Shown: positions 1-64,000, numbered from the stretch's first letter. The stretch: DNA of 64,000 nt from Cyanobacteria bacterium J06627_8 (GCA_038520475.1 JBCBLF010000001.1:9509-73508), one strand, 5' to 3'. The notes: generated by a model from the sequence alone, not told the origin. Numbers and translations are program-made.

Positions 1-271
1 ATCCGGGAATCGGAGACCCTAAAATGGTGATATGAAAATTGGTGCGATCGCCCGGTGGTTTGCGCGTGGAAATTTCTGGCGTGAGGTCATACCAAACAGT
101 TGAATTGTCTTCATTGCCAGGGGCAAACAGATCCAGTTGCATCGTTGCGAAGCGATCGCTCTGGTTCACGACTTCCACCACGAATTGAGTGGGATCAGCC
201 CCAGGTGTATAGTGCAATGTCTGGGCTGGAACCGTTAGACCAATGCGTGTATCTGTCGTGGTAAACGTCAT
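1..271 (-). CDS. Hypothetical protein, partial (ATG at 271, continues past the window start); Thr-rich N-terminus MTFTTTDTRIGLTVPAQ...
   Basis: Manual reverse translation of 1-271 gives an open frame of at least 90 aa from the ATG at 271. It contains HIP1 sites. It lies downstream of, and on the same strand as, the sensor/baseplate block. Confidence 0.35.
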   Translation of the reverse strand, partial: MTFTTTDTRIGLTVPAQTLHYTPGADPTQFVVEVVNQSDRFATMQLDLFAPGNEDNSTVWYDLTPEISTRKPPGDRTNFHITILGSPIPG

Positions 272-497
272 ACCTATCCTACTCCTGCCTCGATTACTCC
301 TGATGGTGTCCGATTCGACGTCCTGTTTCCATGACCTAATACCGTTTCTCTAAAACGCAGAGCTTCGACTCCGCTCAGTCAACGTTCCCTGAGCGAAGTC
401 GAAGGAAACATGTGCAGCAGGATTTTAGAGAATTGTTATAACTGCGGGAATTTCATCCCAGTTGTCTTACCTATAGCGCTTGCGCGTTGGTTAAGTA

Positions 498-532
498 CAG
501 TTATATGTGGCGCGTTGCGCCACATATAACTG
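498..532. repeat. Perfect inverted repeat CAGTTATATGTGGCGC-GTT-GCGCCACATATAACTG (16-bp arms), followed by GGTTTTGTG
   Basis: Read directly from the sequence. It sits in the 320-bp gap after the stop of the sensor gene (593). Confidence 0.7.
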
Positions 533-592
533 GTTTTGTGCTTGACTATCTTGAATCTTGCCTATCTTGAATATCGCTATAATCATTCAGTA

Positions 593-2512
593 TCACTCTC
601 CATTAATGAGTTGCCGGAGGCGATGTTTGACCCAACTCATGTAAGTATTCTCATTATGAGAATCACCCCCTTCAGACGGTTGAATAACGGTCAAATTTTC
701 AGATAAGTTTTCACTTTCTGACTGGCGCTGCCTCAACGTTGTAAGAATCCGGTCTTCCAGTTCAGGATATTCCGTCAATATCTGACGTAGCCCGCTGCGA
801 TTGATCACGAATAAGATTGCAGAGGTCACCGATCTGACGTTCGCGACTCTCGGCACGTTTAACAGAAGTGCAAACTCTCCGACCACTTCACCCGCGTGAA
901 TTGAAGTTAGATATCGAGGCGATTCTTCATCCGTCAACACTTCCGCTGTTCCACTCAACAGGAAAAAGAGTTCATCTCCCTGATCGCCAGCACGACAGAT
1001 GTCTGTTCCGGGTAAGACATGTCGCTCTTCGCCAAATTCAATCAACCGATATCGCTCTTCTAAGGTAAAGTCCTGAAAGTAAGAGATGCACTGTAGTCGT
1101 TCAACCAGTTCAGGTGCTTGGGCAACGGCGATCGCATGTCGCACCGATCGAGATTGATGAATCAGCGTATCCCAGTTCGTTGTGTTTCCAATTTGGGTGA
1201 GTTGAGCATGTCGAAGAGACTGCTGAGCATGTTCGGCCTGTAACTGCTGTAGCTGCTGTTGAAGTCCTTGTTGGCGACTATGAATGACCTTTGCCATATC
1301 TTGGAAAATACGAGCTAAGCGACCGAATTCATCGTTTCGCCGGAGTACTGGAGCGAGTAGACCAGGGTTGTACGTATCATTCTCAATTTGACAAGCCGCC
1401 CGCGTTAGACGAATGATAGGCTGAGCAATCCAGCGAGCGACAAAGATGCCCATGAGGCTCGCACCAATGGCAACCAGTAAACCAACCTGAATGGTTGAAC
1501 GAAGGCTCGCCAACGTGATCTCGTTAAAATCCGTCGATGGCACCATGACGACCACAATCCAGTCGATTCCTGCCGGGTCAAAAATAGGATTAACGCCAAT
1601 GAATTCTTCAACCCCCGATATGTCCAAAATGAATTCTTCTGATGTGGTCAGCGTTGAAAACTGTCCCATTTCGTCTAAGAGCTGATTGGCGACTTCGCGA
1701 ATTAAAGGATTCGCGCTCTCTGTCGCAACAATGCGCTGTTTCTCCTGATCAATAATTGTAAAGAGCTCCGTATTCATTGAGGTCGCAATCAATTCACCGC
1801 TACGCTCCATTACAAAGGCGTGCCCTGCTGGGCTGATTTCTAAATCTTCAAGAAAATAACCCAAGCTTGCTAGCGAGACATCGATGCCAAAAACGCCCTG
1901 AAATTCCCCAGTCGACGCATAGAGCGGCTGAGCTGCCGTCACCCCAAGAGTCGGTTCGGTTGCGAAGGCATAGACCGGACTCCAAGTAAATTTTCCAGAC
2001 TCTACGGCTTTTTGGAACCAGACCCGAACCCGTGGATCATAGACCTGAGATTGAATCAGGTCGGTCAGCTCTCGCTGATCGCTTAACCGATAGGTGAGCC
2101 GGTTCGGTATTGTATCTGGGTTACGAATTTGGATGGTCCAACCGCCATCCCTCGTATCGCTAAAGCCCAGATAGTCTCCATCAGCACTACCAAAGAAAAT
2201 TCGCTTCGGCAGGTCGGGTTGCTGAACCAGGTTCCAGATTGTATCGGCCAGGCTTTCTGGAGATGTCTGATTAGTGATAGGCGCATCTCCCTCTAGCGTC
2301 GCCAGCATCGTTTGATAGACGACTTTCGAGTCAGCCAGATGATTTTGAATGTGTCGTTCAATGGATTCCGTTGCTTTGCGACTAATTTCTTCTGCTAGCT
2401 CATGGACAATTTCTCGTTCGCTCAGATAAGAAAGTAAGCTGCCTAAGCCAACCGCCGCGATAATCGGCATCACAATGAGAATCGGTAAGGTAACACGGAT
2501 CGGAAGACGCAT
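593..2512 (-). CDS. Membrane sensor with a periplasmic Cache-like domain, a HAMP domain and a C-terminal cyclic-nucleotide-binding (CAP-family) domain; no enzymatic output domain
   Basis: N-terminal TM helix, about 300 aa of extracytoplasmic region, a second TM helix plus HAMP-like segment, a QQQLQQLQ coiled coil, and a C-terminal cNMP-binding motif (GDELFFLLSGTAEV ... GEVVGEFALLLNVPRVANVRSV). Confidence 0.7.
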   Translation of the reverse strand: MRLPIRVTLPILIVMPIIAAVGLGSLLSYLSEREIVHELAEEISRKATESIERHIQNHLADSKVVYQTMLATLEGDAPITNQTSPESLADTIWNLVQQPDLPKRIFFGSADGDYLGFSDTRDGGWTIQIRNPDTIPNRLTYRLSDQRELTDLIQSQVYDPRVRVWFQKAVESGKFTWSPVYAFATEPTLGVTAAQPLYASTGEFQGVFGIDVSLASLGYFLEDLEISPAGHAFVMERSGELIATSMNTELFTIIDQEKQRIVATESANPLIREVANQLLDEMGQFSTLTTSEEFILDISGVEEFIGVNPIFDPAGIDWIVVVMVPSTDFNEITLASLRSTIQVGLLVAIGASLMGIFVARWIAQPIIRLTRAACQIENDTYNPGLLAPVLRRNDEFGRLARIFQDMAKVIHSRQQGLQQQLQQLQAEHAQQSLRHAQLTQIGNTTNWDTLIHQSRSVRHAIAVAQAPELVERLQCISYFQDFTLEERYRLIEFGEERHVLPGTDICRAGDQGDELFFLLSGTAEVLTDEESPRYLTSIHAGEVVGEFALLLNVPRVANVRSVTSAILFVINRSGLRQILTEYPELEDRILTTLRQRQSESENLSENLTVIQPSEGGDSHNENTYMSWVKHRLRQLINGE

Positions 2513-2569
2513 GATGAGATTAGGAGAGTGAAGAAATGGAAGACATGGAAAAGAGGAATTAGGGGGAGG

Positions 2570-4039
2570 TCAATCAGATGAGTCCGGCGGCGATGATTGA
2601 AGTTGGGTTAGGCGATGTCGTTGCCAGGTGGTATGCAACGCATTGATGCCAAGCTCCTCAGCCGCACGGAGATCGCTTCGCGACAGGGGTTCACCTAAGT
2701 AGCCTTGGAGTGCCGATGAAAGATTTCCCAAAATGACGCTAAATCCTTGCCCAACCAGAATTTTGTGAAGCTGTTGGGCAAAGGTGGGCAGTCGCGAAAA
2801 GTTAAATGGCTGACATCGGAGAGGATGCAGAAATGGGAGGTTTTCCCAAGGTGTTAGCGAAATCCCAAGCGGCTGAAGAAACGGTTCGTAGCAGGTGCTA
2901 ATGCTTGCAAGCTTTTCTTCAATGAGAACTAAAATTTCGTCTAGCTCTTGGGTTAGTTCACTGTGCATTCGATCCATCTCTGAGCTGGAAGCTGGAGAGC
3001 TGGAATCCATATGGGGCGATCGCAATGAGTGGGTGTCAGAAATGTCTTGTACCGTGCTAATCTGCCTAATGGCATCACTTAAGCGCTGATGGACGACCAG
3101 CAATTCGTCTAGGCCCTCTTCCTGGGTCGGATGTTCCACAATGATGCTGCCTCCGACTTCAACGTAGTGTCGAAGGGTGCTGGTGTTGCGCTCTGATAAA
3201 CGCTGAAATGATGTATGCCCCATGAATAAAGCGGCACAATCCGATAATTCAGGCTGAATATCTGGGGTCAGGTCTGAAAAAATGAGCGGAGGTAGGGGCT
3301 GTAGTTTGGGGTAGAGGCCCGGAAGCGATCGTAGCAGTGACTCGATGCCTTCTAAGAGAGGAGATTCATGACAAATCGCCACTCGGATAGAAGCCGTTGG
3401 GCGAGCGCAAATCTGGGGCCGATGCCGTAAGTCCAAGCTGCCTGGAGTTGGATTCAACACATCGGTTGCAGGTTCAAGGGCAGAGAATCCGGCGTCTAAA
3501 CGAATGCGACACAACTCAATTTCATCGACTTGAGGCGGGCAGTCCTTTTCATCAATACGATAGGTCTCTCGGATAATCTGAGTTTCATCATTTCTCTCTA
3601 GAGTCTCCGGGTCAACATAGCGCAAGATAAGATAAACGATTTGACTTCCAACTTCACCTGTTGAAACCACGCGCCCAGCATCCTCCCTGGCTTTACCCCG
3701 TCTGCTGTCCAGTTCAGGTTGAATGGCAGACGCGATCCGAAAATTAACGGCTTCTGGGACAACAATGGGGTTGCCATTAATATCGATCGCCAATCCAGGC
3801 TGAATTTGAACCCAGCGCTGATCGCGAAACTGACTGGCGACGGTATCAGGAGGAGGAATAATGCATACACCGAGTCCATCGACGATTCCAGGCTGATTGA
3901 GAGCCTGAAAGTGAAGATTTTGACGCTGACGGTGATAGGCGTGAGCCAGTTGCCATCGTTCTGCGTTGATCAGCAATCCATCAGAGACATGCAGGCGATC
4001 GAAAGGATTGAGTTTTGGGGGAGGAAGGGGATTCAGCAT
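2570..4039 (-). CDS. Hypothetical 489-aa protein, co-oriented between the baseplate genes and the sensor
   Basis: Long ORF with HIP1 sites, 57 nt upstream of the sensor gene and 141 nt downstream of the gpI-like gene. No family recognised. Confidence 0.55.
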   Translation of the reverse strand: MLNPLPPPKLNPFDRLHVSDGLLINAERWQLAHAYHRQRQNLHFQALNQPGIVDGLGVCIIPPPDTVASQFRDQRWVQIQPGLAIDINGNPIVVPEAVNFRIASAIQPELDSRRGKAREDAGRVVSTGEVGSQIVYLILRYVDPETLERNDETQIIRETYRIDEKDCPPQVDEIELCRIRLDAGFSALEPATDVLNPTPGSLDLRHRPQICARPTASIRVAICHESPLLEGIESLLRSLPGLYPKLQPLPPLIFSDLTPDIQPELSDCAALFMGHTSFQRLSERNTSTLRHYVEVGGSIIVEHPTQEEGLDELLVVHQRLSDAIRQISTVQDISDTHSLRSPHMDSSSPASSSEMDRMHSELTQELDEILVLIEEKLASISTCYEPFLQPLGISLTPWENLPFLHPLRCQPFNFSRLPTFAQQLHKILVGQGFSVILGNLSSALQGYLGEPLSRSDLRAAEELGINALHTTWQRHRLTQLQSSPPDSSD

Positions 4040-4180
4040 GGGCGTTGGGTGTGAGTATCGAGCGAGAGGAAGGCGAAAACTGGAGACGTGAGGAAGGGGC
4101 GAGGTACTTGAGGATCAACGGCAGATTAGCTGTCTGACGTTCTACACGGTCAGAGTGATGGGTACACGCAATTCAATGTC

Positions 4181-5296
4181 TTAACCTGACGGCGTGACGG
4201 CATCATTGGGACGGGGTTCGATGTGTAAGTCGTAGGTGCAGTGGGCGGGTTTCTCCTGGGTGATAATGCGATGAATAAGAGAGAGAGGCAGGCCCTCAGC
4301 TTCTGAGTGATCTGGCCGAAGGGTCACGATGAAGTGATAGGGGCGACCTCTGCCGAGGGTGGCATTGGGGCCGAGGTGCACGTTTCCTAACAAGAAGGCT
4401 TTGCTCGATGATTCTTGAATCGCAATGGCGCGATCGCCCTCGTCTACGGTTTCGTCTAGTGGCAACCCTGTTGCGTAGTGCAAAAATAATCTCAGCCCTC
4501 GTCGCGTCCCACGCCACCGATAGAGGGTCATGGCATTGCGAATGAGTCGCCGCTGATGGGATGGCATCAAGGGCAAGGTATCCATGGGCCAAGCCACCCA
4601 ATGGGCTAAAAACGGCAGGAGAGCCTCCGGTGCCGTTAACGGATCAAGGTAGCGAGTCAGCGCATCCGTAGTTTCAAAAATGGGGCGCAGCGCCTGCTCA
4701 AACATCTGCAAGTAGCGATGCATGAAATCCACTTCTCGGTAGATAGCTGGGAGAAACTCCATGAGTCGCGTGCGCGGACGGACAAACACATTAAGCCTTC
4801 GATATTCCAGCTTTCGTTGCGATCGCCGGCCCCATTCCTGATCTGAAGGCTGGATTACGGAAGAGTCGAGTAAAGAACTGGCTTCTTGAGCCATCGGTTG
4901 TTCATAGGTCACGACCACATCGAGGTGATAGTCGAGGGTCAGTGTTTGCTGTGGCCGTAGCGCATGGGCGTCTTCAAAAAAAGAAGCAGGCACCTGGAAC
5001 TGAAGGAGCCCTTCGATACGCTGATATGCAGCAATCTCATCCTGTTCACACTGAAATTGATACCAGGTTGTCGGACAACTTCCCTCAAGTCGGATGCGAA
5101 TTGGGAGGGATTCAGCGCTGGTATTTTCAAACAGCATCAGCAGATCGCTAGATTCTCCGGGATACAACACAAGGTTGAGTCCCCCTTGATCAAGCTCGTC
5201 ACCGTCTCGTGCGATAGGGGCGATCGCCTCTGAGGCTTGCATTGGAGCAAACCGGAGGTTGAGCGCAGAAGCAGCACGAGATTGAACCATAACCAA
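4181..5296 (-). CDS. Phage P2 gpI-like tail/baseplate protein (Tail_P2_I family)
   Basis: Family signature LPAIYREVDFMHRYLQMFEQAL...DPLTAPEALLPFLAHWVAWPMD...RRLIRNAMTLYRWRGTRRGLRLFL. Confidence 0.65.
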   Translation of the reverse strand: MVMVQSRAASALNLRFAPMQASEAIAPIARDGDELDQGGLNLVLYPGESSDLLMLFENTSAESLPIRIRLEGSCPTTWYQFQCEQDEIAAYQRIEGLLQFQVPASFFEDAHALRPQQTLTLDYHLDVVVTYEQPMAQEASSLLDSSVIQPSDQEWGRRSQRKLEYRRLNVFVRPRTRLMEFLPAIYREVDFMHRYLQMFEQALRPIFETTDALTRYLDPLTAPEALLPFLAHWVAWPMDTLPLMPSHQRRLIRNAMTLYRWRGTRRGLRLFLHYATGLPLDETVDEGDRAIAIQESSSKAFLLGNVHLGPNATLGRGRPYHFIVTLRPDHSEAEGLPLSLIHRIITQEKPAHCTYDLHIEPRPNDAVTPSG

Positions 5297-5390
5297 ACCA
5301 ACTCAACCGTTGAAAACTACATCAGGCGATAACCATCACAACTTGACAAACATCTCAGATCCAAAGTCATACAGAGCAGCTTGTTCATCG

Positions 5391-7613
5391 TCACACCCTG
5401 ACAAATCGAATAAAGTGTCCGGAGCGCAACTCTCGGTCATACCATGAACAGATGAGTCCGTTAGCTCCGGGATAGACCGACCCTGGAGAAATTTTTCGAA
5501 TCCATTGGCCGTGCTGATATCGAAGCTCAAATAATTGCACTGTGCCTAAGTATTGAACACCGGATGCCCGTTGGATCAGCGCAATGACATCGGACGGATA
5601 AACCGGACGACCAAACGGCCATCCTTTACCGTTTTCACCGCCCGTCACGGGGTTGAGAAAGCGATAGAGCGTCGTCAACAACGTCTGCTGCACTGCGTCC
5701 TGAGCCTGAGGTGATTGATAGGCCGGAGCCAAGCCAATTTCAGCCCGGACAGAAACGCCAACGTAGGTCGGTTCGGCCAAAATGACCTGAGTTCCTAGTA
5801 ACTTGCGTTCATCCAAATAAGCGGTGAGCTGCTGTTTGAGGCTTGAGGTCAAGGCAAATTGCTCGGGGGAAATGCCCCGTCTGTAATCAACGCCAGCAGT
5901 TGAAGGCTGTGGTACGACGAACACCTTGACAGAACCGGCCTCAATCGCCTCCGTACGACCTGAATCTCCTCCGGCAACTTGAGCGGAAAGACAACGGGCT
6001 TGGGCGATCGCCCCTTCTCCTCCTCGAATCACCAGCGCTTCAAAGTCTTCTGACGTCACCGCGCGATCGCGGCTTCGCAACAATTTTGGTACTCGGATGA
6101 CAGCTTGTTCCAAAGACTCGGCGTCTACGCCATATCGAGCAGCGTCGTGATTAATAACATCTGCAACGTAGGGAATCGCTGTCTTCAGCACCCGCACGGT
6201 TCCAGCTTGAACGTTACCTCGAACGCCACCTCCGGTTCGATAGCGCACCATGCGGAGAACAGAGTCTCGGGCCGGAATTGCGCCATACTGGCGCTCCGTA
6301 GAAATGGGGGTTTCAGTCGCTAAATAACCATGTTCTTGAATATGATATCGGTTGTGCGTCAGGTCTTTGACATGGGATGATTCTCGAATCAGAGGACCAA
6401 ATTGTATCGTACCTGCCTGCGCATCGAGTACATAATGTAGGCTATCGAATGCCGAATCAGCAAAGTCAGAAACTTCTTGCCAACGCTGAGGGAGGCCATC
6501 AGGAGGAGTAACCTCTAGATATTCTCCGTCTCGACGAGGTAAGACTGGTGCGTTCAAAAGTTGAAAGGTTTGATTGGGGGTCCCATCGCTGACGCCAAGG
6601 TGTTCATCTTGAATCAATGTAGACTGACTCGCACGAATAGAACCGCCAATCGCCCGTACCGATAATCCAACAATGCGGGGGGAACGACTGTAGGCTGGTT
6701 GAGTCGCCGTGGGAGGCGTGCACACGCAGCGAATCCAGCGCCCTCGATAACTTGAAAAAGCCGATGCAGGCCAGATTTGAGGTAAATGGAGTACAACATT
6801 CCCCCCTTGGAGGGGATCGAGTCCCTCTGTCGTCATGGCGCTAAAGCTAAAGCCTTGGGTTCCGTCATCCTCTTCTTTACGAAGAATCGGAATCCAATCC
6901 ATCCCGTCCCATGCTTCCCACCGCCGGGGAGGAGCACTGGGATTAATCCCTGTTGCAGTCGCCGCTTCCCCTTTGACCGTCAGTGCCAAGACGTTACCGT
7001 CTAGGTCTTCATCGGGTTCAAACACGAGATAAAAGGTGTTACCTGAGGCTGGCTGTTCGTCAAAAAGAAGTTGTTCTGGCCCCTCCCAAGCACCATCGGC
7101 ATCTTGTGACCACCGATTTGTCAGGCGATCGCGTAAGGTTTGGGGTGTTGTCTCGTCAACTGAAGCAGTTAGAAAATGCAACAGTCGTGGCTGACCGACT
7201 CTTAACAAGCGATCGGTGGTGAATATGACAGCATCTTCTGTTTCGGTGCGCATGGTTGCGACTTCAATTCCAGATGGAATTTGATAGGCTTCAGGTAAGA
7301 CCGTGTTGAGATAAAAAGTGAGGTCAACTTGAGCGGGAATAGGCGGATTAAGGCGAATTCCAAGTAACTCAAGAAATGCAATGTATTGGCGACGCGGCAC
7401 TTGGTTAAACCGAAGCAACATCTGCTCCGTCATCCACCCAAACAGCTCAATCAGCGTCATGCCTGGATCGCTGGGATTAAAGTTTGTCCACTCAGGACAG
7501 TATCGCGGGATGCGCAAGCGAGACTCGACCATCAAGTCATCTAACTTACGGTCATCAAGATCAGAGTTGGGCAAATTGGGTAGAAAATTGAATTCCATAT
7601 CACGACACGGCAC
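5391..7613 (-). CDS. Baseplate J-like protein (gp6/gpJ family), 740 aa
   Basis: N-terminus RIPRYCPEWTNFNPSDPGMTLIELFGWM is typical of the Baseplate_J family. Size fits. The start overlaps the gp25-like gene by 14 nt. Confidence 0.75.
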   Translation of the reverse strand: MPCRDMEFNFLPNLPNSDLDDRKLDDLMVESRLRIPRYCPEWTNFNPSDPGMTLIELFGWMTEQMLLRFNQVPRRQYIAFLELLGIRLNPPIPAQVDLTFYLNTVLPEAYQIPSGIEVATMRTETEDAVIFTTDRLLRVGQPRLLHFLTASVDETTPQTLRDRLTNRWSQDADGAWEGPEQLLFDEQPASGNTFYLVFEPDEDLDGNVLALTVKGEAATATGINPSAPPRRWEAWDGMDWIPILRKEEDDGTQGFSFSAMTTEGLDPLQGGNVVLHLPQIWPASAFSSYRGRWIRCVCTPPTATQPAYSRSPRIVGLSVRAIGGSIRASQSTLIQDEHLGVSDGTPNQTFQLLNAPVLPRRDGEYLEVTPPDGLPQRWQEVSDFADSAFDSLHYVLDAQAGTIQFGPLIRESSHVKDLTHNRYHIQEHGYLATETPISTERQYGAIPARDSVLRMVRYRTGGGVRGNVQAGTVRVLKTAIPYVADVINHDAARYGVDAESLEQAVIRVPKLLRSRDRAVTSEDFEALVIRGGEGAIAQARCLSAQVAGGDSGRTEAIEAGSVKVFVVPQPSTAGVDYRRGISPEQFALTSSLKQQLTAYLDERKLLGTQVILAEPTYVGVSVRAEIGLAPAYQSPQAQDAVQQTLLTTLYRFLNPVTGGENGKGWPFGRPVYPSDVIALIQRASGVQYLGTVQLFELRYQHGQWIRKISPGSVYPGANGLICSWYDRELRSGHFIRFVRV

Positions 7614-8109
7614 TTAGCCGTGCAACAGCTGAATCATCGGCTTCAAGACTGGGGGATTCCCACAGCGCTTCCTCAATCTCTCCCTCAGGCTGGAGATAGA
7701 ACGGATAGACTAAACTACGTGGTTCATACTGATCTGTTAAGCGATACTGAATAACGATCTCAATTCGCCCTCGAACTGGATCAGGATCAGCTCGGACATC
7801 CTCTAAAACAATGCGTGGCTCCCAACGGACGAGGGCATCTTCAACCGCGATACAAATCTGTATCAGCGTGTTCATATTCATCGGAGCAAAAACAAAGTCA
7901 GTTAGCGTTGATCCAAACTCAGGCTCACCGACTCGCTCACCGACATCAGTTCGTAAAATTAGCCAAATTGATTCCTCAACACTTTGCTCTCCTGTGCTGA
8001 GCTGTAGGCTACCCTGGGTGTTGATTTGCAGCGGAAATGCCCATCCGGTCCCTAATAAGGCTGATGTATCTATCGGGGCGATCGCCCCTTCATTTGGATC
8101 TACCATCAT
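7600..8109 (-). CDS. GPW/gp25-like baseplate wedge protein
   Basis: GTGWAFPLQI ... ESIWLILRTDVGERVGEPEFGS ... ALVRWEPRIVLEDV matches the gp25/GPW lysozyme-like family. Confidence 0.8.
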   Translation of the reverse strand: MMVDPNEGAIAPIDTSALLGTGWAFPLQINTQGSLQLSTGEQSVEESIWLILRTDVGERVGEPEFGSTLTDFVFAPMNMNTLIQICIAVEDALVRWEPRIVLEDVRADPDPVRGRIEIVIQYRLTDQYEPRSLVYPFYLQPEGEIEEALWESPSLEADDSAVARLSAVS

Positions 8110-8382
8110 GCCTCCTTATCCCTGTCGGCTTGTCGTCACGATACCTTAGGGATGTTGAGGTCACTATTCGACGAAAGTAGAAACACGACTGTCCGCCGAT
8201 TTGCCGATTTTTTGAAATTCCTTAGTTTAATTCCCGCCAAACTAAGCCACTTGTCATGAAGTCATTCACAATCGCACAGCACTTCACGTTTAGATTCATC
8301 TGAATAATCCATAGCAACAGATACTTGCAGAGAGCTGTACCTATCCTGCAAAACTATCGGTGAACAATAAGCTAATTTTGAA

Positions 8383-8469
8383 CGGAGAGAGAGGGATTCG
8401 AACCCTCGTTAGAGTTGCCCCTAAACAGCATTTCCAGTGCTGCGCCTTCAACCACTCGGCCATCTCTCC
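8383..8469 (-). tRNA. tRNA-Ser (anticodon GGA), long variable arm, CCA not encoded
   Basis: Manual fold: acceptor GGAGAGA/TCTCTCC, D-arm GCCGAGTGGTTGAAGGC, anticodon stem CAGCA/TGCTG with loop CTGGAAA, T-arm GAGGGTTCGAATCCCTC, discriminator G. Confidence 0.85.
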
Positions 8470-8594
8470 AGGGATCTTTTTTGGAGCAACTGGTTCATCG
8501 AACCACAGGATTGTCATCATAACAAAGTTCTGTCCTCTGCGAAACCATTTCACCTGCACGATTTGGCAAGCTTCTCAAATTCATCACAGATAAT

Positions 8595-8622
8595 GAGACT
8601 TGTGGCGTGCGCCACAAGTCTC
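8595..8622. repeat. Perfect palindrome GAGACTTGTGGCG-TG-CGCCACAAGTCTC (13-bp arms)
   Basis: Read directly from the sequence. It lies between the protease stop (8761) and the 5' end of the tRNA. Confidence 0.7.
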
Positions 8623-8760
8623 AAACCCTTATCTCTGCTTGAACGTTGCCACATTGAATCACTTGCGCATCTTGCGCGTCTCACCGAATTTATGATGAGA
8701 GAATAATAGAGAATTGAGAGCGTCTAGAAGCTTCAGTCCCCCATTCCTCTGTACCCTTCG

Positions 8761-10362
8761 CTAGACAACCACAAAATTTAGAGATGAGAGTGGAAAATCA
8801 TGGAAAACCCGAACAGAATTATTGGTGCTAATGGATAGATCGGTAAATGACCGGCCAGACGTGCTGGGTCGTTCCCTAACGACGGCTCGGCTGAGGATGT
8901 CATCACCATCGACATAACCAAATTCAGCAGAAACCTGGATTCGATCGTCGGCCACCACAAAGTCATTGATCTGATCGATGCCACCACTGCTGGTATCAAA
9001 TACAAAGATGTCGTTCCCCTCTCCACCAAACAGCTGATCGTTCCCAGTGCCGCCACTTAAACTGTCGCTACCGGCTCCGCCCCTTAGCTGATCATTGCCT
9101 GCAAAACCATTGATCACGTCAGCAACAACGGTTCCTTGAACAACATCATTTCCTTGTGTCGTTAGTGGTAAAGACGTGCCCTGCGCCTGAAATCCGTCAA
9201 CAACATATCCGATATCGGCAAGGAGCGCTAAGTCGAGACGTGTGAGGTTTCGAATGCCTCCAGATCGCATGACTGGAAGCTGGTTTTCAAATCTGACATC
9301 GCTTCGGAGGTGATCAAGATCGGCATCAAGGGGAACGGGAGTTCCTCCAGTTACAGCAAGCGTATTTGGACCATCAAATAATGCACCGCTTCCAATATCG
9401 TTGAAGACTTTAGCTGTACCAATGCCCAGCACATGGCCAATTTCGTGGAGGGTTGTGCTCAGAAAAGCCTCTTCCCAGAAAGACCCATCAGAACGTAAAA
9501 ATGCTGAAGGCCGGTAGGAAATATGCCCTGCCCAGGGTTCAAAGTTAGATGCAATGAGCCGCTTTTGAAAAACAGTCCCGGTTTCCGCTGCAAGACCCGC
9601 AATACCACCCCGCGCGACGGAATTATCAGGTATTCCAAAGGGCGGGTTCTGCGAGCCAACAAAAATGACGAGATCGTCAATCTCAGTGTCTAACGCAATA
9701 GTCTGTCGAGCACCAGTTTCTGGATTGAGAATGTCAAATGGAACACCCGCCGGCACATTTGGAAATTCATCGAGAATATGATTTGTCCAAAGATTGGCAG
9801 CCTTGTTTAAGACGGCCCGCCGCTCAGGTGTAAAGTATCCTCGGGTGTCAAAGCGATAGTCGAATTTAATGTTAAACGACCGATTAACGGTAAGGGGTTG
9901 AATCGGTTGACTGGCTGGGAGTGGGCGATTTGCATCTACCTTAAGTTGATAGGATGTGCGTCCTCTTTTGTGAAGCAGGCGAATGAAATACGTTCCACGC
10001 TTGAGGCGATCAAATTCAATCGATTCGTTTTGTCCCTTCCCTTGCCTAGATATTCCGATACGGCTGATTTTTTTGCGATTTGCTTTTCTGTCGGAATTGC
10101 GTAACGGTAAGGCACTTGCTTTTTTGGAATCTCTATTCCGTTTTCTCTTCTCCGACAACACAACAACATCAATGTTCGAATTTTTACTGAGATCAGAAAC
10201 GGATATATTCACACGTTTGCTACTCGTCAGCTTAAACCGATACACGTCGATTTTGTCCAGCGGATCAAGCGAGTTCTTAAACGTCCGACCTCGATTTCGA
10301 AACCTTCCCAAGTTTTTCGATTGCTCAATACGATTACCGACATCTCGTCTCATCACAGCCAT
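8761..10362 (-). CDS. Secreted zinc metallopeptidase-like protein with RTX (haemolysin-type Ca-binding) repeats and an N-terminal PPC-like beta domain; no signal peptide, so a likely T1SS substrate
   Basis: HEIGHVLGIG zinc motif. Repeats GGAGSDSLSGGTGNDQLFGGEGNDIFVFD. N-terminus KR-rich with DVYRFKLTSS...GTYFIRL. No GCGATCGC across about 1.6 kb. Confidence 0.65.
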   Translation of the reverse strand: MAVMRRDVGNRIEQSKNLGRFRNRGRTFKNSLDPLDKIDVYRFKLTSSKRVNISVSDLSKNSNIDVVVLSEKRKRNRDSKKASALPLRNSDRKANRKKISRIGISRQGKGQNESIEFDRLKRGTYFIRLLHKRGRTSYQLKVDANRPLPASQPIQPLTVNRSFNIKFDYRFDTRGYFTPERRAVLNKAANLWTNHILDEFPNVPAGVPFDILNPETGARQTIALDTEIDDLVIFVGSQNPPFGIPDNSVARGGIAGLAAETGTVFQKRLIASNFEPWAGHISYRPSAFLRSDGSFWEEAFLSTTLHEIGHVLGIGTAKVFNDIGSGALFDGPNTLAVTGGTPVPLDADLDHLRSDVRFENQLPVMRSGGIRNLTRLDLALLADIGYVVDGFQAQGTSLPLTTQGNDVVQGTVVADVINGFAGNDQLRGGAGSDSLSGGTGNDQLFGGEGNDIFVFDTSSGGIDQINDFVVADDRIQVSAEFGYVDGDDILSRAVVRERPSTSGRSFTDLSISTNNSVRVFHDFPLSSLNFVVV

Positions 10363-10867
10363 CTACTCATTTATTAAGACCTACGTGTGCTCCGAGGAAA
10401 ATCTCAGAATAAGCACATGCAAACTAAGTGATTACACTCAATATACGTAGTCTAGTTGTCTTCTATGCAGTAATTTCACTTAAGGCTGTAATTTCATCGT
10501 TTTTTCAAAGTAGTTTCAAAGTGATGAAGTTTTCGCAGCAGCATATAGCCGCGCTACGTATAGAAATGAATACAAAAATGGTGTTGTGAAGCGTGGCTGG
10601 TCCACAACACTGTGCTTAATCGATTCGTACAGCTCTCTATGAGTCTTTGTGTTTCGAGCCAGACGATTTTGCTACGGTCAATGACCTCAACGGTTTTATT
10701 TCTGGATGTCGAGCCAAGAGATGTCGCGCTAGGCAGTGCTCTGAGTGGTTTTTAGAAATTCGCATTTCTATGGAGCGTGATAGGGTGCGAATGATTTGCT
10801 ACGATCGCCTCACTGGACAACTTTTCCGTCCCACATCCAACTCACATCCAGCTTGTTATCATCCACA

Positions 10868-11236
10868 ATGGCTTCTACGCATACTGTCCGCATTTACAAT
10901 CGTCAAAAAGAAACGTTCTACTCTGTGGATGTTCCTGAAGACCAATACATTCTTCACACTGCAGAAGATCAAGGTGTCGCGCTACCCTTCTCTTGCCGTA
11001 ACGGGGCTTGTACAACATGCGCTGTACGAGTGAAATCTGGTGAGTTACATCAACCCGAGGCAATGGGGCTCTCTCCTGATCTTCGAGAACAAGGCTATGC
11101 CCTTCTTTGCGTGTGCTACCCTCGGTCTGATTTGATGGTAGAAACACAGGATGAGGACGAAGTCTACGAACTCCAATTTGGCCGCTACTTTGGGAAAGGC
11201 AAGGTTCGGGCTGGGCTACCTCTCGATGAAGATTGA
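10868..11236 (+). CDS. Plant-type [2Fe-2S] ferredoxin with a C-terminal extension (FdC-like)
   Basis: Cys ligands in SCRNGACTTCAVRV and LLCVCYP. Start ATG (MASTHTV) chosen inside the longer ORF-track frame. Confidence 0.8.
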   Translation: MASTHTVRIYNRQKETFYSVDVPEDQYILHTAEDQGVALPFSCRNGACTTCAVRVKSGELHQPEAMGLSPDLREQGYALLCVCYPRSDLMVETQDEDEVYELQFGRYFGKGKVRAGLPLDED

Positions 11237-11384
11237 TGGCTACCGTCGAGTTGTACATATCAGTGGGAAATCTAGGACTGATTGTTGGTTGAAACGGTAG
11301 CCCCTGAGATACGGCTATTGGTAATGTCCCAGGGCTGAAGCCTCGACCAATCAACAAAGGCGGGTGGGGTTGGATAGCTAAGCA

Positions 11385-11969
11385 ATGCAGGGATTTGGAT
11401 GGGTCTACAGTTCACGATTCAACGGTCTATGGGCGGAGATACGGATTCTCACCACATGGATCATTGGATTGAGCTATGTCTTCACATTGCTGGGGTGTCA
11501 AGCTCAACTTCCAGCTGGAACATCCGCCAAGGTGATGCGAGTGGTCAGCGGACAAACAATCGAAATTCCTGACCCAACTGGACAAACTGCCCTCAATCAA
11601 TCCATCCGACTGATTGGCGTTACTGCTCCAGCACGAGGACAAGAACCCTGGAGCACCACTGCGAAACAGTATTTGGCCGATCAGCTTAATAAACAAACCG
11701 TCTTGCTTGAGACTGATGCGCAGACAGTCGATGCTTACGATCGCCATCTCGCTTATGTCTGGAAAGATGGGGTATTGCTAAACGAAACGTTGGCTGAAGA
11801 GGGATTAGTGATGGTGACGGTGCGATCGCCTAATTTGAAATATGAACAGCGCCTGCTTCATGCTCAGCAAACAGCCCGCATTCTCGGACGCGGTATCTGG
11901 AACCCAGATCATCCCATGCGACTGACACCGAGTGAGTTTCGCCAACAACACGAATCTGAGGTCCCTTAG
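11385..11969 (+). CDS. Staphylococcal-nuclease-like (SNase/thermonuclease) lipoprotein
   Basis: Lipobox TLLGC. SNase core IRLIGVTAP...AYDRHLAYVW...NETLAEEGL. Confidence 0.7.
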   Translation: MQGFGWVYSSRFNGLWAEIRILTTWIIGLSYVFTLLGCQAQLPAGTSAKVMRVVSGQTIEIPDPTGQTALNQSIRLIGVTAPARGQEPWSTTAKQYLADQLNKQTVLLETDAQTVDAYDRHLAYVWKDGVLLNETLAEEGLVMVTVRSPNLKYEQRLLHAQQTARILGRGIWNPDHPMRLTPSEFRQQHESEVP

Positions 11970-12017
11970 CCTATAATCAGCCTGGACATCTTCGGCCTGA
12001 CACATCCATACATCCTC

Positions 12018-12866
12018 ATGACCCAATCCTCAGTGACTCCGCCTTCAGACCAACAGTTGCTTACCTTTCTTGATATCGCAACAGAAGCTGCCCTTGCTGC
12101 AGGCGCAGTCTTAAGGGATTACGTCGGTAACATTGATGACAAGATTTACCAGAAAGGCCGCCCTGGAGATTTGGTCACCGCTGCTGACAAAGATGCTGAG
12201 AAGACCGTATTAGAGGTCCTTCAGCGCCATGTGCCTGACCACGATATTCTGGCGGAGGAATCTGGAGAGCTAGGCGATCGCACCAGTGACTTCCGGTGGG
12301 CGATTGATCCGCTAGATGGCACAACGAACTATGCCCATCAATATCCTTTCTATGCCGTCTCTATTGGATTGCTCTACCAAGGAATACCGTGGCTCGGCGT
12401 CATCTATGACCCATCCCATGACGACTTGTTTCGTGCAGCAAAAGGACTCGGAGCAACCTGCAACCGCCGCCCGATTCACGTCTCTCAAACCGAGGAGTTG
12501 GCAAAAAGTTTACTCGTCACTGGATTTGCCTACGATCGCCGCGAAACCTCAGACAACAACTATGCAGAATTTTGTCATCTAACTCACAAAACCCGAGGCG
12601 TACGGCGAGGCGGTGCAGCTTCCATTGATTTAGCCTACGTCGCCTGTGGTCGACTAGATGGATATTGGGAGCGGGGGCTCTCTCCCTGGGATCTCGCCGC
12701 TGGAGTTGTATTGGTAGAAGAAGCGGGAGGGCGAGTGACCGCCTATGATCAACATCCATTTGAGATTGAGACTGGGCGGATTTTGGCAACCAACGGCACG
12801 ATTCATCAAGAGCTGAGTAATGTGCTAGTGACGATTGAGCCGTTAGCAGAATTTCGTGTCGACTAG
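12018..12866 (+). CDS. suhB: Inositol monophosphatase family protein
   Basis: WAIDPLDGTTNYAHQYPFYAVSIGL and DLAAGVVLVEEAGG motifs. Confidence 0.8.
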   Translation: MTQSSVTPPSDQQLLTFLDIATEAALAAGAVLRDYVGNIDDKIYQKGRPGDLVTAADKDAEKTVLEVLQRHVPDHDILAEESGELGDRTSDFRWAIDPLDGTTNYAHQYPFYAVSIGLLYQGIPWLGVIYDPSHDDLFRAAKGLGATCNRRPIHVSQTEELAKSLLVTGFAYDRRETSDNNYAEFCHLTHKTRGVRRGGAASIDLAYVACGRLDGYWERGLSPWDLAAGVVLVEEAGGRVTAYDQHPFEIETGRILATNGTIHQELSNVLVTIEPLAEFRVD

Positions 12867-13055
12867 ATCATGCGACTCATGCGCTCTGCAAGGTTCAAAG
12901 CAAAGGCTTTTTGAGTTCCATTCACACGGGATATCCATTAGCTACCCAGATTGGTTACATACGCACGTCAAGGGACAACAGGTTGAGAATCTATCGTCGA
13001 CAGGCCATGACAGAGACATGACGTAGTAACGATAAGGCATAGCAGAGTTTGCGAA

Positions 13056-13127
13056 GAAATGGGGTGGGCACGCGTGACGCGCGCCCACCCCATTTCTTGG
13101 CTATGAATTTGAGACGCTTGCCAAGCC
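13056..13127. repeat. Copy 1 of a dispersed element: GC-rich hairpin GAAATGGGGTGGGCACGCG..CGCGCCCACCCCATTTC plus tail TATGAATTTGAGACGCTTGCCAAG
   Basis: Read directly. Related copies at 22240-22347 and 55126-55192. Confidence 0.7.
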
Positions 13128-13348
13128 ATGACAACGATCTGTTATTCCATCATTGTGGGCATCCTAAGAAGATAGGCAACGCGATGTGCTGTCGGGTTTT
13201 GCTATAAGAGATATGGGGACGATTACTGGCGAAAAGATGGGCGATCGCCATCGACTACTGCACAGAGAGGCTACACAAATTAATCGGATCAGGCCTAGAA
13301 GACGCAGTAAACTAAAGTGTGCTCAGTTGCAAGCAATGGATTACAAGC

Positions 13349-14260
13349 ATGGCTTTGAAGATTGATAGAGGCTTGTTCACGTCTGATTTTGTTGATCATC
13401 ACGCCATACTTGGCATTGCGATGGGTGCTGATGCAAAAGCGATTCGCAAGCGCTATCTCAAGATTGCTAGACAACTGCATCCAGACAATTCTGCTGCAAA
13501 AAACGAAGGTGAGAAGCAGCTGGCCCAGGAGCTCTTATCAAAGTTAGTTAACCCAGCCTACGAAAAGCTCTCCCAGATAGCTGAGCAAAAGGAATATGCT
13601 TTGTTACTGGAGCTTAAGGGTAGAGAACTTAATCAACAGCAGGAAACGGTTCTCATTACTAGTAAGTATGCCCAGAAGATTGCTGCATCATCTAATATTG
13701 AGCAAACATATCATGAGATTATCGACGGGCTGGCAACCCAGCAATATGAGTCACTAAGTGAAAGCCTCGATCTGATTGGGCACATCAGTGAAGTCAACAT
13801 GGTCTACCTGATGCGTCAGAACGGACCAGGCATTCCTAAACCTCCACCTAAGGCAACACCTGGTCGGGCTCCTGTCACTAAACCTCCTGAAGACAAACCT
13901 GAGAACAAAGGCCCTGATCTGCTTGAAAGAGCCATGATTCGGGCTGAGCGATTTGAGATCAACGGCGAATTCCCAAAAGCTATTCAAGAGCTCCGTGATG
14001 CCATTCAACTCAACCCACGACACGACAAGGTTAGCGACTGTCATCGTCGACTCGGCAATATTTACCTCAAGTCAAAGCAAATGACGATGGCAAAAATTCA
14101 CTTTAGAAAAGCGCTAGAGTTAAATCCCAATGATGAAGTGGCTCAAGCTGGGATGAAGCGCCTTGAACCCAAAGGCCCAGGCACGACGTCAAATAAAGGT
14201 AAAACCAACGGTGCTAAAGGCGGATTCTTAAGTGGAATCTTTGGCAAAAAGAAAAAGTAG
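13349..14260 (+). CDS. DnaJ (J-domain) protein with C-terminal TPR repeats
   Basis: J domain with HPD motif (IARQLHPDN). TPR-like C-terminus. The ORF track starts at 13319; ATG at 13349 preferred. Confidence 0.7.
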   Translation: MALKIDRGLFTSDFVDHHAILGIAMGADAKAIRKRYLKIARQLHPDNSAAKNEGEKQLAQELLSKLVNPAYEKLSQIAEQKEYALLLELKGRELNQQQETVLITSKYAQKIAASSNIEQTYHEIIDGLATQQYESLSESLDLIGHISEVNMVYLMRQNGPGIPKPPPKATPGRAPVTKPPEDKPENKGPDLLERAMIRAERFEINGEFPKAIQELRDAIQLNPRHDKVSDCHRRLGNIYLKSKQMTMAKIHFRKALELNPNDEVAQAGMKRLEPKGPGTTSNKGKTNGAKGGFLSGIFGKKKK

Positions 14261-14424
14261 CGTGTCTTGCCGCTATCTTTGGATCAGTGTGACTGCACTC
14301 TAGATTTTTGTGAGGATTTCGTCTGATTGCACGGTAGAATCCAACCACAGAGTTCGATTGCGGTCAGATTTTCCTGAAAATGCTGGCTGCCAAATAGGAG
14401 TCGGTTAGTGTAGGTAAGATACTG

Positions 14425-15681
14425 ATGATATATCAACCCCCAGCTGGGTCACGGGATTTATTTCCTATTGATGTTGCCCAGAAACAGTGGATTGAAGAGC
14501 GGCTACAAACTATATTTCAACGTTGGGGGTATCACCGCATCATTACATCGACGCTAGAGCGACTAGACACGTTGATGGCAGGTGGGGCTATCGACCGATC
14601 AACAGTGATTCATCTCCAGGACGCTGACAATGAAATGGTAGGGCTTCGCCCCGAGTTGACGGCATCCATTGCCCGAGCCGCCGCCATGTGGATGAGCGAA
14701 TCGAGCTTGCCCCAGCGCTTTTATTACACAACTAACGTGTTTCGTCGGCCAACAAAGCGAAATCATGAGCGCCAGCATGAATTTTATCAGGCAGGTGTTG
14801 AGCTGCTAGGAAGTGGTGGACTTGTCACCGATGCAGAAGTGGTGATGCTAGTCATTGACTGTTTGTGTGCCCTTGAACTGGAGCAGTGTCATTTAGTGCT
14901 AGGAGAAGCGGATCTGACGCGATCGCTTCTATCGACATTTCCAGAACAATGGCGCGATCGCATTCGATTGGCGATCGCCCAGCTTGACCGCATTACTTTG
15001 GAAACCTTACCTATTGACCCAGAGCTATGTAAGCGGGCCCTTTGGCTACTCGATTTGCGAGGAAAACCGGCAGATGTCTTGCAAAAGCTGTGTTCAATTG
15101 AGCTTGATGATACGCAACGAACAATCGTCACGAATCTAAAGTCATTCATTGATCTGCTGGAAGGATATGTGGCGCTCCAGTCTGCTCCTGTGATTCAGTC
15201 TGTCGTGCTCGACTTAAGCTTGGTACAAACCTTCGACTATTACACAGGGATTGTGTTTGATGTAATTGCATCGACCCCTCAAGGCCAACGAACCCTTGGA
15301 AGGGGAGGACGGTATGACCAACTCCTTGGCTTGTATCTCCCTGATGATGTTGATTATCCAGGTATTGGATTTAGCCTCAGCATTGAAGAACTCCATCAGG
15401 CCCTGCTGCCGATTGGTCACCTTCCCAAAACCCCTCCAATCAGCGATTGGTTAATTGTGCCAGCCACACCACAGGCACTGTCAGCCGTTTTTGCATATGC
15501 TCGTCGCCTACGCGCGTCTCAGCCATCCTTGCAGGTCGAGCTGTATCCAGACGACGTCATCACACCCGAGCAAGTCCGCCACTACGCGACCCATCGCAAC
15601 ATCAAGGCGATCGCCTGGGTTCAAACCGATGGAAGCGTGTCAACCGAAGCAATCAACCCGCATCATTCAGTTGATCACTAA
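14425..15681 (+). CDS. hisZ: ATP phosphoribosyltransferase regulatory subunit (HisRS-like)
   Basis: Class II aaRS-like core without an anticodon-binding domain, and the typical HisZ N-terminus. Confidence 0.75.
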   Translation: MIYQPPAGSRDLFPIDVAQKQWIEERLQTIFQRWGYHRIITSTLERLDTLMAGGAIDRSTVIHLQDADNEMVGLRPELTASIARAAAMWMSESSLPQRFYYTTNVFRRPTKRNHERQHEFYQAGVELLGSGGLVTDAEVVMLVIDCLCALELEQCHLVLGEADLTRSLLSTFPEQWRDRIRLAIAQLDRITLETLPIDPELCKRALWLLDLRGKPADVLQKLCSIELDDTQRTIVTNLKSFIDLLEGYVALQSAPVIQSVVLDLSLVQTFDYYTGIVFDVIASTPQGQRTLGRGGRYDQLLGLYLPDDVDYPGIGFSLSIEELHQALLPIGHLPKTPPISDWLIVPATPQALSAVFAYARRLRASQPSLQVELYPDDVITPEQVRHYATHRNIKAIAWVQTDGSVSTEAINPHHSVDH

Positions 15682-15867
15682 TCCGGATGGCCCTTAATTA
15701 CACAACTGGGGAATTTATTTTGAAAGCGCTGCTAGGCAACGCTTTCAAACGATAGCTTTGGCTACTCACGATAGAACATCGTTTCTCCAAGAGTGCCAGT
15801 AGATGAGGTTTTCCCCTCGCGTGCAGGAAACTCTTGCCTGTTGACGTTCTTGAGCACTTGACGTGAG

Positions 15868-16563
15868 CTAGTACGCGCCTTCGCGCTTAACCACAACCCA
15901 AATTGTCTTCAAAATCAGGGAGATGTCGTAAAACAACGACCACTTTTGCTGATAGGCCAAGTCCATCAGCACAATGTCTTCAAAGTCTTCAACGTCTGAA
16001 CGTCCGTTGGCTTGCCATTCACCAGTGATCCCGGGCTTGACGCACAGACGCTTCCAGTGATGATCTTGATATTGCTTAACTTCATCTAGGGTGGGAGGGC
16101 GAGTTCCAACCAAACTCATGTCTCCCTTCAAGACATTCCAAAATTGAGGAAGCTCGTCAAGACTCGTGCGTCGTAAGAACCGACCTACAGGTGTAACGCG
16201 AGGGTCATTCTTTTGTTTGAAAACCAGCCCTTTTGCTTGGTTTTGCACCGTGTGCTGTATCTTATCAGCACCGATAACCATGGAGCGAAATTTCCACATC
16301 ACAAAGAGGCGACCATTCAAGCCACACCGAACTTGTCGATAGAACAATGGGCCAGGACTATACAGGATGTTAGCGATCGCCACGCCAATGGCAACAGGCA
16401 ACAACAGAACGAGCCCTACACATGCTCCAAGAATGTCAATAAATCGCTTAAATATACAACCCGCTGATGGATGAATATCCATTAGCTGCTGCACAAATGA
16501 CTCCTTATCTCCAGAAGAATCTGGTGGATAAGCGGACCTAGCCGAACCTGAAACAGTAACCAT
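15868..16563 (-). CDS. Bacterial sugar transferase (polyprenyl glycosylphosphotransferase, WbaP/EpsL-like)
   Basis: MWKFRSM...DPRVTPVGRFLRRTSLDELPQFWNVLKGDMSLVGTRP signature. Confidence 0.8.
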   Translation of the reverse strand: MVTVSGSARSAYPPDSSGDKESFVQQLMDIHPSAGCIFKRFIDILGACVGLVLLLPVAIGVAIANILYSPGPLFYRQVRCGLNGRLFVMWKFRSMVIGADKIQHTVQNQAKGLVFKQKNDPRVTPVGRFLRRTSLDELPQFWNVLKGDMSLVGTRPPTLDEVKQYQDHHWKRLCVKPGITGEWQANGRSDVEDFEDIVLMDLAYQQKWSLFYDISLILKTIWVVVKREGAY

Positions 16564-17211
16564 AGCTACCCCAATGAATTACTGCGAACGCGAACTGTAT
16601 GAATATGAAGTAATGATGAGCTTCGCTTTCCCACTATGGAAAACTGCTCGCTAAAGCAATGACCAGTAACTTTAGGGCGTTAGTACGAGCACGCATGACG
16701 CACGGTGCCCCTTTAATTAAGCTGGCAATACTGATGAGGGAATCCTAGAAACGATAGATCGAGGACTCCTAGATTAAATTGCGACCACAGGTTACTTCGA
16801 TAGAAAGCACCGTGTCGCAGCACAAATATCGAGGCAGTAGCAAGAACACACAAAGCCGATATATAGGCTCACCGCAACTATATGCATGGTTCAACGTCAG
16901 AGAAAAGGATGGGATGGCGGGTTCTCAGAATCTTCTTGTGAATTTAGAGAAGTATGAAGTTCAGATAAAGCAATGTCAGAGACGTCACGGGCGATCGCCT
17001 AGCATTAACCAGACGCTAGAAACTTACGCAGTGCCAATCGCGATGACCATTTAGTACAAACATTAACTTCAACAACAGCTGATCTTAAAGCCGACTCAAA
17101 CGTCTTCATATCCGGTACTCTCAGTATGGGTTGAATCTGCTCATGTGCGATCGCCCATTCACCGGATCTGGATCAGTCGTTGAAAGAGTCATTGGAGAGA
17201 ATACGCCGTCC

Positions 17212-18003
17212 ATGTTAGAGCTATATCAGTTCGAGATGTCTCATTACGCGGAAAAGATCCGCCTGATTTTGGACTACAAAGGATTAGACTATCGAAAAAT
17301 CGAGGTTACCCCAGGAGTGGGACAATTAGATGTTTATCAATTGTCAGGTCAGCGTCAGGTTCCTGTCTTAAAAGATGAATCGAATGTCATTGCCGATTCG
17401 ACAGCGATCGCCTTCTATCTCGACAAGGCTTACCCCGATCGTCCCATTATTCCAACGGATGCCAAACAGCGTGGATTGTGCTTAATGATGGAAGAATGGG
17501 CTGACGAGTCTATTGGGCTCAACGGTCGTAAAGTCATGATTAGTGCATTCGGCAAAAACCCAGATTTTCGAACAGCTGCACTGCCAGCCCAAACCCCTGA
17601 TTTCCTCAAGAACTTAGTAGGGACAGTTCCCAGTGAAGCGTTTGATTTTCTAGGCATGGGAGTTGGACTCGGGCCAGATACAATTAGAGCGGCACAAACA
17701 GCACTTGAACAGGACCTGGAAGCACTTAATCTGTTGTTGCTTGAAAGCCCTTACTTGCTGGGTGATACACCCACCCTTGCAGATTTTGCAGTTGCGGGTT
17801 TGATGATGTACCTCAAGTTCCCAGGTGGAAATTATCTTGATATTCCCCAGGGGCTTAAAGGAAAGGGCGTTCCTGGGCTAGCTGACAACCCGGAGTTTTT
17901 TAGAGTGTTTGAATGGCGCGATCGCCTCTATGCTGACTATCGTAAGCTGAGCACTCAATCGTCCTCCGGCGACTCATCGCCAACGCCGATTCAAATCGAC
18001 TAA
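17212..18003 (+). CDS. Glutathione S-transferase family protein
   Basis: GST N-terminal thioredoxin-like fold (MLELYQFEMSHYAEKIRL...VPVL) and alpha-helical C-terminus. The ORF track starts at 17131. Confidence 0.7.
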   Translation: MLELYQFEMSHYAEKIRLILDYKGLDYRKIEVTPGVGQLDVYQLSGQRQVPVLKDESNVIADSTAIAFYLDKAYPDRPIIPTDAKQRGLCLMMEEWADESIGLNGRKVMISAFGKNPDFRTAALPAQTPDFLKNLVGTVPSEAFDFLGMGVGLGPDTIRAAQTALEQDLEALNLLLLESPYLLGDTPTLADFAVAGLMMYLKFPGGNYLDIPQGLKGKGVPGLADNPEFFRVFEWRDRLYADYRKLSTQSSSGDSSPTPIQID

Positions 18004-18026
18004 CGTCACGACACAAGGTTAGCGCT

Positions 18027-18296
18027 ATGCCGAAGTATGTTGCCTGGGGCGGGTATTGCGAAAATGTTTTAGAGAAACGCGCTCCGTACCGAGAGGACCA
18101 TCTAGCAGGTCTCAACGATCAGAAGGCGTCTGGTGTGTTGATCACAATCGGCCCTACTCAGGATCTATCGATGTTTTTTGCAATCTATGATGCTGAGAGC
18201 GAAGACGCTGTGAAGGCCCTCATCGAAGGTGATCCCTATTGGAAAAACAGTATCTGGACCGATTACACCATCAAAGAATGGATTCAAGCCCTTTGA
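18027..18296 (+). CDS. YciI-like protein
   Basis: 89 aa, YciI-type fold motifs (ITIGPTQD ... DPYW). Confidence 0.6.
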   Translation: MPKYVAWGGYCENVLEKRAPYREDHLAGLNDQKASGVLITIGPTQDLSMFFAIYDAESEDAVKALIEGDPYWKNSIWTDYTIKEWIQAL

Positions 18297-18312
18297 TCAT
18301 GCAATAGCTATT

Positions 18313-18357
18313 GACCTCAAGCATTTTTTGCACTGAGTGCAAAAAATGCTTGAGGTC
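18313..18357. terminator. Bidirectional rho-independent terminator: 22-bp perfect arms GACCTCAAGCATTTTTTGCACT / AGTGCAAAAAATGCTTGAGGTC
   Basis: Perfect inverted repeat between the convergent genes 18027..18296(+) and 18415..19320(-). Confidence 0.7.
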
Positions 18358-18414
18358 ATCACTAAACTGACTTCGAATTTATCTGATGGCAACAGATAAA
18401 TTCGCAGTCCTACA

Positions 18415-19320
18415 TCACGTATCTCCTGAGGATTGCGTCGACTGGCGATCGCTCCGTGTGAAGCGAAATACTCCGTACCCCATGGCCGCAATAACGAGCC
18501 AATACGGACTGTAGACCAATAGCCAGATACCAAGCTGCATCAGCCCGACTGTAAATGAACCGACCGACCGAGTCGCTTGCTGCCAGCTATCACCCAGTTG
18601 AGTCACAACCGTTGTCTGGCTGGGAATGCTGGCTGCCTCTGCACGTAAGGTGAGCGAGATGGTCGAATACCGGACTTGATTGCGCAAGCTCGCGAGTTGA
18701 CCGTCAATCTGCTCAATGGACTGGCGGATATTTCGAAGTTCTTGCGCCACTTGCAGAACATCACCAATTTCGCCCGATCGTTCCATAATGCCTAAAACCG
18801 TTTCCTCAGCCTTGCGCAGGTTGCGGAGTCGTGCCTCAAAGTCCACCAGCTGAGACGATACATCTTCAGCCATGAGGGACTGTTGGTCTACAGCACCGAG
18901 CTCAGAAAATTGCTCCATGGCTGTGTCGAGCTGCGTTTGAGGAACCCGAAGCTGTAGTGAAGCGACGTGTGGACTAGTTTCATTGCGAGGTAGTTGATTT
19001 TGCAACATCAAAATATCACCACCCACCCCACGGACAATCACTGTCACTTGGTCAATCGCGTCATCGACAGTCTCAACATCAAGAGACAGTTCCGCCCGCT
19101 TGACGAGTTGAGAGGATGACTCGGGTACATCAGCCCTTTGACCCTCATCCGATAATTCCTGAGCAACGTGTTGAGCTTCCTCTGTCGCAGGTAGCGCCGT
19201 ATCGAGCTGTGCAGCACTCTCAGGAGCCGATGATTCATAACTAGAGGCACAACCAGCTAGCAATCCACCCATAATAGTCAGGGTCAACAGTCCATTCCGA
19301 AACATAGAAATCGGCCACAT
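18415..19320 (-). CDS. DUF4349-like lipoprotein with coiled coil and C-terminal TM helix
   Basis: Lipoprotein signal MWPISMFRNGLLTLTIMGGLLAGC. Heptad-rich middle. C-terminal TM WLLVYSPYWLVIAAMGYGVF. The ORF track extends to 19440. Confidence 0.55.
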   Translation of the reverse strand: MWPISMFRNGLLTLTIMGGLLAGCASSYESSAPESAAQLDTALPATEEAQHVAQELSDEGQRADVPESSSQLVKRAELSLDVETVDDAIDQVTVIVRGVGGDILMLQNQLPRNETSPHVASLQLRVPQTQLDTAMEQFSELGAVDQQSLMAEDVSSQLVDFEARLRNLRKAEETVLGIMERSGEIGDVLQVAQELRNIRQSIEQIDGQLASLRNQVRYSTISLTLRAEAASIPSQTTVVTQLGDSWQQATRSVGSFTVGLMQLGIWLLVYSPYWLVIAAMGYGVFRFTRSDRQSTQSSGDT

Positions 19321-19552
19321 CAAATGATGGGTTGCACGTGCGCGATTCACAGCGGATGAAGCGACACGTTCATCCGTTGCGAGAGTTTTTATTTGATGGT
19401 TGGAGTCGAGCGGGTGGGTATGCATGGGCGATCGCCTCAACGTTGACTTGCACCCATTATGGCAAGGGCAATAAGAAAACCCAGGTAGGTTTCCGTTTCC
19501 GAAACGGCAGTTGTCTGAACGAATCCATGCGATTTATTGGATCAATGTCTGC

Positions 19553-20872
19553 TCAAAATGTTGTGTTGCGGCGGCGACTTGGCATCACCAGCATCTTATC
19601 AACCCGGTTGCCATCCATATCCATCACTTCAAATCGCAAGTTGTGCCATTCAAAATGGTCAGCCGATGCAGGAATGCGTCCCAGATACGTAATGACGAAT
19701 CCACCCAGAGTTTGGTAGTTACCTTGCTCTTCTCCAGGTAAATACGTGAGATTAAAGATTTCTTTGAACTTCTCAATTGGCAGAAGCCCATCCACCAACC
19801 AGGAGCCATCTTCCCTCTGCACGGCTGGCAGTTCGTGGGGTTGATCTGCGAAGGGAATATCTCCGATGATAACTTCCATGACATCGTTCAAGGTAACAAG
19901 TCCTTGGACAACACCATATTCATCAATCACAAACGCAATATGAGTTCCCGATTGCTTGAACATTTCCAACATTTTCAGCGCACGGGTGCTGGCTGGCACA
20001 AACAATGGCTGTTTCAATAGGCTAGGAAAATCTAGCGGCTGATTATGCAACACCTGACTGAGGACGTCGGTTGCATTAACCACGCCCAGCACATTGTCAA
20101 GACTGTCGTGACATACCGGAAACCGAGTGTGGCGGCTGTTGGTCATGGTTCGTTGATGAACCTCAGACGAGTCGCTGAGATCAAGCCAAGTAATGTCTAA
20201 CCGGGGTGTCATTAATGCTCCAACGTTTTGATCGCCAAGACGAAAGACCCGTTCAACCATGTCTTGTTCAGCGACCTCAAACATTCCGGCTTCTGCCCCT
20301 TGCCGGACTAAAACTTTGATTTCTTCTTCTGTTACTAGTGGTTCAGAGTAGGTTTGCTCCACGCCAAACAGCCGTATGATGGCTTCTGTTGATGCACTCA
20401 GTAAATGGACGATTGGAGAAGCGATCGCCGACAGCAGGTTCATTGGCTTTGCGATGACAACGGCAATCTTCTCGGGATTGCTGAGCCCCAGTCGTTTCGG
20501 AACAAGTTCTCCAACGATGAGCGACAGGTAAGTCACGAAGACGACAACCATGCCTAGGGCGATCGCCTCACTCGTTTGGGCGAGACCTGGAATCAGCGCA
20601 ATGTAGCTAGCCAGAGACTTAGAGAGCGTTGCACCACCAAAAGCTCCGGCCAAAATCCCGATGAGGGTAATTCCAACCTGCACAGTTGAAAGAAACCGAT
20701 TGGGTGTATTTGAGAGCTCTAGAGCAACTCTGGCCCTGTCGTCACCTTGATTAGTGAGCTCCTGAAGCCGTGTCTTTCGCACAGAAATAATCGATATCTC
20801 TGCCATTGCAAAAATACCGTTGGTAATGACCAACACCAAGATGATTAAAAACTCAAGTGCCACAGACGACAT
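19553..20872 (-). CDS. HlyC/CorC (CNNM) family transporter: DUF21 TM domain, CBS pair, CorC_HlyC
   Basis: Four N-terminal TM helices, a tandem CBS region and a C-terminal CorC domain. Confidence 0.8.
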   Translation of the reverse strand: MSSVALEFLIILVLVITNGIFAMAEISIISVRKTRLQELTNQGDDRARVALELSNTPNRFLSTVQVGITLIGILAGAFGGATLSKSLASYIALIPGLAQTSEAIALGMVVVFVTYLSLIVGELVPKRLGLSNPEKIAVVIAKPMNLLSAIASPIVHLLSASTEAIIRLFGVEQTYSEPLVTEEEIKVLVRQGAEAGMFEVAEQDMVERVFRLGDQNVGALMTPRLDITWLDLSDSSEVHQRTMTNSRHTRFPVCHDSLDNVLGVVNATDVLSQVLHNQPLDFPSLLKQPLFVPASTRALKMLEMFKQSGTHIAFVIDEYGVVQGLVTLNDVMEVIIGDIPFADQPHELPAVQREDGSWLVDGLLPIEKFKEIFNLTYLPGEEQGNYQTLGGFVITYLGRIPASADHFEWHNLRFEVMDMDGNRVDKMLVMPSRRRNTTF

Positions 20873-21404
20873 GGTTTTACCTTCAGCATTGAGGCAGCAT
20901 CGTCAACCGATGACACCATTCTGATTTGAGCTGATGCGTGCATCAGGCACAAATCTCTTAAAAACTATAAACGGTTTTAGAGAGGTCATCTTAAGAGCAT
21001 TAGCGATAAATCTCTGACCAATGAGAAGTTGCCTAAATAATCCACGCTACAGTAATGAAAATTGATACCAGCAGGGTCTGTGGGAATCATCGTTCGCCCT
21101 GGTTCAACAGCTCTAGGGTCGGGTCATATTGAATCTGGTTTTGAGACTCTAAATCTGATGGGTTATGAAATGTCTGTGTTGCAGACACGTCATAACCCAT
21201 CGAACGTAATAACGGAGCTGGCGTCTATATCCATCTCGTGTTGGATTGGGTTGAATTGATTGTAAGACCATGATTAGCTCGTATACGGCTTTATCATAAG
21301 TCTCACTTGTATGGTGCGATCCGTAGGTGCAATCAACCTGACAATACAGAAGCTACTCAGAACGTTGCTTGTCTTAGACCAACCTCTATTCACAATCTCC
21401 AAAC

Positions 21405-21992
21405 CTACGCGGAGAGCGCAACCCTAATTTGCTCGATCCGTTTCCGATTTACACCCAAATCAGACTGCCCCAAGCGGGAAGCAGAGCGAACGTGAATCAC
21501 ACTGGCCTGATCATCAAGATAAAATTCAACGTCATCCACAAATCCCATGAGTGCACTTGTGAACTCTGCATATAGATAGGTGTCATTGGCTGTGATGATT
21601 TCTGTTCGCTCCATGCTATCAACAACAGACTTGACGGCCGCCATCGCTTCAGATGGAGACTGGTCGTATGTTAGCGGCATGATGTAGTGCTCTGCATCGG
21701 CTTTAGGCGCTTGGCTGCTGACACAGTTAGGACTACCGGGACAAGATGCAAGTTTCCCATCGGTCACTCCAAGCGTATCGGGACGCGTCCCTGAGAATGA
21801 AAACATGGAACCTCCTAATGCAAATTGACCAACGGGAGATGAAATCGGTTGATGAGACCGTGTAGGAGAGGGAACCACAGGGGCGATCGCCTCTGACGGA
21901 TAAAACTGAGCAAATTGGGCGTGAGCCTCACTAGGCAACGAAATCAAGCTCAGAACTACCGATAAAAATGTAGCGAATAAGATACGACTCAT
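21405..21992 (-). CDS. DUF1499 family secreted protein
   Basis: Signal peptide. CPGSPNCVSS ... YLYAEFTS..GFVDDVEF ... RSASRLGQSDLGVNRKR motifs. Confidence 0.55.
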   Translation of the reverse strand: MSRILFATFLSVVLSLISLPSEAHAQFAQFYPSEAIAPVVPSPTRSHQPISSPVGQFALGGSMFSFSGTRPDTLGVTDGKLASCPGSPNCVSSQAPKADAEHYIMPLTYDQSPSEAMAAVKSVVDSMERTEIITANDTYLYAEFTSALMGFVDDVEFYLDDQASVIHVRSASRLGQSDLGVNRKRIEQIRVALSA

Positions 21993-22239
21993 AACAACTC
22001 ATTAAGGGAACGTCATGAACGACACAATTTGGAACTTTTTTCAATGCAACTGAACAATGTTTCATATTACATTTACCATGCATTTCTACTATTGGCGGAT
22101 CTAAAGATATCCATAGAAATCTACTGATACTCTAATAGCCAATACTGGCAAGGCTTTTAGGTTTTCTGAGAATTTTGTTTTCTGGTTTGATGAACCTGCT
22201 CTCAGCATCACGGTTTCACAACTCAGCAAAATTTATAAA

Positions 22240-22347
22240 GGAATAGAGGGGATGGGCGCGCTGTGCCCATCCCCTCTATTCCTTTGTCAGGCCATACCAG
22301 AACCGTGTAAGTCCTATTTGTTATGGATTTGAGACGTTTGCCAAGTT
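22240..22347. repeat. Copy 2 of the dispersed hairpin + TTGCCAAG element
   Basis: GGAATAGAGGGGATGGGCGCG-CTGT-GCCCATCCCCTCTATTCC ... TATGGATTTGAGACGTTTGCCAAG. Confidence 0.7.
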
Positions 22348-22617
22348 ATGTCAGTTTGTGATCGGTGCCAGGTCAAGACATTCGATAGCAAAACTGGAAA
22401 GATATCTACGGCTTATTCAACTCTTGTGGCATAGTTTAGGAGGTAAAATTTGGTTGACGATTGGATGCCTCTGCCGATTGATCGTGTTGTAAGATGAATC
22501 AGTGCGTGCGATCGCTCAAAGCTATCTCTACAGCTTGGTTTCGAATGATTCGACCAACTGATCTCAGAACTTTTCTCAATCAACCAATAGTAAAATTTGC
22601 TGCTAGCTAAGCTCAGG

Positions 22618-23064
22618 ATGTCGTTTGTGCCTAACCGTCGTTTATTAACAGCATTTCTGATTCTGTCTATCGGGGTTTCATTGATGAGCTGTAGTGAGGG
22701 AAGAGTCTCTCAGTGCAATCGGCTCATTGGAATTGCGAACGAAGCTGCAAGCAGCGTAGAGGCTGTGACAAGTACGGCATCACCTGATGATCCAGACGCG
22801 TTTCTGCGTATTGCTGACGCTGCTGAACAAGCCACCAGCGAACTTGAGAACCTTGAGGTTGCTGATACCGAGTTACAAAATTATCAGCAGCAATTTATTT
22901 CGCTCTATGTTGAAACAAGCGCAGCAACTCGTCGCCTTGTTGATGCTGTTAAGAATCAAGATGCAGAAGCTGCCGATGCGGCTTACATGGAGCTAGAAGA
23001 AGCCACTGAGAGAGAAATCCCCCTTGTGGACGAGATTAACAATTACTGCGGAGGCTCAGCTTAA
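22618..23064 (+). CDS. Hypothetical lipoprotein
   Basis: Lipobox SLMSC. Alpha-helical, acidic. The ORF track starts at 22597. Confidence 0.45.
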   Translation: MSFVPNRRLLTAFLILSIGVSLMSCSEGRVSQCNRLIGIANEAASSVEAVTSTASPDDPDAFLRIADAAEQATSELENLEVADTELQNYQQQFISLYVETSAATRRLVDAVKNQDAEAADAAYMELEEATEREIPLVDEINNYCGGSA

Positions 23065-23139
23065 CAGTAGCGTGAGTACTTGGCGTCACATCATTTCCCG
23101 ACATGGTTGCACCAATAATGCAATTGCATATTGCTTACG

Positions 23140-26100
23140 TTACTGAATAGTGAATCGTCTGCAAAAATCTGCTAGTGATTCTTCATCAATGTCTGAAGGC
23201 ACGTTCTCATCAGACGCGTCATTAGGCAACTCATCAGCATAGGTTTGGGGAGTCTCTGATGTGCTCAATCGGTTTCCATTCTGAGACCAGGGGTCTCGAA
23301 TATCTTCTCCTGAAAACCGCAAGAAACTATCATCTCTCTGTTGAATCGACGGGTCTGAGCCAGTCGCGTTGCGATCGCCATTTTCAGCGGATGGCGGACG
23401 GTTGGACTCAGACATCATAGGTGATGATTGAGCTGAAATACCGTTTTGCCGCGGGTCATTCCAAGCATCATTGTTGGCAAACAAATCCGTATTATTCAGT
23501 TCAATATCGCTATTGATGACGCTGAAGAAGTCTTCTAGGGTTTGAGTTCCGATCTGTTGAACATCGATGTCTTCTTGTTCAACCCCATCATTTGTTGCAG
23601 TTTCCGCAATCGCGTTTGCTTCCTCTTGAGTTTGAGAAGTTGAATCCTCAGCTCCAAAACCGTCAAAGAAATCTCCCCATCGTTCGAACTGGTCGACTAA
23701 TTCATCTCCAGGGTTAGGCCCAGCATCGGATTCACCATCAGACTCCTCTGAGTCATTGGCTTCCCAAACGATTGAATCGACGGAATGATCGCTGACGCCT
23801 GATGAGTGGTCGGAGTCAGATGGAAGACGGGCTGCTCGAATATAGGTCTCTTCTGGATCGATGTATGTCTCTTCTGGATCGATGTATGGTTCTTCTAGAT
23901 CGACATCCGTTTCTTCGAGGTCGACGTATATCTCCTCTGTATCGAAGTAACGATCGCCACCGGAGGCATCATCGGCTCCATACGGCCATTCGTTGGCCTC
24001 TTCATCAACGTCGGTGCTCTCGGAGTCGGTTGTATCGAAGCGATGATCGACATCGGCAGCAGCATCGTCTCTATACGGCCATTCGTCAGTTTCTTTCTGA
24101 ACGTAAGTGCTCTCAGGGTCGATTGTATCGGAGTGACGATCAACATCGGCAGCAGCATCGTCTTCATGTGGCCATTCGTCAGTTTCTTTCTGAACGTAGG
24201 TGCTCTCGGGGTCAATCGTATCGGAGTGACGATCAACATCGGCAGCAGCATCGTCTTCATGTGGCCATTCGTCAGTTTCTTTCTGAACGTAGGTGCTTTC
24301 GGGATCGATATATTCGCTGTGCTCGTCCCTATCTGACGCATCGTCAGAGGAGCTAACCCACGGATGAGACGGATGAGCAGAGGCTTCTGTCTCATTGAGA
24401 CCATCACCATCCCAGACAATCGAGTCTACCGAATGATCGGCAATATTGTCATCTCCGTCAGCATCATAAAAATTGAGATTGGAGGATAGCTCAACGTTGT
24501 CTGAAAGTTCTAACTCACGGAACGGTTCAATATACGGTTCTGTATTTGGAGCATCTATCGATTCTGTATCCAGAGTTTCAAGATAAGAAGCACCAGCTTC
24601 ATCCACAACTGTATCCAACCACGCTGGCTCATCGAATGCTGACTCGCTCGGTTCTGAATCGATTTGCTCAGCGTTAGCCTCAGACCATGGCGCTCCATCA
24701 GATGCAGCAACGTCAAATATTTCAGACTCTTGCGAACCGAACGGAGTAGTCGCACCTTCGTCTACGTCGAAATCAGCATACGCATCTAACCCATCACTGT
24801 TTTCAGGGCTTCCGAACTCATGGGGAGAAGCGTGGACTGATGCATCTTCAAGTTGTCCGGAGAACCGGACCGTTTCATCCACATCAAACGACACAAATTC
24901 CTCTGAATCTTCGCCAATAGTGAGGTCTTCTGGAGGATGCTCGATAATTTGCCCAGGGTTATCTGACTCACTGTAGTTGTCTTCGGCCAAATCAGGAGAG
25001 GCAGGATTAACAGACAATGGTGCTGCGGCCTGTGCCTCTAAATTGTTCCTGTAAAGACCATTTTCGTTTTCGTCATCAACAGATGCCCGATAAGCATCAA
25101 GCGAATCGTATTCGTATTCACGCTCAGTGTCGTCTGTAGACTCGTGTAAATCGACGTGAGCACTTGTTGAAGATACTGACAGAGACGAATCGGTTACGAG
25201 CATTGACGATTCCACTGATGGCGCAGCAAATGGAGTGGCAGAGGGCATCTCATTGGCAAGTTGCTCTACCTTAAGCAGTGTTTCCTGTGCCTTTTGTGCA
25301 TTGATTGGACTCTTCTGCTCTTCAAAGTGCTCCGTTGCCTGCTCTAAATCAGCGATCGCCAGCTGATAGTTACCGATGGTCTGATAGACCATTGCCCGCT
25401 GATAGAAAACAGCAGGTGTATTAGGAGAATGAACAAGCGCTTCAGTGTAATCAGCGATCGCTCCTTCATAGTCTTCCAGTTTTTGACTTGCGGCTCCTCG
25501 ATAGAAATAGGCAATGGCGGAGGTTGGAGCCGCTTGAATCGCTAAACTGAAATCTGCGATCGCCCCATATTGGTCTTCCTGTTCCGACTGCAAGTAGCCT
25601 CGGTTGCAATATGCCGAACACTGTTCCGGATTCAAAGCGATGGACTGGGTGAAGTCTGCTAACGATGCCTCAAGATTCTTTTGTTCATAGTGAATGATGC
25701 CTCTCAAGTTGTAAGCAGCAGAATTATCAGGATTAGCAGCGAGAATGACGTCTATATCTGAGGCCGCACCCGCTTTATCGCCCAGGTCATATCGAGTAAT
25801 CGCTCGATTCCAGTAAGCGTCGACATCATGAGTAGGTGGATTAGGCTCATCAAACCGTTGAGTCAGATGCTTAACAATCTGCTCATCCGTAGTTCTCAGC
25901 TTGAGTTCAGCATCCTTTAGCGAAGTTTGAGTCTTGAGCCGTGCATCCAACCCAAGAATCGCATATTCGTCATCGGAAATGAGGTAGTTTTCGGCCGTTC
26001 CGAGAATCTTAAATTGGAAATTGTTTGGGTAGTAGCGCTTGATGGCAAGCAGTCGCTTCAGGGTGCCCTGAAGCGAGCCAGTGGAAAGCGGATTGATCGA

Positions 26101-27429
26101 CCATCGTCGATTAATGAGGCTCAAGAATCGATCATCTTGGCGATCGCTTACATGGCACCAACCAATATCGAGCTGCCGCTGCTGTTTGAGGAATCCTTCA
26201 ATTCGTCGCAACATATCTGCATCTAGCTCGGTGTGAACAGACCACGGCCAAATGAGAATCAGCCTCTGTTGCGTTGATTCGAGGGCATCTGTGAGTGCCT
26301 GACGACTGCCTGGAGTAATTGGATCAGCGCTAGAGTTTGGGTCTGACGACAGATCAAATACCAAATCATAGGGCAGTGATGGCGAACGGTCAGCAATCAT
26401 TTCCTGTAAATGCTGTACTTCGCCTCGAAGCACGTCTTCAATGGTCGATTTTAGCTCTGGAGAGTGATACAGCGTACGAAGCTGACGGTTGATCGCGCGA
26501 ATTTCCCGTGTAAACGATTCCTCCAGTTGCGATCGCAGCTGCGGCACGTCTGGAAGAGCCTGAAGCCGATTATTAATCTTCTGCATGTCGCGACGCAGAG
26601 CATCTTCGGTCTGGAGCTGACTCGTTTGCTGCTGCTGAATCACTCGCAAGTCGGCCACAAGGGCATTGAGGTCTCGTTTAGGAACCAAATCTGCAACCAC
26701 CCGCACCAGTTCACCGACCTCTCGCTTGATGGAGCTGGTATCAGCCTGAGGAGGCAGCGATTTAATTTGACGGTTAAGCTGAGTGACTTGATCCTGTAGG
26801 TTAGTAAGCGTGTGACTGCTATATTCGTTAAGCGTTTTAACTGTTGCGTCAATCTTACTGGTATCAGTCGAAATATTGGCGATCGCCTGCTCTAGTTCCT
26901 GTGTCCGTTCATTGGTCACGAACTGCGGAAGCGATGCTGCGATACTGCTCAATGAGTTGTAGACTTCGACATACTGAAGTTGAAGCTGAGTAATCTCCTC
27001 GCGAGCCTCGCCGATTTTATATTCGTCTAAGGCCTTGAAGCGATTTTCAACATCTTGCTTAATTTTGTGAATGTAGGCATACGTCTTTTGCATCTTTTCG
27101 CGACTATGCCGCAAAATTGACTGACGAACATCTCCGATCATCTCGGGAGTCGGCATGGTTTGAATCTTTTGTTCAAGGACTTCAAGATTCGCAGATAGTC
27201 TCTGATCAAGGGTTGCAAGGGAATCAGACAGCCTTTGGTCTTGCGCCTGTTCGATCCGTCGACGGTTTAAGATGCCAACCAACAATGCAAACGAAAGCGG
27301 CGCAGACGTATAGAGGAGCTGTTTTGAAATGAATGACAGACTCAGGCCCGCTCCTAATCCAAGGAGAGAGAAATCCTCAATAAAATTGAACCAATGACGC
27401 TTTTTCAAGGCACACTCTTTGTATTGCAA
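23140..27429 (-). CDS. 1429-aa membrane-anchored coiled-coil/TPR protein with a highly acidic, tandemly repetitive C-terminal tail
   Basis: N-terminal TM segments, long coiled coil, a roughly 150-aa unknown domain (LILIWPWSVHTEL...), at least six TPR units, then a D/E-rich tail with 31-aa (x3) and 7-aa (EETYIDP) repeats. Confidence 0.7.
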   Translation of the reverse strand: MQYKECALKKRHWFNFIEDFSLLGLGAGLSLSFISKQLLYTSAPLSFALLVGILNRRRIEQAQDQRLSDSLATLDQRLSANLEVLEQKIQTMPTPEMIGDVRQSILRHSREKMQKTYAYIHKIKQDVENRFKALDEYKIGEAREEITQLQLQYVEVYNSLSSIAASLPQFVTNERTQELEQAIANISTDTSKIDATVKTLNEYSSHTLTNLQDQVTQLNRQIKSLPPQADTSSIKREVGELVRVVADLVPKRDLNALVADLRVIQQQQTSQLQTEDALRRDMQKINNRLQALPDVPQLRSQLEESFTREIRAINRQLRTLYHSPELKSTIEDVLRGEVQHLQEMIADRSPSLPYDLVFDLSSDPNSSADPITPGSRQALTDALESTQQRLILIWPWSVHTELDADMLRRIEGFLKQQRQLDIGWCHVSDRQDDRFLSLINRRWSINPLSTGSLQGTLKRLLAIKRYYPNNFQFKILGTAENYLISDDEYAILGLDARLKTQTSLKDAELKLRTTDEQIVKHLTQRFDEPNPPTHDVDAYWNRAITRYDLGDKAGAASDIDVILAANPDNSAAYNLRGIIHYEQKNLEASLADFTQSIALNPEQCSAYCNRGYLQSEQEDQYGAIADFSLAIQAAPTSAIAYFYRGAASQKLEDYEGAIADYTEALVHSPNTPAVFYQRAMVYQTIGNYQLAIADLEQATEHFEEQKSPINAQKAQETLLKVEQLANEMPSATPFAAPSVESSMLVTDSSLSVSSTSAHVDLHESTDDTEREYEYDSLDAYRASVDDENENGLYRNNLEAQAAAPLSVNPASPDLAEDNYSESDNPGQIIEHPPEDLTIGEDSEEFVSFDVDETVRFSGQLEDASVHASPHEFGSPENSDGLDAYADFDVDEGATTPFGSQESEIFDVAASDGAPWSEANAEQIDSEPSESAFDEPAWLDTVVDEAGASYLETLDTESIDAPNTEPYIEPFRELELSDNVELSSNLNFYDADGDDNIADHSVDSIVWDGDGLNETEASAHPSHPWVSSSDDASDRDEHSEYIDPESTYVQKETDEWPHEDDAAADVDRHSDTIDPESTYVQKETDEWPHEDDAAADVDRHSDTIDPESTYVQKETDEWPYRDDAAADVDHRFDTTDSESTDVDEEANEWPYGADDASGGDRYFDTEEIYVDLEETDVDLEEPYIDPEETYIDPEETYIRAARLPSDSDHSSGVSDHSVDSIVWEANDSEESDGESDAGPNPGDELVDQFERWGDFFDGFGAEDSTSQTQEEANAIAETATNDGVEQEDIDVQQIGTQTLEDFFSVINSDIELNNTDLFANNDAWNDPRQNGISAQSSPMMSESNRPPSAENGDRNATGSDPSIQQRDDSFLRFSGEDIRDPWSQNGNRLSTSETPQTYADELPNDASDENVPSDIDEESLADFCRRFTIQ
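23950..24325. repeat. Tandem 93-bp repeat, about 3.5 copies, coding for a 31-aa unit (DTIDPESTYVQKETDEWPHEDDAAADVDRHS); an adjacent 21-bp repeat array lies at about 23860-23925
   Basis: Three near-identical consecutive units 24044-24136, 24137-24229 and 24230-24322, plus a diverged copy 23951-24043. Confidence 0.8.
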
Positions 27430-27975
27430 ACGGTAGACTTCAAACCGACAGCTGCTGACAAAACGCTAGGCTCGCAACAGCCAATCATAAAGCTTTAATT
27501 ATTCGTCTCTACTTCGCTTACAACGGGGGATCAGGAAAACCTTTTCTTACGAAATATTCACTTTACCTTTACAAAAAATTGGAAGCTATAGCCACAATCA
27601 TTTGTCCTACGGTCAGTTTGCAGGCGTGCACTGTATGTCTACAAGCCAGGCTCTGTGGAGATTATCAGCTCTCGCAATCAGGTCAAATTCTCATAACATT
27701 TCCTGCAATGGATGCACGAAATATAGCCGTCGCCAGTTCCGTTAGGACAAGACGGCGAGCCACTTGGCGATTGGCTAGGTAACCGAATGATACTTGGTGT
27801 CCTAGCTTAAATGGCTGAAGCGATAGCTTCGTGGACCGTCCACTGGGCGGGCTCCACACAATCAAATCATTCGCCAATTTAAAGAATTGGTATTCTTACA
27901 TCTTGCACCTGGGTGTTGTAGACAAGGAGGCAAGATATGAGTATTGGCGTTCATGTTAGGTGTCGCGATACAGAC

Positions 27976-29478
27976 TCAAGGTAATCCGGCTGACGGGATG
28001 AACATCTGACTCAATTGTCGAAGTTGCCGATTGACCTGTCGTCCAAGCTGAATATGGGGTTCATCTGGGGCGATCGGAATCATCGGGGCGATCGCCCCTT
28101 GCTTCAACAGTGCTATCACCCGATTGGCTGCCTCCAGCCCCGTCACATAAGCTTTCTCCTGCGACCACGACCCATGTCGAGTTACAATCCAATCGCCACT
28201 CATGAACACATTGTCAAAGCTAGTGGTACCGGGAAGCATATATTGATAGCTGCCGGGAGAAAAGTGACTAACGGCCTGAGATAGACGAATCACGCTACGG
28301 TCCATCACCTTAGCATGCTGAAAACCTGGAATACATTGAGTCAAGCGTTGATGGGCGATCGCCACTAGCTCCTCATCTGACAGAGGAAGCAACTGATTCG
28401 CATGGTAAAAGTCCACCTCAATGACGCTACCCGATACCTCCCGATACTCATCATGGAGGGCATTGAGATCAAAGAAAGTCCACCCTGTCGTTTCATCAAA
28501 CCCAAAGCAAGCATTAGACGGACGCGGCACGGTAACCAGCCGATCAAACCAGAGTCGAATCGCAAGCACATCAATGCCCCCAAGATTGCGTAGATTGCGA
28601 AATTCCTCCCGACTACTCAAGGCTGGACTACCTTCAACAATTTTTTTCATCCCGGTAATGCCGACAGAAAAAATAACCGCATCGGTATCAAATCGTTCGT
28701 TACCACACATCACAGCAGAGACGGTGTCCCCTGTAGATACAATATCGGTGACTCGGCGGTTTGAGAGAACTTGCCCTCCTGATGTCTCAATCTGCTCAAT
28801 CCAAGGGCGAAAGATTTTTTCACCCACCGTTCCCCGACACCACACCACATCAAAATCCGGCTGATGAGCCAGGATAAAGTAATACAGCATTCCCAATGCT
28901 GCCGCCGCCGAGCATTGTTCTCCCGGAGCAAACAATCCAACGAGCAACATCGGTTCAAATGCTTCCTTATAGAGTCGTTTGGATACACCGAATGATTTGA
29001 AGAGTTCCCGTGCGGTCATGGGGTCGTAGCGAGTCCACGCGTCATGGGAATTGTCGAAATCCAAAACTGCATACAGCAAAGGGAGTGCAGAAAGGCGATC
29101 GCTTAGCGGCAGGCGATAAAACTGAGTGTAGAGAAACGTGCCAAGTGGCGTCGGTAGCGGCGGCATGTCTTGAAAGATGGGAGACTCAACCTCCAGTCCT
29201 GCTGGAGAGTATTGAGCCGATCGTGTAAACGGCGTAAAGGGCTGAAGGTCTAGTTCATCAACCAGCGAAAAAATGTTTTGGTAGGGATACCAAAACCCGT
29301 GAATCCCAGCCTCCACTGGACGGCCCTGTTCCGTTTGCCATCCTGCAACGAGTCCACCCGGGTGAGCACCCGCTTCAAGCAACGTGACATCATAGCCTTG
29401 CTTCGCTAGATGATAGATGGCACCCAAGCCAGCCCAACCCGCTCCTACTACAACAACTTTCGGTTTCTGCTCACCCAT
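27976..29478 (-). CDS. FAD-dependent oxidoreductase, amine-oxidase/phytoene-desaturase-like family
   Basis: Rossmann dinucleotide motif VVVVGAGWAGLG...LLEAGAHPGG. About 500 aa. The ORF track starts at 29496. Confidence 0.7.
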   Translation of the reverse strand: MGEQKPKVVVVGAGWAGLGAIYHLAKQGYDVTLLEAGAHPGGLVAGWQTEQGRPVEAGIHGFWYPYQNIFSLVDELDLQPFTPFTRSAQYSPAGLEVESPIFQDMPPLPTPLGTFLYTQFYRLPLSDRLSALPLLYAVLDFDNSHDAWTRYDPMTARELFKSFGVSKRLYKEAFEPMLLVGLFAPGEQCSAAAALGMLYYFILAHQPDFDVVWCRGTVGEKIFRPWIEQIETSGGQVLSNRRVTDIVSTGDTVSAVMCGNERFDTDAVIFSVGITGMKKIVEGSPALSSREEFRNLRNLGGIDVLAIRLWFDRLVTVPRPSNACFGFDETTGWTFFDLNALHDEYREVSGSVIEVDFYHANQLLPLSDEELVAIAHQRLTQCIPGFQHAKVMDRSVIRLSQAVSHFSPGSYQYMLPGTTSFDNVFMSGDWIVTRHGSWSQEKAYVTGLEAANRVIALLKQGAIAPMIPIAPDEPHIQLGRQVNRQLRQLSQMFIPSAGLP

Positions 29479-29618
29479 TCCACTCTGCATTAACAATTCC
29501 CTCCTTTATCGTTTTGAACAATCGCTTGCTCACTCCACGGGTTGTCTCAACCAATAACAGTACTGTCTTTGACAGCGATTCAAGTGTTAGTATGCACAAA
29601 TGTACACAGCTATCATGA

Positions 29619-29885
29619 ATGAATTATCAATGGGATGTTAACAAAGCAAATGCCAATTTGGATAAACATGGGATTGACTTTGCAGATGCAACATCTGTCT
29701 TTGCGGATGATCTAGCTATCACAATTGAAGATGAACGATTTGATGAAGAACGCTTTATCACCATTGGTTTAGATGCATTCGGTCGCATTCTAGTTGTTGT
29801 TTATACCTGGCGAGAAGATGATATTCGACTTATCTCTGCGAGGAAAGCAACCCGTACGGAGCAAAAACAATACGAGGAAAAATAA
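29619..29885 (+). CDS. brnT: BrnT toxin (DUF497 ribonuclease toxin)
   Basis: MNYQWDVNKANANLDKHGIDFADA...ITIGLDAFGRILVVVYTWREDDIRLISARKAT. Start/stop overlap ATAATGG with brnA. Confidence 0.8.
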   Translation: MNYQWDVNKANANLDKHGIDFADATSVFADDLAITIEDERFDEERFITIGLDAFGRILVVVYTWREDDIRLISARKATRTEQKQYEEK

Positions 29886-30163
29886 TGGAAGCAGAATACA
29901 ACTTTAGCAAAGGTAGACGTGGCGCACTTGAACCCACACCATTGGGTAAAACTCGCATCACAATCCGCTTGGATAATGAGATTCTAGAGTGGTTTCGACA
30001 ACAAGTGCATGTATCCGGTGGCGGTAACTATCAAACACTGATTAATAATGCATTGCGTGAACATATTCAACACCAGCAAGAACCTATAGAAGAGGTGTTT
30101 CGCCGTGTATTACGAGAGGAACTGCGACTTACTGAAGAGGGAACTGTGACCACACATGAATGA
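29885..30163 (+). CDS. brnA: BrnA antitoxin (RHH/CopG-like)
   Basis: EYNFSKGRRGALEP...ITIRLDNEILEWFRQQV...GGNYQTLINNALREHI. Confidence 0.8.
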   Translation: MEAEYNFSKGRRGALEPTPLGKTRITIRLDNEILEWFRQQVHVSGGGNYQTLINNALREHIQHQQEPIEEVFRRVLREELRLTEEGTVTTHE

Positions 30164-30355
30164 GGGCGATCGCTTCGATAGATTACTGAAATATCTACAA
30201 CGTTTAAATGCTCTTGCTCATACAGCTAATTTGCAGCGTCAAGCTCTGGCAGAATCGGTGGCACAGGCTTTATTCACTCTAATCAACACACCTTTTCATT
30301 CAAGACCTTTAAGCTTAATAACAGCATTGACATTTATCGTTAGAGCATTTTTCTT

Positions 30356-31768
30356 TTGAACCCTTCTGATTCCTCTGCATCTACACACCCAGAAATTGAT
30401 CGGCTACTCGACTCCTTTGGACGATTTGGTGTTGACCTTAGCCTCGATCGCATTCTGACCCTGCTAAAAGAACTGGGTAATCCCCACCATCAGGTTCCCA
30501 TCATTCATGTGGCAGGCACAAACGGCAAAGGTTCAGTGTGTGCTTATCTCTCGTCAGTGTTGACCCATGCTGGCTATCGAGTGGGTCGATACACGTCGCC
30601 TCATTTGGTGAATTGGACCGAGCGAATTTGCATCAACGATCGCCCCATTGCACCCGATGAATTGTTGGCGCTACTTATCAAAATTCAGCAGGTTATTGGC
30701 TCAACATCACCTTCACCCACGCAATTTGAGGTGTTCACCGCGGCCATGTGGCTGTACTTTGCTCGACAATCGGTTGATATCGCGGTCATTGAAGTGGGCT
30801 TAGGGGGCCGACTCGATGCCACCAACGTGTGCGATCGCCCTCTCGTTAGCGTGATTACCTCGATTAGTCGTGACCATTGGCAGCGTCTTGGCCCAACCCT
30901 AGCAGATATTGCAGGGGAGAAAGCTGGAATCTTGAAATCCGGATGTCCTACGGTGATTGGTACACTTCCACCCGATGCAGAAACTGTTGTTAAGGCTCGC
31001 GTTCAAGCATTGTCCTGCCCGGTGTTATGGGTCCCTCCTGCTCAAGAGGTGAAACCAGGAGTTGCTCGACTCGGCCCTCTTCAGCTACCAGACGTGAGTT
31101 CAGAGATGAATCATGAACGATTGGAACCGGAGATAATCGACCGCACGTTGCCGGCAATCACATACCCCATTGCGTTATTCGGACAGCACCAGCTGATGAA
31201 TTCGGCTCTGGCGATCGCCACCATCCAGTTGCTTCAGCATCAGGGTTGGACAATTGATGAATCTGCTATTCAACGTGGGATGGCGGAGACTCAATGGCCA
31301 GCCCGCATTCAATGGGTCTCTGTTAAGGGAATCGAACTGCTGATTGACGGTGCACACAACACAGCTGCTGCTCATACCCTCCGCGAGTATGTTGATTATG
31401 CCGATCGGGTTTCACAGCCCATCCATTGGGTCATGGGAATGCTATCGACCAAGGATCATCACGACATCTTCGAGGCACTTCTGCGATCCGGTGATCGCCT
31501 TTCCATCGTCCCTGTCCCAGATCATCAGTCCGCTGATCCAGCGGAGCTTGCCGTCATGGCTCAACAAATCTGCCCAACGCTGAGTGAATGCCGTATTTAC
31601 TCAGACGTATCAGATGCATTGTCAGATGCACTGAAAGAGGCGATCGCCACCAATTCCTCAATAAAATTAGATGCTGCTGGACAGACCTCAACCACCGTGT
31701 TGTGCGGGTCGCTTTACCTTATCGGATACGTCTTTAAGCATTACCCATTCGAGAGGTCATCAGCATAG
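30356..31768 (+). CDS. folC: Dihydrofolate synthase / folylpolyglutamate synthase
   Basis: IHVAGTNGKGSVCAYLSSVL P-loop and Mur-ligase family. The start appears to be TTG. Confidence 0.8.
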   Translation: MNPSDSSASTHPEIDRLLDSFGRFGVDLSLDRILTLLKELGNPHHQVPIIHVAGTNGKGSVCAYLSSVLTHAGYRVGRYTSPHLVNWTERICINDRPIAPDELLALLIKIQQVIGSTSPSPTQFEVFTAAMWLYFARQSVDIAVIEVGLGGRLDATNVCDRPLVSVITSISRDHWQRLGPTLADIAGEKAGILKSGCPTVIGTLPPDAETVVKARVQALSCPVLWVPPAQEVKPGVARLGPLQLPDVSSEMNHERLEPEIIDRTLPAITYPIALFGQHQLMNSALAIATIQLLQHQGWTIDESAIQRGMAETQWPARIQWVSVKGIELLIDGAHNTAAAHTLREYVDYADRVSQPIHWVMGMLSTKDHHDIFEALLRSGDRLSIVPVPDHQSADPAELAVMAQQICPTLSECRIYSDVSDALSDALKEAIATNSSIKLDAAGQTSTTVLCGSLYLIGYVFKHYPFERSSA

Positions 31769-31840
31769 GTATGACCAGTCGCGTCTAGCCAACTTTTCGA
31801 CAGCACCTCATTCTTTCATAAATGGGTCTTACATCAAGCC

Positions 31841-31909
31841 TCTAAAACCCAGTGACATATGAGGGGTGCCCCTTGCTGCACACCCTTCATATGTCACTGG
31901 GTTTTAGAG
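31841..31909. terminator. Long inverted repeat (23-bp perfect arms CTCTAAAACCCAGTGACATATGA / TCATATGTCACTGGGTTTTAGAG) between convergent folC and DedA genes
   Basis: Read directly. Unusually long for a terminator. Confidence 0.6.
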
Positions 31910-31920
31910 AAATTGTCTGA

Positions 31921-32538
31921 CTAATCCATCGCCTGAGATGGCCGATACTCTCGCCAAATGATGACTCCAATCCAGAGAATGACTAGGATCAGGGCAAATA
32001 CAGCAAACTGAGCAACAAGAGCAATCAAGTCCGCTAGGGGAATCAACTGTCCAACAACATAGGATAAACTCACCATTGTTGTGGCCCACGCAAGCGCTCC
32101 TGCTGCATTCCACATTAGAAACTTGAGATAAGGCATCTTTGCCGTTCCGGCAAGGGGGCCAGCAAAGATACGAAGCAACGCAACAAATCGACCTAAGAAG
32201 ACAGCTTTTGCTGCATTCTGTGCAAACTGCTCTCGGACACCAATGAGCTGCTCTTCAGACAAACGAAAAAAGCGACCAACTCGACTGAGCAACGACCAAC
32301 CGCCGTAAAACCCAATCCAATATCCAATGTTGTCACCAATTACAGCACCACACAAAGCGGTCAATAGGACGCCTACGTACTCCAACTCACCGCTGCCTGC
32401 CAAAAATCCTCCAATCAGAGTAATCGTTTCACCCGGCAGAGGAATGCCTGCATTTTCAAGCAAAATGCCAAAGAACACAGCCACATACCCATAGTGATGA
32501 GCAATATCTTGAAGCGTCTCTAATGAAAGAAATTCCAT
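31921..32538 (-). CDS. DedA/SNARE-associated family membrane protein
   Basis: VAVFFGILLENAGIPLPGETITLIGGFLAG motif; about five TM helices. Confidence 0.75.
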   Translation of the reverse strand: MEFLSLETLQDIAHHYGYVAVFFGILLENAGIPLPGETITLIGGFLAGSGELEYVGVLLTALCGAVIGDNIGYWIGFYGGWSLLSRVGRFFRLSEEQLIGVREQFAQNAAKAVFLGRFVALLRIFAGPLAGTAKMPYLKFLMWNAAGALAWATTMVSLSYVVGQLIPLADLIALVAQFAVFALILVILWIGVIIWREYRPSQAMD

Positions 32539-32910
32539 ACACTTTAATCGCTGAGACCCGAAGGTTAAGTTCTGTTACCCTTCATCGTGACTCAGTACTA
32601 TGAGCGTGTCAATTGTCACAGATAAGTGCAGCTTAAGAATTTGCTGAATAAGAGCCATCATTGAACGATGACCCGATAAGAGTCATACATTAGAATTACC
32701 TTGTCGTACGAGGCTATCCTAATCTGTAGATGGTTTTAGAGATGCAAGACAACGACAGTCTGCTGTGCCTGATGTAGCCCGTTATCACTCATAATCATGA
32801 GTTAGCCCTATTCAGGCGAATAGTGAGAACATGATTGGGCATGGATTCAACAGTAGATTCTGTAGATCCTCCCAATCCTTTTCATCAGCGCTTCGTCAGG
32901 CTCGTTCTCA

Positions 32911-33528
32911 TTAGGATGTTGCTAAAACGCCGTTTAGGAAGATGTCGGCAATGCCTTCAGCCATCTCTTTCATTTGCGCTGGGGATGCATCCCCAGACAT
33001 CAATGTGTCTTGACTGAATCCTGCAACCATAAACATGCCAAGAAACACCTTAGCAACGATTCGCGGATTCATACGACGGTAGATACCTCTGTCCATTGCT
33101 GTTTGAAAGAAGGCTTCGGCAACGTCCATCATTTTATCGACCACCTCAGCCTCAATGCGATCGCGTAACTCTGGATGAAACTGAGCTTCCATAAAACAGA
33201 CTCGCATCATGTCTGCATTCTTATGCATATTCAGCATCCGACGACGCATAACCTGCTCAATCGCCTTATAACTGCCCATTTCACTGAGTTCAGTCAATAA
33301 ATCTGTGAGTAACTCAACCCATCCTTGGGTGACAACGTTAATCAGGATCGATTTCTTATTCTCAAAATGCCGGAAGAGTGTGCCCTCGGCAATGCCAGAA
33401 GCATGGGCGAGATCACGCGTTGTTGTTCCTGCATACCCTCGACGGGCAAACAGCTTTTGCGCAGCCTTTAAGATACGAGCTTGAGTCTCCACCTCAGATG
33501 CTGAGGGGTGATGCACAGTGGCCATCAC
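32911..33528 (-). CDS. TetR/AcrR family transcriptional regulator
   Basis: HTH TTTRDLAHASGIAEGTLFRHFENKKS. Confidence 0.8.
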   Translation of the reverse strand: MMATVHHPSASEVETQARILKAAQKLFARRGYAGTTTRDLAHASGIAEGTLFRHFENKKSILINVVTQGWVELLTDLLTELSEMGSYKAIEQVMRRRMLNMHKNADMMRVCFMEAQFHPELRDRIEAEVVDKMMDVAEAFFQTAMDRGIYRRMNPRIVAKVFLGMFMVAGFSQDTLMSGDASPAQMKEMAEGIADIFLNGVLATS

Positions 33529-34109
33529 ATAATCACCATTTTTCTAGGAACAATTGCATGGGGCACCCAGCTATCTGCTTTACATAATGGGACCTAGCAA
33601 AGAATACCCATCAAAATAGCCGTTAGTCGAGTTTCTGAAGGAAACGGTAATCAACAGATTGTGGATATCTCAACAAATCTGATACTAAATTCCGTTTATT
33701 CAGCGATGTCACACGCACTCCATTGTGTAGCGGATACTCATAGAAGACAACTGCATTTACAGAACATAATGATGACAATCGGTTAATTACTATCGATGGT
33801 CTCAAGCATAAACTTGGTTTCTCGAATCAAATTGGACACTCAGGCAGCGAATTGATTCATAACTCTCTGTTGCAGAGATGCTCACCGAGCGGTCTCTACA
33901 GCAATGTTCGTGCATTCATTTTAGGAAGAGATGTGAGATAGCACTGAGATAGGCATATAAAAATGCCTGGTAGAAGATTCGCCTTTCAAACATTAGGCTT
34001 CCTACCAGACAAATTTCTATCGGACAAACTGTTCGGGAAAAACTTATGAATCAGTATATGAGCTGATCATTCTAGAAATATCTAATGACACTTCCATGAA
34101 CTCATCCAC

Positions 34110-34433
34110 TTAGACAGTAGCTGCTACTGGCAACTCATCTAGCTGATCTTCGTCCTCATCATCAAACTGAAGACTAGGGAACAAGAAGTGATTCTCCTCT
34201 ACATATTGAGCACCGAAAAGTCCCTTTTCTGCCCAGAAATATCGATCTGTTGTGTGCTCATTGCGCTTAACCAACAACAGAGCAGGGGGAGCAATACCTT
34301 CTGTTTTGATGAACTTTCGAGCTGCAGTGACAGGCTTATCCTTACCGCTTTCAATGCTAAACTGGGGAACTTGCTCGAGAATTCTCCGTCCTTCAAGGCG
34401 GCGACGGCTCTTCCGCTTACGTCTTCTAGCCAA
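34110..34433 (-). CDS. Hypothetical small protein, basic N-terminus and acidic C-terminus
   Basis: 107-aa ORF in an AT-rich HIP1-poor stretch. No family recognised. Confidence 0.35.
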   Translation of the reverse strand: MARRRKRKSRRRLEGRRILEQVPQFSIESGKDKPVTAARKFIKTEGIAPPALLLVKRNEHTTDRYFWAEKGLFGAQYVEENHFLFPSLQFDDEDEDQLDELPVAATV

Positions 34434-34724
34434 CCTCCTTACCTCCTAATACGCTATGGCAGATGTAGTAATGGCTACAAATTGTCCTCAACCGTAGCGA
34501 GTATATCGATTTGAATTAAAAATTTCAACTTACTTTAATCTTTCGATACGTAAATAATAATATTTTCACTGACATTTCGATAGATAAAACCCTTTGATAT
34601 CCATAATCTCAGCTTTTGTAAGGGATGCTACGTAGAAAACTTTAATTTATGTTAACAATCTGAATTTAATCCTCATTATTAAGTGTGTTTTACCATTGAG
34701 ATCACGCCGTTGGTCAACTCATGA

Positions 34725-36377
34725 ATGTCTGCTAGTCCAGAATTTATTCAAATCTGTCAGGCCCAATTTGGAATTCTCTCGGATGTACTTGGGGCATCAC
34801 TATGCATTGTGTACCTCAATGACGCGCTGCCTGGAGAAGGAGCTAGTAAGCTGGTGCCAGTTCTCGCATACCCTGAGGACCTCATGCCCTGGGCCGAAAC
34901 AGAACTACTGTCATGGATTCAGCGAAAGCAATATCCAGAAGCTTCTCTGATTGACTCCTTCACAGCTGATGAGCCATCACGATCAATGCAGGTAGAGGTT
35001 GATCGTGACTCGGCGATTCGTGATGTAACGGTTGAGTTAAGTGTCAATGATTTAAATGCCAAACAGCATCTTGCAAAGCAATCGTCATCGAATATCAAGG
35101 CTGATCGAATTTTGAATGTGACGGACAGCAATAGTGATAGCCACAACCAAGATGTACAATTTTCAGCGATCGCCGAAAACCGAGATTCACCATCAGATTC
35201 CTCAACCTTATCGATCGCACCTCTCACACCAGAAGCATCGGTTCATCATCAACATCAGATTGCATTGCCGTTGATTTACGAGGGCATCATGGTGGGGCTA
35301 CTCGTCACTGGACGTCCTGACCGATTTTGGACCGACCAAGAACACGATCACATCGAGCAAATTGCTAAAACATTGAGCATCTCCTCGGTGGTTGATCGCC
35401 GCGAACGCTGGTTAGAAGAACAACTCCACACCCAAGCACGATATCCATCACCAACATTTCAGCGAAATGTGTTTGATGATTTGATTCATCAGTTTCGGAA
35501 TCCTCTCACAGCAATGCGAACGTTTGGAAAACTACTGATGCGTCGGTTACCATCAAGCGATCGCAACTTTGGGGTGGCAGAAAGTATTGTTCGTGAAAGC
35601 GATCGACTCCAGGAACTCTTGCAGTATTTCAAGGTGGCTCTTGATCAAGAGACTCCCCAAATGATGGATAGCGTTACTGCACAGCTTCCCCCTGCGCTTT
35701 TTCCGCAGGCTGATGGCGATGCTCAAGGTGTTTCCAGCGCATCTGAGCAGGCCAACCATCACGTAGACGGTGGAATCTATCATTCTGCTGAATCGCTCTC
35801 TCATGAATCCACTATTGATGTGTCGTCCAGTGCAACGTATTTAACTGGACATGATATTACCCCGGTATCGTGTGGGTTGACAGATGTGCTAGCCCCCCTA
35901 GTCGATGTCGCCTGGGCGATCGCCCAGGACAAAGACATTGCCTTAAGTGTGGAGCTTGCACCCAATGCATCCCCTGTGTCGGCAGATCCTAAGGGACTGC
36001 AAGAAGTATTCAGCAATCTGATTGACAATGCGGTTAAATACACGCCATCTGGAGGACACGTCCTCATTCGGGTACCGGCTCCACAGTCTGAACACCAAGC
36101 CGTTATTGTTGCGGATACCGGGCCAGGGATTCCCGACGCTGATCAAGAACGGTTGTTTGAACGCCATTTTCGAGGGGTCCAAGAAGCAGGTGATATTCCA
36201 GGAACGGGACTAGGATTGGCGATCGCCCATGATTTAATCGAAAAAATGGAGGGCATCATTAGCGCCTACAGCCCTGTGTCGATAGCTCCTTTGCTCTCAG
36301 ACTGGTCGTCGATGAATGGAGCGTCTTCAGGAACAGCCTTCATCGTTTGGTTAAAACGAGCGGATCGCATGGCCTAA
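34725..36377 (+). CDS. GAF-domain sensor histidine kinase
   Basis: H-box IHQFRNPLTAMRT. N, G1 and G2 boxes (NLIDNAVKYT, DTGPGIP, GTGLGLAIA). Confidence 0.75.
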   Translation: MSASPEFIQICQAQFGILSDVLGASLCIVYLNDALPGEGASKLVPVLAYPEDLMPWAETELLSWIQRKQYPEASLIDSFTADEPSRSMQVEVDRDSAIRDVTVELSVNDLNAKQHLAKQSSSNIKADRILNVTDSNSDSHNQDVQFSAIAENRDSPSDSSTLSIAPLTPEASVHHQHQIALPLIYEGIMVGLLVTGRPDRFWTDQEHDHIEQIAKTLSISSVVDRRERWLEEQLHTQARYPSPTFQRNVFDDLIHQFRNPLTAMRTFGKLLMRRLPSSDRNFGVAESIVRESDRLQELLQYFKVALDQETPQMMDSVTAQLPPALFPQADGDAQGVSSASEQANHHVDGGIYHSAESLSHESTIDVSSSATYLTGHDITPVSCGLTDVLAPLVDVAWAIAQDKDIALSVELAPNASPVSADPKGLQEVFSNLIDNAVKYTPSGGHVLIRVPAPQSEHQAVIVADTGPGIPDADQERLFERHFRGVQEAGDIPGTGLGLAIAHDLIEKMEGIISAYSPVSIAPLLSDWSSMNGASSGTAFIVWLKRADRMA

Positions 36378-37178
36378 GTAGTTCTACCAGATCAGTTTGG
36401 AATTGGAATTGACCCTGTAATTTGCTAGTTAAGCGGGAGATGGACACCTAATCGATGCCTTACGATAAAGGTGTGAACTACATTTGCGCGGTAGGAACGA
36501 TAATTACCGCAATGATGCCGGATTATGTCTACCAGGGTTAGAAAGCATTCTTAGAGCCAGGAGTTGTTTTCCTTACAGCCTCATATCAGCAATTTACCGG
36601 ATGTTTTGGATCAACCCCTTACCCGATCATAGAAAAAATTAAAAATCAAGATAAAAACCGCACCAGATTCAGGATTGAAAGCTAGGAAGCGTTTTCGTAA
36701 AGTTCTTGTACCGCTAGAGCTTTATGATTCTCTGGCCTGTTCTTTACATATGGATTTGGTGCCACATGTTTAAGGCAGCACAGCATTCAACTGTTAGAGC
36801 CAACCGTGTTGATTGAGTCACACATCAACAAGCCCAGAGTTTTACAATGATGGGCTTTTCTGTGTCGAAATCGGCTCACCAGGATGAAACCAAAGTGCTT
36901 AATTTAAGATGGCTTTAGACATGTGAAATAACAGCCCCTGGTCTCCTCAACACTGCTTCCACGTAGGCATTAGCGATTCGCTGATGTCTCACTGTTCAGA
37001 TGTGATGTTTCCGATGGCTCAATCATCTAAACCAGTACTCAGACAAAATCCATTCACTGCCTATCGCGAGCCTGATACAGGGCGCTGGATTATCGTGCAT
37101 CCATCGTCTGAGCATGGCGACTCAGTCAGCGAGCCAGTTAAGCGTGTTGCGCTTGAACCAGGCTAGCTCATTTGCCTT

Positions 37179-38885
37179 TTACTGCTCAGATGACCATATA
37201 GGAAGACGAAGAAAGCAGTTGCTGTGTTCCCCTGTCCAAACCAGGACAGTGATGACGCTAGCAGACATGAGATTGTCTGCTACTTTCTGCTGTGAACTGC
37301 CAGCATTAATCGGATGAGCCGGAAAGCTGGCAGCGCTGATGCTCAACCGAATCGCATTGCCGGCTGGAATCGCCACACAAGTGGGTTGAAGCGAGATTTG
37401 ATATGTTTGGACATCATCGGGGGCTAGAGAATGCAGCTCGTGCATCGAAGAGGTTTGATCCGTAGCAGCAACAATACGCTTGTATCCTTCAGTGATGTTG
37501 AAGACACGACCATCTGGATAAACATCCGACAACACCGCACACAAGTCAAAACTCCCTGCATCTGCGCTACAGGTAATGTCAACGCTGATGTCTCCTGCAA
37601 TGCGCCATTCTTCTTCTAAGGGAGGTGAAGTGTACGTTAGGACGTCTGATCGGCAATCCACTGCCGCACGATTCATGGGTCCAGTGGGTATGCTGGCGTG
37701 TCCTCCGGTTGAAGGAACAGGTCGCCACGGGTCATGAACAATCGTGTCAGGAACTGAAGCTGCTGTCGATGTTGACGATCGCTCAATGCTCAGCGTCCCC
37801 GAGGATGGCTGGATGCTCGCTAGTCCAGTGGAATGCAAAAAGAGTGTTGTCGGGGAAGTCGACGGCCAGCTTGGGAGCGATCGCCACTCGTTTCGACCCA
37901 TTTCAAATAAATGCACGGGATCATCGTCCACAATGGCAGTGTCTTTCCCCTTTAGGAAATGATCGAACCACTGGATTTGGAGATCATCAATAATGCTGTT
38001 TGCGTGAACACCGAAATTTAGCTGCCCGACCTGCTGTCCCCAAGGAATGTGAGCCCAGGGACCGATCCACAATTGCTGTAGAGCTTGACTGCAACGAGCC
38101 CGTTCCTGATAACAGCGAATCGTTCCTCGCAGATAGGTGTCGTACCATCCACCAATATGCAGCATCGGCACATCAACATCCTGAATGTATTGCCGGGGTG
38201 AAAGGATTTCCCAGTACTCATCTGGTGTGGGATGGGCCAACCAGTCGTGATAGAAAGAATCTGGAGCAAGCGCGTTCAGAATGTCAGAGTTGCCGCTGAC
38301 TGGGTCACAGGTTAGCGCAGTCTGTGCTGCCGTGTAGAGCGTCTGATAAGCGTCTAAATTCCCTTCTCGACGTGCCGTTTCAGCGGCAAGCTGCATGGCC
38401 CAACCTAAGCTGGCTTGTAAGCAAAACGCATCGCCCTCATAGGCCCAGTCGGCATAGAGGTCATATCCCAACATTGCCGGACACAGCACTTTGAGGGGCT
38501 CAGGGCGCTTTGCGGCTGCATACAACTGAGTCATGCCCTGATAGGAGAAACCGTACATTCCAACGGTTCCGTTGCTGCCCGGTAAGCCACTGGCCCAATG
38601 AATGGTATCTTCTCCATCTTCAATGTCGTTTTCGAAGAGTCGAAAGGTGCCCTCAGAGCTACCCCGTCCTCGAACATCTTGAATGACAACGATGTAGCCA
38701 TGCGATGCATACCAAATAGGATGAGCATAGACGACCGTAGAGGCGATCGCTCGTCCATAGGGTTGTCGCATCAGAAGAACTGGGAACTCCCCATCAGCAT
38801 CAGGGCGATACACGTCAGCATCGAGCCGAATTCCATCTCGCGTTTGCATCGACAGCGTTTCTTTTGAACGCACAGCAAGCTTCAT
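37179..38885 (-). CDS. CocE/NonD family alpha/beta hydrolase (X-Pro dipeptidyl-peptidase S15-like)
   Basis: PVLLMRQPYGR...YIVVIQDVRGRGSSEG...MYGFSYQG. Confidence 0.75.
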   Translation of the reverse strand: MKLAVRSKETLSMQTRDGIRLDADVYRPDADGEFPVLLMRQPYGRAIASTVVYAHPIWYASHGYIVVIQDVRGRGSSEGTFRLFENDIEDGEDTIHWASGLPGSNGTVGMYGFSYQGMTQLYAAAKRPEPLKVLCPAMLGYDLYADWAYEGDAFCLQASLGWAMQLAAETARREGNLDAYQTLYTAAQTALTCDPVSGNSDILNALAPDSFYHDWLAHPTPDEYWEILSPRQYIQDVDVPMLHIGGWYDTYLRGTIRCYQERARCSQALQQLWIGPWAHIPWGQQVGQLNFGVHANSIIDDLQIQWFDHFLKGKDTAIVDDDPVHLFEMGRNEWRSLPSWPSTSPTTLFLHSTGLASIQPSSGTLSIERSSTSTAASVPDTIVHDPWRPVPSTGGHASIPTGPMNRAAVDCRSDVLTYTSPPLEEEWRIAGDISVDITCSADAGSFDLCAVLSDVYPDGRVFNITEGYKRIVAATDQTSSMHELHSLAPDDVQTYQISLQPTCVAIPAGNAIRLSISAASFPAHPINAGSSQQKVADNLMSASVITVLVWTGEHSNCFLRLPIWSSEQ

Positions 38886-39147
38886 TGATTCGTTCTCACC
38901 ATCCCTGAAACGATAGCTTTAGCCACTTAGGCAAGGATACAAGTATTCTTCAGCCCCTTGGCGCATGGCCAAACAGCTCGCCGTCTTGTATTGACGAAAC
39001 TGGCGACAGCTGTAGACCACCCAACAGCGCCTCCCTAAACAAGTTAGCAAGAGGTAAGGTCTCCTAAAAGCTGCAACACTAGGTCTTTGATTCTAAGCCT
39101 TTAATGCCAGGTCTCTAGTACGAAATGTTTAGCACCCTAAACCCTGA

Positions 39148-39615
39148 TTATGCCTGAACTCCAACCGGAATTCTTGCATCTGAGCGCTGGAGAACTTTCA
39201 TATCTTCATCATCTAATTCAACTGGGGTGCCGCTACGAATCAGCTCGGCAAAATCTTCATTGGGCACCATGATGCAGAGGGCATAGAGTCGTGTGTTGCC
39301 TGTATTTTCTAAAATGTGAACGCCTCTGGGAGGCACCAAAACGCTGTCTCCGGCCTGAACTGAAACAGTCTTACCGTCACAAGTTGCTAATCCTTCGCCC
39401 TTGAGAATGAAAAACATTTCGACAGCAAACTGGTGACGATTGGGAGGCGTTTTTCCGCCCACATCAAAGATTTCTACACAAGTCGTTAGCGACACATCGG
39501 AAACTGAGGGATCAAAAACAATGGCAAGACGATTCGTGTCATTTGGACTGATGCGGTATGCCTGGTAGTCGGTTGGCTTTTTGAAAATGGGGATAACGCA
39601 AGACGGATCTTTCAT
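39148..39615 (-). CDS. Cupin domain protein
   Basis: VQAGDSVLVPPRGVHILENTG motif. Confidence 0.6.
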   Translation of the reverse strand: MKDPSCVIPIFKKPTDYQAYRISPNDTNRLAIVFDPSVSDVSLTTCVEIFDVGGKTPPNRHQFAVEMFFILKGEGLATCDGKTVSVQAGDSVLVPPRGVHILENTGNTRLYALCIMVPNEDFAELIRSGTPVELDDEDMKVLQRSDARIPVGVQA

Positions 39616-39837
39616 CGCGCAATGTTCTCCATGGGATTAAGTGGATTAAGGGTGATTCAATCGGTTGCCCCTGCTCCATCGAGCTAATTAGAAGGTTCAG
39701 CCAGGGGTGAGGCTTCTGCGGCAGTCGTCAACGAAATCCGTTCATCAATCCAACCGTTCATCAATCCAGCCCATTATCAATCTGGCGATCGCTGATGAGA
39801 GGTTTTCTCAGTTCACTCGTAGGGTTCATTCAATTCA

Positions 39838-40617
39838 TCATTGCAATGCCTCAATCAACGAGGGTGAATCTGTAACAAATCCAAAGCATTGATTAACGTT
39901 GTAGACCGTGGCCTTAAAGCAGAACTCGGGCGATGTCGTTGCAGCACAGTCTCGCAACAGAACACAGTCATAGCCCAAGAAATTCGCATCTTGAAGGGTT
40001 GCCATCACACACTGATCAATATTGACCCCTGCAAAGAAAAGTGTGGTTCGCCCCAGGTTACGCAAAATGCTATCGAGTGGGGTATCCCAAAATCCGCTCA
40101 TTCGATACTTATCGATGCAAATGTCGTCAGATTCTTGAGAAAGTTCATCAACAACGGCTGCGGCCCAGCTATCCTTCATCAGCACGGGGGCATTGTTCGT
40201 CGGTAGCGGATCGGCAAGCCCGATTCCTTTTCCCGTAGGGTTGTAAACGTGACGCAGTCCAGCGCTAATATTCAACAAATCTGGTCGATTTCCCCAATTC
40301 ACCCAAAGCACCGGAATCGATTGTTGCCGTGCAATGGATAATAGGTGATGAAGGGGTGTAATCGGTTGGCGAGCCGGAGAAACATCTACTCCAATGTGTG
40401 ACAGCCAACCGTCGGGATGACAGAAGTCGTTTTGCATGTCAATGACGATAATGGCAGCCTTGGCAAGATCAACGACCAAGCGCTTAGTATCGGTTGGCAA
40501 CTCTACCAATCGAGGCGTTAGGGGAGGACGCGAAATATCGGCGATCGCCTCATCGACGTACCATGCATTAGGTGGAGTTCCGAGAGGAGTCAGTGAGCGA
40601 TTCATCATGGATGTCAT
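39838..40617 (-). CDS. Isochorismatase-family cysteine hydrolase
   Basis: AAIIVIDMQNDFCHPDGW and CVMATLQDA motifs. Confidence 0.7.
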   Translation of the reverse strand: MTSMMNRSLTPLGTPPNAWYVDEAIADISRPPLTPRLVELPTDTKRLVVDLAKAAIIVIDMQNDFCHPDGWLSHIGVDVSPARQPITPLHHLLSIARQQSIPVLWVNWGNRPDLLNISAGLRHVYNPTGKGIGLADPLPTNNAPVLMKDSWAAAVVDELSQESDDICIDKYRMSGFWDTPLDSILRNLGRTTLFFAGVNIDQCVMATLQDANFLGYDCVLLRDCAATTSPEFCFKATVYNVNQCFGFVTDSPSLIEALQ

Positions 40618-41019
40618 GGGTGAGGTTCAATATTCAATCGACAATCACTAATCAGCAGCCATCAATCGGTACAAGTCAAAGGGATGTTCTGTTTCCTACG
40701 ATGAGACCGTTGCCTGTGTCCGTATCCACCAGTACGAAATGTGAATCACCGTTCAATTACTTTCATCCACGACGAGCAATGAGACATAACATGTCTTGGC
40801 TGGGCAAATCGTGTATTGAAATAGCGAGGCCCATCGTCTACGAAGATATGGGCTTGTCTCAATGTTCTGAACCGGATTGTCTAGGGGCTGTCATCATTTA
40901 GCAACACCATGTTTTGGTAACAAGGGCTTTAGTCTCTAGATCAAGACGTTGGAACGGGCGCGGTCATGCTCATATCCCAAGATTTGTAGGATTCATTGAT
41001 GACGCGTCCTAACTAGGGG

Positions 41020-41409
41020 TTATGCTCCACAGTAAACAATCAAATCAATTTCGACATCACCATATCCAGCGAGGGCTGTAATCCCAACCGTCGTGCGCCC
41101 AGGTAACTGACCGGCCGTGAAATACGACGCGTAGACACGATTCACCACATCATAAAAACGAAAATCCGTGATAAAAATTCGCGCCATTGCAACTCGCTCA
41201 AAGCTGGTGCCCGCATGGTCTAAAACACGTTTGAGATTATCCATAACTTGTTGAGTTTGGTCTTCAATCGAACCTCGAACGACCTCACCCGTTGCTGGAT
41301 CTTCAGATAACTGTCCAGTAACAAACAAAAAATCTCCAGCACGCACAGCATGGGAATAGGGGGCCACGGGAGGAAGTACATTGTCCGGCAGGGTCAGATG
41401 TTCGAACAT
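41020..41409 (-). CDS. RidA/YjgF family deaminase
   Basis: 129 aa; RIFITDFRFYDVVNRVYASYF...PGRTTVGI. Confidence 0.8.
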   Translation of the reverse strand: MFEHLTLPDNVLPPVAPYSHAVRAGDFLFVTGQLSEDPATGEVVRGSIEDQTQQVMDNLKRVLDHAGTSFERVAMARIFITDFRFYDVVNRVYASYFTAGQLPGRTTVGITALAGYGDVEIDLIVYCGA

Positions 41410-41751
41410 GAATGAATCGCTACCTGAGAAATCAACAAATCATCGTGCAATACGAGCAAAACAGGTTTGCTACGAAAGCCGCAACACACTTGACGTTCGA
41501 ACTTTACCTTGGAAATAAACGGATATGTGACCCCGTTATTTCGGCTTAAGATTACACAGAAACTGATGTAACGTTCTGTTATTCAAGACTTACGCAAGTT
41601 CTGCTGACATGACCTTAGGATTAACGCAGTGGAACGGGCTTTTCTCGGGCTGAGTCTGCGAAAAGCCCCTTCTAAACCCCAGAACCTTCTATGAGATGCA
41701 TGAGATACGTGAGTTCTGGACCTGTGGAATTACGTTTAATGAGACTCCTGC

Positions 41752-43188
41752 ATGATGACAACGTCTAACTTTTCAATTGAACGGGCCCTTATCTGTGACA
41801 ACGATCGATACGAAATCCAATCCATCAGCATCATTGGCGAACAGATTAGCAAGATCGTCCAAGGGAGCACTCTTAGCCACACCAGTGATGCCAATACAAT
41901 CAAAATTGATGCAACCGACACCCTTTTGCTACCTGGATTTGTCAATGCTCATACCCATTCATCGGAGCTATGGTGCCGGGGTTATATTCCACCCTTGCCA
42001 CTAGAACTGTGGCTTGCTGAACTTTACGATATGGAGGAGTTAGAACCTGAGCACCTTTATTTGAGTGCTCTAGGTACAGCTGTTGAAACGCTACTCTCTG
42101 GTGGAACGACCGTCGTCGATCATCTCGTTCCGATTCCAGGGAAAGAAATTGAATCAATCGCCGCTGCAGCAAAGGCCTACAAAGAAGTTGGCATTCGAGC
42201 TTTCATTGGCCCGCTGCTTCAAGATGACCCTATGAGTGCAGGCATTCCAACCGGAAATAGTCAACCCTCGAGTTCTAGCGATCGCATCAGCACAAAGAAT
42301 GCTCTGGAAATTTTGGAAGAGGCCATTCGATTATTTCATCGTCCCCAAGACGGCGTGTGGATTATGGCGGCCCCAACAGGGGCACAACTATGCTCTGATG
42401 CGTTTTTCGAAGGATGTATTGAGTTAAGCGATCGCCATTCCCTGTGTCGCCATACCCACCTGCTAGAGTCAAAAGCTCAAAAAATGCTGGCCCATGAAAA
42501 GTATGGGTGCACAGCCGTCAAGCACTTAAACGAACTCGGTTTTCTAGGCGATCGCACATCATTGGCCCATTCCATCTGGCTAGAAGAGAGCGATATCCAG
42601 ACGTTGGCGCGGACTCAATCAACCGTGGTGCATAATCCACTAAGTAATCTTCGGTTGGGAAGTGGCATTGCTCCGTTGCTTCGATATCGAGATGTGGGCG
42701 TTAATGTCACTTTTGGATGTTATGGGGCCGCCAGTAACGATTCACAGGATCTCTTAGAAGCCATTAAAATCGGCACGCTGCTTCACAATACAACCGACTT
42801 CGACTATCGAAAGTGGATGACTCCTCAGGAGTCCGTTCGCATGGCTTCTGTAGGAGGAGCAAAAGGTCTTGGCATGAGCGATCGCCTGGGAACGATTGAG
42901 GTTGGAAAGCTTGCTGATGTGGTGCTGTATGACTTGAAATCACTCTCATTGCTTCCTCGAACAGATCCGATTGGATTGCTCGTCATGGGACGCCCGGCCC
43001 AAGCGGTGAAGCACGCCTGGGTCGGTGGACGTCACGTGATTGATCATGGACAAATCACGACCATTGATGTGGACGCGCTAAAGCAAGAACTATATGATCG
43101 CAGCCAATGGAGCCAAGCCATTCAGCGATCGCCAAACCGTGCTGCCGTCGAAGATCATTACCGATCGGTCATGGGACTTCCTAAATAA
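41752..43188 (+). CDS. Amidohydrolase (TRZ/ATZ, cytosine/guanine-deaminase-like)
   Basis: LLLPGFVNAHTHSSE metal-binding motif; about 470 aa. Confidence 0.75.
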   Translation: MMTTSNFSIERALICDNDRYEIQSISIIGEQISKIVQGSTLSHTSDANTIKIDATDTLLLPGFVNAHTHSSELWCRGYIPPLPLELWLAELYDMEELEPEHLYLSALGTAVETLLSGGTTVVDHLVPIPGKEIESIAAAAKAYKEVGIRAFIGPLLQDDPMSAGIPTGNSQPSSSSDRISTKNALEILEEAIRLFHRPQDGVWIMAAPTGAQLCSDAFFEGCIELSDRHSLCRHTHLLESKAQKMLAHEKYGCTAVKHLNELGFLGDRTSLAHSIWLEESDIQTLARTQSTVVHNPLSNLRLGSGIAPLLRYRDVGVNVTFGCYGAASNDSQDLLEAIKIGTLLHNTTDFDYRKWMTPQESVRMASVGGAKGLGMSDRLGTIEVGKLADVVLYDLKSLSLLPRTDPIGLLVMGRPAQAVKHAWVGGRHVIDHGQITTIDVDALKQELYDRSQWSQAIQRSPNRAAVEDHYRSVMGLPK

Positions 43189-43221
43189 CCCTAGCCATCG
43201 ATAGGCCCGGATGGCGGATCA

Positions 43222-44214
43222 TTATGGAGCAGCCGCAGCGTTCTCAGGTTCTTGAAGCACCAATTGGGATTTTGATTCCTTCTTTTTCTGACCGCCCAGA
43301 CTAGCAATCAGCACGCCGAGGATAACAACAAATAATGTGCCTATTTGGGTGCCCGATGGACGCTCACCGTTCAGCAAAAATGCATACGTCACGCCAAAAA
43401 TTGGAGACATCACCGTGAGTTGGCCAATGGTTCGAGAGTCAAGATGATTGACAGAGGCGTACCAAAGGTATTGGGCACACACAATCACAATTAGGGCATA
43501 GATAGACATCACGATCCACAGTTGGCCCCTGAAGGTATCACCAAAATGGTGAGGACCAAACAGCTGCATTGCAATCAGGAAGAAAATGACTGAAGAGAGA
43601 AGATTGCGAGAAAAGACGACAACTGAAACAGTCGCTGACGTCGACACCATTAGCTTATTGATAAGAGATGATACCGCGAAGACAATTGTCGACATCAAAA
43701 TGTAAAAATCGCCGCGATTGATTTGAAAATTACTGGTTTTGAGAGCGATCGCCACTACACCGACTGTGATCAATGCAAATCCAACCCATTCAAGCGGTTT
43801 GATCCGTTTGCCCAGAAGTGCGGCACCCAACAAAGCAAACAAAACTGGCCCCAACCGTCCCAGTAGCACAGCATTGGTGACTGTAGTGTATTGCAGGCCA
43901 ATGAAGATGAGCGCTGAGAGTAGTGTGGCCAAACAGCCATTGAGGATTAGCCCAATCACCACCTTTGGCTTGAGAGCAGAACATTCTTGAACGATTCGCC
44001 CAAACCCAAACCAGCCACCGACCACCAATGCCGCGCATAGATTACCAACAAATAAGACATTGCAGAATGAAATGGGTTGAGCCACACCACCGCTCAATTC
44101 AGCTCCTTGTGTGATTAAAAATGCGATGAGGGCAGGTCGCGAAGCAGACAATGCCCGAGAAGCAATGAGCATTGCTCTTGGGTGATTGGGAGACTGGGCT
44201 GAATGGTCAGTCAT
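43222..44214 (-). CDS. DMT superfamily (EamA-like) transporter
   Basis: 10 predicted TM helices in two EamA halves. Confidence 0.7.
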   Translation of the reverse strand: MTDHSAQSPNHPRAMLIASRALSASRPALIAFLITQGAELSGGVAQPISFCNVLFVGNLCAALVVGGWFGFGRIVQECSALKPKVVIGLILNGCLATLLSALIFIGLQYTTVTNAVLLGRLGPVLFALLGAALLGKRIKPLEWVGFALITVGVVAIALKTSNFQINRGDFYILMSTIVFAVSSLINKLMVSTSATVSVVVFSRNLLSSVIFFLIAMQLFGPHHFGDTFRGQLWIVMSIYALIVIVCAQYLWYASVNHLDSRTIGQLTVMSPIFGVTYAFLLNGERPSGTQIGTLFVVILGVLIASLGGQKKKESKSQLVLQEPENAAAAP

Positions 44215-44459
44215 TACGGATGCTGAGGTGACAAATGAATGGATAGCAGGAGATCAATGAGAAGATTGAGCACATCGGTCACAGGACCTAACTAGTCTTA
44301 ACCCCAGAGGATGACCAATCGATGAAGAGCTTCGATAGCGCTGCGTGCGCAGGTCAGCACAGCATGCTGGGGCTCCACGCCCCAGCATGCCTTGCGAGTT
44401 TGATCAATCAGAGTCAAGTGGATGCCATAGAACATGTCGCGGGACATCCAAGTCATGCT

Positions 44460-44903
44460 CTAGATGGATGCATATCCAAATGTGATGTTGAAGCGTTCGC
44501 ACCAGATTGCAACTGAATTAAACGCATTAAGATCAATGCTGCTTGGAATGCGATATCGCTGTGCTCCGCTTGTGCTGAATAGCGGAGCTAACGTGACATA
44601 GTCTTGTGATTGAAGGCTTCGAGCAACTGAACTGTTGCGATGAAAAACAACATACACGGTAGGGCCAGAAGCTGTACGAAATGAATCGCTCAATTGCAGA
44701 TATTTTTGTCCATTCTCTTCGATGATAGTGGCAGTCCCCTGCGTCGGATGTCCTGCATCTACGGTCACAAAGTTGCCAGACGATAGGGTCACGTTTTTCG
44801 CAATGGGTTCTGCGTTAACGGATGCAGGGGCGATCGCCAATCCACCGAATCCAGTCAAGGCAATTGTTGAAGCCCCAAGGACACTCGCAATAACTCGTTT
44901 CAT
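44460..44903 (-). CDS. DM13 domain secreted protein
   Basis: Signal peptide MKRVIASVLGASTIALTGFGGLA. ATG at 44903 with a GGAGG RBS. The ORF track extends to 45089. Confidence 0.55.
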   Translation of the reverse strand: MKRVIASVLGASTIALTGFGGLAIAPASVNAEPIAKNVTLSSGNFVTVDAGHPTQGTATIIEENGQKYLQLSDSFRTASGPTVYVVFHRNSSVARSLQSQDYVTLAPLFSTSGAQRYRIPSSIDLNAFNSVAIWCERFNITFGYASI

Positions 44904-45089
44904 CGTAATTCCTCCAATCAGCTTAGTAAGGTAGGGCATTTGCACGTTCATGACGTTTGACCGAGAAGCCGACACCATGTGTAACCAGGCGCTGGCACAT
45001 GTCTGTAGAATATGGACCCGTTCTGGGGAATGCCTGATGATGACCTGAGTCAAGGATGGCGATTCAATGACCATAAACTTATCCTGCAC

Positions 45090-45641
45090 TCAGGATTTAC
45101 TCAGAATATGTATGCCTCGTTCATACACATCATCAAAAATCTGTTCAAGAATGGTATTGCTTCCTCGAATCGGATCAATCACCTGTTTTGCCCAGTGAAA
45201 GTAATCGAGTTTTCGTTGAGTTGACCATCCATCTGGAGGAGACGAAAGAATATCGTGGAGATTCGCAATTTTGTCGGCCAGCTTGACCAGTCGAGCGCGA
45301 TCGCTCAGGTGAGGTGCATGGTCAATTTGATGCTGTTTGCGCTCTTCCGCTGACAACATTTTGTCGTCAGTAACCTCAGCCACCACATCCCGTGCAGTTT
45401 TACCGAATTCACGTTCAATTTCATCGAGGGTGGTATCTGTATCCTCAACAGTGTCATGGAGCAGGGCAGCAGCCAAAACAATATCGTCTTGAATGCCGGC
45501 TCGATTGGAGAGTAAATAAACGAGGTCAACCGGATGATTGATGTAGGGAACAGCCTGTTTTCCTTTGCGTCGCTGATGACGATGTTTATGTGCAGCGAAT
45601 TGGGTGGCTTTGATAATAAATCCAATCGAAGACAAGATCAT
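45090..45641 (-). CDS. HD-domain (p)ppGpp hydrolase-like protein (SpoT/Mesh1-like small alarmone hydrolase)
   Basis: HKHRHQRRKGKQAVPYINHPVDL...LLHDTVEDT. The ORF track extends to 45806. Confidence 0.65.
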   Translation of the reverse strand: MILSSIGFIIKATQFAAHKHRHQRRKGKQAVPYINHPVDLVYLLSNRAGIQDDIVLAAALLHDTVEDTDTTLDEIEREFGKTARDVVAEVTDDKMLSAEERKQHQIDHAPHLSDRARLVKLADKIANLHDILSSPPDGWSTQRKLDYFHWAKQVIDPIRGSNTILEQIFDDVYERGIHILSKS

Positions 45642-45885
45642 AGCGATAGCGCTGTGCGCATGGGTTAAGTACAGGGTTATCGAGTCGCAGCGCGTCTCGT
45701 AACCATTACGCTTATGCTGACACCAATTTTTTGAATTGATGCAAGGTTTAATGCTTGCGAAATCTACCCGCTGGGTAGATTTCACAACGATATTGAGCGC
45801 ACCCATTTCGTAGAAATGGTGTAAATGCAGTTGCCAGCCCCAATATGACAGATGTACGGCGTATGACGAACGTTCCCATTAAGCA

Positions 45886-46971
45886 ATGATTTATCAAGTG
45901 ACCTATCGCCCTTATCGACGCCCGTTTAGACAGCCCCTGCGCACTCATCATGGTACTTGGTCTGAACGGGAGGGCATTGTGCTGCGATTAACAGACATTC
46001 ACGGTCACGTCGGCTTCGGTGAAATTGCTCCATTACCAACGTTTGGCAGTGAATCGCTGGCCCAGGCGTTGGTCTGGTGTGCATCGCTTAATGGACAGTG
46101 CAGCTCAGCCACGCTCGATTCCATTCCAGCACATCTCCCTGCATGTCAGTTTGGATTTGAAGCTGCTGTCGATGGAATCGCGATCGCCAACTCATCCCAT
46201 GCACCCAATTCAGCTGAAGCGGCATACTGTCGATTGCTTCCGACTGGTCCATTAGCGTTGGACGCATGGAAGCAGGTCTATCGGCAGGGCGATCGAACGT
46301 TCAAGTGGAAAATCGGGGTAGCCCCTATTCAAACCGAGCTAGCAGTATTCGAGAAACTCATCCATCAGCTTCCCGTAGACGTCAACCTGCGCCTTGATGC
46401 CAATGGCGGCTTGTCTGATCAGGAGGCACATGAATGGTTGACTGTGTGCGATCGCCTAAGGTCTGTAGGGCTAGCCATGCCAACAATTGAGTTAATTGAA
46501 CAACCCCTTCCCCCGAATCAGTTTGAGTCGTTGCTTCAGCTGAGTCAGGAGTATCAAACCCCCATCGCGCTAGACGAGTCTGTGGGAACATTCACCCAGC
46601 TTCAAACCTGTTATCAGCTCGGATGGCGAGGCATTGTTGTCATCAAGCCGGCGATCGCTGGCTATCCCTCCCGCGTGCGTGAGTTTTGCCGCGCGCATCA
46701 TTTGGATGTGGTCTGGTCATCCGTGTTTGAAACGGCGATCGCCCGTCGATACATTCTCGACTACCTCGTCCCCTCTGTGTATGGCCAAACAGCGTATCAT
46801 CAGTCAGCTGATTCAATGCCGAAACGAGCGCTCGGGTTTGGCACTCAGCAATATCTTGACGATAGCTACTTTGACGATGGCTACTTTGGCGATAGTCTAG
46901 CGAGTGAGTTAGGACCGCATCACGATGACCTCAATGCGCTATTCAACCCTCCTTACAATGCTTCACCGTGA
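45886..46971 (+). CDS. menC: o-Succinylbenzoate synthase (enolase superfamily), with an acidic C-terminal extension
   Basis: Enolase-superfamily barrel (KWKIG, LRLDANGG, IALDES). Adjacent to menE, as in cyanobacterial phylloquinone operons. Confidence 0.7.
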   Translation: MIYQVTYRPYRRPFRQPLRTHHGTWSEREGIVLRLTDIHGHVGFGEIAPLPTFGSESLAQALVWCASLNGQCSSATLDSIPAHLPACQFGFEAAVDGIAIANSSHAPNSAEAAYCRLLPTGPLALDAWKQVYRQGDRTFKWKIGVAPIQTELAVFEKLIHQLPVDVNLRLDANGGLSDQEAHEWLTVCDRLRSVGLAMPTIELIEQPLPPNQFESLLQLSQEYQTPIALDESVGTFTQLQTCYQLGWRGIVVIKPAIAGYPSRVREFCRAHHLDVVWSSVFETAIARRYILDYLVPSVYGQTAYHQSADSMPKRALGFGTQQYLDDSYFDDGYFGDSLASELGPHHDDLNALFNPPYNASP

Positions 46972-48382
46972 CTGGTTGCTTGGCGTTGATGCGCAGGTGG
47001 TCGTGAGTCGATTTCAGGTCAATCTGTCAACGCTTCAGCAGGTTACGTCTACCTTTAATCGACGACCAACCGTTTTGATTGCAGAATCAGAGCCGTCCCA
47101 ATTTTTAGCTGGATTCTTCGCGGCTGTTGCCTGCAACTGTCCAGTGTTTCTCACAAACCCAGCCTGGAAATCCTCTGAGTGGCAACAGGTCTGGACACAG
47201 GTCTTGCCCGATGTGGTGTGGGGGACGATTCCAGAGGGCGATCGCTTGAATGAACAAAATGATGGTCAGGTTACTCAGACGATACGAACAAGAGTTAACC
47301 GTTCGACTAGAGATGGATGGATCATGATTCCAACTGGGGGCACCTCTGGACACATTCGATTTGTGATTCACACATGGGAAACGCTAACTGCCTCTGTTGA
47401 AGGATTTCGTCAATTCTTTCAGGTCGATGAAGTCAATGCCTATTGTGTGTTGCCGCTTTATCACGTCAGTGGCCTCATGCAGGTGCTTCGCTGCTTCGTC
47501 TCGGCAGGAACGCTGGCGATCGCCCCTTTCAAGACGATGGAGCAGTCACCCAAGCTACACTGCAATCCCGGCGAGTATTTCCTATCGTTGGTGCCAACCC
47601 AACTCCAGCGGCTTATGCGATCGCCTGATCACTGCGCAATGCTGGCGCAATTTCGCACGGTTCTGCTAGGGGGAGCTCCCGCATGGCCGGCGTTACTCGA
47701 TGCGGCGCGATCGCACCGCATTCCGCTTGCCCCAACTTACGGGATGACTGAAACCGCCTCCCAAGTTGTCACCTTACGGCCTGAGCGGTTTCTTGATGGA
47801 CAGATTGGAGTCGGTCAAGTGTTACCCCATGCCGAGATTTCCATTCAAGCGCTTGATAAACAACCCAAGCCTGACGCATCCTTAGCAGATGTGAATCGAA
47901 CCGACCTAGCGGAATCACAGACGGTTGGAGAAATAGCGATTCGATGCACGTCACTGGCAATTGGATATTATCCCGATGTCTGGTTTGAGTCTGGTGTATA
48001 TCATCCCGATGATATCGGCTACGTTGACGCTCACGGCAACTTGCAGGTGATGGGGCGCAGCAGCGACAAAATCATCTCTGGGGGAGAAAACATTTTTCCC
48101 ATCGACGTTGAAACGGTCATTCGATCGACTGGCCTCGTCGCTGATGTGGTTGTGCTGGGAATCAGCGATCGCCAATGGGGGCAGCGTGTAACGGCCCTGT
48201 GTGTTCCTATTCACGATACCGTCACAGCAGAAGCCATTGAACGCGAACTCATTCCCCGATTGAGTCGATATAAACATCCCAAACAGTGGGTGTTGATGTC
48301 ACAGCTACCCAGAAATGCACAGGGTAAGTTGAATCGAGAGGAACTGTTGAAGCAGGTGATGCTCAGCGATGCTCACGACTGA
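46925..48382 (+). CDS. menE: o-Succinylbenzoate-CoA ligase (AMP-binding)
   Basis: AMP-binding motifs PTGGTSG, TYGMTET, GEIAIR. The true start is probably a downstream Met. Confidence 0.7.
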
Positions 48383-49143
48383 CGCACCGAAACCTGATGA
48401 TCAGCCAAATGAGTCTTGATTTCATCAATACTGAGCTGTCCGTAGTGCAAGAGTGATGCCAGCAGCGCGGCTTCGGCTTTCCCCTCTGTCAGAGCTTCTC
48501 GAATGTGGTCACAAGTCCCTGCTCCGCCAGACGCAATGACTGGAATGTTGACCGCTTCGGCGATCGCCCTTGTCAGCTCTAGATCGTAACCCGCTTGAGT
48601 GCCATCTGCGTCCATGCTGGTCACCAACAATTCGCCAGCTCCTCGCTTTGCAACTTCAATGGCCCATTCCAGGGCATCTAAGCCCGTATTTTCCCGACCG
48701 CCCCGGACGTAAACATCCCAGCCTGGACGATTCGGATCAGTGCGACGCCGAGCATCAATGGCAACCACAATGCATTGAGCCCCGAAGCGATCGCTGGCCT
48801 GATTCACAAAGTTAGGATTTCGCACTGCAGACGAATTGATACTGACCTTATCGGCTCCAGCCCGCAACAGTTGCTTGATGGTCTCAACGGAACTGATGCC
48901 ACCCCCGACAGTTAACGGAATGAAAACCTGATCAGCCGTGCGATAGACCACATCGAAAATGATGTTTCGGTCTTCGTGAGTAGCGGTAATGTCGAGAAAC
49001 ATCAGCTCATCGGCTCCAGCATCGTTATAAACCTGGGCTAGCTCTACGGGATCTCCCGCATCCCGTAAATTAACAAAGTTGATTCCTTTCACAACTCGCC
49101 CTGCCTTTACGTCTAAGCACGGCACAATTCGTTTTGCCAGCAT
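48373..49143 (-). CDS. hisF: Imidazole glycerol phosphate synthase, cyclase subunit
   Basis: [20 protein letters not shown] ... SGGAG. The ORF track extends to 49182. Confidence 0.85.
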
Positions 49144-49467
49144 CAATGTGATTCCTTCGATGTCAAAAAGGGTCTGATGCATTCTAAGCGCAGATCTGAC
49201 ACTGACATCCAGTGTTCGGTCTGATTCTTCACAGCATGATGCTGGTGTATTTGAATCTTGTGTTTATCGCGAGTCACAAAATTGTGAATCAAATCTGTCC
49301 TCGATTGCTTAATCAATCGCAATACACTGATAAACTCTAGATTGGTTGATGCGCCAGCTCGTGCAATTGAAGAAGCATTCTACGATTGGGATAATTTCGG
49401 CGCTGGCTCTAATATCAGGTCAATACAGCCGCATGTCGTTCAGTTCAATTTATCGATTGGAGTTGTA

Positions 49468-49659
49468 ATGGAGATTGGTCAGAAGGTAAAGGTCCGCCGC
49501 TTACGCGATCGCACATCTCAAGAGGTCATCAGCCGATTGGGGCAGTCAGGAACCGTCACAGGATTCAAAATGGTAGATGGCAGTGGTGTTGGCTTTGTTG
49601 TGGAATTTGATGATAAATTCTCAACGTGGTTTTTTCCCGATGAAGTCGAAGCGGCTTAG
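49468..49659 (+). CDS. Small conserved hypothetical protein (cyanobacterial DUF-type, about 63 aa)
   Basis: MEIGQKVKVRRLRDR...VTGFKMVDGSGVGFVVEFDD. The ORF track starts at 49342. Confidence 0.4.
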   Translation: MEIGQKVKVRRLRDRTSQEVISRLGQSGTVTGFKMVDGSGVGFVVEFDDKFSTWFFPDEVEAA

Positions 49660-49841
49660 GTGCTTTTTCCCAGATTGCTCATCTCTCGCTTTCCTACATT
49701 AGCTACTTCTAATCGCCATCCGTTGCGATCGCCACGACGCGTTGACTTAACGCTATTGTCGGGTAACTGCGTTGAGGATGGCGATTCCAACGAGCATCAT
49801 TGCTCACTGTTTAGATCTGTATTTTCAGGAGACGTTAGTTC

Positions 49842-50945
49842 ATGGCCTTTATCCTGACGTTTTTGGGAAAGGGAGAAGCCAACCGTTCGGCGATCGCTGC
49901 GGCCGCAGCCCATCGCTGCGCCCGTGATGGCAAGCGAGTCCTTTTTCTGAGCCAAGATGTTGGGCCCTCGGTGGAGCTTCTCCTGGGAGTTGAGCTGACT
50001 GATGAACCGTTGACGATTGCGCCCAATCTGAGCGTAATGCACCTTCAAACGGCAAAGTTGCTAGAAAAAAGCTGGGATGAATTGAAGCGTCAAGAGGCCC
50101 AATATTTGAAGACTCCCTTCTTCAAAGAAGTCTATGGGCAGGAGTTAGGTGTATTACCGGGGATGGATCAAGCGTTAGGGCTCAATGCCCTACGTGAATA
50201 TGATGCCTCCGGTGATTACGACGTCATTGTCTACGATGGTGATGGACAACTCAACACCCTGCGCATGTTTGGGATGCCTGAGATTTTAAGCTGGTACCTG
50301 CGTCGATTTCGGGGAGTGTTTGCCAATTCAGATTTAGGTAAAACACTCTCACCCTTTATTCAGCCAGTTGCCAGTGCAGTGTTGAATGTAGATTGGTCTG
50401 GAGACATCTTTTCATCTCAGCCCGCGAGTCAGGCAAACAATATGCTCGACCAGGGCATGGCTGCGGTTGCCAATCCTCAACGGGTGGCGGCTTATTTGGT
50501 CACAAACCAATCTCCAAGGGCGATCGCAACGGCTCAATATCTGTGGGGGGCGGCTCAACAGGTTGGGTTAACCATCGGAGGGGTTGTCTTGAATGCCGAT
50601 TCAGCTGGAGAAGACATCAAAAACACGTTTGCTCCGTTGCCCATCACTGCCGTCTCTGGTCAAAATGATACCCCCTTACCTGAATTGGCTGACCGCTTGC
50701 CCGCTTTCAATGATGCGCTGAATGCGCCGTCCCCAATGACAGTTGATTTACCATCCCGGCAGGTGAAGTTGTTTCTACCAGGCTTTACGAAGCAACAAGT
50801 CAAGCTCACTCAATACGGACCGGAAGTCACGATTGAGGCAGGGGACCAGCGCCGAAACGTCATGCTACCCGCTGCTCTCCAAGGTAAGTCTGTTGCAGGG
50901 GCAAAGTTTCAGGATGGCTATCTGATTATTACCTTTGCTGCGTAG
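49842..50945 (+). CDS. ArsA/GET3-family ATPase with C-terminal HSP20-like domain
   Basis: Deviant Walker A FLGKGEAN...; the C-terminal beta domain resembles ArsA_HSP20. Confidence 0.65.
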   Translation: MAFILTFLGKGEANRSAIAAAAAHRCARDGKRVLFLSQDVGPSVELLLGVELTDEPLTIAPNLSVMHLQTAKLLEKSWDELKRQEAQYLKTPFFKEVYGQELGVLPGMDQALGLNALREYDASGDYDVIVYDGDGQLNTLRMFGMPEILSWYLRRFRGVFANSDLGKTLSPFIQPVASAVLNVDWSGDIFSSQPASQANNMLDQGMAAVANPQRVAAYLVTNQSPRAIATAQYLWGAAQQVGLTIGGVVLNADSAGEDIKNTFAPLPITAVSGQNDTPLPELADRLPAFNDALNAPSPMTVDLPSRQVKLFLPGFTKQQVKLTQYGPEVTIEAGDQRRNVMLPAALQGKSVAGAKFQDGYLIITFAA

Positions 50946-51087
50946 CCGTCGATAACGTGTTCGGGATTCACCGTGGTGGTCCTTCCTTGTTTAGATGGTT
51001 CTTGGTTATGAGTGTCTCGCCGTTTGCTGACTCCAACCTTAAATTGAATTCCATTCAATTTGATTTCAATCGATTCCAAACTGGTCG

Positions 51088-52143
51088 TTGAGTGTCCTTA
51101 TGTCAGATCCTATGTCATCCGAATCGTCTCCGAATGCGTCTCAGTCTGAACAACCTACCGCCTCAGAAGCAATCGCTTCTGAGGCCACCAATACCCGAGG
51201 CGAACAAGCACGACAGCTCCTGGGAATGAAAGGGGCTGGTACGGGAGAGACTTCTATTTGGAAAATCCGCCTCCAATTGATGAAGCCCATCACCTGGATT
51301 CCATTAATCTGGGGAGTGCTATGTGGTGCAGCATCGTCTGGCAGATTTACATGGACTATCGAGAATGTGCTGGTTGCGCTAGCTTGCATGTTGCTGTCAG
51401 GACCGCTGCTCGCGGGCTATACCCAAACGCTCAACGATTTCTATGACCGTGAAATCGATGCAATTAACGAACCCTATCGCCCCATTCCGTCCGGGGCAAT
51501 TTCAGTACCCCAGGTTGTGACTCAAATTCTAGTCCTGCTGTTTGCTGGTATTGGCATTGCTTTCCTTTTGGATAAATGGGCTGGCCATACGTTCCCGATC
51601 ATGACCGCTCTGGCCCTTGGCGGCTCATTTCTGTCTTACATTTACTCTGCCCCTCCGTTGAAGCTGAAAAAGAACGGATGGTTGGGGAATTATGCACTCG
51701 GAGCCAGCTATATTGCACTGCCGTGGTGGGCAGGCCAAGCTTTATTCGGTACACTCACCTGGCCGATTGTCATCTTGACGTTGTTCTATAGTCTGGCAGG
51801 CTTAGGAATTGCCGTTGTGAATGACTTCAAAAGCGTGGAGGGCGATCGCCAACTTGGGCTCCAGTCTCTTCCCGTCATGTTTGGTATTCAGACGGCATCA
51901 TGGATTTGTGTGTTGATGATTGACATTTTCCAGGCCGGAGTTGCTCTCTACCTCATCAGCATTGGTCAACATCTCTACGCCACAATCCTGATTTTGTTTA
52001 TCGTTCCGCAGATCACGTTTCAAGACATGTATTTCCTGCGCGATCCCCTAGAAAACGATGTGAAATATCAGGCCAGTGCTCAGCCCTTCTTGGTGTTTGG
52101 AATGTTAGTCACAGGATTGGCGTTGGGCAGCGTCGTCGTATAA
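51088..52143 (+). CDS. chlG: Chlorophyll synthase (UbiA prenyltransferase)
   Basis: UbiA motifs NDFYDREID, and the typical ChlG N-terminus MKPITWIPLIWGVLCGAASSG. Confidence 0.8.
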   Translation: MSVLMSDPMSSESSPNASQSEQPTASEAIASEATNTRGEQARQLLGMKGAGTGETSIWKIRLQLMKPITWIPLIWGVLCGAASSGRFTWTIENVLVALACMLLSGPLLAGYTQTLNDFYDREIDAINEPYRPIPSGAISVPQVVTQILVLLFAGIGIAFLLDKWAGHTFPIMTALALGGSFLSYIYSAPPLKLKKNGWLGNYALGASYIALPWWAGQALFGTLTWPIVILTLFYSLAGLGIAVVNDFKSVEGDRQLGLQSLPVMFGIQTASWICVLMIDIFQAGVALYLISIGQHLYATILILFIVPQITFQDMYFLRDPLENDVKYQASAQPFLVFGMLVTGLALGSVVV

Positions 52144-52164
52144 ACATCTTGAGTAAATCTGGCT

Positions 52165-53211
52165 TTACGAGGCCATTAGGGCATCCATCAGAGGTTCAAC
52201 GCTGTAGCGAATAGCATCCGTGCAAGGGAGTCCAATTTCATCTTGAGTGCGGGCGATCGCTCGTTTTGCTTCTTCATCCGATAATCCAAAGGTATTGAGT
52301 GCAACTCCCGCCACTTTTGCGGGAGTAAATGTACCTGCCCCAGAAGCTACCATTTCACAGAGCTGAATGGCATCTGATAACGGCGGAATTTTGAAATCCG
52401 AGAAGTTCCAGACATGGGTTTGTCCAACTCGATGCACCATGATGAGGTGCGTCGGCTGGCTCCCTCGCATCAAGGGCAATGTCGCCGTAGATGCAGGATT
52501 CATCAATGACCCTTGGCCTTCGATGTGAACAATGTCGCTGCTTGCCCCCTGACGCATGACGGCTTGTTCTACTGCTCCTGCTGCAAAGTCAATGCGAACC
52601 GCATCAAGAGGGATGCCGTCATGGCCAAGCATCAGTCCCGTTTGCCCGGTCGCCACAAACGTCGATCGTAATCCTCTTTCTTTCGAGGCTCGATATAGCT
52701 CAAGGCTTGTAGACATTTTGCCGACGCTCATATCAGTTGCGACTGTCAGCACTCGCTTACAAGCCAGCGATCGCGCCTTTCCACTACCAACACTTAATCC
52801 TGATGGTTCTTGCCGGACATCCCAAATCCACTGATCGTCTCGCAATAGTTCAGTGAGTTGTGGATCACCAGCCATTGACGTGTGCAACCCATTGACAACA
52901 GAGAGTCCAGAAGCAACTCCTTGTTTGAGTTCTTGAAACCATGCATCGGGCAAGGCTCCACCTGAAGGAGCAATGCCAATGGCTAATACATCAGGCTCAT
53001 AGACTAATGCACTGGTAACAGAATCGACAATTGGGACGTCTCGTTGAATTCCGGTGACGTCAAACACTGACGTCCCAACACAACTGTGGTCAATCACCGC
53101 GACAATAGGCAGCTCGCTGTAGCGCAGCAGCGAAATGCCTGTCTTTCCTTTCGAACCAGAGAGTCCTTCGTGCAGGAGAATCGCGATCTTGTGATGCGGT
53201 TTCAGATGCAT
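52165..53211 (-). CDS. DUF1611 domain protein (DgcN-like N-acetyltransferase family)
   Basis: Family-typical N-terminus HKIAILLHEGLSGSKGKTG. ATG at 53211; the ORF track extends to 53244 via TTG. Confidence 0.55.
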   Translation of the reverse strand: MHLKPHHKIAILLHEGLSGSKGKTGISLLRYSELPIVAVIDHSCVGTSVFDVTGIQRDVPIVDSVTSALVYEPDVLAIGIAPSGGALPDAWFQELKQGVASGLSVVNGLHTSMAGDPQLTELLRDDQWIWDVRQEPSGLSVGSGKARSLACKRVLTVATDMSVGKMSTSLELYRASKERGLRSTFVATGQTGLMLGHDGIPLDAVRIDFAAGAVEQAVMRQGASSDIVHIEGQGSLMNPASTATLPLMRGSQPTHLIMVHRVGQTHVWNFSDFKIPPLSDAIQLCEMVASGAGTFTPAKVAGVALNTFGLSDEEAKRAIARTQDEIGLPCTDAIRYSVEPLMDALMAS

Positions 53212-53429
53212 AATGTCAACGCCAAGCGCAATGGGATAAAGCAAAGTTAACCAACTGTATCGCTTAGAGAATGTGGTAAATGCTACAGTGGCTCTACAGA
53301 TTAACCGTCATCCTATAGTAAAGCGCTCAGTCATAGCAGAGTCGTAGAGTATTTGGGCGTGCGAGCTAGCCTAGACGCTCATGTATTGGTTTTTCTCAGA
53401 ATAACCAAACTTTCAATTCCCCTTTAAAG

Positions 53430-54314
53430 TTGCTCACGAACAACCTTATGGTACAACCTGCGCTGAATTCGTCTGACCTGAGTGTTCCTGAGCCATCGTC
53501 CAATAAGCGATACCTGAGGCCTTCTGTATTTTGGAGCATCCGACAAGGATTTCCCAAATGGCTTTCAATTGCAATTGTTTCGTTCTCGCTAGCCGTACCG
53601 ATGGTCTTGTGGGCACTCTTCAGCTACACCGGCTGGGTCGAGCCCATTTTTCTGCCAACACCAACAGCAGTTATCCAATCAGGTTGGGAGCTATTCACAG
53701 AAGATCACTTGGCAATAGATGTTTTAGCAAGCTGTGGTCGTGTGGCAGGTGGTTTTCTTCTTGCGGCTCTGATTGGAGTACCGATGGGGATTATGATGGG
53801 CACCTTTAGCAGCATGGATAGCTTATTTGCACCCATTGTTGGAACCATTCGCTACATGCCAGTTATGGCTTTTGTTCCACTTATCATTATTTGGGTCGGG
53901 TTGGGCGAAGGAGCAAAAATTCTCATCATCTGCTTGGGTGTCGTTTTGTACAACGCCATCATGGTTGCAGATGCAGTAAAGTTCATTCCTAACGAGATGA
54001 TTAATGTGGCCTATACGCTTGGGGCTAATCGCCGTGATGTGTTGACGAAGGTGATTATTCCTGCCACGTTTCCTAATGTGCTTGATACGCTAAGAGTCAA
54101 TATTTCAGGAGCTTGGAATTTTTTAGTCATTGCTGAATTGGTTGCGGCTCAGACAGGACTAGGATTCAAAATTGTCCAAGCTCAGCGGTTTTTACAAACT
54201 GAAAAAGTTTTATTTTGCATTGTGGTGATTGGCCTCATCGGGCTACTGCTTGATTACGGGCTGAGATGGATCTCTAGATTTCTCACTCCATGGGCTGATC
54301 AAGCTCAAGGATAG
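53430..54314 (+). CDS. ABC transporter permease (NitT/TauT-type), orphan: no ATPase or SBP gene adjacent
   Basis: 6 TM helices; EAA-like loop ANRRDVLTKVIIPATFP. Confidence 0.7.
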   Translation: MLTNNLMVQPALNSSDLSVPEPSSNKRYLRPSVFWSIRQGFPKWLSIAIVSFSLAVPMVLWALFSYTGWVEPIFLPTPTAVIQSGWELFTEDHLAIDVLASCGRVAGGFLLAALIGVPMGIMMGTFSSMDSLFAPIVGTIRYMPVMAFVPLIIIWVGLGEGAKILIICLGVVLYNAIMVADAVKFIPNEMINVAYTLGANRRDVLTKVIIPATFPNVLDTLRVNISGAWNFLVIAELVAAQTGLGFKIVQAQRFLQTEKVLFCIVVIGLIGLLLDYGLRWISRFLTPWADQAQG

Positions 54315-54401
54315 CTGCGTCGCATCGGCAGTACAAACGGTCACGAACAAGACTATGTAAGTCTGACACCAGAATTTAAGTCCTGTTGGTAGGTAGTACT
54401 T

Positions 54402-54995
54402 ATGGTCCTTTCCGTTGATTACAAATCAACCGCTTTATTAGTTATCGATTTCCAGGAGGACGTATTTACTGGAGGACCACTACCAACTGTTGGGGCAGCA
54501 GATGTGCTTCCACGAGCAAAGCAAGTTTTAAGCGCTGTCCGTCACACTGGGTTACCTATCATTCATACAAAAGAAGTTCATCGAAAGGAAATGGTGGATT
54601 TTGGGCGTGAGTTAGATGGCGCAGAACCGGTTCACTGTTTGGAAACATGGTCTGGGACGGATTTTCATCCATCGCTATGTCCCCTCGATGGAGAACATGT
54701 CATTGTTAAACGACGATACAGTGCTTTTTTTGCAACCGATCTCGACTTATTACTACGCGGATTGGGTGTCAAGACGTTACTTATCATGGGTGCTCTGACC
54801 AACGTGTGTGTTCACTACACTGCATTGGATGCTCATCAAAACGATTACTTTTTTCACGTTATTGAAGACTGCTGCATTGGCTCAGATTGGGACGCACACT
54901 GGGCAGCCCTAAAAGCGATGGCTTACCTACAGCGAACATCCCGCATAAGTCATACAGATGCGATCGCAGCCTCGAGGTCCATGACCTTAACATGA
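54402..54995 (+). CDS. Isochorismatase-family hydrolase (second copy)
   Basis: ALLVIDFQEDVF and TNVCVHYTALDA motifs. Confidence 0.7.
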   Translation: MVLSVDYKSTALLVIDFQEDVFTGGPLPTVGAADVLPRAKQVLSAVRHTGLPIIHTKEVHRKEMVDFGRELDGAEPVHCLETWSGTDFHPSLCPLDGEHVIVKRRYSAFFATDLDLLLRGLGVKTLLIMGALTNVCVHYTALDAHQNDYFFHVIEDCCIGSDWDAHWAALKAMAYLQRTSRISHTDAIAASRSMTLT

Positions 54996-55125
54996 TGCGC
55001 GATGAGCAAATTGGCAAAGTCGTAGAGATGTAAAAAATATTACTCCCACTCGTCAGTACACATACTCATTCAACACCTACAGCATGGGTTACACAGCTTA
55101 GCCAGCTTCTCAAAGCCATAACGCA

Positions 55126-55192
55126 AAAATAGGGAGATGGGTGTGCCTTACGCACCCAATCTCCCTATTTCTGAGCAAACCTTGCCAAGTCG
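55126..55192. repeat. Copy 3 of the dispersed hairpin + TTGCCAAG element
   Basis: AAAATAGGGAGATGGGTGTG-CCTTA-CGCACCCAATCTCCCTATTT ... CTTGCCAAG. Confidence 0.65.
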
Positions 55193-55233
55193 CGTAATTT
55201 ACCGTGTGATTTATTTGGGCTAATACAGATGAC

Positions 55234-55431
55234 TTACCGAAGAACAGCTGGGCGAAGTTGAGTAAGCGGGTAAGCGCGATCGCATCCTTCTAAAAATCCC
55301 CATTTAAAGCCAGGTCGATCAAGGCGGCCAATGGTTCCATCAGGGGCAACGACTAGGTCTCCGCCTCGAAGCCCATGAGGATTGAGTTCATGCTTCGTCT
55401 TACCGTTGTACAGTCCCCAATAATCTATCAT
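55234..55431 (-). CDS. Possible small protein (65 aa)
   Basis: ATG start, HIP1 site inside, ends about 60 nt before the hairpin element. No family recognised. Confidence 0.3.
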   Translation of the reverse strand: MIDYWGLYNGKTKHELNPHGLRGGDLVVAPDGTIGRLDRPGFKWGFLEGCDRAYPLTQLRPAVLR

Positions 55432-56293
55432 TCTGGTTTTCCCTTTTGGCTCTGCACTTAGCTCGTGAACCTACGTAAGCTAAGCAAGTATTGCTATGTC
55501 GCTATTTACCCATCTACATCCGTATTCGCGCTTCACTACAACTACGTAACTCTGATCCATGTTGAAAACAGACACCGGTAAATGTACGGACACTCTGAAA
55601 TGAGTTAAACATACATCGGGCGAATGACCTGCTCAATTTAGCCCACCCAAGCTCACGTAGTACTTCAGCACGATTGACTGCAACAGCTCAGAGCCTCCCT
55701 TGTTTCAAATAATACAGCTCCACCCAACGTTCGACAGGGGAGCTTTAAGGGCTTGCACCAATCTTCATTGAATGTAATCCGGATATTAAGAAATGGTCAT
55801 CTTCCCTAGGATATTGGTCTAGATAGCTCAACACAGCGTCTGTCTTTAAACTGCCTTTGTATCATTTCCAAAATAGATTCACCCAATGATTGCGATGGAG
55901 TCTAACCATTGGACAGACCTCACAGCGATCACCCTTATACACAGCGATCAAATTTTTACAACGATCAAATTATGTGCCAATCCGAAAATACACATTAGGA
56001 CTTCTGTACAGGATTGGTACACGTTTCTCCGGATGTAGCGAATGTTTGTTCAAAAGGCGTTGAGATCATCACCCCTACTTAATCCCACCCAATTCATTCG
56101 GCTCTCCCTACTAGCGGGGTCTTGTACAAATCGTTACTCTATATAAAGAGTTACAAAATATTAAGTGCGTTCTCACAAAAAAGTAGATATCTGTTCAACG
56201 GCACATATGAGCCTGGCGTTTCACCAACAGTGCTGCTGACATTGAGAACGCTCCATTACATATCCCCGAGCAATCTGAGGAGAGCAACTCATA

Positions 56294-58819
56294 ATGTTTG
56301 AATACTTTAACGATAAATCGATTGCAGTTGTCATGTCAGCTCAACAAGAGGCTCGACGCTTGGGGCACAGCTTTGTTGGAACAGAGCAGATATTGCTTGG
56401 GCTACTTAATGAAGGAACGAGTCAAGCCGCTAGGGTATTAGAAGATTTGGGGATGTCTCTCGGCCAAGCAAGGCAGACGGTCGAGTCAATTATTGGACGC
56501 GGAAATGGACGCCTCTCTACTGATATTCCGCTCACACCCAAAACGAAGCGAGTATTGGAACTTTCACTTGAAATTGCTCGCAAATCAGCGGCTTCGGCAG
56601 TTCAGCCAGAGCACATTTTAGCTGCCATCACTCAAAACAAAACTAGTGTGGCCTACCGAGTGCTAGAGCGTTCTGAGGTGAAGCCTGACGATATTCTTGA
56701 ACGACTCCAATCGTTTGGATTGACTGACTTAGATGATACGGGGTCTGATGTCGAGTCCACGCCAGTTTTAGCCGGTAGTATGGAGGCATCTAGTGGACCG
56801 TCTAAAGGGCGTGGCGCACGGTCAAACGTTTTAGATGAGTTTGGAACCGATCTGACGGTCAAAGCTACTGAAGGACTACTTGATCCGGTCATAGGGCGTG
56901 ATCGAGAGATTGAGCGTGTAGTTCAAATCTTGGGTCGCCGCCGAAAGAACAATCCAATTCTCTTGGGTGATCCGGGCGTTGGTAAAACGGCGATCGCAGA
57001 AGGATTGGCCCAGCGCATTGCTAACAGAGATGTTCCAGGTGGGTTAGAAGACCAGAGAGTCATCAGTTTAGACATGGGGTCTCTAGTAAGTGGCACTCGA
57101 TTTCGAGGTGATTTCGAGGAGCGCCTCAACGCCATCATTAATGAAGTTACAAAAGCTGGAAACATCATCCTCGTTATCGATGAAATTCATACCCTAGTTG
57201 GCGGTGGGATGATGGACGGTGGCATGGATGCGGCAAACTTACTTAAGCCTGCTCTGGCAAGAGGTGTGCTTCAGTGCATTGGAGCAACAACACTCGATGA
57301 ATACCGAAAATATGTCGAGAAAGATGCTGCCCTTGAGCGACGCTTTCAACCTATTCAAGTGAATGCTCCGTCCGTGGATGAGAGCGTCGAAATTTTGCAT
57401 GGGTTACGCCATCGATACGAGGAGCATCACCAGCTTACTTTTAGCGATGATGCTTTGAAGGCTGCAGTTGTGCTCTCTGATCGGTACATTGCTGATCGAC
57501 ACTTGCCCGATAAGGCGATTGATCTAATGGATGAAGCTGGCTCACGTGTTCGCCTGCGGAACAGTAAGCAGTCAGGGGTTCAAGAGTTGAAAAAAGAACT
57601 CCGTACAATCCGTCAGGAAAAGCAAGAAGCCGTAGCAAATCAGGACTTTGATTTAGCGACTCAAAAGCGTGACCAAGAGCTTCAAATGGAGTCAGACATC
57701 CAGAAGAAGCTGGATACCCTCGCTGGAGAGGATAGCAGCACAGTGGAAGTGGTATCGCCCATCGTCACTGAGGAAGATATTGCCCAAGTCGTTGCAGCAT
57801 GGACAGGAGTTCCTGTTCAGCGATTGACCGAATCTGAATCTGCCTTGTTTATGCATCTAGAGGACACTCTCCATGAGCGCGTGATTGGTCAGAACGATGC
57901 AGTAACTGCTGTCGCTCGTGCAATTCGGCGATCGCGCTCTGGACTCAAAAACCCAAATCGGCCGATTGCTAGTCTGCTGTTTGCAGGTCCTACAGGTGTC
58001 GGTAAGACAGAACTCGCGAAGGCGATTGCTGATACGGTGTTTGGCTCTGAGGATGCGATGATTCGCTTGGATATGTCTGAGTTCATGGAGCGGCAAACCG
58101 TTTCTAAGCTTATTGGTTCACCTCCAGGATATGTGGGATTTGATGAGGGTGGTCAACTGACAGAGGCCGTTCGTCGTAAGCCCTATGCTGTCGTACTGAT
58201 GGACGAAATTGAAAAGGCTCATCCTGATGTTTTCAACATGCTGCTGCAAATTTTAGAAGACGGTCGCTTGACTGATGCAAAAGGTCGGACGGTTAGCTTC
58301 AAGAATGTGCTGATTATTATGACGTCGAACATTGGTTCGAACGTGATTGAAAAAGGCGGCAGCAGCATGGGATTTGAGTTCAGCGAACAAGGCGTAGGCG
58401 CATCACACTTCAATCGGATTCAATCATTAGTTCAAGACCAGATGAAGGAATACTTCAGACCTGAACTTATCAATCGAATTGACGAAATCATTGTGTTTCG
58501 TCCATTGGTTCGTGAAGAGGTCATGGACATTGCTGATGTACAGCTGCGCCAAATCAATGCTCGACTGTCTGAGCAAAACATTCGCCTCTCATTTACCGGA
58601 GCGTTCAAACAACATTTGGTCAATGAAGGGTTTGATCCAAGTTATGGCGCAAGGCCACTCCGTCGGGCGATCGCCCGCTTAGTCGAAGATGCCCTTGCTG
58701 AAGCAATGCTGTTAGGTACGGTTCAATCTGGTGATGAGGTTGTTATTGACGTTGACGACGATCATCAAGTTGCGGTTCGACCGTCGAAGCAGCTTGTGGA
58801 GTGCACTGCCTCTTCCTGA
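56294..58819 (+). CDS. clpC: Clp ATPase ClpC (two AAA+ modules, N-terminal Clp_N repeats, UVR-like linker)
   Basis: Clp_N motifs, two Walker A motifs ([16 protein letters not shown]), linker coiled coil. Confidence 0.85.
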
Positions 58820-58860
58820 TTCATCAAGTCGCTAGACGTGTAGTCCAAACCAGTATTTTT

Positions 58861-59007
58861 GAGAGAGCCGCGTGGAACGTGGCTCTCTCAAAAATATAGC
58901 GCTGTACATATTGATTAAGTACAGCGCTATATCTGTTCTCGTGTACACACGACTATGTAATCGACCAACTGAGTATGGTCACACTGGTGTGCATACTCAG
59001 TTGGTCG
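58861..59007. terminator. Three consecutive stem-loops (58861-58889, 58894-58932, 58962-59007) in the convergent gap between clpC and the PEP-CTERM gene
   Basis: TTTTT-GAGAGAGCCGCG..CGTGGCTCTCTC-AAAAA; ATATAGCGCTGTAC..GTACAGCGCTATAT; CGACCAACTGAGTATG..CATACTCAGTTGGTCG. Confidence 0.65.
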
Positions 59008-59040
59008 ATGGGTTTCAACGAACACGGATACCATTTAGTG

Positions 59041-59760
59041 CTAGCTCTGCTTGCGTCGCAATAGGGAGCCAAGTCCAACAACTCCAAGTGCTGCTACCGC
59101 ACCAGGTTCAGGGACATCGACTGTATCGGACTTAGAAATTGACGAAATCACTGCAACGGCATCAATATCTGCGCCTGACTTTGCTCCGCCATATCCATTC
59201 CTTCCATTATCAGTCAAGCGAACAAAAGAGAATAAGGAATTGGTATCTAAATCTGCATGACTGTCGAGCAGAGAATCGATATCAATTCCGATACCGGTAT
59301 CGATGGCGTAATCTTGCTTGTCTGCAAGTCCTGCGCTGTACCAGGTGTCGCCATCGCTGCTAATTTCGACTAACACATCTTCTGGATCTAAACCAATTTC
59401 AAAGATCCATAAATCAGAGTCCGTATTACCGCTGCCTGTTAGATAGTTGTCTGTAAAGCCTAAGGTTAGGGAACCCTCTCTACCCAAGGACACGCCAATA
59501 TCTTCTTTCCACGCCCCAAGCGCACCTCCACTCACCATTTCTGATGTCCAATTTGCTTCGCCAAGCGCTGTTTCAGGGTTGTTAAAACGATTACGTCCCC
59601 AATTTCGGCTCTCTCCCATTTCATAAGAAATGACAGTATCGGCATAACTTTCTGAACTCAAAGAAACGGCAACTGCAGCGGATGAGTCCAATTCAAGGAC
59701 ACCTACGGCAGCACCTAAAGCACCCAATAGAATCAAAGATTGACGATTAAGCATGAACAT
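59041..59760 (-). CDS. PEP-CTERM sorting-domain secreted protein (exosortase substrate)
   Basis: Signal peptide MFMLNRQSLILLGALGAAVG. C-terminal VPEPGAVAALGVVGLGSLLRRKQS. HIP1-free. The ORF track extends to 59829 via TTG. Confidence 0.65.
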   Translation of the reverse strand: MFMLNRQSLILLGALGAAVGVLELDSSAAVAVSLSSESYADTVISYEMGESRNWGRNRFNNPETALGEANWTSEMVSGGALGAWKEDIGVSLGREGSLTLGFTDNYLTGSGNTDSDLWIFEIGLDPEDVLVEISSDGDTWYSAGLADKQDYAIDTGIGIDIDSLLDSHADLDTNSLFSFVRLTDNGRNGYGGAKSGADIDAVAVISSISKSDTVDVPEPGAVAALGVVGLGSLLRRKQS

Positions 59761-59829
59761 TGCAACTCCAGTGACTAGCAATAATGAATTTAGACAGACG
59801 CCAAATCCATAAATAAAAACAGTTTTCAA

Positions 59830-59866
59830 TTTTGTGACCTTCTCTCAATGAGAGAAGGTCACAAAA
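59830..59866. promoter_or_regulatory. Perfect palindrome TTTTGTGACCTTCTCTCA-A-TGAGAGAAGGTCACAAAA, about 70 nt upstream of the PEP-CTERM gene start
   Basis: Read directly; 18-bp arms with no mismatch. Confidence 0.5.
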
Positions 59867-60557
59867 ACTAATCTCTAAATCTTCCAAAACTCGGCTCAGA
59901 CTAATACCTATTCCTTAAATTGGCGCACGCTAATACCTGTGGAACTCGCTCAGTAAAGAGGATCCACACAAGATTTAAAGCATCCATTTCTGGAACTGGT
60001 TTGACTGTCGTTTAAGATTGATGGTGAAACTCAACCTGGTCAAACTCCAGACTTTTTAAGTAGCGAAAGTTTCTTGGAGGAACATTGAATCTAGGCCAGA
60101 AAACCTAGATCAAAGAAAACTTAAATACTTAAAACAGTTATCGTGAGAAATCTTTGACGCTATAACGTCAAACAAATCAAACCGCTTACATTAGGGGCAC
60201 TGAAGCATCACCATATTTGAAGTATAAATATTAACCAAAGCTAATAAATGAGTAGAAGTAAGGCTTTTTCTATGATGTTTCCTTAAAGCTATCTGTACAT
60301 CTATCAAATTTTCGCCAGAGAAGCGTGAAAGCTATCGTTCTTATGCTTGAAGCAAAAGGTTTATTTGGTGTGGTGATCTGGCATCGCATTCGCTGAATCG
60401 TTCCAGCTTAAAATAGAGTGCTGTTTCGTTGATGGCACAATCTAGGAACGTTCACAACAGAATGAAGGTTCTGGAAAAATTCTGGAAAACCCATACGAAA
60501 AAGGGCAACGTGGATCATCACGTTGCCCTTTTTAAGGTTGCAATCAAGTATTGGTAG

Positions 60558-60890
60558 TTACGCAATTTTTTGCATTGTTGGAACGGGGACATTTTGAATA
60601 AATGCATCTTGATTTTCGAAGACATCAAACGCTTTATACATACCGGAAATCTCCAGGGTCATGCGCGCTTGAGGATTGAGGCCACAAAGTGCTAGACGGC
60701 AATCATTTTCACGGACCATCTTGAGAGCGATCGCCAGCGCACCCAAACCGCTGCTGTTGATGAACTGGACATCCCGAAAATCAATCAGGAGGTCTTTTGA
60801 ACCAGATGCCAGGCTTTGCTTGACCCAGTCTCGGATCTCCTGAGCATTAACCTCGGTTACGAATTGGGAGGGTTGAAAGACATTTAGCAT
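60558..60890 (-). CDS. STAS-domain anti-sigma-factor antagonist (SpoIIAA-like)
   Basis: FINSSGLGALAIALKMVRENDCRLALCG motif with the conserved phospho-Ser context. Confidence 0.75.
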   Translation of the reverse strand: MLNVFQPSQFVTEVNAQEIRDWVKQSLASGSKDLLIDFRDVQFINSSGLGALAIALKMVRENDCRLALCGLNPQARMTLEISGMYKAFDVFENQDAFIQNVPVPTMQKIA

Positions 60891-61055
60891 AGGTCAATGA
60901 ATTCCATAGCATTCAACTGTTATAAATTGCCCTAACTGGATACTTTAATATCTTAGTTAGAACTGCACATTAAACAAACAAAAGACATTACCAACATAGC
61001 CGCCGTAGGTGAATAAGACGAGTGTTCTTGCGTTGAATTGTTAAAGACTTTCGAC

Positions 61056-64000: not shown

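Follow-up and report, generated by a model that had tools for sequence, protein, structure and literature searches.

Among solved structures, the contractile injection system (CIS) of Streptomyces coelicolor, CIS-Sc (PDB 9GTP), is closest to each of the three wedge proteins described here. Firing of this machine depends on the membrane protein CisA (SCO4242), whose gene directly follows those for the baseplate and which bears a ligand-binding-like domain on the periplasmic side (PMC12237407); stress, or some cellular signal of unknown nature, has been given as the trigger (PMC10066040, PMC12237407). An intracellular CIS is also known from a cyanobacterium, the tCIS of Anabaena sp. PCC 7120 (all3313-all3327; PDB 7B5H; PMC8894136), which is tied to the membrane via proteins encoded after the wedge genes. 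Genes for such machines may be divided between loci: 13 genomes with 'split loci' eCIS have been reported (Chen et al. 2019, PMC6899500), and in the split-locus eCIS and T6SS-iv of Amoebophilus asiaticus, tube/sheath and afp11 (J) lie at two distant loci and the machine is functional.

Gene content of the module

The locus analyzed here lies in a 64,000-nt stretch of DNA from Cyanobacteria bacterium J06627_8 (GCA_038520475.1, JBCBLF010000001.1:9509-73508), referred to below as the window. Five ORFs, all on the minus strand, occupy positions 7600-8109, 5391-7613, 4181-5296, 2570-4039 and 593-2512. With longest-ORF starts the gp25-like and J-like genes overlap by 14 nt, followed by gaps of 94, 141 and 57 nt, which reproduces the five co-oriented, tightly spaced genes of the initial annotation. 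The block is larger than was described there, however, as there is a sixth gene in the same orientation, which begins at base 271 (its DNA reads MTFTTTDTRIGLTVPAQ...) and runs off the left edge of the window, leaving its 5' end with the first 90 codons (1-271, minus strand). This gene matches the N-termini of WD40 proteins from three related loci (L001, L003 and L009) and from Nostoc (E 4e-17); its product of ~720 aa has N-terminal Ig-like domains, one hydrophobic segment (at ~350-375) and a C-terminal WD40 propeller (identified by Pfam). On the 99%-identical contig L009 the genes that follow encode this WD40 membrane protein, another membrane protein, of 875 aa, and a TPR protein that is secreted; in both L009 and L008 the module stops after the TPR gene.

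Between the sensor gene (593-2512) and the WD40 gene the gap is 321 nt, compared with 56-91 nt in related species, i.e. ~250 nt extra. It contains a perfect hairpin with a 16-bp stem (498-532), 61 nt past the sensor stop codon; the 64 kb contain just one other TGTGGCG..CGCCACA hairpin. On the gene strand this hairpin has no U-tract; it might terminate or attenuate transcription between the two genes. The strong hairpin and the extra DNA in this species weigh against the reading of the module favoured below.

Pfam and NCBIfam matches were judged against each model's curated cut-off. The Pfam models for the three proposed wedge families all scored above theirs, and NCBIfam agreed. The first gene of the module (7600-8109, minus strand) encodes a gp25/Cis9-like baseplate wedge protein (sheath initiator) of 169 aa (GPW_gp25, 74.7 bits versus a cut-off of 27.2, 5e-21). 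Twelve solved gp25, Cis9, Afp9 or Pvc9 relatives match this protein, the best being chain V of the Streptomyces CIS (9GTP, 2.7e-27), and it is 54% identical to its Nostoc commune orthologue. The second gene (5391-7613, minus strand) encodes a Baseplate J/gp6/Cis11-like wedge protein of 740 aa when read from a GTG (Baseplate_J, 34.8 bits versus 21.1, 1.4e-8; TIGR02243 equivalog, 622 bits versus 155.8, covering the full profile length). An ATG at 7598, one base past the gp25 stop, would give 735 aa and is the start called in L009; because of that gene call, and because homologues align from residue 6, J more probably begins at this ATG than at the upstream GTG. Homologues of J number more than 1200, those listed being ~55-62% identical, and the named ones come from many cyanobacterial genera. 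Among solved structures J matches Anabaena All3317 at 3e-5 and Cis11 of S. coelicolor (9GTP) at 5.9e-109, and the latter match is at odds with the earlier view that the block fits no known CIS. Directly after J, in the order gp25-J-I, the third gene (4181-5296, minus strand) encodes a P2 gpI/gp7/Cis12-like wedge protein of 371 aa from the longest-ORF start (369 aa if an ATG at 5290 is used), of which ~170 aa form an extension at the N-terminus. It is recognized by Tail_P2_I (31.9 bits versus 20.6, 1.5e-7) and TIGR02242 (116.7 bits versus 51.85, 6.9e-34), weakly by CIS12_fam (57 bits versus 860), and matches chain E of 9GTP at 2.4e-8. By these profile matches, the three wedge families are genuine.

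The fourth gene (2570-4039, minus strand) encodes a 489-aa protein that was initially listed as unknown. It fills the tail-fibre slot, with an N-terminus resembling Cis13 and receptor-binding proteins and a DUF4159 head. The N-terminal match to the Cis13 family is weak (CIS13_fam, 35.5 bits versus a cut-off of 370), and the match to DUF4159 (PF13709) is at 17.5 bits below the gathering score of 25.9; most homologues do carry the PF13709 annotation. The head has a GATase1/ThuA-like alpha/beta fold, as in the solved representative of DUF4159, into which a helical hairpin of ~85 aa is inserted at residues 306-395, and the protein has no transmembrane or hydrophobic segment. A Foldseek match of the model to the N-terminal domain of TssK was weak and not significant (probability 0.72, E 0.01). 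In this CIS type the fibre slot is occupied by a conserved protein, represented here by the 489-aa protein, and this gives the DUF4159 protein of these clusters a structural identity.

Synteny, split loci and selection

The block gp25-J-I-DUF4159-WD40-large protein-TPR is syntenic in at least 12 loci, with the same genes in the same arrangement in different cyanobacterial orders. As initially noted, the block in this species is not flanked by sheath, tube or spike genes. The window holds 56 kb of unrelated genes upstream of it, tblastn across the whole 64 kb found no homologues of tube, VgrG or PAAR, and a Pfam scan of the larger ORFs between 10.8 and 40.6 kb showed them to be ordinary chromosomal genes, with no family of phages or CISs among them (sheath, tube, tape-measure, lysis or head). 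In L008 and L009, likewise, no CIS genes and none of these families were found downstream of the TPR gene.

In the initial annotation the block was read as an orphan wedge, which might have been repurposed together with the sensor as a membrane scaffold or signalling complex; the genome would then lack sheath, tube and spike. The absence of further CIS genes in the 56 kb upstream and after the TPR gene in L008 and L009 would agree with this, as would the intact module, its purifying selection and the several membrane and periplasmic proteins it encodes. We nevertheless regard it as highly improbable. To our knowledge, the only role of gp25, J and P2-I is in a sheath-tube machine. Orthologous blocks sit within fuller CIS clusters, adjoining tube, VgrG and PAAR genes in Nostoc commune (L004), Brasilonema (L015), Pseudanabaena (L012) and a metagenome contig (L020). 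Furthermore, Kovacikia minuta, the sole split genome examinable across a whole replicon, has the other half: on pA, the J-I-DUF4159-sensor-WD40 block lies ~125 kb from a sheath-tube-VgrG-ATPase block (J at 300 kb, gp25 at 414 kb, sheath at 427 kb and VgrG at 439 kb), with the ATPase, DUF4255 and tube genes beside the sheath. The sheath gene of Pseudanabaena lies ~55 kb from its baseplate genes, and split loci are a documented layout (PMC6899500). In this respect the arrangement, which had been thought undescribed, has precedents; the link between a CIS and a Cache or cNMP-binding receptor does appear to be new, as no such paper was found in our literature search.

The module thus belongs to a CIS for which relatives have the complete gene set, and we are confident that the block is the baseplate half of a split CIS. 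By comparison with these relatives, the genome from which the window comes probably holds the sheath, tube, spike and ATPase half elsewhere. Accordingly, a wedge-only block in a cyanobacterial genome should be interpreted as one half of a CIS gene set divided between loci.

The module genes are under purifying selection. For the three genes computable against both relatives dN/dS was at most 0.13, with gp25 at 0.10 against L001; for the sensor the value between L003 and L001 was 0.06, comparisons with the sensor of the window giving no dS. These between-species values are upper bounds only, because dS was saturated or undefined. Within the species, 39 synonymous and 10 non-synonymous codon differences were counted.

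A co-oriented tRNA-Ser gene (8382-8470), the sole Rfam match, lies between an upstream RTX gene and gp25; the same search found no riboswitch upstream of gp25. Together with an integrase-like ORF ~9 kb downstream in L008, a tRNA gene directly upstream of gp25 might suggest a prophage tail or tailocin in decay. Such an origin is extremely improbable, given that the ORFs are all intact with low dN/dS, that the larger ORFs, scanned up to 40.6 kb, include no capsid, terminase or lysis families, that different cyanobacterial orders share both the gene content and its arrangement, and that the other split loci have no tRNA. Insertion of a genomic island at the tRNA was also considered and judged unlikely as a general explanation, because other loci have no tRNA at the equivalent position. 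The upstream RTX/PPC protein was ruled out as a member of the module because it is present in this species only.

A membrane sensor in the adaptor region

The fifth gene (593-2512, minus strand) encodes a membrane sensor of 639 aa, for which the proposed Cache-HAMP-cNMP-binding architecture was borne out by Pfam matches above the cut-offs (dCache_1, 62.4 bits versus 45; HAMP, 31.4 versus 25; cNMP_binding, 61.6 versus 27.5) and by a hydrophobic segment on either side of the Cache domain (residues 1-31 and 339-364). The order is TM1, extracytoplasmic dCache_1, TM2, HAMP, a Q-rich coiled coil, the cNMP-binding domain and a C-terminal helix with the conserved motif W-I/V-R/K-x-R. No enzymatic or DNA-binding output domain was found in the cytoplasmic part. 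The phosphate-binding cassette of the cNMP-binding domain is intact, with G541, G545, E546, R555 and A557 invariant across 15 orthologues; the key Arg is followed by Val in the clade of the window and by Thr in most orthologues.

The tight linkage of this sensor to the wedge genes, already suggested by the short gap that precedes it, extends to other lineages. A sensor occupies the slot between the DUF4159 and WD40 genes in the clade of the window, Leptolyngbya 'hensonii', Spirulina, Pseudanabaena, Kovacikia and L020, and two sensors share it in Pantanalinema and L100, so that the slot holds one or two sensors in at least eight lineages. In L006 and L010 the sensor gene has a stop/start codon overlap of 4 nt. 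The sensors with the full cNMP-binding architecture are 26-35% identical to the window protein and all lie in this slot, at no fewer than seven loci, a count that covers every orthologue whose gene context was readable. In Kovacikia and L100 a Tll0287-like outer domain has been swapped in while the cNMP-binding module is retained, as are HAMP and the C-terminal motif in Kovacikia. Orthologues with Cache and HAMP only, from L006, L012 and L020, are still in the slot, and since those of L006 and L012 lack the cNMP-binding domain, cNMP sensing is not needed for whatever job the slot protein does. The presence of the sensor inside the predicted baseplate operon of many cyanobacteria is the part that is new here.

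The sensor also co-occurs with the helical hairpin of the fibre-slot protein: the insert is found at 7/7 sensor-bearing loci and 0/3 sensor-less loci. This correlation comprises 10 loci in total, and in the J tree, the deep nodes of which are weak, the sensor-less loci are interleaved among the sensor-bearing ones.

Proteins with Cache and HAMP domains abound, with 23,434 representatives matching at E up to 0.001, and paralogues of similar identity occur outside CIS loci, in L011 and in 79 of the 80 loci recovered in a metagenome search; these 79 were generic, and the search did not enlarge the set of true orthologues. A search of genome contigs with the sensor gave one locus, from a different species, with a sensor protein 77% identical. 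The abundance of such proteins, the close paralogues away from CIS loci and the existence of the same CIS type without a sensor in Nostoc, Brasilonema and Gloeobacter would be consistent with the sensor being a passenger, an ordinary Cache-HAMP-cNMP receptor with unrelated targets and no part in the CIS. Against this stand the retention of one slot despite the low sequence identity, which includes the orthologues with Cache and HAMP only, the overlapping stop and start codons, the exchange of the outer domain with cytoplasmic module and position retained, the co-variation with the hairpin insert and the lack of an output domain to act on a distant target. We therefore hold a passenger sensor to be quite unlikely and consider it likely that the sensor is a functional accessory of the CIS.

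Such an accessory could govern production of the CIS rather than docking or firing, by sequestering or freeing a regulator or assembly factor of the FHA, kinase or PP2C type according to ligand and cNMP conditions. Assembly of the T6SS is controlled by threonine phosphorylation, which this resembles. The same CIS type is accompanied by kinase-like PBP and FHA genes in Brasilonema and by Zn-ribbon-FHA and PP2C genes in Gloeobacter, and Kovacikia has further cNMP-binding proteins. However, no FHA, kinase or phosphatase gene is present in the module of the window, in L008 or in L009, and the position of the sensor in the fibre/adaptor region, together with its co-variation with the hairpin insert, points to a structural partner. 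Control of production is thus an unlikely role.

Proposed mechanism and comparison with known systems

The sensor is best read as a signal-gated membrane adaptor, by analogy with CisA of Streptomyces. For the module as a whole, we favour, with a probability of roughly 60%, the baseplate-periphery half of a Streptomyces-like, fibre-less, cytoplasmic CIS (dbeCIS subtype IId) that is gated by the sensor and has its other half elsewhere. In this machine gp25, J and P2-I would form the wedge and the 489-aa protein would sit in the tail-fibre slot, its Cis13/receptor-binding-protein-like N-terminal domain plugged into the wedge and the long helical hairpin of its DUF4159 head facing outward. Because it has no enzymatic output, the sensor would signal only by protein contact; we infer that it contacts the 489-aa protein and gates firing. 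It would dock the baseplate to the membrane, probably via the hairpin of the 489-aa protein and alongside the WD40, 875-aa membrane and secreted TPR proteins, with docking or firing set by an external ligand (through Cache and HAMP) plus intracellular cAMP or cGMP, the role that CisA has in the Streptomyces CIS. This specific docking-and-trigger mechanism is put forward tentatively. It is likewise possible, rather than probable, that the sensor is the first receptor built into a CIS, binding the fibre-slot protein via a co-evolving hairpin and integrating extracellular ligand and cAMP/cGMP to time docking and firing.

The firing signals of the Streptomyces cytoplasmic CIS and the Anabaena thylakoid-anchored CIS are still unknown, and a sensor in the adaptor position, conserved across cyanobacterial orders, is a concrete candidate for the link from signal to firing. 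If the proposed mechanism is correct, swappable outer domains (dCache or Tll0287-like) and tandem copies would let lineages tune the trigger, and cyanobacterial cAMP or cGMP signalling would be tied to regulated cell death or cell-cell attack.

The putative assignment to subtype IId draws on best matches as a proxy: besides the match of J to Cis11 of CIS-Sc, the next-best plasmid matches of J after cyanobacteria are from Kitasatospora and Streptomyces (37%), and the sheaths of the relatives are 41-42% identical to Streptomyces sheaths. The features compared for IId were a single afp11, a single-ORF VgrG, PAAR, and no Afp12, Afp13 or Afp14 by dbeCIS profiles. L004 and L012 each have one J, one VgrG (653-715 aa) and one PAAR, and the window has one J. 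With regard to Afp12-14, the module has a short P2-I/Cis12-like protein, as does 9GTP (chain E), and the N-terminus of the 489-aa protein is only weakly Cis13-like.

In the T6SS, TssK links the baseplate to TssL/TssM, and PpkA, PppA and Fha give post-translational control. The likeness to the present module lies in a wedge-membrane link made by a baseplate protein with a receptor-binding-protein-like N-terminal domain and in signalling proteins that gate assembly. Genes for TssB, C, E, F, G, J, L and M are all missing from the present module, however, and the signalling modules are of another kind. For the split loci described previously, the accessory genes of the baseplate half are undescribed, with no mention of a sensor, and the subtype-specific genes are without recognizable domains (PMC6899500).

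The N-terminus of the 489-aa protein is weakly homologous to the Cis13 family of the Anabaena tCIS. That system is nevertheless a different CIS lineage, given the far weaker match of All3317 to J. Its Cis12 has a ~500-aa extension, compared with a P2-I-like protein of 371 aa in all; its Cis13 has transmembrane helices of its own, whereas the membrane proteins here are separate genes; its Cis19 crown has no counterpart by NCBIfam among the proteins of the module; and no sensor has been described in its cluster (PMC8894136).

CIS-Sc shares with the present system the lack of a conventional tail fibre. Its cluster is contiguous and the host here is a diderm phototroph. In the papers on CIS-Sc, CisA alone follows the baseplate genes, and DUF4159 fibre-slot, WD40 and large Ig-repeat membrane proteins are unmentioned (PMC10066040, PMC12237407). 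CisA crosses the membrane once, with its N-terminus disordered in the cytoplasm and its C-terminal domain, which is substrate-binding-like, in the periplasm; it is without Cache, HAMP or cNMP-binding domains, whereas the sensor of the window is two-pass and carries all three, and the two are thus set apart by architecture.

Gene content and boundaries of the module

Five co-oriented ORFs were found on the minus strand, exactly where the initial annotation had placed them: gp25 (7600-8109), J (5391-7613), P2-I (4181-5296), a 489-aa protein (2570-4039) and a membrane sensor (593-2512). The wedge families proposed for the first three genes, GPW_gp25, Baseplate_J and Tail_P2_I, all scored above the curated Pfam thresholds, and in NCBIfam J matched TIGR02243 at 622 bits while the P2-I-like protein matched TIGR02242. 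In the sensor, dCache_1, MCP-like_PDC_1, HAMP and cNMP_binding each passed the curated Pfam threshold, with the Cache domain flanked by two hydrophobic segments. HAMP is followed by just a Q-rich coiled coil, the cNMP-binding domain and a short tail. The gp25/J overlap and the gaps of 94, 141 and 57 nt are correct for the longest ORFs, but the J gene probably starts five codons inside its longest ORF, one base past the gp25 stop. A sequence scan of the three gaps revealed no promoter-like or convincing terminator-like site, an absence consistent with co-transcription from gp25 to the sensor, which overlapping codons in relatives also support.

The module extends beyond the five genes originally claimed. 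A sixth co-oriented gene begins at base 271 and is truncated by the window edge; the first 90 residues of its product correspond to the N-terminal end of a conserved ~720-aa protein, in which a WD40 propeller is combined with Ig-like domains and a single hydrophobic segment. The remainder of the module can be read from a locus of the same species (L009), 98.98% identical to the window across 9.5 kb. It encodes the WD40 protein, a protein of 875 aa in which Ig-like repeats are combined with a TM segment, a TPR protein of 554 aa carrying a signal peptide, and a small secreted protein. The WD40 gene of L009 (9181-11342) appears as overlapping ORFs of 192 and 570 aa with a frameshift near 9630-9759, for which either faulty assembly or true pseudogene status could account; the window ends inside this gene. 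In a sister species (L008) the same gene order is followed by unrelated genes, and sheath, tube and spike genes therefore do not lie just outside the window on either side. Inside it, tblastn with tube, VgrG and PAAR queries from a related cluster gave no match anywhere in the 64 kb, and the larger ORFs at 10.8-40.6 kb are ordinary chromosomal genes, for example HisRS, inositol monophosphatase, GST, CNNM and Mur ligase. The window also holds a 1429-aa ORF (23140-27429, minus strand) with TPR repeats confined to residues 540-700 and the rest without a Pfam match; its TPR region gives a weak tblastn match (E 3e-4) to a Nostoc CIS-associated TPR protein.

Perfect TGTGGCG..CGCCACA hairpins occur just twice in the 64 kb (0 matches in 100 shuffles) and bracket a tRNA gene and the five genes. 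One, with a 16-bp stem, is located at 498-532, 61 nt past the sensor stop, and the other, with a 14-bp stem, at 8594-8623, after an upstream RTX gene. The sensor-WD40 gap (272-592) measures 321 nt in the window and 305 nt in L009, versus 56-91 nt in the sister species. The extra DNA comprises the 498-532 hairpin and an imperfect inverted repeat at ~355-400 (CTTCGACTTCGCTCAG..CTGAGCGGAGTCGAAG), and has no other copy within the window; in this species, expression of WD40 and the genes after it may be partly independent of the five preceding genes. At the other end, a co-oriented tRNA-Ser(GGA) gene (8382-8470, minus strand) lies 272 nt upstream of gp25, with a sigma-70-like site at 8543-8516, 46 nt upstream of the tRNA. 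L009 has this tRNA gene too, whereas in nine other loci no copy lies close to gp25. Transcription may read through from tRNA-Ser into the putative wedge operon. The RTX gene directly upstream of the module (8761-10362, minus strand) encodes a protein of 533 aa that combines a PPC domain with RTX calcium-binding repeats and has an HExxH-like motif (HEIGH). The gene is found in L009, is absent upstream of gp25 in other lineages, and might encode a secreted protease or possible cargo.

Relationship to contractile injection systems

More than 1200 homologues of J were found, those listed being typically 55-62% identical and the named ones originating from many cyanobacterial genera. Its nearest solved relative is Cis11 of the cytoplasmic CIS of Streptomyces coelicolor (PDB 9GTP, E 5.9e-109), a structure also matched by the gp25 and P2-I proteins, whereas the match of J to the thylakoid-anchored CIS protein of Anabaena has an E of 3e-5. 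The Streptomyces system is classed as dbeCIS subtype IId, and cyanobacterial loci of this subtype are known, e.g., in Calothrix NIES-4101. In four loci, from Nostoc commune, Brasilonema, Pseudanabaena sp. ABRG5-3 and a metagenome contig (L020), the block gp25-J-I-DUF4159 stands directly after tube, VgrG and usually PAAR genes, and in all of these except Brasilonema the WD40 gene then comes after the block. The claim that the module fits no known CIS category is contradicted both by this adjacency and by the closest solved relative. In Brasilonema, a divergent sheath operon lies ~18 kb off, and the genes for the ATPase and DUF4255 are found ~15-20 kb downstream of those for the baseplate; in Pseudanabaena ~55 kb separate the sheath gene from the baseplate genes. 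Between the tube gene and second tube/VgrG genes, Pseudanabaena (L012 6462-14057) and Brasilonema (L015 12781-16314) carry ORFs of 2531 aa and 1177 aa, respectively; for a CIS type that is said to have no Afp14, these might encode a tape measure or cargo. The 74-kb plasmid pOSC7112.04 of Oscillatoria nigro-viridis PCC 7112 (L013) has a gp25-J-I block that is more distant (J identity 50%) and lacks the DUF4159 protein, sensor and WD40 protein. Around this block lie two ATPase genes of CIS type and genes for three large DUF4157 proteins.

A split layout was observed in eight lineages, Kovacikia minuta included. Unrelated genes precede gp25 in the window species, two sister lineages, Leptolyngbya 'hensonii', Pantanalinema, Spirulina SIO3F2 and Gloeobacter kilaueensis. 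Kovacikia is split differently, with gp25 elsewhere and J preceded by unrelated genes. Across its whole 1.2-Mb replicon, J-I-DUF4159-sensor-WD40 is located at 300 kb, gp25 at 414 kb (414.3 kb), away from J, and the ATPase, DUF4255, sheath, tube, VgrG and PAAR-like DUF4280 genes at 422-442 kb, so that both CIS halves are retained. As the Kovacikia breakpoint is unlike that of the window, the rearrangements were independent. Nor is a split layout undescribed: split-locus eCIS have been reported in 13 genomes, and the split T6SS-iv of Amoebophilus is functional (Chen et al. 2019, PMC6899500).

The wedge genes of the window are intact and constrained, with between-species dN/dS ≤0.13 wherever computable (several pairs having a saturated or undefined dS) and 39 synonymous against 10 non-synonymous codon differences within the species. 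The reading of the module as an orphan wedge outside any known CIS is therefore unlikely. The module is very probably one half of a split CIS, namely the half for the baseplate and the membrane side, with subtype IId as the probable type. We give a probability of about 0.85 to its being half of a split CIS, the presence of the other half in this genome being judged from relatives. The initial observation was confirmed and its interpretation upheld in part, the orphan reading excepted.

The membrane sensor and the putative fibre-slot protein

The 489-aa protein, previously regarded as unknown, is an orthologue of the DUF4159 protein placed after P2-I in all these clusters (34% identity to the Nostoc protein over 481 residues), and PF13709 is annotated on most of its homologues. 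Of its structural matches, we infer that the first two concern the alpha/beta domain at the C-terminus and the last two the domain at the N-terminus. The NCBIfam CIS13 family matched residues 20-102 (E 6e-9, score well under the cut-off), and Foldseek gave a weak TssK N-terminal match. The protein is read as a putative tail-fibre-slot protein with a baseplate-attachment domain and a DUF4159 head, the latter interrupted by an insertion of two long helices (residues 310-391).

In many lineages the slot between the DUF4159 and WD40 proteins holds a membrane sensor. The dCache-HAMP-cNMP-binding form is 74-81% identical within the window clade, is present as two tandem copies in Pantanalinema, and is 32% identical in Spirulina SIO3F2, where the stop and start codons overlap the upstream gene by 4 nt. 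Leptolyngbya 'hensonii', also with a 4-nt overlap, and Pseudanabaena encode dCache-HAMP only, and in L020 residues 3-413 (Cache and HAMP) are covered by the tblastn match; the clusters of Pseudanabaena and L020 are contiguous with VgrG. In Kovacikia the HAMP and cNMP-binding module is the same and the outer domain is Tll0287-like, and a further locus (L100) has a tandem pair, one Tll0287-type and one dCache-type. The orthologues have in common the HAMP motif, the Q-rich coiled coil and a C-terminal W-I/V-R/K-x-R-x-x-L helix, and their phosphate-binding cassette is intact, its Gly, Glu, Arg and Ala showing no variation among 15 sequences. Among 1.84 billion representatives, full-length matches were found for ~21 clusters at 50% identity, and all those with a name are cyanobacterial; Cache-HAMP paralogues also occur outside CIS loci.

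No sensor was found at the CIS loci of Nostoc, Brasilonema and Gloeobacter. The same three genera are without the helical-hairpin insert of the DUF4159 protein, having 20 residues at that place versus 67-90 in 7/7 sensor-bearing loci. Sensor-less loci are interleaved among sensor-bearing ones in the J-protein tree, whose deep nodes are weak, so that sensor and insert have changed together at least twice. Conserved as an accessory to the module, the sensor quite likely has some functional role in the CIS. Three cNMP-binding-domain proteins are encoded over the two Kovacikia CIS loci: the sensor-slot protein (L016 25357-26931), a HAMP protein, encoded ~7 kb downstream of WD40, in which two stretches match cNMP-binding (L016 37404-39152), and a protein of 955 aa, encoded ~2 kb downstream of the DUF4280 gene, whose cNMP-binding domain is C-terminal (L018 28949-31816). 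Spirulina SIO3F2 has, two genes upstream of gp25 and on the other strand, a gene for a MASE8-guanylate/adenylate cyclase (L010 2649-3899), a possible local source of cyclic nucleotide for the cNMP-binding domain.

Possible action of the sensor

What does appear new in the arrangement is the embedded receptor: in the searchable literature we found no description of a Cache-HAMP-cNMP-binding receptor in a CIS, of its swapped or duplicated variants, or of its co-variation with the fibre-slot protein. Together these provide a concrete candidate for the signal that makes cytoplasmic CIS fire. As it lacks both catalytic and DNA-binding output, the sensor can act solely through protein contacts. One less probable role is the control of CIS assembly; kinase-like, FHA, PP2C and further cNMP-binding proteins are encoded in related clusters. 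Brasilonema encodes a kinase-like PBP-domain protein and an FHA protein upstream of the tube gene (L015 8783-11618), Gloeobacter a Zn-ribbon-FHA protein and PP2C at the module end (L005 20155-22199), and the Nostoc commune locus (L004 1897-4281) is also among the same-type CIS loci with other signalling genes. The kinase, FHA and PP2C genes recall the control of T6SS by threonine phosphorylation.

We tentatively propose instead a ligand- and cNMP-gated membrane adaptor, which would dock the baseplate at the membrane and license firing. This proposal is based on the contact-only output, on a gene position where other CIS encode tail fibres or membrane adaptors, on the co-variation with a surface feature of the fibre-slot protein, on the three further membrane or periplasmic proteins encoded after the sensor, and on the parallel with Streptomyces CisA, the closest that has been studied experimentally. 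The membrane protein CisA bears a periplasmic substrate-binding-like domain, is encoded just past the baseplate genes, and is absent from the purified particle, yet needed for contraction and function (PMC12237407).
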